A DNA stretch of 64,000 bases, taken from positions 1-64,000 of the forward strand of contig CANQQV010000004.1 of NCBI GenBank assembly GCA_947626095.1. Direction: 5' to 3'. Each line of letters opens with the position of its first letter. The first letter of the stretch is position 1. Of the stretch, positions 1-64,000 are shown piece after piece. A program made the translations under genes and the position numbers. The stretch comes from an uncultured Bacilli bacterium (GTDB lineage: Bacteria > Bacillota_I > Bacilli_A > RF39 > UBA660). The notes beneath the pieces are model-generated. The model saw only the letters and a program-made list of their open reading frames with translations, ran no database searches and had not been told where the DNA came from.

Positions 1-495
1 GATCCTTTTATTCTCAATTTAACCGGATTAAAACAAAACTACATTGAAACTGAATAGGAACAAGCTATGGTCGAAAAAATAAAAACTGTATTATTAGAAT
101 TAGGAAATGGATTTAGTTTTGTTGGAAACCAATATAAACTAGAAGTTGGAAACAAAGAATATTTTATTGATTTATTATTTTATCATACTAAACTTCATTG
201 TTATGTTGTGGTTGAACTAAAAAATACTGAATTTAAACCCGAATATATAGGAAAAGTTAATTTTTATCTATCAGCAATAGACGATTTAGTCAAAAATAAA
301 CAAGATAATCCAAGTATAGGATTAATACTTTGCCGAGATAAAAATAAATTTTCGGTCGAATATGCTTTAAAAGATATACATAAACCTATTGGAGTTAGTT
401 CATATGAATTATCAGAATATCTACCACATGAAATTTTAAAAGAATTACCAACTGAAGAAGAATTAAATTTACATATTGATCTAGAAGGTAAATAG
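1..495 (+). pseudogene. YhcG/DUF1016 PDDEXK nuclease-family gene, C-terminal part (5' end outside the window), interrupted by in-frame TAG at 55-57
   Basis: Frame 1 reads DPFILNLTGLKQNYIETE*EQAMVEKIK then LELGNGFSFVGNQY, FIDLLFYH, VVVELK, GKVNFYL, SIGLILC, which are typical DUF1016 motifs. The stop falls where Leu of E.ELE.A is expected. Confidence 0.8.
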
Positions 496-515
496 AGTCA
501 TTTTGATATTTATAA

Positions 516-680
516 AGTAAAAGAATTGACGAAGTATTTGATCATAAAAAAGCAATTAAAAGAGTAGTTGATTATTATCGTCAAAAAGGATATTCTTTAG
601 AATGCATAGTAGCTAAATTAAAAGCTATGCTAGATTGTTATAATTTTAATGATGTATGGCAGGAGTGAGAAATAAAGAAG
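516..680 (+). pseudogene. Fragment of a BRO-N/antirepressor-associated protein
   Basis: Reads KRIDEVFDHKKAIKRVVDYYRQKGYSLECIVAKLKAMLDCYNFNDVWQE*, resembling the ERIDE..DPE.AI.R....Y..KGYS..WI..RL segment of BRO-family proteins. No start codon or RBS; TGA at 666-668. Confidence 0.55.
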
Positions 681-709
681 ATAACTCTAGTAAATAGAGT
701 TATTTTTTT
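681..709 (+). terminator. Intrinsic terminator
   Basis: ATAACTCTA-GTAAA-TAGAGTTAT followed by a T-run. Confidence 0.75.
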
Positions 710-730
710 ACATCTTTATAAATTAGGGGA

Positions 731-759
731 TTGACAAGTGTATAAAGTACGCATATAAT
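731..759 (+). promoter_or_regulatory. Consensus sigma-A promoter of the five-gene operon
   Basis: TTGACA (731-736), 17-bp spacer, TATAAT (754-759). Confidence 0.85.
735..755. promoter_or_regulatory. Operator 1 (GT-N7-AC imperfect palindrome) lying between -35 and -10
   Basis: CAAGTGTATAAAGTACGCATA, 15/21 identical to operator 2. Confidence 0.55.
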
Positions 760-870
760 TAAATTGTAAATAGAGGAATAATATTATGGCCATAAATTTC
801 TAGATTTACAATACAACTTAAAAGATATTTTAAGAAGAGCATTTAACAATGCTTTAAAATTTTCATTATT

Positions 871-891
871 AATGTGTACAAAATACACATT
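871..891. promoter_or_regulatory. Operator 2 (21-bp GT-N7-AC palindrome) abutting the RBS
   Basis: AATGTGTA-CAAAA-TACACATT directly before GGAGG (892-896). Confidence 0.6.
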
Positions 892-901
892 GGAGGAAGA
901 A

Positions 902-1798
902 ATGAAAAAAGATTGTAAATTAATTGGAACTTTGCCATCTTTGCATGATAATCAAGGTCTCGATTTAATGCTTAGTTCCAAAGAAATAGCTGAAGTTAGA
1001 TTTAATAGTGGAATAAATGAATTACTTAAAGCAAAAGAAATTATTGAAAAACTAAAAATCCTGGAAGAGTGGTATAAAAAGAAAATATGGCTTGATTTAA
1101 AAGGAAGACAGTTAAGAGTTACAGCTTGGGCCGATCCTTTTTATGAAGCGGTTGAATTAAATCATGAAATAGAAATTGAATATCCTGCTAAAATAATCTT
1201 TCGTGGTGATAATACTTCTAATATTATTCATACTTTAAAAAACAAAATTGTTTTAGATCGTCCACCTGAAAGAGCTGTTGGTAAAGGTCAATCAGTAAAT
1301 ATTATTGCTAAATCATTAGAAATAAAAGGCTATTTAACTGCGCATGATCAAGAACTAATAAGTTTAAGTAAAGAATATGGCTTAAATAATTATATGGCGT
1401 CATTTGTCGAAAACATTACTGACTTAAGTGAAATAACTAAATTAAATCAAGAAGCTCATATAATAGCTAAAATTGAATCCTTAAAAGGTTTAGACTTCGT
1501 CAGAAATACTAAAGAGATTCATTTAATGGCCGCCAGAGATGACTTATATATTGAAACTGGGGAAAAGATAGCCATGCTTAAATACTTAAAAGAAATTATT
1601 CAAAAAGATCCTGAAGCTATCTGTGCCTCACGAATATTTCAATCCTTAAATACATCACCCAATATTTCATTATCTGATTATGAAGATTTAGAATTGATGT
1701 ATCGCTATGGGTATCGTAATTTTATGTTAGGTGATGAAATAAGAGGTCCAAAACTAGTAAAAGCCCTAAATGCTTGGAGGAGTTTTGTTAATGACTAA
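902..1798 (+). CDS. Pyruvate-kinase-like barrel protein lacking the C-terminal regulatory domain
   Basis: VRFNSG, WLDLKGRQLR, MASFVE, IIAKIES.KG, MAARDDLYIE and FMLGDE parallel the PK motifs RLNFSHG, LDLKGPEIR, SFVR, IIAKIE, MVARGDLGVE and VMLSGE. RBS GGAGG favours ATG 902 over 872. Confidence 0.75.
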   Translation: MKKDCKLIGTLPSLHDNQGLDLMLSSKEIAEVRFNSGINELLKAKEIIEKLKILEEWYKKKIWLDLKGRQLRVTAWADPFYEAVELNHEIEIEYPAKIIFRGDNTSNIIHTLKNKIVLDRPPERAVGKGQSVNIIAKSLEIKGYLTAHDQELISLSKEYGLNNYMASFVENITDLSEITKLNQEAHIIAKIESLKGLDFVRNTKEIHLMAARDDLYIETGEKIAMLKYLKEIIQKDPEAICASRIFQSLNTSPNISLSDYEDLELMYRYGYRNFMLGDEIRGPKLVKALNAWRSFVND

Positions 1799-3200
1799 AG
1801 CTTATATTGTCAGTGGTTGTTGTTTTGGTGATGAAGGTAAAGGTACGTTATCAGATTACTTGGCTCATAAATATAATTTAAAAGAAAATATTCGTTATAA
1901 CGGTGGTAGTCATGCAAGTCATACTGTAATTGTTGATGGTATCTTACATAAATTTAGTCAACTAGGATCTATCTTCTTAAATGATGATACTAAAACATAT
2001 TTATCAGCCAATACCATTGTTAATCCCTTTAATCTAGTTACGGAAGCGCAAAACCTAGCTATTAAAACTGGTCTAAAAGTTGAAGATATCTTATCTCGTG
2101 TTTATATTGATAAAAATGCTAGTGTTGTAACTCCATATCATAGTTTAATTAACAAGGTCAGAGAATTAAGTGATGAAAGTAAACGTACTGGTAGTGTTGG
2201 TACCGGTGTTAGTGAAGTAAACAAAGTAAAAAAGATAACTGGTATTGATATTAAAATGAAAGATTTTCTTAATGGCGAAGCTAGATACAAATTATTAGAA
2301 CTATTTATGTATACCAGAAAATTTGTTTTACAAAACAAAGATAAAATAGCTGAAGATAAGTATTATAAATATCTTGATGTTCAAGAACTAGAAAAATTAA
2401 TTGCCATAAGAAATAAATACTATATCATTAATTGCTATCAAAATATTATGCATAGTAATTTATTAAATATTGTAAGTAGTATCAAAGAATTTCATCAAGG
2501 AAAAGATATGTTATTTGAAGGATCTCAAGCTGTTTTAATCGATCATGAATATGGTTTTAAACCTAATACTACTTCTTTAGATACAACTAATCACTATGGT
2601 GTTAAGTTAGCTCATGATTTAAATGCTAATATTATCAGATATGGTGCGATAAGTTCCCTTGCATCTCGTCATGGAATGGGACCATTACCAACATATGATG
2701 ATTATTTAGAAGAGCGAATCTTTGATTGCAATCAAACTCCATCATATTTTCAAGGTGTTCCAACTTACGGTTGGTTTGATGCGCTTTTAATTAGATATTC
2801 TTTAAAAGTATCCGAAAATGATTGTTTATTCATGTCTGCCTTAGATCGTTTAAGTAAACTTGATTATCTTAAAATTTGTAATGAATACTTGTATAAAGGT
2901 CCAATCGATGAAGAATTTAAAGAGCTATTTAATTATGAAGAAGATAAAGGCCATGTTATTATTCATGATATAAATAAACCAAGTGCTAACTTAAAAAAAT
3001 ATATTGTTAATTGTGTACCAATTTATCTTACCTTACCAAGTTTTAAAGAAGATATAAGTGATATTAAAGACTTTAAATCTTTACCGCTAGAGTGTCAGCA
3101 TTATGTCGCCTTAATCGAAAAATTAATTAATAAAAAAATTACCTTAGTAGGTATTGGACCAGAAAGAAATCAAAAGTTAGAAAGGAAGCCTTTAATATAA
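1791..3200 (+). CDS. Divergent adenylosuccinate synthetase-like ligase
   Basis: FGDEGKG, RYNGGSHASHT, VVTPYH, FEGSQA, GPLPT, GWFD, GIGPER. RBS GGAGG favours ATG 1791, which overlaps the upstream stop. Confidence 0.85.
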   Translation: MTKAYIVSGCCFGDEGKGTLSDYLAHKYNLKENIRYNGGSHASHTVIVDGILHKFSQLGSIFLNDDTKTYLSANTIVNPFNLVTEAQNLAIKTGLKVEDILSRVYIDKNASVVTPYHSLINKVRELSDESKRTGSVGTGVSEVNKVKKITGIDIKMKDFLNGEARYKLLELFMYTRKFVLQNKDKIAEDKYYKYLDVQELEKLIAIRNKYYIINCYQNIMHSNLLNIVSSIKEFHQGKDMLFEGSQAVLIDHEYGFKPNTTSLDTTNHYGVKLAHDLNANIIRYGAISSLASRHGMGPLPTYDDYLEERIFDCNQTPSYFQGVPTYGWFDALLIRYSLKVSENDCLFMSALDRLSKLDYLKICNEYLYKGPIDEEFKELFNYEEDKGHVIIHDINKPSANLKKYIVNCVPIYLTLPSFKEDISDIKDFKSLPLECQHYVALIEKLINKKITLVGIGPERNQKLERKPLI

Positions 3201-3766
3201 TGAATATAGTAATCGCCGGCATGACTTGTAGTGGTAAAAGTACTTTAGCTAATTTAATTGCTACTAAGTTTAGTAATGTCACTATTTTAAGAGAAGATGA
3301 CTACATGAAAGATTTAAAAGATATTCCTCATCTAAGAAATTATTATCTTCTTGATTTACCACGTGCTTATGAAACAGAAGAATATTTAAATGATAGTCTT
3401 ACCCTAATTAGGGAAGGCCAAATACTATACCCAACTTATGATGTTCGAAATAATCAAAGAATATCTAAAACCGAAATAAAAGTAAGAGGGGACATTAATG
3501 TTTTTGAAGGCTTACATACCATCGATACTTTAGCAAGTATTCCTGGGACTTTAAAAATTTTTATGGATATTCCCCTTGATATATGTTTACAAAGAAGAAT
3601 TGCTAGGGATACAAAAGAGTATGGTCTTAGTGAAGATTACATTAAACGATATTTTAAAGAGATAATTGAAAGTATTTATTGGTCGCATATTTCGAAACAA
3701 AAAGCCGCATCCGATATCGTTATTGAGAAAGAAAGTGATATAAAATGTCTTTTAAAGAAGCTGTAG
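3200..3766 (+). CDS. Uridine kinase/phosphoribulokinase-like P-loop kinase
   Basis: Walker A GMTCSGKST, EDDYMK, PTYD, VFEGLH, RRIARD. Confidence 0.8.
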   Translation: MNIVIAGMTCSGKSTLANLIATKFSNVTILREDDYMKDLKDIPHLRNYYLLDLPRAYETEEYLNDSLTLIREGQILYPTYDVRNNQRISKTEIKVRGDINVFEGLHTIDTLASIPGTLKIFMDIPLDICLQRRIARDTKEYGLSEDYIKRYFKEIIESIYWSHISKQKAASDIVIEKESDIKCLLKKL

Positions 3767-4788
3767 ATATCTTAACTTCTGCTAAACGACCATTTGAAGT
3801 ATTTGGCGGGTATTCGGAAGAAGAAATTAAAAAAAGCTACCATGGTTACGTTAAAATCTGTCATCCTGATATCGTTAATAATGAGTACAAAGATATGGCC
3901 GAAAAGATAATGAAAATTTTAAATGATTTTTATAAAAGAGCACTTCTTGAACTAAAAAAAGGTATATATGATCTTACTGATGAAAAAGAAGTTTTAAAAG
4001 CTGAAGAACCATTATTTACCTTTACTATTAGAAATAAAGAGTATAAATTTTATAAATATTTATATAGTGAAGATATCGCTGATATTTACGAAGGATTATG
4101 TGAAGATGATATCGTTTTAATTAAAATATGTAGTGATGAAAATGATAATGATTTAATTAAAAACGAATATCAAACATTACTTAAACTTAATCATGCCTCA
4201 ATTCCTAAAGTTATTACTAGATTAAAGGTTAATGATAAAGAAGCCCTTATTATGTATAAACCAGATGGTTTAAGTATCGAAGAGTTATTACGTGATTACG
4301 GTTATTTGAGTGGCGAACATATCTGTTGGGTATTAGAAAGATTATTATCTTGTATTGGTTATTTACATTCTTTAAAAATAGTTCACGGTAATATTAAAGA
4401 AGATAATATTTTAATTAATCCTGATACCCATAATGTCATTTTAAAAGATTATAGCTTATGTATTATTAATGCTAATGAAAAAGATAGTACTTATAAAATA
4501 ATCAACGATTCTTATACCCCAACTTATGTTAGTAAAGACAGTAAAGTAATACCTAATACTGATATCTATGCTGTTGGCAAAATAGCTATTAAATTACTTG
4601 GAGGTGATATCGATAGAGTAGGATTACCAATTAATTGCGATATTAGAGTAAGACAATTTATTAGAAAATTACTTGATCAAAATTCCAATGACGCATGGCA
4701 GTTATGGGATGAATTAATCAAAATAAGAACTGAAGTTTATGGAAGTAAAAGATTTCAAACATTAAGAAAAGTAAGGAGGAATGTTTAA
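3745..4788 (+). CDS. J-domain (DnaJ) plus protein-kinase-fold fusion
   Basis: N-terminal EEIKKSY..KICHPD; kinase motifs VLIKI, NEY, HGNIKEDNILI, KDYS, DIYAVG. Confidence 0.8.
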   Translation: MSFKEAVDILTSAKRPFEVFGGYSEEEIKKSYHGYVKICHPDIVNNEYKDMAEKIMKILNDFYKRALLELKKGIYDLTDEKEVLKAEEPLFTFTIRNKEYKFYKYLYSEDIADIYEGLCEDDIVLIKICSDENDNDLIKNEYQTLLKLNHASIPKVITRLKVNDKEALIMYKPDGLSIEELLRDYGYLSGEHICWVLERLLSCIGYLHSLKIVHGNIKEDNILINPDTHNVILKDYSLCIINANEKDSTYKIINDSYTPTYVSKDSKVIPNTDIYAVGKIAIKLLGGDIDRVGLPINCDIRVRQFIRKLLDQNSNDAWQLWDELIKIRTEVYGSKRFQTLRKVRRNV

Positions 4789-5723
4789 TGGGTGGATCTA
4801 GTTATGATAGAGATGTATATAGTGGAAGTAGTTATGATAATTGGGGGACAAGTGATTATTCAGCAACCAGGTTTACAAGGCGTACAATCGATAGTGATTT
4901 AAATCCGGTCGGCAAGAAAATTATTAGTCAAAGTAAACATCCCATAGTAATTGTTTTAGATGTAACCGGCTCCAATATTAATTTTGCTCGTTTGGTTTAT
5001 GATAAACTACCAATGTTTTATGGTAATATTGAACAAAAAGGTTATTTAAATGATTTTGATATATGTATTTGTGCTGTCGGTGATGCTAAATACGATAGTT
5101 ATCCAATTCAAATCGGAACTCCAGCTAAAGGAATCGAAATTGATTCATGGCTTGAAAAAATAGTCTTAGAAAGTGGTGGTGGCGGTAATGAATATGAATC
5201 ATACGAAGTAATGGCTCATTATTTGGCGACCAACACTGAATTTAAAGAAGATGCTGAACCAGTCTTATTCTTTATTGGTGATGAATCAACTAGTGAAATA
5301 GTATCAAAAAGAGAATGTGATCATCTTGGTATACCATGTCCTGAAGATTATAATCCATGGCCAGCTTTAAGAAAGAAATTTAAAGATAATATCTATGTTA
5401 TGCTAAACAAATATTGTGGTAATAGTTTTAATGAACGTTTTACCAAAACTTGGGAAAAAGTAATGCCCCCAGAACATACCATCAAAATCCCCGAAGAAAA
5501 AGCTATTGTCGATTTAATGTTAGGTGTCCTAGCCTTACAAAAAGAAGAGTTAGATGTTTATGCGTTAGATATGGGACTAAGAGGTCAAACAACCAAACGA
5601 ATTACTGGGGTTACTGAAGCCTTAAAAGATTTAGCTAACACAACCGCCTTATCAACTAATATTTCGACTAATCTTCCAACTGATACGGTCATGAAATTAA
5701 CTAAAAAAGGTAAAAGACTATAA
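4788..5723 (+). CDS. vWA (MIDAS) domain protein
   Basis: IVIVLDVTGS, AVGDA, SGGGGNEYESY, FFIGDE. Confidence 0.8.
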   Translation: MGGSSYDRDVYSGSSYDNWGTSDYSATRFTRRTIDSDLNPVGKKIISQSKHPIVIVLDVTGSNINFARLVYDKLPMFYGNIEQKGYLNDFDICICAVGDAKYDSYPIQIGTPAKGIEIDSWLEKIVLESGGGGNEYESYEVMAHYLATNTEFKEDAEPVLFFIGDESTSEIVSKRECDHLGIPCPEDYNPWPALRKKFKDNIYVMLNKYCGNSFNERFTKTWEKVMPPEHTIKIPEEKAIVDLMLGVLALQKEELDVYALDMGLRGQTTKRITGVTEALKDLANTTALSTNISTNLPTDTVMKLTKKGKRL

Positions 5724-5751
5724 AGAAGCAAAGAAATTTGCTTCTTTCTTT
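5722..5751 (+). terminator. Terminator closing the five-gene operon
   Basis: AAAGAAGCAAA-GAAA-TTTGCTTCTTT followed by CTTT. Confidence 0.75.
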
Positions 5752-5830
5752 ATACCCCTAAATTTATTAAAGTCTTTTCAAATAACTCATTTAATGATAA
5801 AATTATAGTGTACTTAAGAAGGTGTGTTAT

Positions 5831-6073
5831 ATGAACGATAATACAAGTTTATTTGATGTCAATGTCGTTAAAAAGCAACTAATTTCCACAACTTTAAAAG
5901 AAATTTCTGTTGCTTTAACCGAAAGGGGATATAATCCTACTAATCAAATAGTTGGTTACTTAATTAGTGGTGATCCAGGTTATATATCTAACTATAAAGA
6001 TTGTCGTAGTAAGATTTTAAATCTTGATCGTGCTGAAATAGTTGCTACTATTATTGAAGATTATTTAAAGTAA
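5831..6073 (+). CDS. ireB: IreB family regulatory phosphoprotein (UPF0297)
   Basis: ALTERGYNPTNQIVGYLISGDPGYI; lies upstream of ruvX. Confidence 0.93.
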   Translation: MNDNTSLFDVNVVKKQLISTTLKEISVALTERGYNPTNQIVGYLISGDPGYISNYKDCRSKILNLDRAEIVATIIEDYLK

Positions 6074-6074
6074 G

Positions 6075-6494
6075 ATGAGATGCTTAGGACTTGACTTAGG
6101 AACTAGAACTCTAGGTTTGGCTTTATCTGATAAAACTAATACTATTTCTTCACCATATAAAGTTTTAAGATGGAATGGTGAAGATTATAATTTATTATTT
6201 AAAGATTTAGATAATATTATCAAAGAAAAAGAAATAACTGATTTAGTTTTAGGTCTACCCAAAAATATGAATAATACACTAGGTTTTGCGACGGAAAGAA
6301 GTACAAAATTTAAAGAAGCTTTAGAAAGTAGATATCATTTAGAAGTTCATTTAATTGATGAACGTTTAACAACTATTATGGCCGAAAATACTTTATTAGA
6401 AGCTGATATGAGTCGCGCTAAAAGAAAGAAAGTAATCGATGAGATAGCTGCAAGTATCATCCTTGATACCTATCTAAAAATGAAAGGAAAATAA
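6075..6494 (+). CDS. ruvX: Holliday junction resolvase-like / pre-16S rRNA nuclease YqgF
   Basis: LGLDLGTRTLGLA, GLPKNM, IDERLTT. Confidence 0.95.
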   Translation: MRCLGLDLGTRTLGLALSDKTNTISSPYKVLRWNGEDYNLLFKDLDNIIKEKEITDLVLGLPKNMNNTLGFATERSTKFKEALESRYHLEVHLIDERLTTIMAENTLLEADMSRAKRKKVIDEIAASIILDTYLKMKGK

Positions 6495-6496
6495 AT

Positions 6497-6784
6497 ATGG
6501 AAGAAAAAAAAGGAGTTTTTACAATCGTCAATGACCAAGGAGAAGAAGTAGAATGTGAAATACTATTTACTTTTGATTCTGACGAAACTAAGAAAAGTTA
6601 TATTGTCTATACTGACAATACTTTAGATGATGAAGGTAGTACTAAAGTATATGCTTCAGTATATGATCCAACTGGTCAGGACCCAACTTTAATGCCAATC
6701 GAAACGGAAAAAGAATGGTTAGTTATTGAAAATATTTTATCTTCTGTTCAAGAAAAAATAAACGATGCTCAGGCTGAAAACTAA
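6497..6784 (+). CDS. DUF1292 (YrzB-like) protein
   Basis: Acidic; EILFTFDS..KSYIVY, PIETEKEW; conserved gene order. Confidence 0.88.
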   Translation: MEEKKGVFTIVNDQGEEVECEILFTFDSDETKKSYIVYTDNTLDDEGSTKVYASVYDPTGQDPTLMPIETEKEWLVIENILSSVQEKINDAQAEN

Positions 6785-6787
6785 TAT

Positions 6788-7876
6788 ATGAAAAAAGTTG
6801 TTATAGTTTTAAGCGTTTTATTAGCTGTAATATTATTATCTATTGGCGGATCTGTTATTTATTATAATAATGGTTTAAAAGCTGTCGATGAATCCATTAA
6901 AGATGTTAAAGAAGAAGACACCATCTTCTTTATTGTTAAACCAGGTGATGCTTCTAAAACTATCATTGATAATTTGGCTAATGCTGGTTTAATTAAGAAT
7001 AAGCAAGTAGCTTATATTTATATCAAACTTCATAAAGTAAGCTTACAAGCTGGTACCTACGAATTAAATCGTGGTATGAGTTTTACTGAAATAGTTGATA
7101 AAATGGCTAATGGTGAAATAGCTGATAATACACTTAATGTAACCTTTATTGAAGGTAAAAGACTAGTTAATTATGTCAAAGTAATTAGTGATAACTTTGG
7201 TTATAGTGAAGATGAAATATTAGAAACAATTAGTAATAAAGATTATCTAAAAGAACTTATAAATAATTATTGGTTCTTGACGGATGATATATTAAATGAT
7301 AAGTTATATTATGCCCTTGAAGGTTATCTATCACCTGATACTTACACTTTCTATGAAGATGCTAGTATTAAAGATATAATAAAAGTTTTATTAGATGAAA
7401 CTAATAAAAAACTAGAACCTTATAAAGAGCAGATAGAAAATAGTAATTATTCTATTCATGAAATATTAACCTTAGCTAGTATTGTTGAATTAGAAGGTAA
7501 TAATAGTGATGATCGTGCTGGCGTAGCTGGAGTATTTTATAATCGCTTAAAAGCTAATATGAGCTTAGGTAGCGATGTTACTGCTTACTATGGAGCTCGT
7601 GTTGAACTTAGTGATCGTGAACTATATCAACAAGAAATAGATGATCCCAACGCTTATAATACACGACCTGCTAGTATGGCTGGTAAATTACCAGTTGGAC
7701 CTATTTGTAGTCCTAGTATAGATTCATTAGTAGCAGCTATTAAACCAGAAGAACATGATTATTTCTTCTTTGTCGCTGATATTAATAAAAAGACTTATTT
7801 TACTAAAACTAATGAAGAACATGTTGCTAAGATAGCTGAACTAAAACAAAAAGGGTTATGGTTTAATTACGATTAA
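6788..7876 (+). CDS. mltG: Endolytic transglycosylase MltG
   Basis: N-terminal TM helix, LEGYLSPDTY, LASIVELE, VFYNRL, YNT, GPICSP. Confidence 0.95.
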   Translation: MKKVVIVLSVLLAVILLSIGGSVIYYNNGLKAVDESIKDVKEEDTIFFIVKPGDASKTIIDNLANAGLIKNKQVAYIYIKLHKVSLQAGTYELNRGMSFTEIVDKMANGEIADNTLNVTFIEGKRLVNYVKVISDNFGYSEDEILETISNKDYLKELINNYWFLTDDILNDKLYYALEGYLSPDTYTFYEDASIKDIIKVLLDETNKKLEPYKEQIENSNYSIHEILTLASIVELEGNNSDDRAGVAGVFYNRLKANMSLGSDVTAYYGARVELSDRELYQQEIDDPNAYNTRPASMAGKLPVGPICSPSIDSLVAAIKPEEHDYFFFVADINKKTYFTKTNEEHVAKIAELKQKGLWFNYD

Positions 7877-7888
7877 GGAGAATCGATA

Positions 7889-8482
7889 ATGAAAGAACAA
7901 ATAATTGAAATGGAACATTATGCTAAAGAACATAATGTCCCAATTATAGAAAAGGATTCAATCGCCTTTATCTTAAAATTTATTAAAGTAAATGACGTTA
8001 AAGAAATCCTTGAAATAGGTAGTGCCATAGGTTATTCTGCTATTTTAATGGCATCTGTTAAAGATGATGTTAAAGTTACAACTATTGAACGTGATGAAAC
8101 AAGATATATGGAATGCCTTAAAAATGTTAAAAAATGTGGCTTAGAAAAAAGAATTGAAGTAGTTTATCAAGATGCCTTAGAAGTTAATTTATCTGGTGTA
8201 AGCTATGATTTAATTTTTATCGATGCTGCTAAAGGTCAATATACTAAATTCTTTGAAAAATATAAATACTTCCTAAAACCTGGTGGTGTTATTATTTCTG
8301 ACAATTTAAAATTCCATGGCCATGTAGGTAATCGAAGTCAAATCGCTAGTCGTAATTTAAAACAATTAGTTGGCAAAATTGAAAATTACATTGATTTTCT
8401 TAAAAATAATGATGAATTTGAAACTAAATTTTATGATGTAGGAGACGGCTTATCTGTAAGCATCAGAAAAGATGATATCTAA
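7889..8482 (+). CDS. trmR: tRNA 5-hydroxyuridine O-methyltransferase (TrmR/YrrM)
   Basis: ILEIGSAIGYSA, DLIFIDAAKGQY; lies between mltG and the U32 genes. Confidence 0.85.
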   Translation: MKEQIIEMEHYAKEHNVPIIEKDSIAFILKFIKVNDVKEILEIGSAIGYSAILMASVKDDVKVTTIERDETRYMECLKNVKKCGLEKRIEVVYQDALEVNLSGVSYDLIFIDAAKGQYTKFFEKYKYFLKPGGVIISDNLKFHGHVGNRSQIASRNLKQLVGKIENYIDFLKNNDEFETKFYDVGDGLSVSIRKDDI

Positions 8483-9269
8483 AATATTAATTTATGTTGA
8501 TGATATAAAACACATAGAAGATTATAGAAAAGTAGGGGTCTCTACTTTTCTTTTTGCTTTAGAAGGATATTGTGTTGGTTATAATACTTATTCTTTAGAA
8601 GAAATCGAAAAAATTGATGTTTCAAATAAATATATTATTTTAAATCGTGTTCTAACCTCCAATGATATTGATAACTTAAAACCTTTGTTGCCGCAATTTA
8701 AAACTATCAAAGGAATTGTCTTCGAAGATATTGGTCTTTACCAAGTCTTAAAGAATTTAAACCTTAACTTAGAGTTAATCTTATTCCAAAATCATTTTGC
8801 AACAAATACTAAATCAGTTAATTTTTGGTTAGAAAAAGTTGATAGTTTATTTATTGGTAATGAACTTACTAAAACCGAATTAGAAGTTATTACTAAAGAA
8901 GCTATTAAACCAGTATGTCTTCATTTATATGGTTACAATCAAGTAATGTATTCTAGAAGATTATTACTAAGTAACTGGTCAGATGAATTTAATATTCCTA
9001 AAAAAAATACTAATGTAATTACTGATAAAGCGACTGGTATTAAATTTAGAGCAATAGAAAATGAATATGGTACAGTTATGTATTCCGAAAATATTTTTAA
9101 TGGCCATGATTTATTAGATCTTAATAACGTTAAATACTTTTACGTTAATCCAATACTAATTGATCATAATAAAGTAATGTTCTTCTTACAAACATTTACT
9201 CAAACAACCGGCGAAGATAATGGCTTCTTAAATAAAGAAACAATATATAAATTAAAGGAGCGTAAATAA
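8472..9269 (+). CDS. Peptidase U32 family protein, YrrN/TrhP2-like
   Basis: YGYNQVMYSRRLLLSN, ENEYGT; conserved gene order. Confidence 0.75.
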   Translation: MISKILIYVDDIKHIEDYRKVGVSTFLFALEGYCVGYNTYSLEEIEKIDVSNKYIILNRVLTSNDIDNLKPLLPQFKTIKGIVFEDIGLYQVLKNLNLNLELILFQNHFATNTKSVNFWLEKVDSLFIGNELTKTELEVITKEAIKPVCLHLYGYNQVMYSRRLLLSNWSDEFNIPKKNTNVITDKATGIKFRAIENEYGTVMYSENIFNGHDLLDLNNVKYFYVNPILIDHNKVMFFLQTFTQTTGEDNGFLNKETIYKLKERK

Positions 9270-10471
9270 TGGAAAGAATTGAGTTATTAGCGCCCGCTGG
9301 GGATTTAGAAAGACTTAAAATAGCATGTTTATATGGCGCTGATGCCATATATATTGGCGGCCAAGATTATAGTTTACGTGCTAATGCCTTAAACTTTAGT
9401 CTTGATGATTTAAAAGAAGCTGCTATCTTTGCTCATAACTTAGGTAAAAGAGTCTATGTCACAGTTAATATTGTCTTTCACGATAAAGATTTAAAAGGTT
9501 TAGAAGAATATTTACTTAAATTAGATGAAATAGGTATTGATGCCATTATTGTTTCTGACGTTGTTGTTATGGATTTATGGCGTAAACTAAATTTAAAATT
9601 AGAATTACATATTTCAACTCAAGCTTCGTCTTTAAATTATGAAGCTGTTAACTTTTATAAAAGCTTAGGTGCAACTCGTGTAGTCTTAGCTAGGGAAGCT
9701 TCTAAAGAAGAAATAAAACGTATTAAAGACGAAACCGGTATTGAACTAGAATGCTTTATTCATGGGGCAATGTGTACTAGTATCAGTGGTCGTTGCGTAT
9801 TATCCAACTATGCTACTAATCGTGATAGTAATCGTGGTGGTTGTGCGCAAGTCTGCCGCTTTGTTTTTGATGCCGATAATAGTAACGAAGTCTTTAGTAT
9901 GACGCCTAAAGATTTAAACATGGTTTCTAATATTAAAGAAATGATTAATATTGGTGTCAACTCTTTTAAAGTCGAAGGCCGCATGCGTAGTGTTTACTAT
10001 ATTGCTACAGTTATTGATGTCTATCGTCATTTAATTGATATGGTTGTCAATAATACTATAAATAATGCATATACTAATTATTACCTAAGTATTCTAAATA
10101 GATGTGCCAATCGTGATTCAACAGAGCAATTCTTTAATAAACTACCTGGTAAAGACGAACAATACTTTTTAGGTCGTGATGAAATAAGTAATAAAGATTT
10201 CTTAGGTTTAGTAATAGATTATGATAAGAAAACTAAAATGCTTACTTTAGAGCAAAGAAATTACTTTAAACCAGGTGATATTGTTGAATTTTTCGGTCCT
10301 AATACCGAAGTCTTTACCTTTACAATTCCTCACGAATTATATGATAAAGACGACAATTTAATCGAAGTAGCTAATCATCCCCAAATGGTTGTTAAATTCA
10401 AAATTGATAGGGAATTATTTAAATTCGATATGATGCGAATTAAAGTGTTTGACATTTCTAACTTTTTGTAG
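9269..10471 (+). CDS. trhP1: Peptidase U32 family tRNA hydroxylation protein YrrO/TrhP1
   Basis: ELLAPAG, HGAMCTSISGRC, NRGGCAQVCR, KVEGRMRS. Confidence 0.9.
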   Translation: MERIELLAPAGDLERLKIACLYGADAIYIGGQDYSLRANALNFSLDDLKEAAIFAHNLGKRVYVTVNIVFHDKDLKGLEEYLLKLDEIGIDAIIVSDVVVMDLWRKLNLKLELHISTQASSLNYEAVNFYKSLGATRVVLAREASKEEIKRIKDETGIELECFIHGAMCTSISGRCVLSNYATNRDSNRGGCAQVCRFVFDADNSNEVFSMTPKDLNMVSNIKEMINIGVNSFKVEGRMRSVYYIATVIDVYRHLIDMVVNNTINNAYTNYYLSILNRCANRDSTEQFFNKLPGKDEQYFLGRDEISNKDFLGLVIDYDKKTKMLTLEQRNYFKPGDIVEFFGPNTEVFTFTIPHELYDKDDNLIEVANHPQMVVKFKIDRELFKFDMMRIKVFDISNFL

Positions 10472-10477
10472 TATTCT
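10449..10477 (+). promoter_or_regulatory. Sigma-A promoter for greA overlapping the 3' end of trhP1
   Basis: TTGACA-17 bp-TATTCT. Confidence 0.6.
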
Positions 10478-10509
10478 TAGGAAGATATTTTTGAAGGAGA
10501 TGCTTGAAA

Positions 10510-10980
10510 ATGGCAAAACAAGACGAAATCTTACTAACTGCTAAAGGATATGCAGAATTAGAAGAAGAGTTAAATGATTTAAGAGTAAATAAGAGGGCTG
10601 AAAATGTCTTAGCTATCAAAGAAGCTAGAAGTCATGGTGATCTATCTGAAAATTCCGAATATGATGCTGCTAGAGATGAACAAGCTAAAATTGAAGCAAG
10701 AATTCAAGAGCTAGAATATAAATTAGAACATGCAACAATAATTGATAATAAAGATAAAACTCATGTTAACGTTGGTTCAGTTGTAACTATCGAATATGTT
10801 GACGATGATGAACAAGAAGTATATACAATCGTTGGTTCCCTAGAAGCTGATCCATTTGATAATAAAATCAGTAATGAATCTCCAATTGGTGCTGCTATTA
10901 TCGGTAAAAAAGTTGGCGATGTCATTCCTGTAATCGGTCCAAATGGTTCATACGATGTTAAAATTATAAAGATAGCTTAA
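10510..10980 (+). CDS. greA: Transcription elongation factor GreA
   Basis: HGDLSENSEYDAA, ISNESPIG; RBS AAGGAG favours ATG 10510. Confidence 0.97.
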   Translation: MAKQDEILLTAKGYAELEEELNDLRVNKRAENVLAIKEARSHGDLSENSEYDAARDEQAKIEARIQELEYKLEHATIIDNKDKTHVNVGSVVTIEYVDDDEQEVYTIVGSLEADPFDNKISNESPIGAAIIGKKVGDVIPVIGPNGSYDVKIIKIA

Positions 10981-11050
10981 TTGCTATCCCTTTTTATTGT
11001 AAATATCCTTATTTTAAGATATAATATGGAAGTCAAAGGAGAAATGTGAT

Positions 11051-12301
11051 ATGAAAAACGTACATGATATTGAAATCGAAGTCAAGGGTAGTGACTGGGA
11101 AAAAATCCTTGATGCTGCATTTACTAAAAGAAACAAAGATTTAAAAGTTGATGGTTTTAGAAAAGGTAAATGTCCTAAAAATATTTATTTACAAAGATTT
11201 GGTATTGAATCACTATATATGGATGCTGTTGATGTAGCTGCTAATGATGCCTATACTAAAGCTATTCGTGATAATGAACTAATCCCTGTTTGTGAACCAA
11301 AAATGGATGTTACTGAAATCGATAAAGAACATGTTAAATTTAAATTTACGATTATAACTCGTCCAGAAGTTAAATTAGGTAAATACAAAGATTTAGGTGT
11401 TAAGAAAGATGAAGCAAAAGTAACTAAAAAAGAAATCGATGAAGAAGTTGCTAGACTAGCTTCAAGACTTGCTGAAATCGTTGTTAAAGAAAATGGTACA
11501 GTTGTTGAAGGAAATACAGCTGTTATCGATTTTGAAGGCTTTGTCGATGGTAAACCTCTCGAAGGTGGTAATGGTGCTAACTATCCATTAGAAATTGGCT
11601 CTCATACTTTCATCCCTGGTTTTGAAGAAGGAATCGTTGGTATGGCAGTTGGCGAAACTAAAGAATTAAATCTTAAATTCCCAGAAAACTATACTAAAGA
11701 ATTAGCTAATAAAGAAGTTAAATTTAATGTTACTGTAAGAGAGATTAAGGAAAGAGTTCTACCAGAATTAAACGAAGATTTCTATGCTGATTTAGGTTAT
11801 GAAAATATTAAAACTGAAGAAGAATTTAGAAAAGAAGTTAAAGAAGCTTTATTAGAACGTAAAAATGAAGAAATTAAAAATAAATACTTAGATGACGTTT
11901 TAGAAGCCGCTTCTAAAAATATGGAAATTGACATTAATCCTGAAATAGTTGATGATGAAGTTCATCGTATGTTAAATCAATTCAGCGAACAATTAAGAAT
12001 GCAAGGTATCAGTTTAGATCAATACTTACAATTTACTGGTGCTAAAGAAGAAGAACTTCATAAACAAATGGAACCAGAAGCTGAAAAACGTGTTAAATAT
12101 CGTTACCTAATTGAAGAAGTAGCTGATAAAGAAAAGATTGAAATCAATGATGCTGATGCTGATGCTGAAGCTGAAAAGATGGCAACTGAATATGGCGTTG
12201 ATAAAGCTGAATTCTTAGCTCATTTTGGTGGCTTAGATGTTGTTAAATATGATATGAGAATGCGTAGAGCATTAGAAATCCTTGGTGGTGAAGAAAAGTA
12301 A
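11051..12301 (+). CDS. tig: Trigger factor
   Basis: DGFRKGKCP ribosome-binding loop; FKBP domain IDFEG, FIPGFEE. Confidence 0.97.
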   Translation: MKNVHDIEIEVKGSDWEKILDAAFTKRNKDLKVDGFRKGKCPKNIYLQRFGIESLYMDAVDVAANDAYTKAIRDNELIPVCEPKMDVTEIDKEHVKFKFTIITRPEVKLGKYKDLGVKKDEAKVTKKEIDEEVARLASRLAEIVVKENGTVVEGNTAVIDFEGFVDGKPLEGGNGANYPLEIGSHTFIPGFEEGIVGMAVGETKELNLKFPENYTKELANKEVKFNVTVREIKERVLPELNEDFYADLGYENIKTEEEFRKEVKEALLERKNEEIKNKYLDDVLEAASKNMEIDINPEIVDDEVHRMLNQFSEQLRMQGISLDQYLQFTGAKEEELHKQMEPEAEKRVKYRYLIEEVADKEKIEINDADADAEAEKMATEYGVDKAEFLAHFGGLDVVKYDMRMRRALEILGGEEK

Positions 12302-12378
12302 TTTAATTACTTTTTTTCTTTTGTCATTATTTTAAAGATATATGATATAATAAAATTACTAATACTAAAGGTGATAAT

Positions 12379-13356
12379 ATGAAAAAAATAAAAAAAGAAA
12401 AAAATGAAGAAACAACTAATCGAACATATCTCTTTTTCCGTGCTTTCTTCACTAATCTAAAAGAAAATAAATTATACTTTTTATCATTAGTTGTAACAAT
12501 TTTTACAATTGTCATGTTTTCTGTAACTAAAGTTCAAGAAGCGGAAGGTTTATATAATAACGAAAATAAAACTAGTCCTAATACTCCAGCTACACCAGTT
12601 GTTGATACTAACCCTAGTAAAACCGAGAAGACTCCAATTGATGAAGAAGTAGATGTTAGTGATTACATAGGTATTTATAGTCGTGAAGTTAAATTATCAA
12701 CCGCTTTATCACTATCTGATACCTGTCAAATTGAAAGTTACAAACTAGTTTATCAAGTTAAAAAAGATAAAACTATTACTAAATATTTAGTTAATGATTG
12801 CTTAGGAACAATTAAGATGTGGAGTAGTAAAGCCGGTTATGTTACTAGTGGTGGCGCCAAATACATAAGTGCTAACAAAATCAATTATTTATTCTCCCCA
12901 ACTAGTATGAAAGAAGTAGATGGTGAGACTTACTCAAGTGATAGTACCATTACAACCATTAAAGAGAAGAAAAACTCAAGCGACATTACCACTTATTTTT
13001 ATAACGATAACATTGTAATTCAAAGTAAAACAAACTTAGCTTTAATTAAAGGCAATACTATAAACTTTAACCTTAATGATACATATCCTAATAATGGTGG
13101 AAACTTAGAAAAACGTGTTTATAAAGCTGGTGCTACTAATCAATTTAATTTTATTGTCTTTAATAATAATGACCAAGAAAATAATTGTTATACTGAATAC
13201 ACTGAAAGTGAAGAAGATAGCTTAGTTTATACAATTTATAGTATCAAATACAATACTACTTCTAATGCTTTTGCTGAAGCAAACAAAATAGTATCACGCA
13301 ATAAGAGTGATAAATGTGCAAATTATGAAGATGATCTTAAACTTTTAGAAGAATAA
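12379..13356 (+). CDS. Hypothetical membrane-anchored extracellular protein
   Basis: Single N-terminal TM segment, P/T-rich linker, Cys-containing polar domain. Confidence 0.75.
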   Translation: MKKIKKEKNEETTNRTYLFFRAFFTNLKENKLYFLSLVVTIFTIVMFSVTKVQEAEGLYNNENKTSPNTPATPVVDTNPSKTEKTPIDEEVDVSDYIGIYSREVKLSTALSLSDTCQIESYKLVYQVKKDKTITKYLVNDCLGTIKMWSSKAGYVTSGGAKYISANKINYLFSPTSMKEVDGETYSSDSTITTIKEKKNSSDITTYFYNDNIVIQSKTNLALIKGNTINFNLNDTYPNNGGNLEKRVYKAGATNQFNFIVFNNNDQENNCYTEYTESEEDSLVYTIYSIKYNTTSNAFAEANKIVSRNKSDKCANYEDDLKLLEE

Positions 13357-13533
13357 AAAAGTTAAAAGTTATAAAAAGAGTAATTGAATTAATTAATAGT
13401 TATAAGAAGAAATTTATTTAAGAGCAAAAATAATTTTTTTGCTTTTTTTTCTGTAAAAAATTGTAAAAATCATAGACAAAAAAAATCGAAAAAATTATAA
13501 TAGATTTTAATGTTAATCTGAAGGAGGCGGAAC

Positions 13534-15855
13534 ATGAAAAACAATTTACCAGTAATGCTTCTAAAGAGGATTGTTCTTCTGCCTTTTCAAGATGTTAGAC
13601 TTGATTTAAGTAATGATATAAGTAGTAGAGTAATCAACCTTGCGATGAATAAACATAACGGTGAAATCCTTATCGTCTGCCCAACCGATCCCTATGAAGA
13701 ATCACCAGATGTAAGTGACTTACCAGCTGTTGGTATCGTTGGTAAAATCAAAAGTAAGATTGAATTACAAACTGGTAATTTACGTATCGTTGTTAGTGGT
13801 GTTAAACGTGTTAAAATTCTTGAATACATCAATGAAATAGCTGATGGTGATATCTTAAAAGCTCATACGATGGACATCGAAATTCCAAACTATGACGAGG
13901 TAGAACTAACTACATTAAGAAGAAAAATTTTTGAATTATTAAACGACTATATTGAATGTTCTTCCAAAATAAGTAATAGTGTTCTATCTAGTATTAACGA
14001 CTTAACTGATTTAAATAAAATAACTGATATTATTGTTTCCTTCATGCCTTTTACGATTGAAAAGAAACTTTTATACATGCAAGAAGTAGATCCATATCAT
14101 CGTGCTAATGCTTTAGTTTATGATTTATCAATCGAACTTCAAGTTGCGCAATTAGACTCTAAATTAGATGATGTTTTACGTGAAGATTTTGAACAAACGC
14201 AAAAAGAAATAGTTCTCCGCGAAAAGATGGAAGCCATCAAAAAAGAACTAGGGGAGACTGACTTAAAAGATGAAATAATTGGTGACTATCTAGAACGTAT
14301 TAATAATTTAAAATGTGATGGTAAACTAAAAAACAAATTAGTAAACGAAGTTAAAAAATTAGATTATACTAACGAAATGAGTCCTGAAGTAAGTATTATT
14401 AGAAACTACTTAGACTTAGTTTTAGATTTACCTTATGGTATTACATCTGAAGATGAAACTGATTTAGAAAAAATAAAAAAAGATCTTGATAAAACGCATT
14501 TTGGTTTAGGAAAAGTTAAAGATCGTATTATCGAATATATTGCTGTTAAAACCCGCAATAAAAACTTAAGAAGTCCAATTCTTTGTTTAGTTGGTCCGCC
14601 AGGTGTAGGTAAAACATCACTTGCTATGGGTATTGCTAATAGTTTAAAAAAAGAATTCTATAAAATAAGTGTTGGTGGTCTTAATGATAGTGCTGAACTA
14701 AATGGTCATCGTCGTACTTATATCGGTTCATCACCAGGTAAGATAATTCAAGCCTTAAAAAAATGTGGTACTGCTAATCCCTTAATCTTAATCGATGAAA
14801 TTGATAAAATGGTTAAAGACTATAAAGGTGATCCTGCATCTGTTTTACTTGATATTCTAGATCCAGAACAAAATAATAATTTTGTTGATAATTATGTTGA
14901 AGAAGCTTTCGATTTATCAGAAGTTATGTTTATATTAACCGCTAATTATGAAGAAGATATTCCTGAAGCCTTACATGATCGCTTAGAAGTAATTGAATTA
15001 TCAAGTTATACTGAATTTGAAAAATTAGATATCGCTAAGAATTATTTAATTCCTAATATCTTTAAAGAACATTTAGTATGTAGTAAAGAAATTCGATTTA
15101 CTAACGATATAATTATGGAAATAATCAATCGTTACACTAAAGAAGCTGGTGTACGTGATTTACAACGAAACTTAAGTACTATTGTTAGAAAAGTAGTAAC
15201 TAAATCCGTAAAAGAACTTAATAGTCCAATTAAAGTAACGATTAAAAAGAGTGATTTAAATACCTATCTTGGGCCATATAAATACGATATTAAAAATGAA
15301 GCTATTACAAATCACGTCGGTTTAGTTAATGCCTTAGCATATACCCCAATGGGTGGTATGGTAATGCCAGTTGAAACAACTATTTATGATGGTAAAGGTG
15401 AATTTAAAGTAACTGGTATGATTGGTCAATCAATGGACGAATCCGTAAATGTCGCTATTAGTTATGTTAAAGCTCATTCCAGTGCTTTTAATATCAATGA
15501 TAAAGCTTTTAAAAACAAAGACATTCATATTCACTTCTTAGAAGGTGCTATTAAAAAAGATGGTCCATCAGCTGGTGTTTCGATTGCTACTTCCTTAATA
15601 AGTTTATTAACTAATATTGAAGTTCCCAAAGAAATTGCTATGACGGGTGAAATATCCTTAAAAGGTGACATTCTAAAAGTCGGTGGTTTAAAAGAAAAAG
15701 TAATTGGTGCTTATAACGACGGAGTTAAAAAGATATTTGTTCCATATACCAATTCTTGTGATTTATCTGAAATACCAAGTGCCATTAAAGATAAAGTAAA
15801 AATTATTTTAGTTAAAAATTATCAAGAGATATTTAATGCTATTTTTAGTAATTAA
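13534..15855 (+). CDS. lon: ATP-dependent Lon protease
   Basis: GPPGVGKT, GHRRTYIG, LIDEIDK, KDGPSAG, VGGLKEK. Confidence 0.97.
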   Translation: MKNNLPVMLLKRIVLLPFQDVRLDLSNDISSRVINLAMNKHNGEILIVCPTDPYEESPDVSDLPAVGIVGKIKSKIELQTGNLRIVVSGVKRVKILEYINEIADGDILKAHTMDIEIPNYDEVELTTLRRKIFELLNDYIECSSKISNSVLSSINDLTDLNKITDIIVSFMPFTIEKKLLYMQEVDPYHRANALVYDLSIELQVAQLDSKLDDVLREDFEQTQKEIVLREKMEAIKKELGETDLKDEIIGDYLERINNLKCDGKLKNKLVNEVKKLDYTNEMSPEVSIIRNYLDLVLDLPYGITSEDETDLEKIKKDLDKTHFGLGKVKDRIIEYIAVKTRNKNLRSPILCLVGPPGVGKTSLAMGIANSLKKEFYKISVGGLNDSAELNGHRRTYIGSSPGKIIQALKKCGTANPLILIDEIDKMVKDYKGDPASVLLDILDPEQNNNFVDNYVEEAFDLSEVMFILTANYEEDIPEALHDRLEVIELSSYTEFEKLDIAKNYLIPNIFKEHLVCSKEIRFTNDIIMEIINRYTKEAGVRDLQRNLSTIVRKVVTKSVKELNSPIKVTIKKSDLNTYLGPYKYDIKNEAITNHVGLVNALAYTPMGGMVMPVETTIYDGKGEFKVTGMIGQSMDESVNVAISYVKAHSSAFNINDKAFKNKDIHIHFLEGAIKKDGPSAGVSIATSLISLLTNIEVPKEIAMTGEISLKGDILKVGGLKEKVIGAYNDGVKKIFVPYTNSCDLSEIPSAIKDKVKIILVKNYQEIFNAIFSN

Positions 15856-15895
15856 ATATCTCTTTTTTTCATAATATAAACTAGGAGGAACGTAT

Positions 15896-16621
15896 ATGAA
15901 ACAAGTTATACCTTTTAGTAAAGAAATAGTATTTAAACATAATATTGCCAGTATTACTAGTATTTCTCTAGAACATGAGGAAAAAGTATATGATGGTGAA
16001 GTATCTGGTGATTTTATCATCTTTGGTGATTATAAAAGACATAACGATACTACCGAAAAAGAACTTTTTAAATATCGTTTACCATTTACCGCTATCTTAC
16101 CAGAAAATGTCATTATAAATACCGTTAAAGTTGATATTGAAGATTTTACATATGACCAAATTGAAGATGATGTTATTAGAGTTAATGTTGATTTTAGTCT
16201 TAGCTATGAAGAAGAGGAAATCATCGCTAAAGACGAAAAATTAGCAGAACCAAAAGAAGAAGCAGAGGAGCGAAGTGAAATCGCCTCAATCGATGAAGAT
16301 ACCATCGCTGAAATTGAAACCTTTTTAAAAGATAAAGAAGAAAAACAAAATCCGTCTGAAGATATCATAAATCCAGATTTAATCGCCGACGAAAATGAAA
16401 AAGTCATAAGTGAAACTAAAGAGAGCGAAGAAATAAAAGAAGTTAAAGCAGATAACGATGAATACGTAATTTATCATATTCATATCGTTAAAGAAAGTGA
16501 AACAATTGAACAGATAGTAAGTCTATATGATACTAATCTTGAAACCGTTAAAAAATATAATGAAATTGATAAAATTAAAGCTGGTGATAAAATAATTATT
16601 CCTGAATATATCGATGAGTAG
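15896..16621 (+). CDS. spoVID: SpoVID-like spore coat morphogenetic protein (N-terminal domain, acidic linker, C-terminal LysM)
   Basis: C-terminal LysM HIVKESETIEQIVSLY...IKAGDKIIIP; E-rich linker; followed by a ysxE-like gene. Confidence 0.7.
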   Translation: MKQVIPFSKEIVFKHNIASITSISLEHEEKVYDGEVSGDFIIFGDYKRHNDTTEKELFKYRLPFTAILPENVIINTVKVDIEDFTYDQIEDDVIRVNVDFSLSYEEEEIIAKDEKLAEPKEEAEERSEIASIDEDTIAEIETFLKDKEEKQNPSEDIINPDLIADENEKVISETKESEEIKEVKADNDEYVIYHIHIVKESETIEQIVSLYDTNLETVKKYNEIDKIKAGDKIIIPEYIDE

Positions 16622-17489
16622 AAGTTTAGAAGTCTTTAATGAAATATATAAGCCATATAAAATAACTCGTAAAAATAATGCTTATATTTTAAATACGATG
16701 GATGGTGATTATGTCGTTAAAGAAAATCCTCATATCAATTATCAAGAACTATATAAATACTTAAAAAGTCGTAATTTTAATTATCTTCCTATAATGTCTA
16801 TAGATAGTCGTGATGATTTATTAGTCTTAGAATATCAAGAAGATATAAGTATTGATCAAGAACAAAAAGCTTTAGATTTAATTAGTGTTGTGGCTTTACT
16901 CCATAATAAAACTAGTTATTTTAAAAGTATAACTAACGATAAATATAAAGAAATATATGAAAACATTAACAATAATATTTTATCTCTTACAAATAAGTAC
17001 GAAGACTACTTTGCCAAATTTTTAACTGAAGAATACTTAGTTCCTAGTCATTATCTTTTCTTAAGAAACTATTCTTTAATATTCAAAGCTAATCAATATG
17101 CTAAAGATAAACTAGACGAATGGTATAGTATGATTAAAGATAAAAATAAAGAACGTGTTGCTTTAATTCATAACAATTTAAGACTAGATCATTTTCTAAA
17201 AAATAGTGAAGAGTATTTAATTAGTTGGGATAATTATACTATTGATACGCCAATCTTAGATTTATATCATTTCTATCAAAATGAATGGATGAACATTTCA
17301 TTTAATGAAGTTTTTAGCTTATATAATGAGTCATTTACTTTACACCCAGAAGAAAAAGCTCTCTTAGACATTTTAATAAGTCTTCCCCTTAATATCGATT
17401 TTAAAGCTACCGAAATGGAAAACTGCCAAAAAGTTCGTGAATTAATCAATTATTTAAATAGTTCATCTAAGATTGTTTTTAATAATTAA
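16614..17489 (+). CDS. ysxE: YsxE/CotS-family spore coat kinase-like protein
   Basis: LLHNKT, ALIHNNLRLDHF, LISWD, ILDL; translationally coupled to the spoVID-like gene. Confidence 0.72.
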   Translation: MSRSLEVFNEIYKPYKITRKNNAYILNTMDGDYVVKENPHINYQELYKYLKSRNFNYLPIMSIDSRDDLLVLEYQEDISIDQEQKALDLISVVALLHNKTSYFKSITNDKYKEIYENINNNILSLTNKYEDYFAKFLTEEYLVPSHYLFLRNYSLIFKANQYAKDKLDEWYSMIKDKNKERVALIHNNLRLDHFLKNSEEYLISWDNYTIDTPILDLYHFYQNEWMNISFNEVFSLYNESFTLHPEEKALLDILISLPLNIDFKATEMENCQKVRELINYLNSSSKIVFNN

Positions 17490-17668
17490 AACGGCCATAG
17501 TAAACGGAATAATAAGAAAAATAAAATAAATGTTTCAATTAACAAAATAATTATATTAAAACGTAAAGGTAAAACTAAAGTAATGATAATTTGATAAAAG
17601 ATTAAAATACTTAAACAAAAGATAAATATTAAAGTTAAAAAAGAATTTCTTGGACGTCCTGGACGCAT
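17486..17668 (-). CDS. Small 60-aa two-TM membrane protein
   Basis: RBS AGGGTGA then ATG 17668; MRPGRPRNSFLTLIFIFCLSILIF...LLWPF. Confidence 0.6.
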   Translation of the reverse strand: MRPGRPRNSFLTLIFIFCLSILIFYQIIITLVLPLRFNIIILLIETFILFFLLFRLLWPF

Positions 17669-17755
17669 ATTTATCACCCTAATATAAAATATGATAAAGA
17701 AACTTTATTTGTTTCTTTTTTTATGTTAAAATTAATCTAGATAGTAGGTGATATA

Positions 17756-18670
17756 ATGAACAGAAAATATTACTTAATCTTAATCTTAGTTTTAAGTGTC
17801 TCTGTTTTATTATTAGGACTTTCTTATTCCAAAGATTCAAGTATTAATAAATATACTGACGAATTTACGACATATGATCATAATTTAAAGATTGTAACAT
17901 CTGATAAAATTAAAGAAACAACCTTAACTGATTCTTTAATACGAGATATCAGTGTTATTAACAAAGGTCCATACAAGACTAATTTTGCTATTGAAGTAAT
18001 AACTGACTCTTTAGAAGATTTATCTTATACGATTAATGATGGTCAAAAAAATGAATTAAATGACAAAATAATATATACTCAAGAATTAGATACTTTAGGT
18101 AGTAATAATGATTTAGCTACTCTTCGTGTAACTATCTATAACGAGAATAACAAAGAACGTAAAATTACTTTACGTATCCATGAACAAGTTAATTTATTAA
18201 AAGATAAAATAATAACTTCACCAGATGTTTATCATCAAACTGAAGTTGATAATTACATTTATTATGGCGAAAATGCAAACAATTACGCTAACTACAACGG
18301 TCTTACTTATCGTATAGTTGGCTTAGTTAATAATAATATATATCTTATATCTGAAAGTCAGACTAAAACAACTTATAATCCAACCGACGATAATTATTTG
18401 CCAATTGATCTTTACATAGCAACATTTAATAATTCATCAGTAACCATTAATAATTCATCACAATATAAAACTTGGTTAAATGATTCTTTCTGGTTATTAA
18501 ATACCTATGGTCAAAATATGGCCTATTACGTTGATAATGGTAAAGTTATCTTAAAAAATAAAAATACTAATTTATTTGCTAAAAAAATAATAAAAATATA
18601 TATTGATACGGAGATTATCTTGGGGGACGGTAGTAAGAATAATCCTTATGAGGTAGTATATGACGGTTAA
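17756..18670 (+). CDS. Membrane-anchored surface protein (DUF6273-like C-terminal domain)
   Basis: Signal/TM segment; YIYYGENANNY..YRIVG, FWLLN, GDGSKNNPY; paralog of 21899-22897. Confidence 0.65.
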   Translation: MNRKYYLILILVLSVSVLLLGLSYSKDSSINKYTDEFTTYDHNLKIVTSDKIKETTLTDSLIRDISVINKGPYKTNFAIEVITDSLEDLSYTINDGQKNELNDKIIYTQELDTLGSNNDLATLRVTIYNENNKERKITLRIHEQVNLLKDKIITSPDVYHQTEVDNYIYYGENANNYANYNGLTYRIVGLVNNNIYLISESQTKTTYNPTDDNYLPIDLYIATFNNSSVTINNSSQYKTWLNDSFWLLNTYGQNMAYYVDNGKVILKNKNTNLFAKKIIKIYIDTEIILGDGSKNNPYEVVYDG

Positions 18671-19151
18671 TAAAGTATTAAAAAAACAAATTGTAATTGA
18701 AATAATTGCTTTACTTTTTCTTGTAGGATCTATCTGTTATGCTTTTTTTGCTATTAATAGAGGTCAAGCTACTAAAGTCATTGAGTATCAAGGCTTTGTT
18801 TCTGTCTTAGATGATACTAAACAAACACCATTTAAACATTTAAGTAATGGCGAAGGCCTAAGTCAAGAAGGTATAACCTATACTGTAACTAACAATAATA
18901 AAGAAACAACAATGTATAAAGTAATCATAAGTCCTAATCTTCTTGATGAGGCAATTCTTTCCAAAGTTCGCATCGGTGTTGATGATTTATACGTTTATGA
19001 ATTAGAAGATTTAACCAAATATGGTAATGGTTATGTTTTAATCACTAATGAATTAGAAGCTGGTTATACCAAAATTCATAATATTAAAATATGGTATAGT
19101 GATGAAGTTGAAGAAAATAACTTAAAATTCACTTATAACCTAATTAGATAA
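18660..19151 (+). CDS. Hypothetical membrane-anchored protein
   Basis: N-terminal TM ending CYAFF; YTVTN, IKIWY; overlaps the upstream gene. Confidence 0.7.
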   Translation: MTVNKVLKKQIVIEIIALLFLVGSICYAFFAINRGQATKVIEYQGFVSVLDDTKQTPFKHLSNGEGLSQEGITYTVTNNNKETTMYKVIISPNLLDEAILSKVRIGVDDLYVYELEDLTKYGNGYVLITNELEAGYTKIHNIKIWYSDEVEENNLKFTYNLIR

Positions 19152-19983
19152 CAATTGCTATTATTACAAAAGTTAAAAAGCCAAAGATTACTAAATGCAG
19201 CAAACGATATAATAAATATTTTCTATAATTAATTGAAGTATCTTTAATGATACTTTTTATTTGGCATTCAATACATAAACCACAAGTAGATAACGAAATA
19301 ATCGTTAAAAATAATTTATATGTTAAAGAAATATTTACTGTACTTAAAAAGTTTAAAGAAGTCGTAATTTCTAAAAAACTTAATATTAAACCATTTACAT
19401 AATTATTTTCTATCATTGTTAAAGGTAAAGTATTAAAGAAAATAATTGTTCCTAATATCATAATTAATGTATTAATATTTTTGGTTATACTATTAATAAA
19501 AACTTTTAATAGATTAGTATGTTGTTTATCAAAGTTAATTGCTGGTGGTTTTATTATTTTAATTAATAATAAGTTCGCCACAATATTTGCTATCATTACA
19601 ATTAAAGCTACTTTATTATTAAATATTAATTTAAGAAAAGTATAAGTAAATATTGGCGAAGTATACTTTGTAACAGCTAATAACTTTGTTAAATCTCCAT
19701 CATACTTATTAAGGATATAAGCATTAGTTGGACTTCCTGAGATAATACTTAATAAATAGATATAATTAAAATGTCCATATTTATTAACATAATATGGTAT
19801 GTTAGAGTTATAAATAAGATCAACGATAATAAATGTTGGAAATAAAGTTGGTAATATTTTATGTAGCCAAATAGTAACACTATAAATCGTTTTACTAGTA
19901 ATAAACTCATTATTTGTTAATACATAGTAAAAATAAATAATTAAAATTGTCAACAAAAGCAAATTTTTTAGGATATTTTTCAT
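19144..19983 (-). CDS. ylbJ: YlbJ-like sporulation integral membrane protein
   Basis: W..KILPTLFP, SIISGSP, FLEIT, GLCI..Q; divergent from ylbL as in Bacillus. Confidence 0.7.
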   Translation of the reverse strand: MKNILKNLLLLTILIIYFYYVLTNNEFITSKTIYSVTIWLHKILPTLFPTFIIVDLIYNSNIPYYVNKYGHFNYIYLLSIISGSPTNAYILNKYDGDLTKLLAVTKYTSPIFTYTFLKLIFNNKVALIVMIANIVANLLLIKIIKPPAINFDKQHTNLLKVFINSITKNINTLIMILGTIIFFNTLPLTMIENNYVNGLILSFLEITTSLNFLSTVNISLTYKLFLTIISLSTCGLCIECQIKSIIKDTSINYRKYLLYRLLHLVIFGFLTFVIIAIVI

Positions 19984-20024
19984 ATATTGTCCTCATCAAT
20001 GATATAATAAAATAAGGTGATATA

Positions 20025-21038
20025 ATGTTTAATAATCTATATGAAAAATTAAAAACATTTATGAAAGATAATTTATTATTTGTTATTGTTATCACTCTTT
20101 TAATTCTTTCAATGTTTATTAAACTTCCTTATGATGTTGAAATGCCTGGAGGAATTATCGATTTAGAAAATAGAGTTACCGTCGATGGAAAAGAAGTCAA
20201 AATTGATGGCTCATTTAACATGGCTTACGTTTCAATAATTAGAGGCAGGATACCTTACATCCTAATGGGACTTATTCTCCCTGATTGGGATGTTGTTAAA
20301 GAAAGCAATACGATGTACGAAAATGAAAACGTCGAAGATGCTGATAATCGTAATCACCTTGAATTAGAACAAAGTAAGGATTATGCTATTGCTGCTGCTT
20401 TAACTGCTGCTAATATTCCTTATGAAATAACTAATAAACAAAATTATGTTGTCTATATTGATCCCAAAGCCCATACTGATTTAAAAATAGGGGATAATAT
20501 ATTAGAAGTAAATGGTCAAGAATTATTTGATATTAATGAATTAACTGATATCGTTCAACAAGCTAAAGTTGATGATATTCTTACAATGAAAGTCTTACGT
20601 GATAAAAAAAAGATCGAAACAACTGCTAAAGTCTTTAATGAAGATGATAAGCAATATATTGGTATTTCATCACTAACCACTTTTGATATCGATAGTGACG
20701 TCAAAGTTGATATCAAATCGAAAGAAACCGAATCAGGACCTAGTGGTGGTTTAATGATGACTTTAATGATTTATAATGCTGTTACTAAACAAGACTTAAC
20801 CCATGGTAAAAAAATCGTTGGTACCGGAACAATTAATTTAGATGGTAGTGTCGGCGAAATAGGTGGGGTTAAATACAAACTAATGGGTGCTGTTCATAAT
20901 AAAGCTGATGTCTTTCTAGTTCCTGAAGGAAATTATGATGAAGCCATGAAAGTTAAAAAAGCAAAAAAATATAAAATTGAAATAGTCAAAGTTGCTAAAT
21001 TACAAGATGCAATTAATTATTTGGAGGGATTATCATGA
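20025..21038 (+). CDS. ylbL: YlbL-like PDZ domain/S16 Lon-like protease
   Basis: PDZ LKIGDNILEVNG, GPSGGLM, GTGTI, GEIGGVKYK. Confidence 0.88.
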   Translation: MFNNLYEKLKTFMKDNLLFVIVITLLILSMFIKLPYDVEMPGGIIDLENRVTVDGKEVKIDGSFNMAYVSIIRGRIPYILMGLILPDWDVVKESNTMYENENVEDADNRNHLELEQSKDYAIAAALTAANIPYEITNKQNYVVYIDPKAHTDLKIGDNILEVNGQELFDINELTDIVQQAKVDDILTMKVLRDKKKIETTAKVFNEDDKQYIGISSLTTFDIDSDVKVDIKSKETESGPSGGLMMTLMIYNAVTKQDLTHGKKIVGTGTINLDGSVGEIGGVKYKLMGAVHNKADVFLVPEGNYDEAMKVKKAKKYKIEIVKVAKLQDAINYLEGLS

Positions 21039-21646
21039 ATTACTACGACTCTAATGTTATAAAATATCTCGATTCTTCAATTGTTTTAAATCCTTTTTTC
21101 GATGAATGGTATAGTATCGTTGAAGAAATTTTAAAACATCCTGAATTTCAAAAAAGAAAACTATTTATGCATCATCATAATCTATCTGTATGGGATCATT
21201 CAACCTTAGTTTCTTTTAAAGCTTTTATGGCTAGTAAATATTTTAAAGCAGATAAAAGAGTCTGTGCAATTGCCGGACTACTTCATGACTTCTATAGTCA
21301 AGCCTGGATAAGTACTCCTGAAATAGAAGCTTTAGAAGATGGTAAATACACTAAAGCAATGAAAGAACCAAAACCATGGTATAAAATGCATGGTTTTACA
21401 CATGCTAAAGATGCTTCTATAAACTACATCAAGTATTTTCCGCATTTAGAAGATAAAAAAATAACTAATTGTATCTTAAGACATATGTTTCCTTTAAATA
21501 TTATTCCTCCACGTTATCGTGAAGGCTTAATAATTACAGCTGTTGATAAATTAAATAGTGTTCATGAACTACCAAGTATTGTGTATGTCTCTAAAAAAGT
21601 TATTAAAAAAACTTACCATATTTTATCAGATGTTAATCGAATTTAA
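21035..21646 (+). CDS. HD-domain phosphohydrolase
   Basis: HHH..SVWDHS, AGLLHDFY, HGFTH, RHMFP, DK. Confidence 0.85.
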   Translation: MNYYDSNVIKYLDSSIVLNPFFDEWYSIVEEILKHPEFQKRKLFMHHHNLSVWDHSTLVSFKAFMASKYFKADKRVCAIAGLLHDFYSQAWISTPEIEALEDGKYTKAMKEPKPWYKMHGFTHAKDASINYIKYFPHLEDKKITNCILRHMFPLNIIPPRYREGLIITAVDKLNSVHELPSIVYVSKKVIKKTYHILSDVNRI

Positions 21647-21681
21647 TTGACGTCAATTAAAAACAAATTATGGTGATTTGG

Positions 21682-21710
21682 TTGCGATATAAAAAATATT
21701 TTTGTATGAT
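21682..21710 (+). promoter_or_regulatory. Sigma-A promoter of the 26-aa ORF
   Basis: TTGCGA-17 bp-TATGAT. Confidence 0.65.
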
Positions 21711-21737
21711 AAATATGAATGTTAGGAGGAATAGTAT

Positions 21738-21818
21738 ATGAAACAAGAATCAATATCAAGATATTTAATTATACTATTTTTAACTATAATCGCAATTTTA
21801 ATTACGATTAGTGCTTAG
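21738..21818 (+). CDS. Unannotated 26-aa hydrophobic peptide MKQESISRYLIILFLTIIAILITISA
   Basis: Strong RBS AGGAGG at 21724-21729; has its own promoter and terminator. Confidence 0.7.
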   Translation: MKQESISRYLIILFLTIIAILITISA

Positions 21819-21840
21819 ATTGATTGTATCAATCTTTTTT
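21817..21840 (+). terminator. Intrinsic terminator after the 26-aa ORF
   Basis: AGATTGAT-TGT-ATCAATCT followed by a T-run. Confidence 0.7.
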
Positions 21841-21898
21841 ATTTGCTTTTTAACTATTATTATTGTAAAATTAAAGAAGATATGGAAGTGTATATGAT

Positions 21899-22897
21899 AT
21901 GAAGAAATTTGATCCAGATAAAGAATTAGCCAAAATGCAAAATAAAAATCAATCTATATTTAATGCCAGTAAGATAAACAATATGTATGTTCCTATTTTA
22001 GTTATTGCTTGTTCAATCTTATCTTTTGTTGGTATTACTTTTTCTGCTAACTTAGTTGAAGATAATAAAGCTGAATACAACGTAGAAGTAACGGTTATGG
22101 GAGATGAAGAATATACTTACACTAAAACCGTTAAAGAAGGAGCATTTAGCGATACTATTAATACTAATGGTAGTATAGGCAACATAAACTGTACATCTGG
22201 CAACCTAAATTTTGATCCTTTAACATCAAGAATATATAGTCCTTATCTAAGTCAAAATACTACTTGTTATATTGTATTAACCGAAACAACAAACAATATT
22301 AATGTTGATGAATTAGTTCCAATTGCTGATGGTGATGGCACATCATATTATTATAAAGGTGATGCTTACAATAACTATATTATCGTTAAAGATATGGCCT
22401 TTAGAATAGTTAGAATAAATGGTGATGGTAGTTTAAGATTAGTTCTTAACGATGTTGTCCTTTCATCTTCATATGGTACAAATAATGAATATTTAGGAAG
22501 TAATTTACAAAAAGTTCTAGAAAATTGGTATGATTCTAATTTCAAAGATGAAAGTTACTTAATTGAATGGGAATTCTCATACTTAAATAGTGTTGATTTT
22601 AGTATTGAAGATTTAAGAAATGATGATGGATACATTCAAACTAAAGTTGGAACTTTAAGTGTTAGTGAAGCTTATGTAATAAATAAAGATGTTGAAAACA
22701 GTTATTTAAATACACCAAACGGTTTCTTACTTATGAACCCAAATGGTATCGATGAAGTATGGGCTTTCAAGAATAATAAAATAACTAGTGTATCTAAAAA
22801 TGCTGTTTTAAACGTTCGCCCAGTTATTAATATCAGAACCGATAATATTACTGGCAGTGGTACTAAAGCTGATCCATATGTTGTAGAAGAAGATTAA
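21899..22897 (+). CDS. Membrane-anchored surface protein (DUF6273-like)
   Basis: TM segment; YYYKGDAYNNY..FRIVRINGDGSLRLV, VGTLSVSE, VRPVINI, GSGTKADPY. Confidence 0.7.
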   Translation: MKKFDPDKELAKMQNKNQSIFNASKINNMYVPILVIACSILSFVGITFSANLVEDNKAEYNVEVTVMGDEEYTYTKTVKEGAFSDTINTNGSIGNINCTSGNLNFDPLTSRIYSPYLSQNTTCYIVLTETTNNINVDELVPIADGDGTSYYYKGDAYNNYIIVKDMAFRIVRINGDGSLRLVLNDVVLSSSYGTNNEYLGSNLQKVLENWYDSNFKDESYLIEWEFSYLNSVDFSIEDLRNDDGYIQTKVGTLSVSEAYVINKDVENSYLNTPNGFLLMNPNGIDEVWAFKNNKITSVSKNAVLNVRPVINIRTDNITGSGTKADPYVVEED

Positions 22898-22936
22898 ATC
22901 TTCTTTTTTTTCTGAGAATTTGTTATAATAGTCCAT

Positions 22937-25483
22937 GTGATGGATATGAAAAGAAACGAAGTAGATAGAAGTAAATTAAGTCCTGGTATGAAACAATATA
23001 TGGAAATCAAAGATGAACATCCAGATGAGTTATTATTTTATCGTTTAGGTGATTTCTATGAATTGTTTTTTGAAGATGGCATTTTATGTAGTCGTGAATT
23101 AGAATTAACTTTAACTGGTAAAAATGCCGGTCTCGAAGAACGTGTACCTATGTGTGGTGTTCCTTTTCATAGTGTTAAACCTTATATTGAAAAACTTGTC
23201 AGCAAAGGTTACAAAGTTGCTATCTGTGAACAATTAGAAGATCCTAAAGACGCTAAAGGCATGGTCAAAAGAGGCGTTGTTCAAGTCGTTAGTAAAGGTA
23301 CTGTAGTTGATTATGAAATGTTAAATGAATATGATAACAATTATATAGCTAGTATCCTAAAGATAAATGGAACCTATACTATTACTTACAGCGATATCTC
23401 TACTGGTTCCTTATACATCCTTGATGTTTATGACGATAAAAACAAATTAATCGATACAATTCTTAATTTAAATCTTAAAGAAATAGTTTTATATGATAAT
23501 GAAGAATTTGAACTAATAGATTTACTTCGTAATACTTATGGTATTGATATTAATATTTGCGGCAACTACCTAGAAGATAAATACGAATACTTATATAAAG
23601 ATATTAAAGAAATGCGTTATATCCTAGGTATTAAACATCTTTTATACTATTTAGTCGTAAAAGAACTAAAAGAATTAGATCACTTAGAAAAAGTTACTAT
23701 CGTTAATCCTTTAGAATACTTAGAAATGGACGTTCACACTGTTCGCAATCTTGAATTATTCGAAACTTTAAGATTAAAAGAAAGAACATATAGTTTAATT
23801 TGGTTACTTGATAAAACCAAAACCGCTATGGGTAGTCGTATGTTAAAAAACTGGCTAGCAAATCCCTTAAAAGATAAAGATAAAATTACCAATCGTTATG
23901 ATATGATTGGTAAATTACGTGAAGAATTTATTTTAAAAGATGAACTATTAAACGATTTAGATCAAGTATATGATTTAGAAAGATTATGTGGTAAAACAGT
24001 CTGCGGTAATTTAAATGCTCGTGATGTTCTTCAAATTAAACGCAGTTTAAAAGTATTACCTAGTATCTTAGAAAAAATTAAAACTTTAGGTTTTAAATAT
24101 CAATTTAGTGATGAACACGAATTATATAACTTACTAGAAGAAAGTATTTATGAAGATCCACCTATTGGTTTAAAAGAAGGATACTTAATTAAAGATGGTT
24201 ATAATAAAGAACTAGATGAATTAAAAGCTATTCGTAGTGGTGGTAAAGATTTTATCGCTTCATTAGAAGAACAGGAAAGAGAAAGAACCGGTATTAAAAC
24301 TTTAAAAGTCGGTTATACCAAAGTCTTTGGTTATTATATTGAAATTAGTAAAGGTCAAGTTAAAGATGTTAAAGATGAATACGGTTATGAACGAAGACAA
24401 ACTTTAACTAATTGTGAAAGATTTATTAGTCCTTTGTTAAAAGAAAAAGAAGCTTTAATATTAAATGCTGAAGAAAAAATAATCGAACTAGAATACAACT
24501 TATTTATGAGTATTAAAGAAAAAATCAAAAAAGAAATCTTCACTTTAAAAGCTATTGCTAATGATATCGCCGAAATTGATGCTATTTGCAGTTTAGCAAC
24601 TGTTGCCGATTTATATAACTTAGTAAGACCTGAAATAACTGACGAAAGAATCGTTGACATTGAAGAAGGACGTCACCCAGTTGTTGAAAGAGTTAGTAAA
24701 AATGAATATGTAGCTAATGATTGTAAGATGGATAAACATACTAACACCTTACTAATTACCGGTCCTAATATGAGTGGTAAATCAACCTTCATGCGTCAAC
24801 TAGCGATTATAATTATTATGGCGCAAATGGGTTCATACGTTCCGGCTAAAAAAGCAATTTTACCAATCTTTGATAAAATATTTACGCGTATTGGAGCTTC
24901 TGATGATTTAGTATCCGGCGAATCAACCTTCATGGTTGAAATGATGGAAGCTCGTAATGCCATTGCCAATGCTACTAGTGATTCCTTAATTTTATTTGAT
25001 GAACTAGGTCGTGGTACAGCTACTTATGATGGTATGAGTTTAGCGCAATCTATTTTAGAATATGTTAATAATGATATTGGTTGTAAAACATTATTTAGTA
25101 CCCATTATCATGAATTAACCGCCTTAGAAGAACTTAAAGGTATTAAAAACGTTCACGTAGAAGCTTACTTAAAAGATGGAAATGTTACTTTCTTACATAA
25201 AGTAAGTCCCGGAGCAGTCGATAAAAGTTATGGTATTCATGTTGCTAAACTAGCTGGTATGCCTCCAAAAGTCTTAGAACGTGCTGAAGAAGTTCTAAAT
25301 TATTATGAATCACAAGATGAAAAAGCTCCAAAGCGTAACTCTGAACAAGTTTCCTTTGATTTTGATGAACCTAAACAAAATAATAAAGTTATGGACAAAT
25401 TATCAGAAATTGATCCATTAAAAGTAACTCCTATGGATGCAATTAATCTTTTATATGAATTAAAGGAGTTATCAAAAAAATAA
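22937..25483 (+). CDS. mutS: DNA mismatch repair protein MutS
   Basis: GDFYELF, GPNMSGKST, STFMVEM, DELGRGT, SYGIHVA. Confidence 0.98.
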   Translation: MMDMKRNEVDRSKLSPGMKQYMEIKDEHPDELLFYRLGDFYELFFEDGILCSRELELTLTGKNAGLEERVPMCGVPFHSVKPYIEKLVSKGYKVAICEQLEDPKDAKGMVKRGVVQVVSKGTVVDYEMLNEYDNNYIASILKINGTYTITYSDISTGSLYILDVYDDKNKLIDTILNLNLKEIVLYDNEEFELIDLLRNTYGIDINICGNYLEDKYEYLYKDIKEMRYILGIKHLLYYLVVKELKELDHLEKVTIVNPLEYLEMDVHTVRNLELFETLRLKERTYSLIWLLDKTKTAMGSRMLKNWLANPLKDKDKITNRYDMIGKLREEFILKDELLNDLDQVYDLERLCGKTVCGNLNARDVLQIKRSLKVLPSILEKIKTLGFKYQFSDEHELYNLLEESIYEDPPIGLKEGYLIKDGYNKELDELKAIRSGGKDFIASLEEQERERTGIKTLKVGYTKVFGYYIEISKGQVKDVKDEYGYERRQTLTNCERFISPLLKEKEALILNAEEKIIELEYNLFMSIKEKIKKEIFTLKAIANDIAEIDAICSLATVADLYNLVRPEITDERIVDIEEGRHPVVERVSKNEYVANDCKMDKHTNTLLITGPNMSGKSTFMRQLAIIIIMAQMGSYVPAKKAILPIFDKIFTRIGASDDLVSGESTFMVEMMEARNAIANATSDSLILFDELGRGTATYDGMSLAQSILEYVNNDIGCKTLFSTHYHELTALEELKGIKNVHVEAYLKDGNVTFLHKVSPGAVDKSYGIHVAKLAGMPPKVLERAEEVLNYYESQDEKAPKRNSEQVSFDFDEPKQNNKVMDKLSEIDPLKVTPMDAINLLYELKELSKK

Positions 25484-26001
25484 TGTATCAAAAAGATTAC
25501 TTTTACGGTATAACCGATGTTATGCATTATAACGTTTATGCTATTTTGTTAAAAAATTATATCACAAAAGAAGAGCATGTTATTATTAAAGTCTTTAAAA
25601 AAAATGATGAAATAGTAATTATTGAAACAAATAATTTTAAAGATACTATCATCAAAGATACGCGAAAAGATCCAAGTACAGACTTAATGACTTTTGATTT
25701 AACCTACTTACATACTCTAGACCGTTATTATAGCGACTACGAAATACCTGGAATGGTATATGAATATATCGAAGGAGTAGGTAGCTGGTATCGTGTTAAA
25801 ATTGATAATTACAGTCCCTTAGATAAAGATTTAAAACCATTTTATTTAAAGAAAAAAATTACGAAAGAAGCTCTAATTAACTATGCCAAAGACCAAGATA
25901 CTTTAGATAAACTTTATAAATTTTATGATATAACCAAAGGTTTAATCAAATTTACTTGTCCAAATAAAGTAAAAAAGCTATTCGAATTAATAGAAGAATA
26001 G
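25483..26001 (+). CDS. Hypothetical protein
   Basis: 172-aa ORF coupled to the mutS stop (TAATG) with RBS AAGGAG; no recognisable motif. Confidence 0.65.
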   Translation: MYQKDYFYGITDVMHYNVYAILLKNYITKEEHVIIKVFKKNDEIVIIETNNFKDTIIKDTRKDPSTDLMTFDLTYLHTLDRYYSDYEIPGMVYEYIEGVGSWYRVKIDNYSPLDKDLKPFYLKKKITKEALINYAKDQDTLDKLYKFYDITKGLIKFTCPNKVKKLFELIEE

Positions 26002-26053
26002 TTTTTTTATGTCTAATTATGATATACTTATAAAGTATACAGTAGGTGATAAA

Positions 26054-29000
26054 ATGGCATTAAGTATTTTCGAAAAGCGCTTGGTTCAAAGTATTATAAA
26101 AGACTTAAATGTAAATCAATATAAAAGATCCAAATATCTTCTTTTATCATTTGATGGTGTTAAAGCTTTAATTGAAGAAGAAAGCTTTGTTCCATATCGA
26201 ATTAATTATCTAAATAATGATACAGTTTATCGTTTATTAGAAGATATTAATAATAATCCATCTTTTTATTATAAAATAAATCTTACTAGTATTTATGAGA
26301 ATGCCTTTATAAATCGCAATAACAATTTTATTAGCACCCTTTTAAAAAATTTTCCTGATTTAACAACTAAATGTCTTTTTCACAACAGGGACTTTCGTAA
26401 TAAAGATAAATTTATCAACTCTGCTTCTCCTGACGAAATATTAATTATATTAAATTCATATCGTCAAAACCGAAATGATTATAGTCTTATTTTTGGTGTA
26501 ATGGATGATGATCAAAAAATAACTCTATTAATATCTCGTCTTAATGATCAAGATAAAGCTCAATTTGTTGATTTAATACCATATTATGATACATCTTTAG
26601 AACAAATCCTTTCATCCGTTAAAGACCATGAAGTACTCAAAGATATATTATATAACTATATATGTAATAGAGAATATTCAATATCTGAAACAGAACAATT
26701 TACCAATTTTATTAGCCATGAGGAACTATTTGAAATATCATTAAAATATGCTTCAGAACATAAAGATAATATTCCTAAATATTTTAATTCTTTCACTATT
26801 TCTGAACGCCTTCAATTATTAGATAGTATGAAAAACATTGGTGGTGTATATCAATATGAATTTATCAAAAAAATTATTTCTGATTCCCTTGATACTGAAA
26901 AAAATCTATTGATCTATGACCAAATAAAAGATATTTTTGCTAGACACAATATAAACAATTTTAGTAATTTATATGGCTTTGATATAAAGATAAATGATAT
27001 TGTTTCTACTATGAGTACCGATGAACTTTTAAATTTGATAAAAGAAATTAAGCACTCATCTTTACGCGAAATAATTATTAAAAATGATAATGTTTGGACC
27101 AAAAAAGAAATATTTTCCTATCTTTTAGAAACAGATATTGCTTTTATCTATGATAAAATCATGAAAAATATTGACTTTAGCCAATATTCCGATGATGTAA
27201 AAGATTTATTCTGTTCAAAAGAAGCAACAATTGCTTTAGCTAAATATGGTAATGTTGGTTTACTTAATTTAAAACTAATGAACAATTCAAATGCCCCAAT
27301 AGATGAACATTATGCCAAAATCTTATCTCATTTTGCGGATGATGACTTTTGCTACGAATTATTAAAACAAAATCCTCAAACTTTAGCCTTATGTTTGAAC
27401 TTAAATCCTAAACCCGAATTAATGTTATACGCCAAAGACCAAGGCTATTATCCAGAATACTCAACTTACTATTTTTTAAATAACCACCCAGAGTTTAAAG
27501 AAGAATGGTTCAATATTCTCAAATCTTTTGATCCACATAATCCTAATTTTAATACAGTCTTTTCTAGTTTAATAATGAACACTGATGAAGAAGTTAAAGA
27601 TATTTTATTCCATAAAGCTGCCCAAAGTATAAATATTACATATAATGATTTTGTTAGTAAATTTAATGCTTTAAAGAAAGTAAATTGTGAAATACTAAGT
27701 ACTTTTGATTATCGTTTATTTGGTGAAAAATTTAATTTCCTAACCATGGATAAAATTGAATTTATTGGTGCTCATCGTAATATCTCGCAAACCCTTTGTG
27801 ACTTAAGCGATAGTAAAATTGAAACTATCAAAAGAATTATTAGTTATTCTTCAAATATTAATTGGATTGATTTACTAGATAGAGCTCTAACAAATATAGA
27901 TGATTATCAAGCTCTAATTGATAATCTTAAAGGTCAAACCTTATCTGTTGATGATATTGGCCTTCTAACCAAAGCTTTAGTCCAAAAAAATACCTTAAAT
28001 ATTCAAAGTTATCAAGATTTACAAAATTATAATCAATTAATCAATAATCGAATTGCTTTATTCTCTAAGAGTGACAATATCAACGAGCTTAAAGAAGCAA
28101 TATCATTATCTGTGTTAGGCTTGGATTATACAGAATTTGTTCGTATTTCCGAGGTTTATTGTTCTGACTTAGATAATTTAAATAAATATAGTAAAAATGA
28201 AGATTTAATTAAAGCTTTAACCTTTATTAAAAAAGTTTCTACTTGCCAAGATATAAACGTTTTAAGAGAAATACTCGCAAATACCCCAAGAATGAACTTA
28301 AGCAATGAATTTATTGTTAATTTCGACTCTGAAATCCGCCGCGAATTTGCTGGTTTATATAACGCCACTTTATACCATGTTAATGAAAAAGATAAAACTA
28401 ATACCTTATATTTTAAAGAGGTAAAAACCGACGGTGATAAAACCGTAGTTATCGAAGTCCCAAAAGGCGAAGGAGAAGCCGTATCTTTTTACTCTCCAAT
28501 CGGTTTGGATCCCAACAATCAATCAGAATTTTCAATTATGATGACTTCTCTTGGTGCATATTCTGATCACCAAGAACCAGATGATTATTATTCTAATTGG
28601 AATGTCGATATGATCAGTTCCCATGGTTTTTGTTGTAGTTATTTAACTAATGACAATTTGGGCACAGCTCGTATATGCCACGCTGTCTTAGGTTTTACTG
28701 ATTTTTCATTAGATAGTTTATTATTATCTGCTCCATATGATATTGGTTCTAATAACGCTAACAGAAGTTTTAATACCTCCAGAGCAACTAATACTTGTTA
28801 TTGTACACCCCGTGGTATGGTTGATAATACTCGTCATACGCATAATGAAGTTGTTTGGGAAAGAAGAAATTTAGGAGCTGGTGGTAGTTTCAAAAAAGAA
28901 CCATCATATGTTATCTTCTTTTGTGAAGATATGGCTAGTCTAAGCCCTGAAGAAAAAAATATTTATCAATCAACGATTAAAGCCGCTGTCCAATTAGGTC

Positions 29001-37767: not shown

Positions 37768-38730
37768 TTATCTTGCTTTTATCATTTCATAAATTTTTTC
37801 CGTATTTTTAAAATTCAATTTAGCTATTTCATTTAAAATCTCTTTACCATATTTTTTAACTAATGTCGTTCCAACTTCATCGACAATTGGTGCCGCTCCT
37901 AAAGGTATTTCTATATTAAAGCGTTCACTTAACTTTTTCATTTCTTTTAAAAAGATATAACGACTAATAATAGAAGAAGCTGCTACCGCCATACATTGAT
38001 CTTCAGCTTTTGTCATAAAAGTAATATTAGTTACTTTTTGTGGTATTCCATTTAAATGCGCATAATAACTTTGTGGACTTTCAAATTGATCGACAACAAT
38101 CTTTTCACAACTAGGTTCTTTTTGGGTCATTGAAAGTAAACATTTATTATGTAATATCGCTTTAATCTTATTCATATTTGCTTGACTACTTTGTAACTCA
38201 TTATATTCTTTATTAGTTAATATAATTGTTGTATGCGGTATTTTCTTAATTAATTCTGGGGCAATTTTAATAATCTTTTCATCAGTTACTTTCTTAGAAT
38301 CTCTAACTCCTAATTCTTGCATATAGGCAATATTATCTTTTGATACATATGAAGCTGTAACAACAAGTGGTCCAAAATAATCGCCCGTGCCAACCTCATC
38401 AGAGCCAATACTAGATACCGTAATAAAAACTTTCTTTTCTTCCTTTTTATTACTATCTTTTTCTTTACCATCAGCATCGATTATTCGCTTATTTAATATA
38501 CGTTCTTGTTCTGTCCAGTAACTAGCTTCAATATCCGCTCCAATACCTTGAAACATAACTTTTCCTGATTCATATAAAGTAGTAACACAATCGATATCTC
38601 TTACTTGAAATATTGCATATGGTGGCGTCTTCTCGCATTTCATATCTTCATAATATTTAATCATCATATCTTTAACATTGTCACTTACTTTAAAGACAAT
38701 AGTTACTTGTTTTGGTTTATCAAACTTCAT
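37768..38730 (-). CDS. rnhC: Ribonuclease HIII
   Basis: TBP-like LYESGKVMFQG, IGSDEVGTGDYFGP, RDSKK, VDQF, AKLNFKNT. Confidence 0.95.
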   Translation of the reverse strand: MKFDKPKQVTIVFKVSDNVKDMMIKYYEDMKCEKTPPYAIFQVRDIDCVTTLYESGKVMFQGIGADIEASYWTEQERILNKRIIDADGKEKDSNKKEEKKVFITVSSIGSDEVGTGDYFGPLVVTASYVSKDNIAYMQELGVRDSKKVTDEKIIKIAPELIKKIPHTTIILTNKEYNELQSSQANMNKIKAILHNKCLLSMTQKEPSCEKIVVDQFESPQSYYAHLNGIPQKVTNITFMTKAEDQCMAVAASSIISRYIFLKEMKKLSERFNIEIPLGAAPIVDEVGTTLVKKYGKEILNEIAKLNFKNTEKIYEMIKAR

Positions 38731-38815
38731 AAGGACACCTCATAGATATCTTAACATATTTTACTTTTAAATTCATTAATAATATAATATAATAAAAATA
38801 GAGAAGGTCGATAAA

Positions 38816-39544
38816 ATGTTAAGTTTAGTTTTTAATAATGTAGGTAGTGCAATCGTAAATGTCATCTTATTAGTTCTATTAGCTGCCGGTATTTATTCAG
38901 GGTATAAAAAAGGATTCTTAGAAAGTAGTGTTAGATTTATTGGTATTGATATTGCCATAATTGGTGCATACATGTTTAAAAATCCTATATCTGTTTTCTT
39001 ATATACCCATTTGCCTTTTTTTGAAATGAATGGTGTCTTTAAAGGTATATCTATTTTAAATGTTATAGTTTATGAATTAATTGCTTTTATTTTACTATTT
39101 GTTCTTATCATGCTTGTTATTAAAATAGTTTGCAAACTAACCGGCTTAGTTGATCGTTTATTATCCTTTATTTTATTATTTGGTTTACCAAATAAAATAC
39201 TAGGTGCCATCGTTGGATTTGTAGAAACAATAATTATTTTGTTCTTCGTTTCTTTTGGCGTTAAATTTGCCTGTAACTTTAATAACATCAACTTACCTGA
39301 ATCTCTAATGGATGATATCGTTAATATGCCAGTTTTAAAAAATACCTTTGGTGATACTCTAAGTTCATTAGATGAGATAACTTCTTTAGCTAAAAAATAC
39401 GAAGATCAACAAGATAAAGATGAATTTAGTCGTGAAGCTGTCGATATTCTATTAAAATATGACATTATAACTGAAGAAAATTTACAAATACTAATAGATA
39501 GTGGTAAAATAACAATTCCAAAAGAGGAGAATGCAAATGCTTAA
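38816..39544 (+). CDS. cvpA: CvpA family membrane protein
   Basis: GYKKGF, NKILGAIVG; divergent from rnhC. Confidence 0.8.
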   Translation: MLSLVFNNVGSAIVNVILLVLLAAGIYSGYKKGFLESSVRFIGIDIAIIGAYMFKNPISVFLYTHLPFFEMNGVFKGISILNVIVYELIAFILLFVLIMLVIKIVCKLTGLVDRLLSFILLFGLPNKILGAIVGFVETIIILFFVSFGVKFACNFNNINLPESLMDDIVNMPVLKNTFGDTLSSLDEITSLAKKYEDQQDKDEFSREAVDILLKYDIITEENLQILIDSGKITIPKEENANA

Positions 39545-39836
39545 AAAATTAACTGCTAAAGATAACTATGACGAGATAATTAAAGAAGGTTCATGGTTAG
39601 TTGACTTCAGTGCTTCCTGGTGTGGACCATGTCGTATGTTAGAACCAGTATTAGAAGAATTTAGTAAGGAAAATAATGTATTACAAGTTGACATTGACGA
39701 GTTCGAAGATTTAACAATGAGTTTTGGTATTATGAGTGTTCCAACGCTATTTGCTTACAAAAATGGTGAACTTATAAATAAAAGTATTGGTTTAGTTGAC
39801 ATAGATACAATAAAAAATATGTATAAAAAAAGTTAG
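39537..39836 (+). CDS. trxA: Thioredoxin
   Basis: VDFSASWCGPCRM, IMSVPTL; RBS GAGGAG. Confidence 0.95.
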   Translation: MLKKLTAKDNYDEIIKEGSWLVDFSASWCGPCRMLEPVLEEFSKENNVLQVDIDEFEDLTMSFGIMSVPTLFAYKNGELINKSIGLVDIDTIKNMYKKS

Positions 39837-39842
39837 GAAATC

Positions 39843-42509
39843 CTAACTTTTATTTTGGTCACTACGTGGAATAAAGTATAATTTAACACCTTGTTCATCA
39901 GTTTTTCTTTGATTAAGATATTTAGAAGCTTCAACCATTGATGTTCTAACATCATTAGCAAAGTAAGTATTTACTGTATGATCTAGGCGATAAATAATCA
40001 CCCAATCATCACCTAAAACAATACTTTCAATATCATTAGTATTATTAATTAAATGATACTTTTTCTTATTATCTTCAATCCTATCTTGTTTATCATTAAA
40101 ACAAGCTAAAGCTCTAATACGATTAATTCTTGCTAAAATATCATCTGTTATTTCATCACGCATATAAACTTGTGGTGCTAATCTTGGACGACGATAAGTT
40201 TCAGGTTGATCTTTGATTTCAATATCTCTTGGACTTAATAAACCACGAAAGTCACGTGATGCAATAAGCAAAGCAGGGTAGTGATCACCAAAATCGGTTG
40301 TAAAGCTATGATTAGGATTATTAGGAACTTCTAATAATAATTGCTCAGGTTCCTTATCATACATATGAACAAAATCTTGCCATTCTTGGGAATACACATT
40401 TACTGGTTCATTAAATAATACTGGATTTAATCTTTCAAATCGTTCTTCAAAGTAGGCGTTTTCTAAAATACCAGCTCTATTACATACAACATAATCAATT
40501 GGGCATTCGTCATCTTTTGTCATATTAATCATCTTTTGCGCCATTAACTTAACTAATTCAACTATTTTAATTAGTTCTTTTAATTCTTCTTGATTTTCTG
40601 GAACAACCTTATTATTTTTCAATCTAATCCCATTAATCATGAAGACATTATTTTTTCTAAAGCAAGATGCACGTCCGATTAATTCGTCTTTTTCATTCGT
40701 TATCTTAATAATATAACCATCTTTATGAATTAAACTATAAAAGAAGAAATCATTTTCATTTACACCGACAAAGAAACATGTCTTTGTATCTACGCCACTT
40801 GTAAAAACCGCTGGATCATTATTAGCATATCTCGATAAAGTATATTCGCCTAATTTAATACTACAATCAAAAGGTAAACTACTATATTTATAACGTTCAC
40901 TACGAACAGCTAAATCAGTAACTTTATTCAATCTTTTTTTAATAACTTCATCAGTTACTGTAACACCTGAAAATTGATTATAATTGATTATTTTTGATAC
41001 ATTATCAATACCTATTAAACCAATTAAAACTTCATCAGCATAACTATATAAATTAGCTCTTTTTATTATTTCATTTAAATTTTCTGATGTTAATCGTTCA
41101 ATATTAGCTATTTTAGCAATATATTCAAAATTATTAATAATTGCTGCCATATCTCTTAATTCTAAATTATCCGCTAAATAAGCCCATAATAAACCTTTAT
41201 TAATTAATAATTCTTTTAATACTTTAAAGTCTTCATCACTTAAATCAAGTATTTTACGAACATTTAATTTACTTAATAATTTAACAATCTTATCACAATT
41301 AAACCAAGGTGTCATATCAATTGTATAATTTTGTTCTTGACTAAAATAGTATTCAGAAGAATTTGAAGCTACTAACTGAAAGTTTTTATTTTGATGAGCA
41401 TATTCTTTTTGAATAATATTATGAACTCCTTTAATATAAGCTAAAAATTTTAAATAACTTTGACATTGTCTACATTCATCTCTCGTTAATACTTTAGGTA
41501 TATTAAAAACAAACTTACCATCTTTTAAACTAATAGAGCAGTCATCACACTTACTCATTACGGCACTAATTTCTTCACTTAATAATAAATCTCCAGCTCT
41601 AACAATTGCTTTTAATTGATTAAATTCTGGTGTATTCTCATTACCATTAGTTCTTTTTATCTTTGTACGATAAATAATTATTTTTAAAAGAGCTTCTTTT
41701 TCTTCTAAAGAGCAATCTTTCATTTGATTATTTAACTTACGTTCATAATTATTTTTTAATCGATTACCATTTCTATTTGAAGTAAAAAGTGAAAAACTAG
41801 CTGGCTCATTAAATTTAAGATTTAAAATAGATTGTATCTGTTCACTATAATCAGGTTGAAAAGAAGCAACTATTAATCTTACTATCATACTATTATCAAT
41901 TCTAATTCCTAATTTCTTTTGCACATAAGATCTAATTAATTCGGTACTTAATTCACTACCAGTAATTTGTTTAATAAATTCTGCAACTGGTAATTTAGCT
42001 TTTTCTTTTTTATTAAATTCAACGTGTTGTAAAAGAAGTTTTTGTCTTTCTTCAATAATTCTTTTTAAATAAGCTTCTTTATATTTCGAAGTAAATTTAC
42101 GAATAATTTCTTTAAATTCAGCTTGCGATTTCATACGCCTTTCGCGTTCTATTATACTTTCCTGTTTAGGTTCTCTAATATCTTTAATTAACATTTTAAT
42201 TTCAGAAACTTTCATTCCCATTGTTTCTGCTATTAAATTAATTTCACGATCATATCTTTTTAATGTTGATATTAACCCATTATATCTAATTTCTTCAACT
42301 AAAATTCCGAAAAAACCATGAGGAATAATTTCATTACTTTCATTTACTTGATCATATTTACGATTAGCATAGTTTTCTGCTGTTACATTAAATACTTCGA
42401 TTGTTGGAATAGGTAAAGTCTGAAATAATTCAATTAAACGTTCGTTACCTTTTAAGTATGGTCTTATATTATCTAATTCGCCCTGAATTTCCCTAGTAAT
42501 CTCACTCAT
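39843..42509 (-). CDS. Large hypothetical protein (888 aa), possible PcfJ/GNAT-like C-terminal domain
   Basis: Open 888-codon ORF with RBS AAGGGGG; NDPAVFTSGVDTKTCF...LIGRASCFRKNNVFMINGIR. Confidence 0.65.
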   Translation of the reverse strand: MSEITREIQGELDNIRPYLKGNERLIELFQTLPIPTIEVFNVTAENYANRKYDQVNESNEIIPHGFFGILVEEIRYNGLISTLKRYDREINLIAETMGMKVSEIKMLIKDIREPKQESIIERERRMKSQAEFKEIIRKFTSKYKEAYLKRIIEERQKLLLQHVEFNKKEKAKLPVAEFIKQITGSELSTELIRSYVQKKLGIRIDNSMIVRLIVASFQPDYSEQIQSILNLKFNEPASFSLFTSNRNGNRLKNNYERKLNNQMKDCSLEEKEALLKIIIYRTKIKRTNGNENTPEFNQLKAIVRAGDLLLSEEISAVMSKCDDCSISLKDGKFVFNIPKVLTRDECRQCQSYLKFLAYIKGVHNIIQKEYAHQNKNFQLVASNSSEYYFSQEQNYTIDMTPWFNCDKIVKLLSKLNVRKILDLSDEDFKVLKELLINKGLLWAYLADNLELRDMAAIINNFEYIAKIANIERLTSENLNEIIKRANLYSYADEVLIGLIGIDNVSKIINYNQFSGVTVTDEVIKKRLNKVTDLAVRSERYKYSSLPFDCSIKLGEYTLSRYANNDPAVFTSGVDTKTCFFVGVNENDFFFYSLIHKDGYIIKITNEKDELIGRASCFRKNNVFMINGIRLKNNKVVPENQEELKELIKIVELVKLMAQKMINMTKDDECPIDYVVCNRAGILENAYFEERFERLNPVLFNEPVNVYSQEWQDFVHMYDKEPEQLLLEVPNNPNHSFTTDFGDHYPALLIASRDFRGLLSPRDIEIKDQPETYRRPRLAPQVYMRDEITDDILARINRIRALACFNDKQDRIEDNKKKYHLINNTNDIESIVLGDDWVIIYRLDHTVNTYFANDVRTSMVEASKYLNQRKTDEQGVKLYFIPRSDQNKS

Positions 42510-42596
42510 TATAATCCCCCTTAATCATTAAAATTGTACCATGTTGCTTAAAAAACCGTCAAATTTTACTAATAAATACTATTATAAGTAAAAAAA

Positions 42597-42947
42597 TTAA
42601 TTACTTATTGCTTTATTAGCCGCCTCGACATAAGCTCTAAGTAAATTACCAGCTCCTAATTTAATTCCCCCAAAATATCTAACTACAACAACTAAACAAT
42701 TATCTAAATTTTTACGTTCAATTAGATTATATATTGGTAAACCAGCTGTATTAGAAGGTTCTTTATCATCACTTTTCTTTGCCATACTACCAATTTTATA
42801 AGCATAGGGCATATGACGGGCCTTTTTATGTTCTTTTTTTAAATTTTCTAAAATAGCATTGACTTCATCTATACTATTAACTTCATAATATAAACCAATA
42901 AACTTTGATTTTTTAATTTCTACTAAAGATTCATTAATTAACTTCAT
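42597..42947 (-). CDS. YigZ/IMPACT family protein (N-terminal domain only)
   Basis: IKKSKFIG, ARHMPYAY, DDKEPSNTAG, RYFGGIKLGAG. Confidence 0.9.
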   Translation of the reverse strand: MKLINESLVEIKKSKFIGLYYEVNSIDEVNAILENLKKEHKKARHMPYAYKIGSMAKKSDDKEPSNTAGLPIYNLIERKNLDNCLVVVVRYFGGIKLGAGNLLRAYVEAANKAISN

Positions 42948-43042
42948 AATTTCACCTAATAGCTATTATACCACTTATATTTTTCTAAAAAATAAATAAA
43001 AGCATGATATAATAAAAAAGAAATTAATTAAGGAGAAGTAAA

Positions 43043-43603
43043 ATGAAAAAACTAATCATAAGTATTATATTATTATCAATTATATTACTACCATTAACAA
43101 CAAATGCTCTTGCTACTAATGCGGATGACTATGAACCCCTAGAAATTTTTGTCTTTACTAAAGATAAATGTTCTTCATGTGATGAAGTAAAAACTTATTT
43201 AGATGATTTAAGTAAAGGTAAAATCAATTTAAAAATCACGTATTTAAATAATAAAGAGAATAAAGAAACACTAAATAAATTACAAGACGAACTCTCTATT
43301 AAAAAGATTAAATATCCATTAATAGTAGTTGGTTCTAATTACTTAATTGGTTATGATGAAGAAAAAATTAATGAGACTATTACTGAATATCAAGAGCATC
43401 CTAATTATTGTAATTTAGTAACTAAAATTCAAAATAATGAAGATTTGTCATCATGTCTTAATAGTAATAAAGATATTATAAAACAAGTAGAATATAATGA
43501 AAAAGATTTCCCATGGTTTATTGTTGGTGTAGTAGTTGGTTTTCTAGTAGTAGTAACTATCATCAATGTTATTCGCCGTAAACCTAAAAAAGTAATTGTA
43601 TAA
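43043..43603 (+). CDS. Exported glutaredoxin/thioredoxin-like protein with C-terminal TM anchor
   Basis: Signal peptide, CSSC, YPLIVVG..LIGY, C-terminal TM then basic tail. Confidence 0.7.
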   Translation: MKKLIISIILLSIILLPLTTNALATNADDYEPLEIFVFTKDKCSSCDEVKTYLDDLSKGKINLKITYLNNKENKETLNKLQDELSIKKIKYPLIVVGSNYLIGYDEEKINETITEYQEHPNYCNLVTKIQNNEDLSSCLNSNKDIIKQVEYNEKDFPWFIVGVVVGFLVVVTIINVIRRKPKKVIV

Positions 43604-44084
43604 ATATTTATATAAATCACCAATTGGTGATTTAATCTTTATAAGTGATGGTACATATCTTACCAAAATTATTTTAAAAAACGAATTAACAAATGATAAC
43701 TACCAAAACAACAGTAATTTAAAAATCTTTAAACTATGTCAAAAGTATTTTGATAAATACTTTAACAACCAAATACCTAATATTAAAATTCCCATTAAAT
43801 TAGAAGGTACTAAATTTCAAAAAGCCATCTGGACTATTTTAGAAGGAATTCCATATGGCCAGAGTACAACATACAAAGACATAGCTAATTTATATCTTCA
43901 AAAATATCACTTACCAAATATTTCTTATCAAGCTATTGGTCACGCCATAAGTAATAATCCTATTTTAATCTACCTTCCATGTCATCGCATTTTAGGTCAA
44001 AAGAACAAATTAACTGGTTTTAGAGTAGGTATAGAAATTAAAAAGCAATTATTAGATATTGAACATATCAAGTACCAAGAATAG
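43596..44084 (+). CDS. ogt: Methylated-DNA-protein-cysteine methyltransferase
   Basis: SPIG, GTKFQ..W, IPYG, NP...LPCHRI. Confidence 0.93.
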   Translation: MYKYLYKSPIGDLIFISDGTYLTKIILKNELTNDNYQNNSNLKIFKLCQKYFDKYFNNQIPNIKIPIKLEGTKFQKAIWTILEGIPYGQSTTYKDIANLYLQKYHLPNISYQAIGHAISNNPILIYLPCHRILGQKNKLTGFRVGIEIKKQLLDIEHIKYQE

Positions 44085-44092
44085 ATGTGTTT

Positions 44093-44147
44093 TTGACAAT
44101 TAATCCCCCTTAAGTTACAATAATTAACTTAAAGAAAAGGGGGATTA
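44093..44147 (+). promoter_or_regulatory. Sigma-A promoter embedded in nested inverted repeats that also cover the RBS
   Basis: TTGACA-17-TACAAT; TAATCCCCCTT/AAGGGGGATTA and TTAAGTTA/TAACTTAA. Confidence 0.6.
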
Positions 44148-44150
44148 TTT

Positions 44151-44627
44151 ATGTTTGCTGAAAAAGAAATAGTTGGCGAAGGTTTACTTAAAGTCAGCAA
44201 AGGAAGACAAATTATTTTACCAGATTATACCTTTGCAACCCCTGGCGATAAAGTAGGCTTATTCTATGGTATATCAAAAGAAAAAATCCCCGAAATTAAA
44301 GATCATCTTCAACGTATTAAAATAACTATTATGCGTTTAACCGAGTTTGAAGAACGTCTAATTAATTTTCATACTAAGTTAATAGAGCAAAAACAAAGTG
44401 GAGAGATTAGTTATCGTAAATATCTAGAATTACAACGTATCTTTTTTGGTATGTTAGCTATTTCCCGTGAAGAAGTATCTAAACTAGGTAAAATAACAAT
44501 TGAACCAGTACCTATTAAAAATTTAAATATTTCTGATTCCGTTTATGCTGTTGGTAACGGCTACCACCTAGATCTATATCCCTCAAAAGAAATATACATT
44601 AAAGCTAAATCTTTAAAAGTAAACTAA
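44151..44627 (+). CDS. Divergent MraZ-like (duplicated AbrB/SpoVT fold) protein
   Basis: KVSKGRQIILP and EVSKLGKITI...VYAVGNGYHLDLY parallel MraZ D.KGR..IP and D.QGRI.IP...VG....EIW. Confidence 0.55.
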   Translation: MFAEKEIVGEGLLKVSKGRQIILPDYTFATPGDKVGLFYGISKEKIPEIKDHLQRIKITIMRLTEFEERLINFHTKLIEQKQSGEISYRKYLELQRIFFGMLAISREEVSKLGKITIEPVPIKNLNISDSVYAVGNGYHLDLYPSKEIYIKAKSLKVN

Positions 44628-44700
44628 AAGTTGAGATTAAAAATGCATAAAATCTCCTTTTTTTATGGTAAAATAAATAAGAAAAGAGAGTAGATGAATT

Positions 44701-45909
44701 ATGAAAAAATATCTCATATATCTGTTAATTTTATTACTACCTATATCTATAAAAGCCTTAGAATTTCCTGAAATTAATTCTAAAAAAGCCATTATCTATG
44801 ATTTAACAACTAATGAAGTTATTTATGAAAAAAATAGTGAAGATGTAACTAGTATTGCTTCTTTAACTAAGATAATGACAACCATCAACGCTATTGAAAA
44901 TATTACCAACTTAGATGAAGAAGTAACTATTACGGAAGATATCTTAAATCAAGTAAGATGGGATGCCTCTGTTGCCGGCTTAAAAAAAGGTGATGTTGTC
45001 ACTTATCGTGATTTACTATATGCTTCCATCCTTCCATCTGGAGCTGATGCTACAATTGCCTTAGCCGTTTCAACAAGTGGTTCCGTCAATAACTTTGTAA
45101 AAAAAATGAATGCTAAAGCGGAAGAACTAGGTTTAGCTGATACTCATTACATCAATGTTACTGGTCTAGATGCTACTGGTCATAAAAGTAGTGCTAAGGA
45201 TGTTTTAAATTTATTACTATATTGTTTTAAAAATCCTTTATTTAAAGAAATATATACAACTAAACAATATACCTTATCTAATAATCTAGCTGTCTATTCA
45301 ACCTTACGAACTTATAGTACTAATGGCTTAGATACATCAAGAATACTAGGTAGTAAGACCGGTTTTACTAACGAAGCTGGTGTCTGTATAAGCGCTTTAT
45401 TTACTTCTTTAGATCATGACTACTTAATGGTCTTACTAAATGCCGAAAGAATCGGTAATAAAGCTTATAATGTAATTGATGCTCTAGAATTAATTGATTT
45501 TATTGATGATAATTACAAAAATATAACTTTAATTAAAAAGAATGATGTTATAAAAACTATCAACGTTAAATATAGTGATAACGATACATACGATATTAAA
45601 GCTTTAAAAGATATAACTTTATATTTACCATCTGACTATGATAAAAGTCTTATCAAGATAGAATATGATGGCCTAGATACTATATCATATCAGAATAAAA
45701 AAGATGAACTACTAGGAACAGTAAAATATTATTATGATAATAAATTACTTAGTGAAGAAAAAGTTTATTTACAATCTAAAATTAACTTTAATTTATTAAC
45801 TTTCATTAAAGCTAATCTTGCTATGATAGTGACAACTATCTTAATAGTAATTATAATATTAGTAGGCTTTAAAAAAATATTTACTAAGAAAAAATTAGGA
45901 AGTAATTAA
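44701..45909 (+). CDS. D-Ala-D-Ala carboxypeptidase (S11)
   Basis: IASLTKIMT, SGAD, NVTGL, SKTGFT, C-terminal TM. Confidence 0.92.
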   Translation: MKKYLIYLLILLLPISIKALEFPEINSKKAIIYDLTTNEVIYEKNSEDVTSIASLTKIMTTINAIENITNLDEEVTITEDILNQVRWDASVAGLKKGDVVTYRDLLYASILPSGADATIALAVSTSGSVNNFVKKMNAKAEELGLADTHYINVTGLDATGHKSSAKDVLNLLLYCFKNPLFKEIYTTKQYTLSNNLAVYSTLRTYSTNGLDTSRILGSKTGFTNEAGVCISALFTSLDHDYLMVLLNAERIGNKAYNVIDALELIDFIDDNYKNITLIKKNDVIKTINVKYSDNDTYDIKALKDITLYLPSDYDKSLIKIEYDGLDTISYQNKKDELLGTVKYYYDNKLLSEEKVYLQSKINFNLLTFIKANLAMIVTTILIVIIILVGFKKIFTKKKLGSN

Positions 45910-45910
45910 T

Positions 45911-47025
45911 ATGGAATTTATTTTAACAAACAAACATCGTAAGTATTTAGGCTTATCATTAATAAATGATAATTACAATCAAGTTACATTAACTGATAAC
46001 CATCAAACAATGTACTTATATTTTGCTAATAATATTATCCAAAAAGTTATCATAATCGATAGCCATAGTTATTATGAGTATGATACTAACTATGAAATAA
46101 GTAACGATCATACCTTAGTCTTACCCCAAAAATTTAAATTAACTTGTTCTTCTGTTACCAAACTAAAAGGTAAGGGTATGTACTTCTTTTGTCAGTATAA
46201 AACTAACGAAGACGATTCATCGCATCTTATGATAGGCAATTATAATAACGAACAATCATATTATGATAGTTTTAATGATAATATCAAAAATAGTAGCGAA
46301 TTAAATAGTTGGTGTGATAAATGGGTATTAGAAAGTACTGAAGAAGATTTAAATAATATCAAAGAATTTACTAAAGCTCCTAAAAAGCATCTAAAATACC
46401 AAGAAGGCGATTACTTTGTCTTTAAACTGAATCGCCATGAATATGGCTTTGGTAAAATTCTTCTGGATATTAATCGTTTACGAAGGGAATATCAAAATAA
46501 TCTGCCGGCAGAATTACCAGGTTTAGCTCTTGCCGGTAAACCACTACTAGTCTCTGTATTTAAAGTAATTAAAGATACCCCAATTGCTACTATCACTGAA
46601 TTAGAAGCCCAAGGATCTTTACCATCGGAATACATTTTTGATGATAAAATATATTATGGCGAATGGCCGATTATCGCTCACCAAGAACTAAAAAAAGACG
46701 AATCGATTATCCAATCACGTGCGCCAAATGTGTAGTTCACGATAAACAAAAATTAACAATTTATCTTCAACGAGGTTTTTCCGTTAAAACTAAGAGTTTC
46801 ATGATAAAAGATATTGAAAATAACAATTTAACGGAAAATGATAAAAAGATATTATCAGCTATGGGCTTCGGCCCAAGTCTTGGTTTTTATTTAAATATCC
46901 AACGCTTTTATAAAGAAATAAAAAAGTGTATTGCGCACCATCAAGAATATTACCAAAAAGATGATTTACGAAGCCCTTTAAATTCTCAGTTAAAGGAATT
47001 TATATATAAATATTTTAATGAATAA
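45911..47025 (+). pseudogene. Imm26-family immunity protein, frameshifted near 46701
   Basis: EGDYFVFKL..EYGFGKIL, GKPLLV, IYYGEWPII. Adding one A to GACGAATCGAT restores ..KKDEIDYPI and joins the two ORFs. Confidence 0.65.
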
Positions 47026-47045
47026 AGAAAGGATATGATAAAAAA

Positions 47046-47264
47046 ATGTTCAGTAAAAAAATCAAAAAGGAAATCAAAATTGAGGGTATGCACTGTGATC
47101 ACTGTGTCAAAAAAGTAACCGAAGCTTTAGAAAGTATTGAAGGGGTATCTAAAGTTAAAGTTAATTTAGCTAAGAAAGAAGCAGTTATAACTTCCGCTAA
47201 AGAAATTGATGACCAAATAATCAATTCTAAAATTGATGAATTAGGTTTTAAAGTAGTAAGCTAG
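47046..47264 (+). CDS. Heavy-metal-associated (CopZ-like) chaperone
   Basis: IEGMHCDHCV..V..AL..IEGV. Confidence 0.9.
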   Translation: MFSKKIKKEIKIEGMHCDHCVKKVTEALESIEGVSKVKVNLAKKEAVITSAKEIDDQIINSKIDELGFKVVS

Positions 47265-47317
47265 TTTGCAAATTATTTAATAATAAATTATAATAGTTAA
47301 AGAGGTAGGTGTAAAAA

Positions 47318-48079
47318 ATGAATTATAATGAATATAATAATCAAAGTAATAAGAAAGGTAGTAATATTGGTATTCTAATATGTCTTGTCATAATTATCGC
47401 TTTATGTGGTTATATAGCTTATGATAAGGGCTTATTTGGTTCTTCTAATAATGAAACTAATACAGTAAATAAAAATGAGTTATCTAACGAAAAAGAAGGT
47501 AAGGAAGAACAATCAACTGAAGAACCTTCTAAAGAAGTTGAAGAATCATCTAAAGAAAGTTATCGTCCATCATTTGATTTAAGTAAATGTCTTACTTGTG
47601 ATAGCAATTATAATTATCATTTAGCTTCTAATTCTGGTGATTTAGCTCATGTTCAACTAGATGATAACGATCATAAAAAAGTTACAGTTACTATTTACTA
47701 TGATGCTATAAAAAATACCGGTAACGAAGTAAAAACAACTGGTTCCAAAGAATATACAATAACCTTTACTAAAAACGTCACAGATATCGTATATAGTAAT
47801 TATGGCTTAGATATTACTTTTGGTACTATTTTATACTTATTAGAAGATGGTACTGTTGAATATACTCCAGTATTAGACGCCGCTATGAAAGGCCAAATAA
47901 AATCATATGGTCAAGTTTCTGGTTTAACAAATATTGTTAAATTCTATCTTAATGCTTCTGCTACCAGTAAAGGTGAAGTAGGTGCTTTTGATACTACATT
48001 AGCTCAAAGTAGCGATGGAACATTATATGATGTCATGACCACCTTAACTAAAACCAATAACTATTCATATAGTGGCTAA
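47318..48079 (+). CDS. Hypothetical membrane-anchored protein
   Basis: N-terminal TM, E/K/S-rich linker, LYLLEDGTVEY. Confidence 0.75.
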   Translation: MNYNEYNNQSNKKGSNIGILICLVIIIALCGYIAYDKGLFGSSNNETNTVNKNELSNEKEGKEEQSTEEPSKEVEESSKESYRPSFDLSKCLTCDSNYNYHLASNSGDLAHVQLDDNDHKKVTVTIYYDAIKNTGNEVKTTGSKEYTITFTKNVTDIVYSNYGLDITFGTILYLLEDGTVEYTPVLDAAMKGQIKSYGQVSGLTNIVKFYLNASATSKGEVGAFDTTLAQSSDGTLYDVMTTLTKTNNYSYSG

Positions 48080-48177
48080 AAACTTAAGTAAGGAACTTCC
48101 TTACTTTTTATTTGTCTTAAAATATAATTAATAATAAAAAAAAGAATATTATGATATAATTAACTAGGTGATAAAAA

Positions 48178-49002
48178 ATGATAGAAATCTTAAAAGCAAT
48201 ATTATTTGGTCTAGTCGAAGGTATCACTGAGTGGTTACCAATATCTTCTACTGGTCATATGATCTTATTAAATGAATTTATTAAACTAGATGTAAGTCCT
48301 GAATTCTATAAATTGTTTGAAGTTGTTATTCAACTGGGAGCTATCTTAGCTGTTGTTATAATGTATTTTAAAGTAATATGTCCTTTTGGTTTTGGTAAAA
48401 GCAAAAAAGAACGTCAAGAAACTTGGAATCTATGGGGCAAAATATTAGTTGCCTGTATTCCTGCTGCGATTATTGGTCTTTTATTTGATGATTGGTTAGA
48501 TGAACATTTATATAATAGTGTAGTTGTATCATTAATGCTTATTATTTATGGTCTTGCTTTCATTATTATTGAAAGTAAAGGTCTAGGCCGTGGTAAAACC
48601 AAAGAGTTAAACGATATAACTTACAAACAAGCATTAGGCGTCGGTGGTTTTCAATTACTGTCTTTAATTCCTGGTACATCTCGTAGTGGTGCGACAATCA
48701 TTGGGGGTCTTATCTTGGGCCTAAAGCGCAGTGTAGCTGCTGAATTTACTTTCTTTCTAGCTATTCCTGTAATGGCCGGTGCCTCATTTTTAAAACTTGT
48801 CAAATATATCTTAGAAGTTGGTTTTACTTTTACAACTAGCGAATTGCTTATTTTAGGTCTTGGCTGTCTAGTCGCCTTTATTGTCAGTATGTTAATTATT
48901 AAATTCTTAATTAATTATATTCGTAAACACGATTTCAAAGTCTTTGGTTGGTATCGTATTGCTTTAGGCATCATCGTCTTATTATATTTTATCTTGAAGT
49001 AG
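48178..49002 (+). CDS. uppP: Undecaprenyl-diphosphatase
   Basis: EGITEWLPISSTGH, PGTSRSGAT. Confidence 0.96.
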   Translation: MIEILKAILFGLVEGITEWLPISSTGHMILLNEFIKLDVSPEFYKLFEVVIQLGAILAVVIMYFKVICPFGFGKSKKERQETWNLWGKILVACIPAAIIGLLFDDWLDEHLYNSVVVSLMLIIYGLAFIIIESKGLGRGKTKELNDITYKQALGVGGFQLLSLIPGTSRSGATIIGGLILGLKRSVAAEFTFFLAIPVMAGASFLKLVKYILEVGFTFTTSELLILGLGCLVAFIVSMLIIKFLINYIRKHDFKVFGWYRIALGIIVLLYFILK

Positions 49003-49051
49003 GGTAAACTACTTCTTTTTTATGTTATAATCTATCTATAAGAGGTGCTAT

Positions 49052-49939
49052 ATGATTCCAGAATACTTAAATAATCTTTTAAATAATTACTATGATTCAA
49101 AAACAGTTATTAAAATAATCGATGGTTATCAAAAAAGAGTAGTTAGTTTTCGTATTAACTCCTTAAAAACAACTAAAGAAAACATCTTAAATATTTTAGA
49201 AAATAATAACATTAAATACGAAGAAATTCCTTGGTATGAAAATGCTATCGTCATTACAAATGCTAACGAAGAAGACATTAAATCACTATCAATATACCAA
49301 AATGGTGAAATCTATTTACAAAGTTTATCATCAATGTTACCACCATTATTTTTAAATCCTCAAGAAAACAATCTTATCTTAGATATGACTGCTGCCCCTG
49401 GTGGTAAAACAACAGAAATAGCTGCTTTAACTAATAATAAAGCGATGATTACAGCCATTGAAAAGAATAAAATAAGAACAGATCGTTTAAAATATAATCT
49501 TGCCTTACAAGGTGCTAAAAAAGTTTCTATTCTTAATACTGATGCCAGAAATCTTGATGAATATTTTATGTTTGATAAAATCCTTTTAGATGCTCCATGT
49601 AGTGGTAGTGGTACTCTTATTAAAGATAATATCAACGAAGAGAACTTTAATCTTGATTTAATTAATCGCTCAGCAAACATTCAAAAAAGTCTTCTAGAAG
49701 AAGCTATAAAACATTTAAAAGTTAATGGTGAATTAGTTTACTCAACTTGTAGCATCTTAAAAAGTGAAAACGAAGAAGTAATAAATTATATTCTGAATAA
49801 ACATCCAAATCTTAAATTAGTTCAATTGTCATTAGAAAATGTTCCATTATTACCATCTACAATTCCAGAAGCATTAACAATTCTTCCAACTAAATACTAC
49901 GAAGGTTTCTTTGTATGTAAGTTAATTAAAACTAAATAA
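49052..49939 (+). CDS. RsmB/RsmF (NOL1/NOP2) RNA m5C methyltransferase
   Basis: YLQSLSSM, LDMTAAPGGKT, LLDAPCSG, VYSTCS..ENE. Confidence 0.92.
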   Translation: MIPEYLNNLLNNYYDSKTVIKIIDGYQKRVVSFRINSLKTTKENILNILENNNIKYEEIPWYENAIVITNANEEDIKSLSIYQNGEIYLQSLSSMLPPLFLNPQENNLILDMTAAPGGKTTEIAALTNNKAMITAIEKNKIRTDRLKYNLALQGAKKVSILNTDARNLDEYFMFDKILLDAPCSGSGTLIKDNINEENFNLDLINRSANIQKSLLEEAIKHLKVNGELVYSTCSILKSENEEVINYILNKHPNLKLVQLSLENVPLLPSTIPEALTILPTKYYEGFFVCKLIKTK

Positions 49940-49970
49940 AAAAAAGAATACTTTATAACAAGTATTCTTT

Positions 49971-50963
49971 TTATAACCAAACACCATATGTAATTGCTGC
50001 CATCGCTAAAAGTAAACCAACTACATAAAAGACTTTAACTATGTCACCTTCTGACCAACCAAGTTGTTCAAAATGATGATGTAATGGTGCCATTCTAAAT
50101 ATTCTTTTCTTAAAATAAATAATTGATATCATTTGAATTAATGATGATAAAGTTTCAACTACAAACACACCACCAACTAATGCTAATGAAAGTTCATGCT
50201 TCGTTAAAATAGCTGTTGCTGCTAATGCTCCACCTAAAGCTAACGAACCAGTATCTCCCATAAATATTCTAGCCGGATGAGAGTTAAAGAATAAGAAGCC
50301 TAATAAAGTTCCAACTAAGACAAAGCAGAATATTGCAACCTCTTGATTACCAATCATCCATTTAGCATTCATGGCAAGCATTCCATAAGCTAAAAACGCA
50401 ATAGCTGATAAACCAGCTGCTAAACCATCTAAACCATCTGTTATATTAACCGCATTAGATGTTCCAACTAACAAGAATAAAATAAATAAGCCATAAAACC
50501 ATCTTAAATCAATATCTAAACCTAAAGCTGATATCTCCAAAGTAGGGGAACCACCATTAGTAATATATATATAGAAAAATACTAATGCTATTGCTGTTTG
50601 ACACAATAACTTAAATAAAATACTTAATCCTTCATTATTATGAAACTTAAGTTTTACAAAGTCATCAGCAAAACCTAAAGCCCCATAACTAGCAAAAACA
50701 ATTAAAATAATTTGTAAGTTATAAGATAGTTCAATACTACCTTTAAATTTTAAAAGGAGTAGAGTAACAATTGTTGGAATTATAAATATTACTCCCCCTA
50801 AAGTCGGTGTTCCATTTTTCTTTAAATGTCTTTCGCCAATTGTTGTACTAACATTTTGTCCAATTCTTAATCTTTTTAATATAGGTATTAATACCAGCCC
50901 AGCAATAATTGAAAGAATAAACCCAAGCATCATCGCCATTGCTGCCTTTGCCAAAACGAGCAT
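49971..50963 (-). CDS. mraY: Phospho-N-acetylmuramoyl-pentapeptide transferase
   Basis: KNGTPTLGG, NAVNITDGLDG, FMGDTGS, MAPLHHHFE. Confidence 0.96.
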   Translation of the reverse strand: MLVLAKAAMAMMLGFILSIIAGLVLIPILKRLRIGQNVSTTIGERHLKKNGTPTLGGVIFIIPTIVTLLLLKFKGSIELSYNLQIILIVFASYGALGFADDFVKLKFHNNEGLSILFKLLCQTAIALVFFYIYITNGGSPTLEISALGLDIDLRWFYGLFILFLLVGTSNAVNITDGLDGLAAGLSAIAFLAYGMLAMNAKWMIGNQEVAIFCFVLVGTLLGFLFFNSHPARIFMGDTGSLALGGALAATAILTKHELSLALVGGVFVVETLSSLIQMISIIYFKKRIFRMAPLHHHFEQLGWSEGDIVKVFYVVGLLLAMAAITYGVWL

Positions 50964-51049
50964 AAAAACACCTCTTTCTATCAAAAATTATACTACAAAA
51001 CATATTATTTAAGTTTAGCAAAGTATAAAATTGACATATTTATAGACAA

Positions 51050-52954
51050 TTAATCTAACATTATTTTTATTGTTCCATTTTCTTTAATATATATGTCTGG
51101 TTCTGGATCTTGATAAATAATTTTATCCCCACTACCATTATATTCAACTTTAAACCCTTTAAGTAGGGAAGTAGCTTCCTTTTTAGTAAGCCCCACAACA
51201 TTAGGGGCTTTAACATATTTAGTATCTAACCAAGTATATTCCCTTGGTGTTACTTCACTTGCTGGTTTAATATTTCTAATACTTATAATATTTTTCATTA
51301 TTGCTTTAGCAATAGGTGCAGAAACCGTTCCGCCATACTGGGTAATTCCCTTTGGATTATCAATAGCGACATATACGACATAATCAGGTTTATCCGCGGG
51401 AAAAAATCCCATAAATGAAACAATGTAATTACCGCTCATGTATGTTCCGTTATTTACTTTTTGCGCTGTTCCTGTCTTACCACCAACACGATAATTTTCA
51501 ATATAAGCATTTTTACCAGTTCCATTTGCTACAACACTTTCTAAAGTATATCTAACTAATTTCGATGTTTCTTCACTAATTACTTGTCTTACTTTAGTCG
51601 TCTTATTTTCTAAAATAATTGTTTCCGTTTCTGGTTCCGTAATATATTTAACGACATATGGTTTATTTAAAATACCGCCATTAATCGCCGCTGATACTCC
51701 TGTTACTTGTTGAATAGGGGTTACACTTATTCCTTGACCAAAAGAAATTGTCGCTTGTTCAACTGGTCCAATATTCTTTTTATTAAACATTATTCCTTTA
51801 CTTTCACCATTTAAATCAATTCCCGTTTTATCCATAAAGCCAAAATTCTTCACATAGTTATATAATCGATTAGTCCCAAGCCTTTGCCCCATAACTACAA
51901 AGCCTGGATTACAAGAATTCTCAACTACCTGTAAGAAAGTTTCTGCTCCATGTCCTCCAGCTTTCCAACACTTAATCCTCGCTCCTTCAACATTTATTCC
52001 GCCACCATCATAATAAGTATCTGTAAATAAATTAACTGTCTTTTCTTCTAAAGATGCTGCAAGCGTAAGGATTTTAAAAGTTGAACCAGGTTCATAGTTT
52101 TTCCATATTGGTAAATTTCGATTAATTGTTTCTAAATCATAATCTTGATAATTATTTGCATCAAAAGTAGGTCTTGAACCCATTGCTAGTATTTCCCCAG
52201 TATTTGGATCCATCACAATTGCTAAAGCTGATTCTGGATTATACTTACTTGTAGCATTAGCTAATTCTTTTTCTAATGCTAGTTGAATATCAATATCAAT
52301 TGTTAAAGTAATATCCATTCCATTCTGTGCTTGTTCGTATACTTCTAAATTATTTAATCTATTACCTTTACCATCCGAAGTATACTTAATTGAACCATCT
52401 TTACCTGTTAAATAGTCATCATACTTTAACTCTAAGCCAGATAATCCTTGATTATCAATCCCTACATAACCTAAAACATGCGCTAGTACTTCATTATAAG
52501 GATAATACCTTTTAGCTTCTTTCATTAAATATAAACCATCAATATTAAGACTATTTATCTTATCCGCCGTTTCACTATCTAGTTGTCTTCCTTCCGGATT
52601 AACTTTTTCTAAAGACGTTCTTTTAGTTAAATGCTTTAATATATCATCATACGAAGCATCAAGTATTTCACTTAATTTCTTCGCTGTATCTTCTTTATCT
52701 TTTATTTGATTAGGTACTACATATAACGTTGTTGTTGTAATATTAGTCGCTAAAACTTTACCATTACGATCTAATATCTTTCCGCGATCAGCTGTAATCG
52801 GTAAATTTCGCTGCCACAATGAATTAGCTAAATCATTAAGTTTATTATAACTAAATACTTGTATCCAAAATATTCTCCCTAAGATAATTAATAAAATACA
52901 ACTAATTCCTATAAAAACAATTTTAATTCTTACTTGCTTATCTTTAATAAACAT
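51050..52954 (-). CDS. spoVD: SpoVD-like class B penicillin-binding protein with PASTA domain
   Basis: RGKILDRNG, YEPGSTFK, ENSCNPGF, GKTGTAQK, C-terminal PASTA. Confidence 0.88.
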   Translation of the reverse strand: MFIKDKQVRIKIVFIGISCILLIILGRIFWIQVFSYNKLNDLANSLWQRNLPITADRGKILDRNGKVLATNITTTTLYVVPNQIKDKEDTAKKLSEILDASYDDILKHLTKRTSLEKVNPEGRQLDSETADKINSLNIDGLYLMKEAKRYYPYNEVLAHVLGYVGIDNQGLSGLELKYDDYLTGKDGSIKYTSDGKGNRLNNLEVYEQAQNGMDITLTIDIDIQLALEKELANATSKYNPESALAIVMDPNTGEILAMGSRPTFDANNYQDYDLETINRNLPIWKNYEPGSTFKILTLAASLEEKTVNLFTDTYYDGGGINVEGARIKCWKAGGHGAETFLQVVENSCNPGFVVMGQRLGTNRLYNYVKNFGFMDKTGIDLNGESKGIMFNKKNIGPVEQATISFGQGISVTPIQQVTGVSAAINGGILNKPYVVKYITEPETETIILENKTTKVRQVISEETSKLVRYTLESVVANGTGKNAYIENYRVGGKTGTAQKVNNGTYMSGNYIVSFMGFFPADKPDYVVYVAIDNPKGITQYGGTVSAPIAKAIMKNIISIRNIKPASEVTPREYTWLDTKYVKAPNVVGLTKKEATSLLKGFKVEYNGSGDKIIYQDPEPDIYIKENGTIKIMLD

Positions 52955-53060
52955 CTAATCACCACTAAATAATATGATAAAAATAAATATTTAAACACTT
53001 CCAAGATTGAATATAAAACTATAATTTGCTAAAATGTTATAGTAGCAAGGAAGTGATTAA

Positions 53061-54260
53061 ATGAAGAAAATAATTTATTCTATAATCTTATTCTTTATTT
53101 TTATTACTCCTTTAAAAGCTAAAGAACTACCAGTCGATGTAACTGCTGATGCTGTTGTCTTAATGAATGCTCAAACTAAGCAAGTAGTTTATGAAAAAAA
53201 TCCTGATAAAAAAGAAATAATGGCTAGTTTAACTAAACTAATGACCGCCTATACAGCCATGAATCGTATTAAAAATTTAGATCAAAAAATTACTATTAAA
53301 CAAGCAGATATCTATAATTTATGGGGATATACAGTTTGTGGCTTAGAAGTAGGAGACAAAGTAACTTATCGTGATTTACTATATGGCGCCTTACTAAAAT
53401 CTGGCGCTGATGCTGCTTTAACTTTAGCTAACCACATTGGTGGTAATGAAGAAAACTTTGTTAAATTAATGAATGAAGATGCTGCCTCATTAGGTATGAT
53501 AAATACTCATTTTGCTGATTCTTATGGTGGTAAAGAAGAAAATATTTCGACTGCTCGTGAAATGGCTTTATTTTTAAAAATAGCCTTAAATAATAAAGAC
53601 TTTAAAAAAATCTTTGGTACTAGAACTTATCATATGACTAATGGTCTAGAAGTTATTAATTATACAAGTGCTATTGAAACCTTCCATGGCCTAGATACCA
53701 GTCTTCTAACTGGTAATAAATCTGGTTTTACTTTACCAGCTGGTTTATTACTAGCTTCAACTGCCAAAATAAATGGTATCGAATATATTTTAATTGTCTG
53801 TAAGTCTGAAGTTAATTCTTATTATAGTACAGCTATTGTCGAAACTCATAAAATATATGATTATGTTAGTACCCAAAAATTCATTGAAAAAACAATTATT
53901 CCTAAAGGGACAATATTAAAAACCATTAATGTTGAAGGTGGTACAACTAGTGAATATGCCGCCATAGCTGATGAAGATATCAAAGCCACCATCTTAGAAA
54001 CTGACCAAGATAAAATAACTTATGACTATAATTTAACTGATACTATTACAAATGAAAATAAAATAGGGGATAACCTCGGTTATATTGATGTCCTAGTTGA
54101 TGGTAACATCATTTATACTTATAATATTTATTTAACTGATAATATCTTCTATGAACACGAATCTCATACCATTATTTTAATTTTTGTTGGTTTAGCTCTT
54201 ATCATAATTATTCTCTTTAGTGTTAATATTTTAAATAAACCTAAGAAATCGAAAAAGTAA
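53061..54260 (+). CDS. D-Ala-D-Ala carboxypeptidase (S11), second paralog
   Basis: MASLTKLMT, SGAD, NKSGFT, C-terminal TM. Confidence 0.9.
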   Translation: MKKIIYSIILFFIFITPLKAKELPVDVTADAVVLMNAQTKQVVYEKNPDKKEIMASLTKLMTAYTAMNRIKNLDQKITIKQADIYNLWGYTVCGLEVGDKVTYRDLLYGALLKSGADAALTLANHIGGNEENFVKLMNEDAASLGMINTHFADSYGGKEENISTAREMALFLKIALNNKDFKKIFGTRTYHMTNGLEVINYTSAIETFHGLDTSLLTGNKSGFTLPAGLLLASTAKINGIEYILIVCKSEVNSYYSTAIVETHKIYDYVSTQKFIEKTIIPKGTILKTINVEGGTTSEYAAIADEDIKATILETDQDKITYDYNLTDTITNENKIGDNLGYIDVLVDGNIIYTYNIYLTDNIFYEHESHTIILIFVGLALIIIILFSVNILNKPKKSKK

Positions 54261-54318
54261 TATTTTAAAAATATTATTTTTTTTATCGCCCATTAATATT
54301 ATTTAATAGGTGATTAAG

Positions 54319-55410
54319 ATGAAAATCGATAAAGTCTTATTATTTTCCACGATTCTTTTAATTCTATTTGGTATTATCATGGTCTATTCTTCTAGTAATG
54401 TTTGGGCTTTATATAAGTATAATGATGCTTTTAAGTATGCTAAAGCCCAATTCATCTTTTTTCTTATTGGTTTATTTCTTATTTATTTTATAATCAAAAT
54501 CAATCCTCATCTTTACGAAAAATACGCCAATAAAATCTTACTATTATGTTTTAATTTACTAGTTTTAGTCTTAATTCCAGGTATTGGTAAAGTAAGAAAT
54601 GGTTCTCGTAGTTGGTTTGGTCTAGGTCCTTTAGGTATTCAACCATCTGAATTTTCTAAACTTGGTTTAATAATCTATACTTCTAAATATCTAGCTCATA
54701 ATAATAAAGATATTAAAGATATCAAAAAAGGTTTATTGCCCTTATTTCTTATTATTTGTTTATTCTTTCTTTTAATTATGCTCGAACCCGACTTTGGTAC
54801 AGCGATGGTTATTATTTTAACTTTAATCGGCTTAATATATATATCAGGCCCTAAACTTGGTTTCTTTATTAAAATTGGTTTTATTGGTTTAATCGGTATT
54901 GTTATTCTAATCGCTATCGCCCCATATCGTTTACAAAGAATAATATCTTATTTAAATCCGTGGAGTGATCCTTTAGGAGCCGGTTTTCAAATAATTCAAA
55001 GCCTATATGCCATCGGCCCATCTAGTTTACTAGGTCAAGGCTTTGGCAATTCCATTCAAAAAAATTTCTATCTTCCTGAGCCTCAAACTGATTTTATCTT
55101 TAGTATTATTGCCGAAGAATTTGGTTTTCTTGGTGTCTTCTTTGTTATTAGTTTATTCTTTATTATTTTTTATCGCTCGATTAAAATTGCTTTAAATGAA
55201 AATGACTTATTTAAAAAGTACTTAGCTTTTGGTTTATCATTTGGTTTAATTCTTCAAGTTATCTTAAATATCTTAGTTGTTACTGGTACTATTCCCACAA
55301 CTGGTATTACGTGCGTCTTTCTATCATATGGTGGAAGTAGTTTACTCGTTAGTATGATTTCCATCGGTCTTATTTTAGCTATTAGTAATAAAGATTATAT
55401 GTTAAAATAA
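54319..55410 (+). CDS. spoVE: SpoVE-like SEDS protein
   Basis: RNGSRSW, IQPSEF, LNPWSDPLGAGFQIIQSL, LPEPQTDFIF; RBS AGGTGA. Confidence 0.85.
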   Translation: MKIDKVLLFSTILLILFGIIMVYSSSNVWALYKYNDAFKYAKAQFIFFLIGLFLIYFIIKINPHLYEKYANKILLLCFNLLVLVLIPGIGKVRNGSRSWFGLGPLGIQPSEFSKLGLIIYTSKYLAHNNKDIKDIKKGLLPLFLIICLFFLLIMLEPDFGTAMVIILTLIGLIYISGPKLGFFIKIGFIGLIGIVILIAIAPYRLQRIISYLNPWSDPLGAGFQIIQSLYAIGPSSLLGQGFGNSIQKNFYLPEPQTDFIFSIIAEEFGFLGVFFVISLFFIIFYRSIKIALNENDLFKKYLAFGLSFGLILQVILNILVVTGTIPTTGITCVFLSYGGSSLLVSMISIGLILAISNKDYMLK

Positions 55411-55432
55411 AAAAAGAAAAGGAGTTATAACT

Positions 55433-56011
55433 ATGAAATTAACTTTAGCCAGTACTTCGAAATATAAAAGAAATATCTTAGATCGTGTTATGTTAAAACA
55501 TGATAGTATTAAACCACTATGTGATGAAATATCTGATAAACAAGACCCATATGAATATTGTATGGATATCGCTAAACAAAAAATTTTAAGTATCGAAAAT
55601 GAAATAAAAGAAGGAATTATTATCGCTTTAGATTGTATCGTTTTAATTAATAATAAAGTATGTGAAAAACCAGCTTCTTTACAAGAAGCCAAAGAAAACC
55701 TAAAATTATGTTCTAATAATTCTTCTAAAGTAGTTACGGGAATTGCTATTAAAAATCAAGAAACCAACGAATTAGTTTTAGATTACCAAGAATCAACCGT
55801 CTACTTTAAAACTATCATTGATGAAGACATTGACTTTTATCTATCCCATGAAGAGGATATTTTAGAATCAGCTGGTTTTATAATTGAAAACGTTGCTTCT
55901 AATTTTATCGATCATATTGATGGCAGCTTCTATAACGTATTAGGTGTACCTGTTGAAAAAATATATACAATATTAAATAAAATGGATATCTATTTAAAAG
56001 ATCTTAATTAG
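55433..56011 (+). CDS. maf: Maf-family nucleotide pyrophosphatase
   Basis: LTLASTS, DE, KP, VVTG, GSFYNVLGVP. Confidence 0.85.
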   Translation: MKLTLASTSKYKRNILDRVMLKHDSIKPLCDEISDKQDPYEYCMDIAKQKILSIENEIKEGIIIALDCIVLINNKVCEKPASLQEAKENLKLCSNNSSKVVTGIAIKNQETNELVLDYQESTVYFKTIIDEDIDFYLSHEEDILESAGFIIENVASNFIDHIDGSFYNVLGVPVEKIYTILNKMDIYLKDLN

Positions 56012-56036
56012 TTTTTTATAAAATGTTAAGAAGAAT

Positions 56037-56065
56037 TTGACATATTCCTTATATAGTACTATAAT
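56037..56065 (+). promoter_or_regulatory. Consensus sigma-A promoter upstream of the riboswitch
   Basis: TTGACA-17 bp-TATAAT. Confidence 0.85.
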
Positions 56066-56075
56066 CTAGCCTACA

Positions 56076-56160
56076 GAAAAGGGAGTAGTTCTCGTATATA
56101 TACGATATAATTCGTCATATCGACATTGTCCGGATTATATTTAAAAGAACAAGACTTTTA
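56076..56160 (+). ncRNA. yybP-ykoY (Mn2+) riboswitch aptamer
   Basis: AAAAGGGAGTAG ... P3 ATATAATTCG-TCATATC-GAC/GTC-CGGATTATAT ... CAAGACTTTT matches the family L1 (GAGUAG/CAAGAC) and L3 (UCA...C) hallmarks. Confidence 0.9.
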
Positions 56161-56183
56161 TGATAAGTAAAAGTCTTGTTTTT
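56148..56183 (+). terminator. Riboswitch expression-platform terminator
   Basis: AACAAGACTTTTA-TGATAAG-TAAAAGTCTTGTT-TTT; the 5' arm is the 3' strand of aptamer P1. Confidence 0.85.
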
Positions 56184-56252
56184 AATTGCCAAAACTTCTT
56201 TCTTATCATTTAAGTCGTAACTTTTCTGCAAATAGAAAAGGAAGTGTTTTAA

Positions 56253-56846
56253 ATGAAAGAAAAAGTAATCTTAAAAAGTACTCATCCAGAAGAATATGGG
56301 GATTTAGTTATTGAATGTCGTGTAATCCCTAATGAAGAAATCGGTGCTTATCTAGCTACAATAAGTGACGATAAAAAACAAGTAGCATATAAGAAAGGAA
56401 AAGTTAGTGCTCGTTATGGTACTCCAGGTGAAGTAGTTCATACTGTTTTAAAAACAATAGTTGATGGCCGTGAATATATTTTAAGTGAAGAAACAGCTCC
56501 AGTTGCTGCAAGACCAGATGAAGATGGTACATTAATTCCAGATGTTGTTGTTAAAAATATTTCAAGCACATCAAATGAAGAATATGTTGTTAAAGCAAGT
56601 AAATTTGTTAAAATGTATTATCAAGACGGTGAAGAATATGTTCCTGAATGTGAACCTCGTTTATTAACGGAAGTACCTGAAGACGTAATTATCATCACTT
56701 CATGGGGTGCTAAAGCAATTTGTTTAAAAGGTAGTTTTATTGTTACTTATAATGCTGAAGCCAATGATTACAACACTCTTGAACAAGGTGCTTATAAGTC
56801 TACTTATGTCAAAGTAGAAGACAGCCCTAAAATTACTTTATCTTAA
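56253..56846 (+). CDS. Soluble PGDYG-like protein with an internal repeat
   Basis: V.AR..TPGE.V.T, DVVVKN..EEYVV..KF...Y and SWG...GSFIV...Y..TY; no TM segments. Confidence 0.65.
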   Translation: MKEKVILKSTHPEEYGDLVIECRVIPNEEIGAYLATISDDKKQVAYKKGKVSARYGTPGEVVHTVLKTIVDGREYILSEETAPVAARPDEDGTLIPDVVVKNISSTSNEEYVVKASKFVKMYYQDGEEYVPECEPRLLTEVPEDVIIITSWGAKAICLKGSFIVTYNAEANDYNTLEQGAYKSTYVKVEDSPKITLS

Positions 56847-56854
56847 AATAACTT

Positions 56855-56880
56855 AATCAGGTTTAAACCTGATTTTATTT
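56855..56880 (+). terminator. Terminator
   Basis: AATCAGGTTT/AAACCTGATT followed by a T-rich tract. Confidence 0.65.
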
Positions 56881-56958
56881 TTATTATTTTACTCTCTAAA
56901 AAATTTGACAACAAAACTATTAAAGAATATAATCTAAGCTATAAACGGAGGGTTTATA

Positions 56959-57993
56959 ATGGGAATTAAAGAATTAAAAGAAAAAGCATCTGCAAAAACA
57001 TTCTTAACTGGTGCCGCTAAGGTTGCAACTACTACAACTTTAATTGCTGCATTACTAGTTGGTGCTCCAACAGTTGCTCATGCTGATGTTCCTGCTAGCG
57101 ATATTATCGCTGATGCCGAAACATGGGAAAACAGAAGTGAAATTAAAGCTCAAGATGGAACTGATGTTAGAAATTATTTCGAAGGTTATAATCGTTATGG
57201 CGAATCATATGTAACTGAAGAAGAAATTAGAAAGGCTATTGAATTATCAAATGCATTAAACGCTTATTATTTATCTCCACTATATTATACAAATACTACT
57301 AAAAATGAAGTATTATCATTAGATATAGATGGTATATATAACTATTATCAAGATCGTGTTAATCATAATCGTAGTAGTGAATTCCTTGACAATAATCTAG
57401 AAAATAAACCAGCTATTGATGCTTATACTTTATTTGCTTGTGGTACCTTATCTAGAAATCTTAAAAATGAACTAGCTTCTAATGTTTATAGCATTATAAG
57501 TAGTGAATATGGTAGTGCTGTAACATATCCTACAATAATTGTTAATAGTAATGAAGCATATGCTATTTTTACAATTAATGGTACTATTCAAAAAGTTAAT
57601 TTATATGGTGACTTAATTGATAGTATTAAAGCTAATTGTTCGTCTTTAGATTATAGATACAATACTGGTATAAATAATCTATCTGGCTATAGTGATAATT
57701 ATGAGAATTCTTTTGCTTATAATGGTGTTGATCGCTATACTAGTGAATCAGTATGGTTATCATTTCCTGATGATGAACGTAAAACAGATCTTACTACAGC
57801 CTTAAATCTAAGTGCTATTATGGTTAATTCTGACAATTATGATTTCACAATGGATGCTTATAACAGTGCTACATCTTTATCACAATATGAAAAAGATGAA
57901 CTAAGAAAAATGGGCTATAGTAGAGATGCTTTAAGATATGCAACTGAAAGAAATGCTTATCTAAACGCTGTTCCTACACTTCAATATAAATAA
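56959..57993 (+). CDS. Hypothetical secreted protein
   Basis: Signal peptide ending VAHA-D; RBS GGAGG; TTGACA..TATAAT promoter upstream. Confidence 0.75.
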   Translation: MGIKELKEKASAKTFLTGAAKVATTTTLIAALLVGAPTVAHADVPASDIIADAETWENRSEIKAQDGTDVRNYFEGYNRYGESYVTEEEIRKAIELSNALNAYYLSPLYYTNTTKNEVLSLDIDGIYNYYQDRVNHNRSSEFLDNNLENKPAIDAYTLFACGTLSRNLKNELASNVYSIISSEYGSAVTYPTIIVNSNEAYAIFTINGTIQKVNLYGDLIDSIKANCSSLDYRYNTGINNLSGYSDNYENSFAYNGVDRYTSESVWLSFPDDERKTDLTTALNLSAIMVNSDNYDFTMDAYNSATSLSQYEKDELRKMGYSRDALRYATERNAYLNAVPTLQYK

Positions 57994-58044
57994 TTGAATT
58001 ACTAGTATATTTATTGTATTATATTGAATAAGGAAGTGATGATT

Positions 58045-58113
58045 ATGTTAAAAACTAATTATTTAATATCTTCATCTCTACTTATATTTAAGACTTATTA
58101 TCTTTCGTGGTAA
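58045..58113 (+). CDS. Putative 22-aa leader peptide of pyrH (MLKTNYLISSSLLIFKTYYLSW)
   Basis: RBS AAGGAAGTGA; promoter TTGAAT-17-TATTAT (57994-58022); the stop lies inside the terminator hairpin. Confidence 0.55.
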   Translation: MLKTNYLISSSLLIFKTYYLSW

Positions 58114-58126
58114 TAAGTCTTTTTTT
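58090..58126 (+). terminator. Attenuator-type terminator immediately upstream of the pyrH RBS
   Basis: AAGACTTATTATC-TTTCGT-GGTAATAAGTCTT followed by a T-run, then GGAGG. Confidence 0.75.
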
Positions 58127-58137
58127 GGAGGAAAAAA

Positions 58138-64000: not shown

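Follow-up and report, generated by a model that had tools for sequence, protein, structure and literature searches.

A five-gene operon with NrtR-type operators and a core shared with phages, inserted between yhcG and ireB in an uncultured Bacilli bacterium

The stretch of DNA analyzed here (64,000 nucleotides of an uncultured Bacilli bacterium of the gut, hereafter the window) raises the question of what a compact operon, in which three nucleotide-enzyme-like proteins accompany a J-domain/kinase-fold protein and a vWA protein, may do for its carrier. Positions 731-5751 comprise a consensus promoter, five overlapping plus-strand genes, named g1 to g5 below, and a terminator hairpin; the first description of the genes, of their coupling, and of the promoter and terminator holds. 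The features are the following.

67-495, left flank: C-terminal fragment of YhcG
510-665, plus strand: BRO-N-like remnant of 52 residues with an in-frame stop, at the left edge of the insertion
731-759, plus strand: sigma-70 promoter, TTGACA-17 nt-TATAAT, 12 of 12 consensus matches
738-752, no strand assigned: NrtR-type operator 1, GTGTATAAAGTACGC, in the promoter spacer, a palindrome with a GT-N7-AC core
874-888, no strand assigned: NrtR-type operator 2, GTGTACAAAATACAC, ending just 5' of the GGAGG ribosome site and the g1 ATG at 902
902-1798, plus strand: g1, 298 residues, pyruvate kinase (PK)-like A and B domains without the C-terminal domain (Pfam PK, E 4e-12)
1791-3200, plus strand: g2, 469 residues, PurA-clade GTP-dependent ligase-like (Pfam Adenylsucc_synt, E 4e-67)
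3200-3766, plus strand: g3, 188 residues, Udk/PRK-family P-loop nucleoside kinase (Pfam PRK, E 1e-14)
3745-4788, plus strand: g4, 347 residues, J domain (HPD, residues 40-42) fused to a kinase fold devoid of the catalytic Asp
4788-5723, plus strand: g5, 311 residues, vWA fold with a MIDAS-like D58-x-T60-x-S62
5722-5747, plus strand: terminator-like hairpin of 11 pairs with a T-rich tail downstream

The reading frames (872/902-1798, 1770/1791-3200, 3200-3766, 3745-4788, and 4788-5723, all plus strand) leave two starts open to choice: the ATG at 872 would lengthen g1 to 308 residues and g2 has an alternative ATG at 1770, but 902 and 1791 are the starts of most relatives. A g2 start at 1791 places its first 8 nt inside g1; the g2/g3 and g4/g5 junctions have 1 nt in common each, and the last 22 nt of g3 also belong to g4. 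The left flank had been read as decayed YhcG/BRO-like genes, which is what is found: the YhcG fragment is followed by the stop-bearing remnant, and tblastn aligns the latter with residues 115-166 of an intact 296-residue BRO-N protein from the sister genome G005 (63% identity, E 2e-18). This intact protein is a Pfam Bro-N hit (E 1.7e-10), and its gene stands upstream of the cassette in G005. The right flank holds ireB and then ruvX, from position 5822 on. In G010, the closest cassette-free genome, yhcG directly adjoins ireB, and homology to it ends near position 510 and restarts near position 5760; the cassette is a clean insertion of ~5.25 kb between the two genes. The g5 profile returns 2 of 61 related genomes, including that of the window (G000), and 1 of the 26 other genomes of the genus, whose only carriers are G000 and G005. 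The operon is best explained as accessory and horizontally moved. It could also be inert cargo, a phage or mobile-element remnant brought in with the BRO gene and without a current role for the bacterium, as the decay of that gene in the window, the core in common with phages, and the rare carriage among relatives might suggest. We regard this as very improbable, however, as all five frames are intact and the proteins 85-90% identical between G000 and G005 despite the BRO decay, and a perfect promoter and two operators fitting the host NrtR are retained. Moreover, cassettes of other Bacilli lie amid housekeeping genes, rny (RNase Y) being one example, and several are directly beside nrtR.

The promoter is the sole perfect match among 29 promoter-like sites between positions 400 and 6200; since shuffled sequences yield more such sites (38.3 on average), its position and perfection alone carry weight. 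Its architecture is kept upstream of the cassette, or of the cassette's nrtR, in Bacilli-type loci. Characterized NrtRs are repressors let go by ADP-ribose, the product of NAD+ cleavage. The available text of PMC2330246 gives NrtR sites a GT-N7-AC core. The pattern GYGTA-N5-TACRC has five matches genome-wide: operators 1 and 2 are two of them, and another lies in the promoter of an nrtR-HisPhos-AAA_28-TK operon on contig C2. The resident NrtR regulon contains TK, the AAA_28 kinase, and histidine phosphatases, with a ThyX-like gene as a possible further member. Among the Bacilli-type loci with upstream sequence, NrtR boxes are present in 11 out of 11, the promoter-embedded box fitting the strict pattern in 10 and a second box occupying the operator 2 position in 10. 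Of the 36 loci, 8 have an orthologous nrtR next to the cassette. The NrtR link that had been suggested is real on these grounds, and the two operators appear to tie the operon to the resident regulon. None of the 20 Clostridia-type loci (L019-L036, L038, and L039) carries NrtR boxes, so that NrtR control belongs to certain lineages and is no inherent property of the system. A Parcubacteria locus has nrtR and an NMNAT-like gene on one side of its genes, and an ADP-ribosylglycohydrolase and an isochorismatase-family gene on the other.

The three enzymes depart from housekeeping forms, as the original prediction held for the PK-like and PurA-like ones; their scores amount to 14-54% of what NCBIfam requires for an equivalog. 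The AlphaFold model of g1 (pLDDT 93) resembles PykF and PKM2 (Foldseek E 1.5e-17, TMq 0.65-0.77), and g1 retains every alignable PK motif residue; those invariant and aligned with PykF motifs are R33, N35, K67, R69, K190, E192, R212, D214, S243, and D278, numbered from the ATG at 902. The g3 protein scores 98 bits against NCBIfam udk (cut-off 180), and among solved structures its best relative is the uridine kinase of Thermus (E 1.7e-13), as against only E 0.002 for nicotinamide riboside kinase 1. For g2, the scores are 193 bits against purA (cut-off 402) and 35 against PurZ (cut-off 300). It could nonetheless be argued that g1 to g3 are divergent canonical pyk, purA, and udk serving ordinary salvage and glycolysis in a reduced genome, g4 and g5 being unrelated passengers. 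Canonical pyk was not found in G000 (91% complete) nor in G005, hence g1 could simply provide pyruvate kinase activity, and the NrtR regulon includes other nucleoside/nucleotide enzymes. Yet purA is represented elsewhere in the same genome by a canonical copy (530 bits), and the PRK/Udk family by a second gene. For g1, whose canonical counterpart was not found, the objection that the operon holds the genome's only copies keeps some weight. A pyk match is likewise missing in 11 of 24 cassette-free genomes of the genus, so this absence is not linked to the cassette. The low scores, the loss of the g2 aspartate loop, and the co-conservation of g4 and g5 with the enzymes in bacteria and phages also count against the salvage reading, to which we give a very low likelihood.

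The motifs of g2 were compared with those of the genome's own PurA and 99 clade members, and aligned to solved PurA structures. Its GDEGKG and EGxQG motifs are retained along with the NAGHT histidine, while throughout its clade (19 bacterial and 80 viral members) the aspartate loop, TT(G/K)R in PurA, is replaced by an aromatic-Q-G motif. In two more canonical PurA motifs, at what we take to be the IMP 5'-phosphate site, Asn and Thr give way to Gln and Val. Judging from these retained GTP/phosphotransfer motifs in g2 and from the PK motifs in g1, the enzymes look active. According to the available text of PMC12884076, PurZ and PurZ0 are phage-borne PurA paralogues. Similar to them, g2 belongs to a phage-borne family of PurA paralogues, with the same fold and P-loop; it differs from both PurA and PurZ in scoring below the equivalog cut-offs and in the constant pairing of its gene with a vWA gene, and has Asp where PurZ, as that text presents it, has Ser. 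A FastTree phylogeny with one canonical outgroup separates the bacterial PurA-like clade (SH-like support 99) from the viral side (78), and therefore the bacterial and phage modules may differ in function.

The kinase fold of g4 is reported by Pfam Pkinase (E 1e-17), and its J domain by Pfam DnaJ with E 1e-5 and 25.9 bits, under the 27.8 cut-off that phage homologues exceed (54.7 and 56.5 bits); the HPD motif is nearly invariant. At the Asp position of the HRD motif, the 22 bacterial copies all carry Asn, and only 1 of 47 viral copies has Asp. Hence g4 is probably not a signaling kinase, and the part of a kinase in a sensor module first assigned to it is not supported. The g5 protein returned no match in Pfam, NCBIfam, or PADLOC, but its model (pLDDT 82) finds the vWA domains of integrin beta-I and of the pilus adhesin SpaC at a Foldseek E of 7e-8, although TMq reaches only 0.40-0.48. 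It matches phrog_2971 (E 1e-27), and its family counts 1564 clusters at 50% identity (E ≤ 1e-10). The fold is preceded by a conserved, predicted-disordered tail that starts with Met-Gly, and followed by a basic tail at the C-terminus. M1, G2, D58, and S62 are invariant, and the Met-Gly N-terminus is common to all 25 aligned members, some with as little as 26% identity, and present in 121 of the 150 best representatives of the family and in 55 of 58 viral copies with a script-placed MIDAS, 24 more copies giving no regex match.

Complex prediction of g2 with g5 returned an ipSAE of 0.41 (median of three runs) versus 0.00 for the best control, with at least 20% of contacts agreeing between runs and partner pLDDT of at least 70. 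In calibration, 58 of 80 solved complexes attain the mark used, as do 2 of 110 mismatched pairs, but only 7 of the 80 gave scores of 0.60 or less; the model thus lends a g2-g5 complex weak support. No fusion of a vWA domain with an enzyme turned up among longer proteins, weak evidence against the model proposed below. The Met-Gly tail invites another reading, in which the amino group of g5 Gly2, Met1 being removed, replaces aspartate as the nucleophile of g2. A purine nucleotide would be linked through C6 to the vWA N-terminus, and the J-pseudokinase with DnaK would handle the modified protein. Such a reaction would fit the conservation and predicted disorder of the tail, the clade-wide replacement of the aspartate loop, and the weakly supported complex of two products whose genes are neighbors almost everywhere. 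On the other hand, the vWA protein of phage LR745208 starts with MSE and is paired with a PK-like enzyme, the tail could equally bind DnaK or the pseudokinase or be a degron, and the g2+g5 prediction comes without a contact map. We know of no precedent for a PurA-like enzyme joining a purine to a protein N-terminus, and consider the idea improbable.

The five genes occur in the same order in 28 of 36 related loci, 2 others being cut by contig ends and 3 carrying rearranged subsets. The MAGs that hold the full loci are labelled Bacilli, Tenericutes, Clostridia, Lachnospiraceae, Ruminococcaceae, Oscillospiraceae, and Ignavibacteriales. The arrangement is therefore beyond chance, which removes the objection that the families might not be co-conserved. 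In phages, a PurA-like gene lies within 6 kb of a g5-like gene in 79 of 80 IMG/VR loci, and 45 of the 80 also have a g4-like gene. The g5 protein matches 200 records named Mycobacterium phage, and the vWA/PurA-like pair occurs in cluster C mycobacteriophages. In HyRo, the one record inspected, the annotated order is kinase, g5-like hypothetical protein, hypothetical protein, and 'adenylosuccinate synthetase'. Versions with a PK-like gene are L132 (g4-g5-g1-g2), L133, and phage LR745208, in which profile A1 found no PurA-like gene.

Nucleotide-modifying defense had been put forward as a possible role of the operon. The vWA/J-pseudokinase pair would sense infection, for example as phage proteins on DnaK, and unleash the three enzymes, either to make a toxic non-canonical nucleotide or to burn GTP, PEP, or nucleosides, whereby infection would be aborted. 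The interpretation first given is partly supported as a whole. In favor of defense are the non-aspartate amine site of g2 and the sporadic, insertion-like distribution. Furthermore, PADLOC places the neighboring YhcG fragment in its candidate family PDC-S02 (E 6.6e-66), BRO-N is nearby as a gene or as a remnant, and the g4 kinase fold matches the PADLOC models of PD-T4-6 (E 7.6e-21), a single-gene Ser/Thr-kinase defense system; g4 differs from the latter by its missing catalytic Asp, its J domain, and its obligate membership of a multi-gene set. However, PADLOC has no model for g1 and g5 and yields weak partial matches for g2 (E 8e-4) and g3 (E at least 3e-3). Defense-island enrichment is not seen: in the flanks of 27 loci, led by NrtR, SDR, and ABC transporter families, defense families are not among the top 25, one of which (AAA_21) carries an AbiEii-toxin description. 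The operators point to control by a metabolite repressor, which is unusual for defense systems. Because the core is present in very many phages, anti-phage defense is one of several readings only, and counter-defense or takeover fits at least equally. We hold defense, with either output, to be rather unlikely.

No description of the five-gene system was found in the literature, and comparison with the nearest known systems is instructive. Anantharaman, Iyer and Aravind reportedly described, in 2012, the TerY-P triad and Ter-linked nucleoside-metabolite operons. As far as the available text of PMC7824862 goes, these place a vWA and a kinase-fold protein beside predicted enzymes for nucleotide-like compounds, and share with our operon a sporadic distribution extending to phages. 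The operon nevertheless has no PP2C phosphatase, TerB, TerC, or TerD, its kinase fold bears a J domain, and its enzymes are PurA-like, PK-like, and Udk-like instead of PRTases, ATP-grasp enzymes, and HAD phosphatases. The TerY-P analogy initially drawn fails because there is neither PP2C nor an active kinase. Also comparable are MoxR (AAA+)-vWA chaperone/activase pairs such as CbbQ-CbbO and NorQ-NorD. The text of PMC7824862 reports a MoxR-vWA pair in jumbo phages. Both designs set a MIDAS-bearing vWA adaptor beside a client enzyme and a recruiter of an ATP-driven remodeling machine; here, however, there is no AAA+ ATPase, the proposed motor being host DnaK via the J domain, and client binding is suggested by the weak g2+g5 prediction. 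NARP1, NARP2, and NARP3 are NAD+ reconstitution pathways of phages in the available text of PMC13464706, small enzyme sets rebuilding a depleted pool, as may be the case here, but the PnuC-like transporter and NadR-like enzyme it mentions are not among the five products. A NAD/ADP-ribose connection exists here through NrtR and the NAD-salvage neighbors of one locus, whereas NARPs yield NAD+, which as a product of this operon is conjecture. The enzyme families of NARP1 and NARP2 are likewise not known to match the five gene products.

We tentatively favor, as possible though well short of established, a module that rebuilds or converts the nucleotide pool, gated by NrtR and under DnaK-mediated control, with a part in phage-host conflict. 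A Nudix-type NrtR repressor would occupy the operator in the promoter spacer and that at the g1 ribosome site, and its release, by a putative effector, would yield five translationally coupled proteins. The enzymes would act as nucleotide-directed phosphotransferases: the Udk-like g3 would produce a nucleoside monophosphate; the PurA-like g2 would use GTP to activate the carbonyl oxygen of a purine-type nucleotide and swap in a non-aspartate amine; and the PK-like g1, devoid of its C-domain, would convert NDP to NTP with phosphoenolpyruvate, independently of the ATP pool. The pathway as drawn has no NMP kinase and no known amine donor, which counts against it. The g4 and g5 proteins may form a control/adaptor pair, the vWA protein binding the PurA-like enzyme, or the PK-like one in some phages, and g4 bringing in DnaK, in parallel to the MoxR-vWA remodeling of client enzymes. 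The net effect would be a nucleotide pool rebuilt or converted while under attack. The core of this operon is common to large phages and apparently undescribed in print; phages may use it against nucleotide- or NAD-depleting immunity, and bacteria as an inducible salvage or conflict module.

The five cassette genes, namely g1 (pyruvate kinase-like, PK-like), g2 (PurA-like), g3 (Udk-like), g4 (J-domain/kinase fold) and g5 (vWA fold), follow one another without gaps, with junction overlaps of 8, 1, 22 and 1 nt if starts 902 and 1791 are taken. The unit and its surroundings comprise the following features:

510-665: decayed BRO-N fragment, left end of the inserted segment
731-759: promoter TTGACA-17-TATAAT, 12/12 consensus, the sole perfect match within 400-6200
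738-752: palindrome GYGTA-N5-TACRC within the promoter spacer, predicted NrtR operator
872/902-1798, forward strand: g1 ORF, most relatives starting at 902
874-888: palindrome GYGTA-N5-TACRC at the g1 ribosome site, predicted NrtR operator
1770/1791-3200, forward strand: g2 ORF, most relatives starting at 1791
3200-3766, forward strand: g3 ORF
3745-4788, forward strand: g4 ORF
4788-5723, forward strand: g5 ORF
5722-5747: hairpin of 11 pairs with a T-rich tail, closing the unit

With ORFs, promoter and hairpin all present, the five-gene operon of the original prediction, bounded by a consensus promoter and a terminator, is borne out. Promoter-like sites within 400-6200 number 29 against a shuffle mean of 38.3, so that their count is by itself uninformative. 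Rfam analysis of window positions 1-7000 (E ≤ 1) reports two chance-level matches, and the 5' leader yields no riboswitch. Sequencing runs listed as containing this DNA number 9, all of DNA type and from 3 studies, with no RNA run among them. G010, the nearest genome devoid of the cassette, has its yhcG homologue immediately adjoining ireB, and alignment with this genome places the insertion breakpoints near window positions 510 and 5760. GC stays at 24-32% without any shift in composition, and the sister genome G005 has an intact BRO-N gene ahead of the cassette. Positions 67-495 encode a C-terminal fragment of a YhcG PD-(D/E)xK protein (PADLOC candidate family PDC-S02, E 6.6e-66), in which an in-frame stop ahead of the ATG near the contig start indicates that the gene is decayed or cut.

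Among close relatives, the cassette is rare: the g5 profile reports hits in 2 of 61 related genomes (that of the window, G000, included). Within the genus, 1 of 26 further genomes has a hit, and 10 additional genera of the family yield none; many of these genomes are incomplete. A scan of species-representative genomes with the g2 alignment, followed by BLASTP of the five window proteins against the ORFs of the hits, returns 36 loci, 28 of which contain all five genes in the order g1-g5. These complete cassettes come from MAGs labelled Bacilli, Tenericutes, Clostridia, Lachnospiraceae, Ruminococcaceae, Oscillospiraceae, Ignavibacteriales and, in one case, Muribaculaceae. Two further loci are cut by contig ends, their remaining genes keeping this order, three are rearranged subsets (Haliangiales g5-g1-g2, Parcubacteria g4-g5-g1-g2 and Bacteroidia g5-g2), and the last three contain a PurA-like match alone. 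The genes are therefore co-conserved, which disposes of one of the grounds on which the original prediction could have failed. Inert mobile cargo is an alternative explanation that we hold to be very improbable. In the Muribaculaceae-labelled contig (L018), cassette and NrtR boxes are both of the Bacilli type, nrtR and an AAA_28 kinase gene come next, and the label reflects either mis-binning or a recent transfer.

In Pfam, the g1 protein matches the PK barrel over the latter half of the barrel alone (E 4e-12). Its AlphaFold model, obtained from a 25-sequence alignment (pLDDT 93; 298 aa), resembles the A and B domains of PykF and PKM2 (E 1.5e-17; TMq ranges over 0.65-0.77 and TMt over about 0.45-0.5, with 0.72 and 0.49 for PykF); as only these domains of the ~470-residue PykF are covered, the C domain is missing. 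The pyruvate kinase equivalog TIGR01064 scores 42.4 bits against a cut-off of 306.4, and the A/B/C three-domain architecture is not found. Nine residues are invariant in the 25 sequences (R33, N35, K67, R69, K190, E192, R212, D214 and S243) and align with the PykF active-site motifs RxN, DTKGxEIR, KIEN, ARGDLG and ATQML; their catalytic roles we take to be those of classical pyruvate kinases. Neither G000 (91% complete) nor G005 returns a second PK match. Canonical pyk is present in 13 other genomes of the genus (of 24-26 compared) and absent from 11, hence its absence is common in the genus and independent of the cassette, and g1 might contribute housekeeping pyruvate kinase activity. Several of the genomes devoid of pyk are >90% complete, which suggests a lineage managing without this enzyme.

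In turn, g2 is a full-length PurA-fold protein (Pfam E 4e-67; 225 bits, against 530 bits for the canonical purA found elsewhere in the genome), and it stays below the cut-offs of the PurA equivalogs NF002223 (193 bits, cut-off 402) and TIGR00184 (185.5 bits, cut-off 395.55). We compared its motifs with those of the genome's own PurA and of 19 bacterial and 80 viral members of its clade. The window copy reads FGDEGKGT, SHASHT and FEGSQA, thereby keeping the P-loop with its catalytic Asp, the catalytic His and the Gln (residue roles that we assume from E. coli PurA structures), and GDEGKG, the catalytic His and EGxQG are conserved in the 19 bacterial and 80 viral members. The clade differs from canonical PurA in that NNAGHT becomes (S/H)QA(S/G)HT, GTTxxGIGP becomes GSVGxG and SRVG becomes SRHG. 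Furthermore, the aspartate loop TT(G/K)R preceding GW(F/L)D is replaced across the clade by an aromatic-Q-G motif (SYFQGVPTYGW in g2 vs GATTKRPRCGW in the canonical copy). The kept P-loop, His and EGxQG together with the replaced TT(G/K)R suggest that the phosphotransfer machinery is retained and that the amine site is different. A third, degenerate PurA-family paralogue (460 aa, Pfam E 8e-25; L006:6583-7965, reverse strand, equivalent to G000:C5:20583-21965) stands alone between prfB and a gene for a 1356-aa surface protein, and GDEGKG is not recognisable in its N-terminal sequence.

The g3 protein belongs to the Udk/PRK family (Pfam PRK 55 bits, cut-off 22) and scores below the Udk equivalogs NF004018 (98 bits, cut-off 180) and TIGR00235 (87 bits, cut-off 220). 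It is closest to the Thermus uridine kinase (E 1.7e-13), with nicotinamide riboside kinase 1 (NRK1) as a marginal hit (E 0.002), and from these matches a nicotinamide riboside kinase assignment is not favoured. The view that the enzymes deviate from housekeeping forms is upheld by the equivalog scores of g1, g2 and g3. As to whether the cassette holds the only pyk, purA and udk of the genome, it does not for purA and udk, a second PRK/Udk-family gene being located on contig C10 of G000, and no other copy is found for pyk. That these are ordinary salvage genes would be compatible with the missing second pyk, and has to be set against the equivalog scores and the canonical purA; this explanation, too, has very little to recommend it.

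The g4 window copy scores 25.9 bits with the DnaJ profile, below the 27.8 cut-off, its HPD residues (40-42) being nearly invariant, and two phage homologues reach 54.7 and 56.5 bits with the J-domain profile. In the kinase fold, all 22 bacterial copies have Asn at the HRD-Asp position, where 47 viral ones have Gly (23), Ala (21), Ser (2) or Asp (1); the position of the Mg-binding DFG Asp varies among D, G and S, and VAIK Lys and alpha-C Glu remain in place. From these residues g4 is read as a probable J-domain pseudokinase. An active Hanks-type Ser/Thr kinase, such as those of PD-T4-6 and TerY-P, was considered and rejected, given the absent catalytic HRD Asp and the variable DFG Asp.

The g5 protein returns no family match in Pfam, NCBIfam or PADLOC. 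Foldseek analysis of its AlphaFold model (pLDDT 82) reports a vWA fold, with hits to integrin beta-I and SpaC (E 7e-8, TMq 0.40-0.48), which together with the lack of a Pfam vWA match makes it a divergent family. The MIDAS-like motif D58-x-T60-x-S62, of which D58 and S62 are invariant and T60 is near-invariant, forms a putative metal site. The family comprises 2025 clusters at 50% identity for E ≤ 1e-3, 1564 for E ≤ 1e-10 and 858 for E ≤ 1e-30, and the nearest ESM-Atlas clusters are annotated as 'hypothetical protein' and rich in Uroviricota. A search among longer proteins found no fused forms of g5, a result of little weight. Long vWA forms of 477-508 aa occur in three loci (L034:7042-8553, L036:4667-6097 and L037:4204-5727), with a ~190-residue insertion that contains a conserved LWN..DLDLH...LDVD.N..G...KP.ENI.W motif and has no Pfam match.

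The first ~20 residues of g5 are disordered in the model and nevertheless conserved: Met1 and Gly2 are invariant in 25 of 25 aligned members, down to 26% identity, and 121 of the best 150 family representatives start with Met-Gly. This invariant N-terminal glycine, together with a g2 devoid of the aspartate pocket, speaks for a reading in which the PurA-like enzyme would join, driven by GTP, a purine nucleotide to the N-terminal Gly of its vWA partner, and the J-domain pseudokinase would pass the nucleotide-vWA product to DnaK. Complex prediction for g2 and g5 gives a score of 0.41 against 0.00 for the best control, with at least 20% of contacts agreeing between runs and a partner pLDDT of at least 70, and lends weak support to their association; in the calibration, 58 of the 80 solved complexes reach the mark, as do 2 of the 110 mismatched pairs, but just 7 of the 80 do so at ≤0.60. 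Overall, we regard this conjugation as improbable.

The g5 family extends into phages. It matches phrog_2971, labelled 'unknown function' (E 1e-27), and 200 records named Mycobacterium phage; in the one mycobacteriophage record inspected, HyRo, a kinase gene is followed by a g5-like gene, a small ORF and an 'adenylosuccinate synthetase' gene. A kinase and a 'PurA-like' gene are named without function among the subcluster C1-specific phams in the available part of a genome announcement (PMC9476963). Among the 80 IMG/VR loci with a g5-like gene that were kept, a PurA-like gene lies ≤6 kb downstream in 79 and a g4-like gene upstream in 45. A J domain with HPD is found in about half of the viral g4-like copies (20 of 47, HyRo and LR745208 counted). 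PK-like genes are rarer in phages, being found in L132 (g4-g5-g1-g2), in L133 and in the 485-kb phage LR745208 (g4-g5-g1), in which the PurA-like profile A1 found no PurA-like gene. Taken together, the phage and bacterial gene orders define as the constant element the vWA protein and the J-pseudokinase, accompanied by one or both of a PurA-like and a PK-like enzyme. The vWA/PurA-like pair is almost obligatory in large phages, cluster C mycobacteriophages and gut Firmicutes, and the J-pseudokinase is often present. A FastTree analysis of the PurA-like clade (94 distinct of 102 aligned rows, the outgroups being limited to one canonical PurA and one paralogue) sets the bacterial cassette clade (SH-like 99) apart from the viral side (78), leaving the root open and giving no direction of transfer.

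Directly upstream of the vWA gene, 28 of the 80 viral loci (L047-L126) encode a ~124-aa protein that belongs to no known family, looks like a coiled coil by eye and, among the examples inspected, occurs mostly in loci devoid of the J-pseudokinase. Its assignment as a J domain or g4 fragment was rejected (hhalign probability 0.1, hmmsearch E ≥ 0.1). Recurrent viral neighbours further include an R2K-clade ATP-grasp (15 loci), a 'Swiss-army-knife'-type HAD phosphatase (14), an ATP-dependent ligase (10), an Rv2179c-like exoribonuclease (6) and homing endonucleases, a set that may point, for phages, to a setting of RNA repair or protein modification.

On the bacterial side, we surveyed 148 flanking ORFs around 27 loci, 6 of the 33 tabulated loci having been dropped as duplicates, truncated or rearranged. 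The commonest flanking family is NrtR (Nudix plus NrtR_WHD, 7 ORFs), in line with the suggested tie to NrtR genes. Each of the 11 Bacilli-type loci whose upstream sequence is available has at least one GYGTA-N5-TACRC box, and 10 of them have two; the Parcubacteria locus has three boxes, and the 20 Clostridia-type and other loci have none ahead of the cassette. According to PMC2330246, NrtR sites share the core GT-N7-AC and ADP-ribose frees NrtR from DNA in vitro. With such an operator upstream and nrtR in the genome, the cassette is a candidate member of an NrtR regulon. The whole genome contains five matches to the box, two of them in the cassette operon; the third falls within a promoter on contig C2, that of the operon nrtR - histidine phosphatase - AAA_28 kinase - thymidine-kinase-family gene, the fourth upstream of a ThyX-like gene, and the fifth is judged, without a check against ORFs, to be inside a coding region. 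The C2 nrtR product is 52-60% identical to the cassette-adjacent NrtR of seven Bacilli-type loci and 38% to that of the Parcubacteria locus, and 18 of 26 further genomes of the genus encode it (83-98% identity). Since nrtR is widespread in the genus and the cassette rare, the latter has probably been wired to a resident regulator. AAA_28 kinase orthologues adjoin the cassette in L018 and L034, and the Parcubacteria locus is flanked by nrtR and an NMNAT-like gene on one side and by genes for an ADP-ribosylglycohydrolase and an isochorismatase-family protein on the other.

The C2 operon (L134, G000:C2:141300-144500; nrtR - His_Phos_1 - AAA_28 kinase - TK-family kinase) has the same promoter-embedded box, and the ThyX-like gene (484 aa; L135, G000:C13:26200-28700), with its upstream box, may be another regulon member; the resident regulon appears to be a nucleoside/nucleotide regulon rather than a classical NAD one. 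The Clostridia-type leader, ~200 nt upstream of g1 in L020-L039 (e.g. L022:5920-6126), is devoid of NrtR boxes; its shared elements are an extended -10 (TGTGATAAAAT), the conserved element GTATAATTATAAATT and a second Shine-Dalgarno sequence, AAGGAGG, after which a hydrophobic mini-ORF of ~5-10 codons is possible. This arrangement may be an attenuator or a leader peptide; Rfam at gathering thresholds reports only tmRNA in eight Clostridia-type loci and no match for the leader.

The cassette resembles several known systems, namely Ter/TerY-P (vWA, kinase fold and nucleotide-like biosynthesis), the MoxR-vWA activases, the PurZ clusters and the NARP pathways, and fails a defining feature of each. 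The likeness to the TerY-P triad (vWA, active STK and PP2C) put forward in the original prediction does not hold, as PP2C is missing from all five products and the kinase catalytic Asp is absent; no phosphatase family appears among the top 25 flanking families either. Membership of PD-T4-6 was discarded for want of the catalytic HRD Asp in g4. The enzyme families of NARP1 and NARP2 presumably differ from g1-g5 as well; an AAA_28 (NadR-type kinase-like) gene neighbours the cassette in L018 and L034 and belongs to the C2 nrtR operon. The PnuC-like and NadR-like families of NARP3 (PMC13464706) match none of g1-g5. PurZ membership was rejected because g2 keeps the catalytic Asp and scores 35 bits with NF038379 against 300; in PurZ, which belongs to the 2-aminoadenine pathway, this Asp is replaced by Ser (PMC12884076). 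A full-text literature search returned no description of this gene set; supplements and subscription-only papers were outside its scope, so that a prior description is possible. The available portions of a jumbo-phage review (PMC7824862) and of the PurZ study (PMC12884076) do not describe the cassette, and mentions are limited to annotation labels for mycobacteriophage kinase and 'PurA-like' genes (PMC9476963, in part).

The phosphotransfer residues of the three enzymes appear intact. Tentatively, we favour a gated module for rebuilding or converting nucleotide pools, used in phage-host conflict. ADP-ribose or a related nucleotide would release NrtR; g3 would phosphorylate a nucleoside, g2 would convert a purine-type nucleotide using an amine other than aspartate, and g1 would recharge NDPs from PEP. 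The vWA protein would bind the enzyme and the J domain would recruit DnaK, by analogy with MoxR-vWA and its clients. The same enzymes could instead serve an abortive or toxic-nucleotide defence, which we consider rather unlikely. The proposal of a nucleotide-modifying defence or stress system under vWA/J-kinase control is supported in part, in its gene set and the deviating enzymes.

The five-gene system is real, conserved, mobile and common to phages, and no earlier characterisation of it was found. It pairs a divergent vWA family (~1,560 clusters at 50% identity, no Pfam model) with a PurA-clade enzyme of rebuilt amine pocket. We know of no function assigned to the non-PurZ phage PurA homologues. 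These amount to about two thirds of the total (147 of 481 being PurZ, according to PMC12884076), and many of them can be approached through the cassette neighbourhood. Beyond the core, bacterial cassettes with all five genes encode a probable PEP-driven kinase and a nucleoside kinase, and the Bacilli version is predicted to be under an NrtR (ADP-ribose-type) repressor. If Hsp70-gated pool reconstitution or conversion is true, it would represent a new layer in the NAD/ATP depletion arms race. If g2 modifies its vWA partner, the chemistry would be new, and conjugation would constitute an unseen post-translational modification common to hundreds of large phages and a set of gut bacteria, used in phage-host conflict.

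Follow-up and report, generated by a model that had tools for sequence, protein, structure and literature searches.

A probable P4-less riboswitch of the yybP-ykoY (manganese) class ahead of a gene for a soluble PGDYG-superfamily protein in an uncultured Bacilli bacterium

Our study examined a window of 64,000 nt, the whole stretch analysed here, at the start of contig CANQQV010000004.1 from an uncultured Bacilli bacterium (assembly GCA_947626095.1), in which a gene for a 197-aa protein follows a structured leader. The aptamer within this leader was scored with R1, a covariance model whose sole input was 32 leaders, all from the 197-aa family. The features of the locus are as follows.

56037-56065, plus strand: sigma-70 promoter, with a -35 box TTGACA (56037-56042), a 17-nt spacer and a -10 box TATAAT (56060-56065)
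56075-56161, plus strand: aptamer of the yybP-ykoY (Mn2+) type in three-way-junction form, 87 nt (R1 73.6 bits, E 2e-12)
56077-56081 with 56155-56159, plus strand: helix P1.1, 5 bp
56082-56088, plus strand: 5' strand of L1, GGAGUAG
56089-56091 with 56147-56149, plus strand: helix P1.2
56092-56105, plus strand: P2 hairpin
56106-56114 with 56131-56139, plus strand: helix P3.1
56115-56121, plus strand: L3, UCAUAUC
56117, plus strand: adenosine, third base of L3, the counterpart by alignment, not by structure, of the invariant Mn2+-coordinating A41 of Lactococcus lactis
56122-56130, plus strand: P3.2, 3 bp with a 3-nt loop
56140-56146, plus strand: 7-nt joiner UUUAAAA in the place of P4
56150-56154, plus strand: 3' strand of L1, CAAGA
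56148-56183, plus strand: intrinsic terminator T1, a hairpin (56148-56180, -15.0 kcal/mol) with a T run at 56179-56183, the first two T of which lie in the stem
56184-56252, plus strand: remainder of the leader, with a pyrimidine-rich element at about 56192-56212 and a Shine-Dalgarno region (AAAGGAAG) at about 56237-56244
56253-56846, plus strand: gene for the 197-aa protein, acidic, soluble and all-beta, a remote member of the PGDYG (PF14083) superfamily with 178 homologues
56855-56882, plus strand: terminator after the gene, a hairpin (56855-56874) with a T run behind it

A preliminary description of this DNA had proposed a consensus promoter and a monocistronic gene, and both were borne out. 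The promoter scored 12 of 12 matches, and transcription probably starts at about 56072-56075, immediately 5' of P1.1. The gene is monocistronic in organization, as its own terminator and then a second promoter, again with 12 of 12 matches (56905-56933), come after it. Relatives likewise carry a -10 box a few bases upstream of the aptamer.

The product had been described as acidic and devoid of transmembrane helices, which agrees with a pI of 4.83 and with a highest Kyte-Doolittle value of 1.45 over 19 residues, so that no transmembrane helix is indicated. Given the 178 homologues and an AlphaFold2 pLDDT of 91.3, alongside these properties, the gene is genuine and its product soluble. The label of a PGDYG-like protein, also given previously, holds for remote homology through intermediate sequences and does not extend to a direct match, as Pfam assigned none of its families to the window protein at E<=1 and the 27-bit cut-off of PF14083 was not reached. 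One of 20 family members scanned gave a weak PF14083 match (E 0.066). A family-profile search reached 243 proteins at E<=0.001, and among 78 of these that were scanned, PF14083 was found at E<=1e-3 in 22, nine of them at 27 bits or more. Alignment of the 197-aa family with the PF14083-positive set by hhalign gave 99.7% probability over 145 columns (E 2e-26), a result that is partly circular because alignment A4 came from the family's own search matches. A feature search ranked PGDYG-bearing clusters first (0.93). A stretch S-T-S-N-E-E-Y in the 197-aa family aligns with N-P-x-G-E-Q-Y in the PF14083-positive set, and compared to Pfam PF14083 the window protein has about 30 additional N-terminal residues and an insertion.

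PF14083 (PGDYG protein) is an uncharacterized family of bacteria and phages. Members of the superfamily were also seen in phages and in fusions to receiver, TIR and ArdC/zincin domains. The predicted fold of the window protein matched uncharacterized phage proteins (best E 8e-9, TM 0.58/0.69). Among 50,697 phage records tblastn found nothing, PHROGs had no match for the window protein and NCBIfam returned chance-level rows only. Our searches of the PDB revealed no solved structural relative of the protein: a sequence profile search found nothing under E 0.1, Foldseek gave no match at E<=0.001, and VIA-align against 48,161 chains gave none at Z>=5, the best (Z 3.5) being small SH3/chromo-like barrels only. 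A full-text literature search found no paper on the PGDYG (PF14083) superfamily. No histidine is conserved in the 197-aa family and two of 20 aligned members have no histidine at all, so that the protein shows no evident Mn site of the classical kind.

Upstream of this gene, the compact aptamer lacking P4 that had been claimed was recovered, with the 7-nt joiner replacing that arm; the window RNA is therefore not the four-way junction of P1, P2, P3 and P4, and its helices are minimal (5 bp in P1.1 and 3 bp with a 3-nt loop in P3.2). A clear P2 was missing in some relatives (L018, L020, L021, L054 and L056). The 5' strand of L1 in the yybP-ykoY class is described as holding an adenosine for a cross-helix A-minor contact (PMC12153347), and the window strand answers to this by sequence (GGAGTAG in DNA letters). 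The strand is kept in 47 of 49 rows of the 197-aa-family group and in all 10 transporter-linked rows, and the third base of L3 is A in 46/49 and 10/10 rows, respectively. The selective Mn contact is reported to be N7 of the L3 adenosine A41 (PMC11672702). Both the window L3 and the commonest L3 of the 197-aa-family group, UCAAUUC, fit the nucleotides of the metal-binding MB site (U39-C40-A41-x-x-U44-C45) in the Mn-bound L. lactis structure as described in PMC9190785.

The leader element is beyond chance, as indicated by its R1 score and by covariation compared to shuffles. In a plain MAFFT alignment of 32 leaders of this kind, 90.3% of cells were paired and 15 of 22 pairs had changed on both sides; none of 500 shuffles equalled this, and slid controls reached at most 55.5% paired. 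The model-fitted alignment, which leans towards structure, gave 94.3% paired cells and 20/22 pairs changed on both sides. R1 produced no stray match at E<=0.001 across 311,919 bases.

The Rfam model of this class, RF00080, was silent in the window, its genome and the relatives scanned. It gave no match in the whole window at the gathering threshold (45 bits), in 55950-56300 at E<=10, or across the window's own genome, even though that genome holds two copies of the switch; likewise it gave none in the loci of 17 relatives at the gathering threshold, nor in relative L005 at E<=10. The preliminary description had held that the lack of an Rfam match would refute the reading, and that lack is real. 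We judge it not to be decisive, because transporter-linked copies in the same bacterial class score only 17-34 bits with RF00080, because the model as printed has no positions for P1.1 or for the 3' strand of L1, and because R1 recovers 11 of the 12 loci concerned. In particular, RF00080 found 13 places in 9 of 150 sampled genomes of that bacterial class, of which 12 became loci, and 11 of these precede genes for MntP (5), Na_Ca_ex (3), P-type ATPase (2) or CitMHS (1). R1 picked up these same 11, with scores of 27-58 bits and E values between 3.5e-9 and 0.007. An MntP-linked copy used as a positive control reached 33.9 bits with RF00080, under the 45-bit cut-off. The window RNA is akin to the transporter-linked Mn riboswitches in sequence and structure, as seen by this cross-detection.

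The silence of RF00080, together with the finding that the isolated aptamer folds no better than shuffled sequences (z = -0.40), would suit a conserved leader that folds and carries a terminator yet senses no ligand, for example an attenuator (constitutive or bound by a protein) or an element governing RNA stability. We regard this as very unlikely, as invariant single-stranded motifs sit at the L1 and L3 places of a known metal aptamer, R1 cross-detects copies ahead of MntP and ATPase genes, and the overlap between terminator and P1.1 is kept in nearly all relatives.

This overlap underlies the proposed regulatory logic. The 5' arm of T1 (56148-56160) holds the 3' strands of both L1 and P1.1, so that 56155-56159 pairs either with 56077-56081 in P1.1 or inside the terminator; terminator and closed aptamer are therefore mutually exclusive. 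A terminator sharing the 3' strand of P1, with an ON logic, had been claimed previously, and the arrangement was found not only in the window but also, with a T run of at least 4, in 48 of 49 rows of the 197-aa-family group. The unconstrained minimum-energy fold of the window leader makes T1 (z = -4.0). The plus-strand U tract of T1 is short, at 5 U, and a simple terminator scan reported the 56148-56180 hairpin on the minus strand only.

Downstream of T1, the pyrimidine-rich element is complementary to the loop and 3' arm of T1 as well as to the start-codon region, and the predicted fold of either state, including that with the aptamer forced closed, pairs 56194-56214 with the start region. 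The duplex between this element and the T1 3' arm reaches -9.9 kcal/mol in the window, where it is weak, because 13 of 200 shuffles attain that value. Mimicry of the 5' arm of T1 by the downstream element gives a strong signal among relatives, with 22 of 35 leaders beaten by two or fewer of 200 shuffles, and weak in the closest relatives of the window (43, 53 and 123 of 200 shuffles). Speculatively, and as a lead only, the element may pass the state of the switch on to the start codon or a second terminator.

Several characterized riboswitches of the yybP-ykoY family resemble the window RNA. The mgtA riboswitch of Streptococcus pneumoniae is described as having P4 replaced by UNAAA, a terminator after the aptamer and a response to Mn2+ (PMC6649816). 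By that description the window is alike in its joiner (UUAAA at 56141-56145 in place of P4), in its terminator hairpin with a U-rich tail directly after the aptamer, in its predicted transcriptional ON arrangement, and in a conserved L1 5' strand with AGA in the 3' strand; it differs in its target, a soluble 197-aa protein, whereas mgtA encodes a P-type Mn2+/Ca2+ ATPase. The Mn2+ riboswitch of L. lactis yoaB (PDB 4Y1I) shares the L1 strand GGAGUAG, the pattern U-C-A-x-x-U-C of L3 at the Mn site and an ON logic in which the switch helix P1.1 competes with a terminator, as described in PMC9190785 and PMC11672702. Unlike the window RNA, it has a four-way junction that includes P4, and its target is a cation ATPase; the P3.2 and P1.1 helices of the window are much shorter. 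Escherichia coli alx is described as another three-way-junction member of the family (PMC12153347), in which P2 is absent and P4 kept, the reverse of the window; alx is translational, pH-tuned and directed at a TerC exporter, whereas the window switch is transcriptional. A missing P4 is compatible with the yybP-ykoY family because mgtA, without P4 (PMC6649816), and alx, without P2 (PMC12153347), are described as accepted members.

Taken together, this evidence suggests that the leader probably belongs to the yybP-ykoY (manganese) riboswitches, in a P4-less three-way-junction form, and acts as a transcriptional ON switch for a gene that does not encode a transporter. The usual target of a yybP-ykoY riboswitch is a metal exporter gene. 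The class and the three-way-junction variant are known and the regulated gene is new, with the limit that gene-association tables in the founding papers may already list the family.

The preliminary description had suggested asking whether homologues of the protein share the riboswitch. Besides the window, the switch was found upstream of the gene at 42 of 48 assessable homologue loci (17/21 from genomes and 25/27 from metagenomes), with protein identities of 52-86% among paired loci, and was missing at six (L004, L014, L015, L019, L047 and L058). This bears upon the possibility that the switch is a remnant, left ahead of an unrelated gene by accident when a metal exporter was recently deleted, an event that had been named beforehand as fatal to the reading and of which no sign was seen. 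That account is extremely improbable: the pair persists across these loci amid varied flanking genes, none of the 21 genome loci has a recognized metal or cation transporter family as the next gene downstream, and about 70-140 nt consistently separate the aptamer from the start codon. The next downstream genes were an assortment of HTH, glycerophosphotransferase, YgjV, DUF6020, HD, transposase, acetate kinase and others.

Furthermore, the second copy of the switch in the window's genome precedes a gene for a 261-aa lipoprotein, so that both copies stand before non-transporters, and this genome carries no such switch upstream of MntP, three P-type ATPase genes or three CDF genes. A Mn-efflux regulon would not normally leave the MntP, ATPase and CDF genes of one genome switch-free. 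Across three related genomes, the genes behind the switch encode NfeD-like, nucleoside-deoxyribosyltransferase-like and unnamed proteins. A further switch-controlled ORF, at L061, showed no relationship to either the 197-aa family or the L070 lipoprotein. A precedent for such targets is Bacillus subtilis YybP, which is described as an uncharacterized DUF6376 lipoprotein of 148 aa behind a Mn riboswitch (PMC13598126). As there, a Mn-type riboswitch in the window precedes a non-transporter gene, and the second copy in the genome also precedes a lipoprotein; YybP differs in being extracytoplasmic and anchored in the membrane, whereas the 197-aa protein lacks a signal peptide, a lipobox and any DUF6376 match in Pfam.

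These targets raise the alternative that the RNA keeps the fold of the class while this subgroup responds to a divalent ion other than Mn2+, such as Ca2+, Fe2+, Mg2+ or Zn2+, or to some other signal, which would explain its control of non-transporter genes. A review considers that some yybP motif variants are probably altered in metal specificity, which would account for associated genes that do not fit the sensing of Mn2+ (PMC7266159), and the non-transporter targets of both copies and of the related genomes, with the exporter genes of the window's genome left without a switch, point the same way. In addition, in vitro binding by the mgtA-type three-way junction is described as tighter for Ca2+ than for Mn2+ (PMC6649816). 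However, the pocket is common to the transporter-linked copies (GGAGUAG and C(A/G)AGA as the 5' and 3' strands of L1, and the third-position adenosine of L3), alignment A3 shows no systematic change of the core between the two groups, and the L3 motifs of both family and window fit the MB site of the Mn-bound L. lactis RNA (PMC9190785). We therefore consider a different ligand unlikely. On the preferred reading of a manganese-class switch, homology of the RNA suggests Mn2+, possibly Ca2+, as the ligand.

Under that reading, transcription would begin just upstream of the aptamer. With the divalent ion in short supply, 56148-56160 would pair with 56168-56180, T1 would form and the transcript would stop at the U run. 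When the ion, most likely Mn2+, with Ca2+ perhaps acting as in S. pneumoniae mgtA, fills the L1/L3 pocket that includes A56117, the two helical legs would dock and keep the 5-bp P1.1 closed. The closed P1.1 would withhold the 5' arm of T1, allowing RNA polymerase to read into the single 197-aa gene; we infer that regulation in vivo is in this ON direction. The product is a cytosolic, acidic, all-beta protein of the PGDYG superfamily rather than a transporter. Its putative tie to manganese excess, drawn in the preliminary description, comes from homology of the RNA. Our best guess, weakly supported, is that the protein acts in metal stress, either by binding or buffering a divalent cation via carboxylates or by protecting a Mn-sensitive process.

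In summary, a riboswitch reveals which signal turns a gene on, and here a metal-sensing RNA class is tied to the PGDYG (PF14083) superfamily. Our study also exposes a blind spot of RF00080 for AT-rich, compact copies, none being found in a genome that holds two. The non-transporter targets, alongside an unregulated MntP, bear upon a question raised in PMC7266159, namely why yybP motif RNAs occur beside genes that do not resemble Mn transporters. It is tentatively possible, though doubtful, that in gut Bacilli with reduced genomes this type of switch has moved from exporters to a non-transporter regulon (PGDYG-like proteins, lipoproteins, NfeD-like and nucleoside-deoxyribosyltransferase-like proteins), with the PGDYG fold as a cytosolic module for divalent-cation binding or sensing; if true, this would be the first function for the PGDYG superfamily. 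The link between switch and gene provides a first, testable clue to the signal of this protein family, and with it the hypothesis of induction by an excess of Mn2+ or Ca2+ and of metal binding or protection.

A small, complete transcription unit occupies 56037-56880, with a structured leader RNA between its promoter and an ORF of 197 aa.

Features of the transcription unit and its 3' flank
56037-56065: sigma-70 promoter, TTGACA, 17 nt, TATAAT, a perfect match
56075-56161: structured RNA (aptamer), 87 nt, starting about 10 bases past the -10 box
56148-56180: terminator hairpin T1, -15.0 kcal/mol; of its five consecutive T, the first two lie inside the stem
Between T1 and the ORF: spacer of 69 nt with a Shine-Dalgarno sequence
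56253-56846, forward strand: ORF, 197 aa
56855-56874: second terminator, 3' of the ORF
56905-56933: promoter of the next gene, 12/12 match

The 197-aa gene is monocistronic, as it has its own promoter and is followed by the second terminator and a new promoter. Its product is acidic (pI 4.83) and no membrane helix is indicated, since the 19-residue hydropathy maximum is only 1.45. The preliminary description of a soluble, acidic, monocistronic gene product behind a consensus promoter was thus borne out. The surroundings are of a housekeeping nature, with D-Ala-D-Ala carboxypeptidase-like, FtsW/RodA-like and UMP-kinase-like ORFs, named by reading their translations, and Maf, named by Pfam as the sole one of these four neighbours that was scanned. 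The next gene (56905-57993) has its own perfect TTGACA-17-TATAAT promoter and encodes a 344-aa product with an N-terminal signal-like segment, for which no Pfam or NCBIfam family was found; this neighbour also lies downstream of the 197-aa-gene homologue in three relatives' loci (L001-L003).

A word-indexed collection yielded 178 relatives of the 197-aa protein, and in relatives' DNA (22 loci from species-representative genomes and 34 from metagenomes) a common RNA motif was found upstream of most of the genes. The suggested survey of homologues for the switch was counted with R1, a covariance model built from 32 leaders of this family, at E≤0.001. The motif was present in 17 of the 21 genome loci that include the gene start (absent from L004, L014, L015 and L019) and in 25 of 27 assessable metagenome loci (absent from L047 and L058), L048 being left out for too little upstream DNA; these counts contain near-duplicates (L039/L040, L060/L061, L017/L045, L050-L052 and L012/L013). 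To assess covariation, 32 leaders were aligned with plain MAFFT and tested against the 22 pairs of a structure drawn by hand (P1.1, P1.2, the base of P2, P3.1 and P3.2). Here, 90.3 % of cells were paired and both sides changed at 15/22 pairs, which none of 500 shuffles matched, and moving the partner by one column reduced pairing to 47.5-55.5 %. An alignment of 59 model-fitted matches (54 distinct), which leans towards the structure by construction, gave 94.3 % pairing and both-sided change at 20/22 pairs. The folding stability of the aptamer by itself was ordinary (z = -0.40), whereas the aptamer and terminator together were unusually stable (z = -4.04).

RF00080, the Rfam model for the yybP-ykoY (Mn2+) riboswitch, gave no match in the window at its gathering score, nor at E≤10 on the 351 bases around the element, and none was found across the whole 1.6-Mb genome or in the relatives' loci. 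Absence of an Rfam hit had been named beforehand as a refutation, but is not decisive here, as RF00080 also scores transporter-linked copies from the same class below its cut-off. Among 150 sampled genomes of this class it flagged 13 places in 9 genomes at 17-34 bits, with 0 at the 45-bit cut-off. Twelve of the 13 places became loci, and 11 of these were directly upstream of MntP (5), Na/Ca-exchanger-family (3), P-type ATPase (2) and CitMHS (1) genes, which are textbook contexts of the riboswitch class. The positive control, the MntP-linked copy in L023, reached 33.9 bits. When aligned to this copy (L023:1501-1590), the 177 positions of the model (Rfam 15) include the 5' L1 strand, P2, P3 and a long P4; in the printed alignment they end in the P4 hairpin, and neither P1.1 nor the 3' L1 strand is represented. 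P4-less, AT-rich copies therefore lose much of the score, and this layout helps explain why the compact copies fall below the cut-off.

R1, which is based on leaders of the 197-aa family only, matched 11 of the 12 RF00080-flagged loci (27-58 bits, E 3.5e-9 to 0.007). It missed L030, which has the second-weakest Rfam score (18.5 bits), and at E≤0.001 it produced no stray hits across 311,919 bases. In a joint alignment of 49 rows of this switch group and 10 transporter-linked rows, the 5' L1 strand GGAGUAG was present in 47/49 and 10/10 rows, respectively, and the third base of L3 was adenosine in 46/49 and 10/10. The 3' strand C(A/G)AGA was seen in 49/49 and 8/10, the remaining two being UGAGA. 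The Mn site of the Lactococcus lactis aptamer is described as G9, U39, C40, A41, U44 and C45 (PMC9190785), with N7 of A41 as the selective Mn contact and binding abolished by A41U (PMC11672702). L3 of the window, UCAUAUC (56115-56121), matches the L. lactis pattern U-C-A-x-x-U-C, with the adenosine at 56117. Taken together, the shared L1 and L3 motifs and the cross-matches of R1 support the interpretation as a yybP-ykoY-type riboswitch, and its position before a gene for a soluble protein is confirmed.

The aptamer is as compact as first described, with only the joiner UUUAAAA (56140-56146) in the position of P4. P4 is likewise absent from L001-L003, L036-L038, L044, L055, L057, L059, L067 and a second copy in the same genome. 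In the mgtA riboswitch of Streptococcus pneumoniae P4 is replaced by UNAAA, the counterpart in the window being UUAAA (56141-56145); that riboswitch is Mn2+-activated, with still tighter binding of Ca2+ in vitro (PMC6649816). Five relatives (L018, L020, L021, L054 and L056) have P4 and no clear P2, as in the Escherichia coli alx aptamer (PMC12153347).

The yybP-ykoY plan consists of two stacked legs, an A-minor contact by an L1 adenosine and a P1.1 switch helix common to the expression platform (PMC12153347). In the window, the 5' arm of T1 (56148-56160) consists of the aptamer's own 3' L1 strand and P1.1 3' strand, so a closed, docked aptamer would take this arm away and the terminator would be lost. 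From this structure only, we infer an ON switch, in agreement with the preliminary description. The overlap of terminator and P1.1, with a run of four or more T, was found in 48/49 rows of this switch group, and such a design has been reported for the L. lactis, Bacillus subtilis and S. pneumoniae switches. In most relatives the leader beyond T1 contains a second, nearly identical version (near-copy) of the T1 5' arm that is able to pair with the T1 3' arm (L005, L006, L007, L010, L035-L039, L043, L044, L049, L051, L053 and others). This pairing was beaten by ≤2 of 200 shuffles in 22/35 leaders, and in L011, L016, L039, L042 and L046 a second terminator-like hairpin has the near-copy as its 5' arm, which suggests a relay in which aptamer closure also disarms a second terminator in relatives. 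The corresponding element of the window (56192-56212) gave a weak signal (13/200 shuffles), and its predicted pairing partner is the start-codon region.

The scenario in which a transporter gene had been deleted from behind the switch was not seen, as 0/21 genome loci had a recognised metal/cation transporter family as the next downstream gene, the identity of which varies. Two loci have tandem complete switches before one 197-aa-gene homologue (L050:54-146 and 231-333; L052:1110-1204 and 1289-1391), each with its own terminator and the first with CGAGA and a short joiner. An extra switch also occurs past the PGDYG-like gene in L061:1560-1650, L060:1297-1387 and L048:1423-1513; the ORF behind it (L061:1715-2602) encodes at least 296 aa, has no Pfam family and is unrelated to both the 197-aa family and the lipoprotein described next.

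The genome of the window (91 % complete, 7.9 % contamination) holds a second copy at G000:C11:35875-35963 (L070:1501-1589; 70.6 bits), the L3 of which, ACAUCAU, is nearer the transporter-linked type. The product of the gene behind it (L070:1638-2420) is 261 aa long, belongs to no Pfam family and carries a signal peptide and an LSGC lipobox. This recalls YybP of B. subtilis, a lipoprotein of 148 aa whose gene is controlled by a Mn riboswitch (PMC13598126). Genes for MntP, three P-type ATPases and three CDF proteins are also present in the genome; TerC was not found. No switch was detected upstream of these seven genes by cmsearch with filters off (best 17.6 bits, wrong strand), and the MntP gene, from about L071:1412 (L071 is G000:C11:135-3581), follows a short intergenic region without a Mn-type switch. 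Among 60 other sampled genomes of the same family, at least three had a match at E≤1e-4 (66 candidates scored per genome). In G170, G194 and G177 the switch precedes four other genes (L078-L081). One encodes an NfeD-like membrane protein (PF01957) and another a nucleoside 2-deoxyribosyltransferase-like protein (PF15891); the other two products are unnamed, about 230 aa long and without a family, and have a hydrophobic stretch at the N-terminus.

No family was found for the 197-aa protein in Pfam, NCBIfam or PHROGs. AlphaFold2, using a 20-sequence alignment, gave a confident all-beta model (pLDDT 91.3, pTM 0.82), for which Foldseek found no PDB match at E≤0.001. VIA-align found none at Z≥5 in 48,161 chains (top Z 3.5, rmsd 2.8, 53 residues aligned), its best rows being small SH3/chromo-like barrels only. 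Five predicted viral structures matched at E≤0.001 (top E 8e-9, TM 0.58/0.69), all uncharacterised. Searching 1.84 billion representatives with the family profile yielded 243 proteins at E≤0.001. Of these, 78 were scanned, a non-random choice of fused forms and of remote hits of full length; PF14083 (PGDYG) was present in 22 at E≤1e-3, nine at or above the 27-bit cut-off, and among the 78 the fusion partners included a receiver domain, a TIR domain, HEAT repeats, and ArdC-N together with a zincin peptidase. Aligning the family with 16 PF14083-positive hits by hhalign gave 99.7 % (E 2e-26, 145 columns), a partly circular result because those proteins came from the family's own search. A language-model atlas ranked PGDYG-bearing clusters first (0.93), which is weak evidence given the low recognition value of the query. 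The label 'PGDYG-like' therefore holds as a remote kinship, but not as Pfam membership. Full-text literature searches for PGDYG or PF14083 found no paper mentioning either. The invariant residues of the family are mostly Asp, Glu, Asn, Ser, Thr and Tyr, with one Cys; no histidine is conserved (2/20 members have none at all), so a classical Mn site is not evident. The family may bind a hard cation via carboxylates; both the ligand of the switch and the role of the protein are inferences.

In summary, neither the riboswitch class nor its ON mechanism nor the P4-less form is new, and YybP is a precedent for control of a non-transporter gene. According to a review, yybP motif RNAs lie near 'diverse genes', and sensing of other ions is suggested there for some of the variants (PMC7266159). 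As far as our searches show, the founding papers of the class lying outside them, what is new is a whole group missed by Rfam and its specific, recurrent pairing with a soluble PGDYG-related family.
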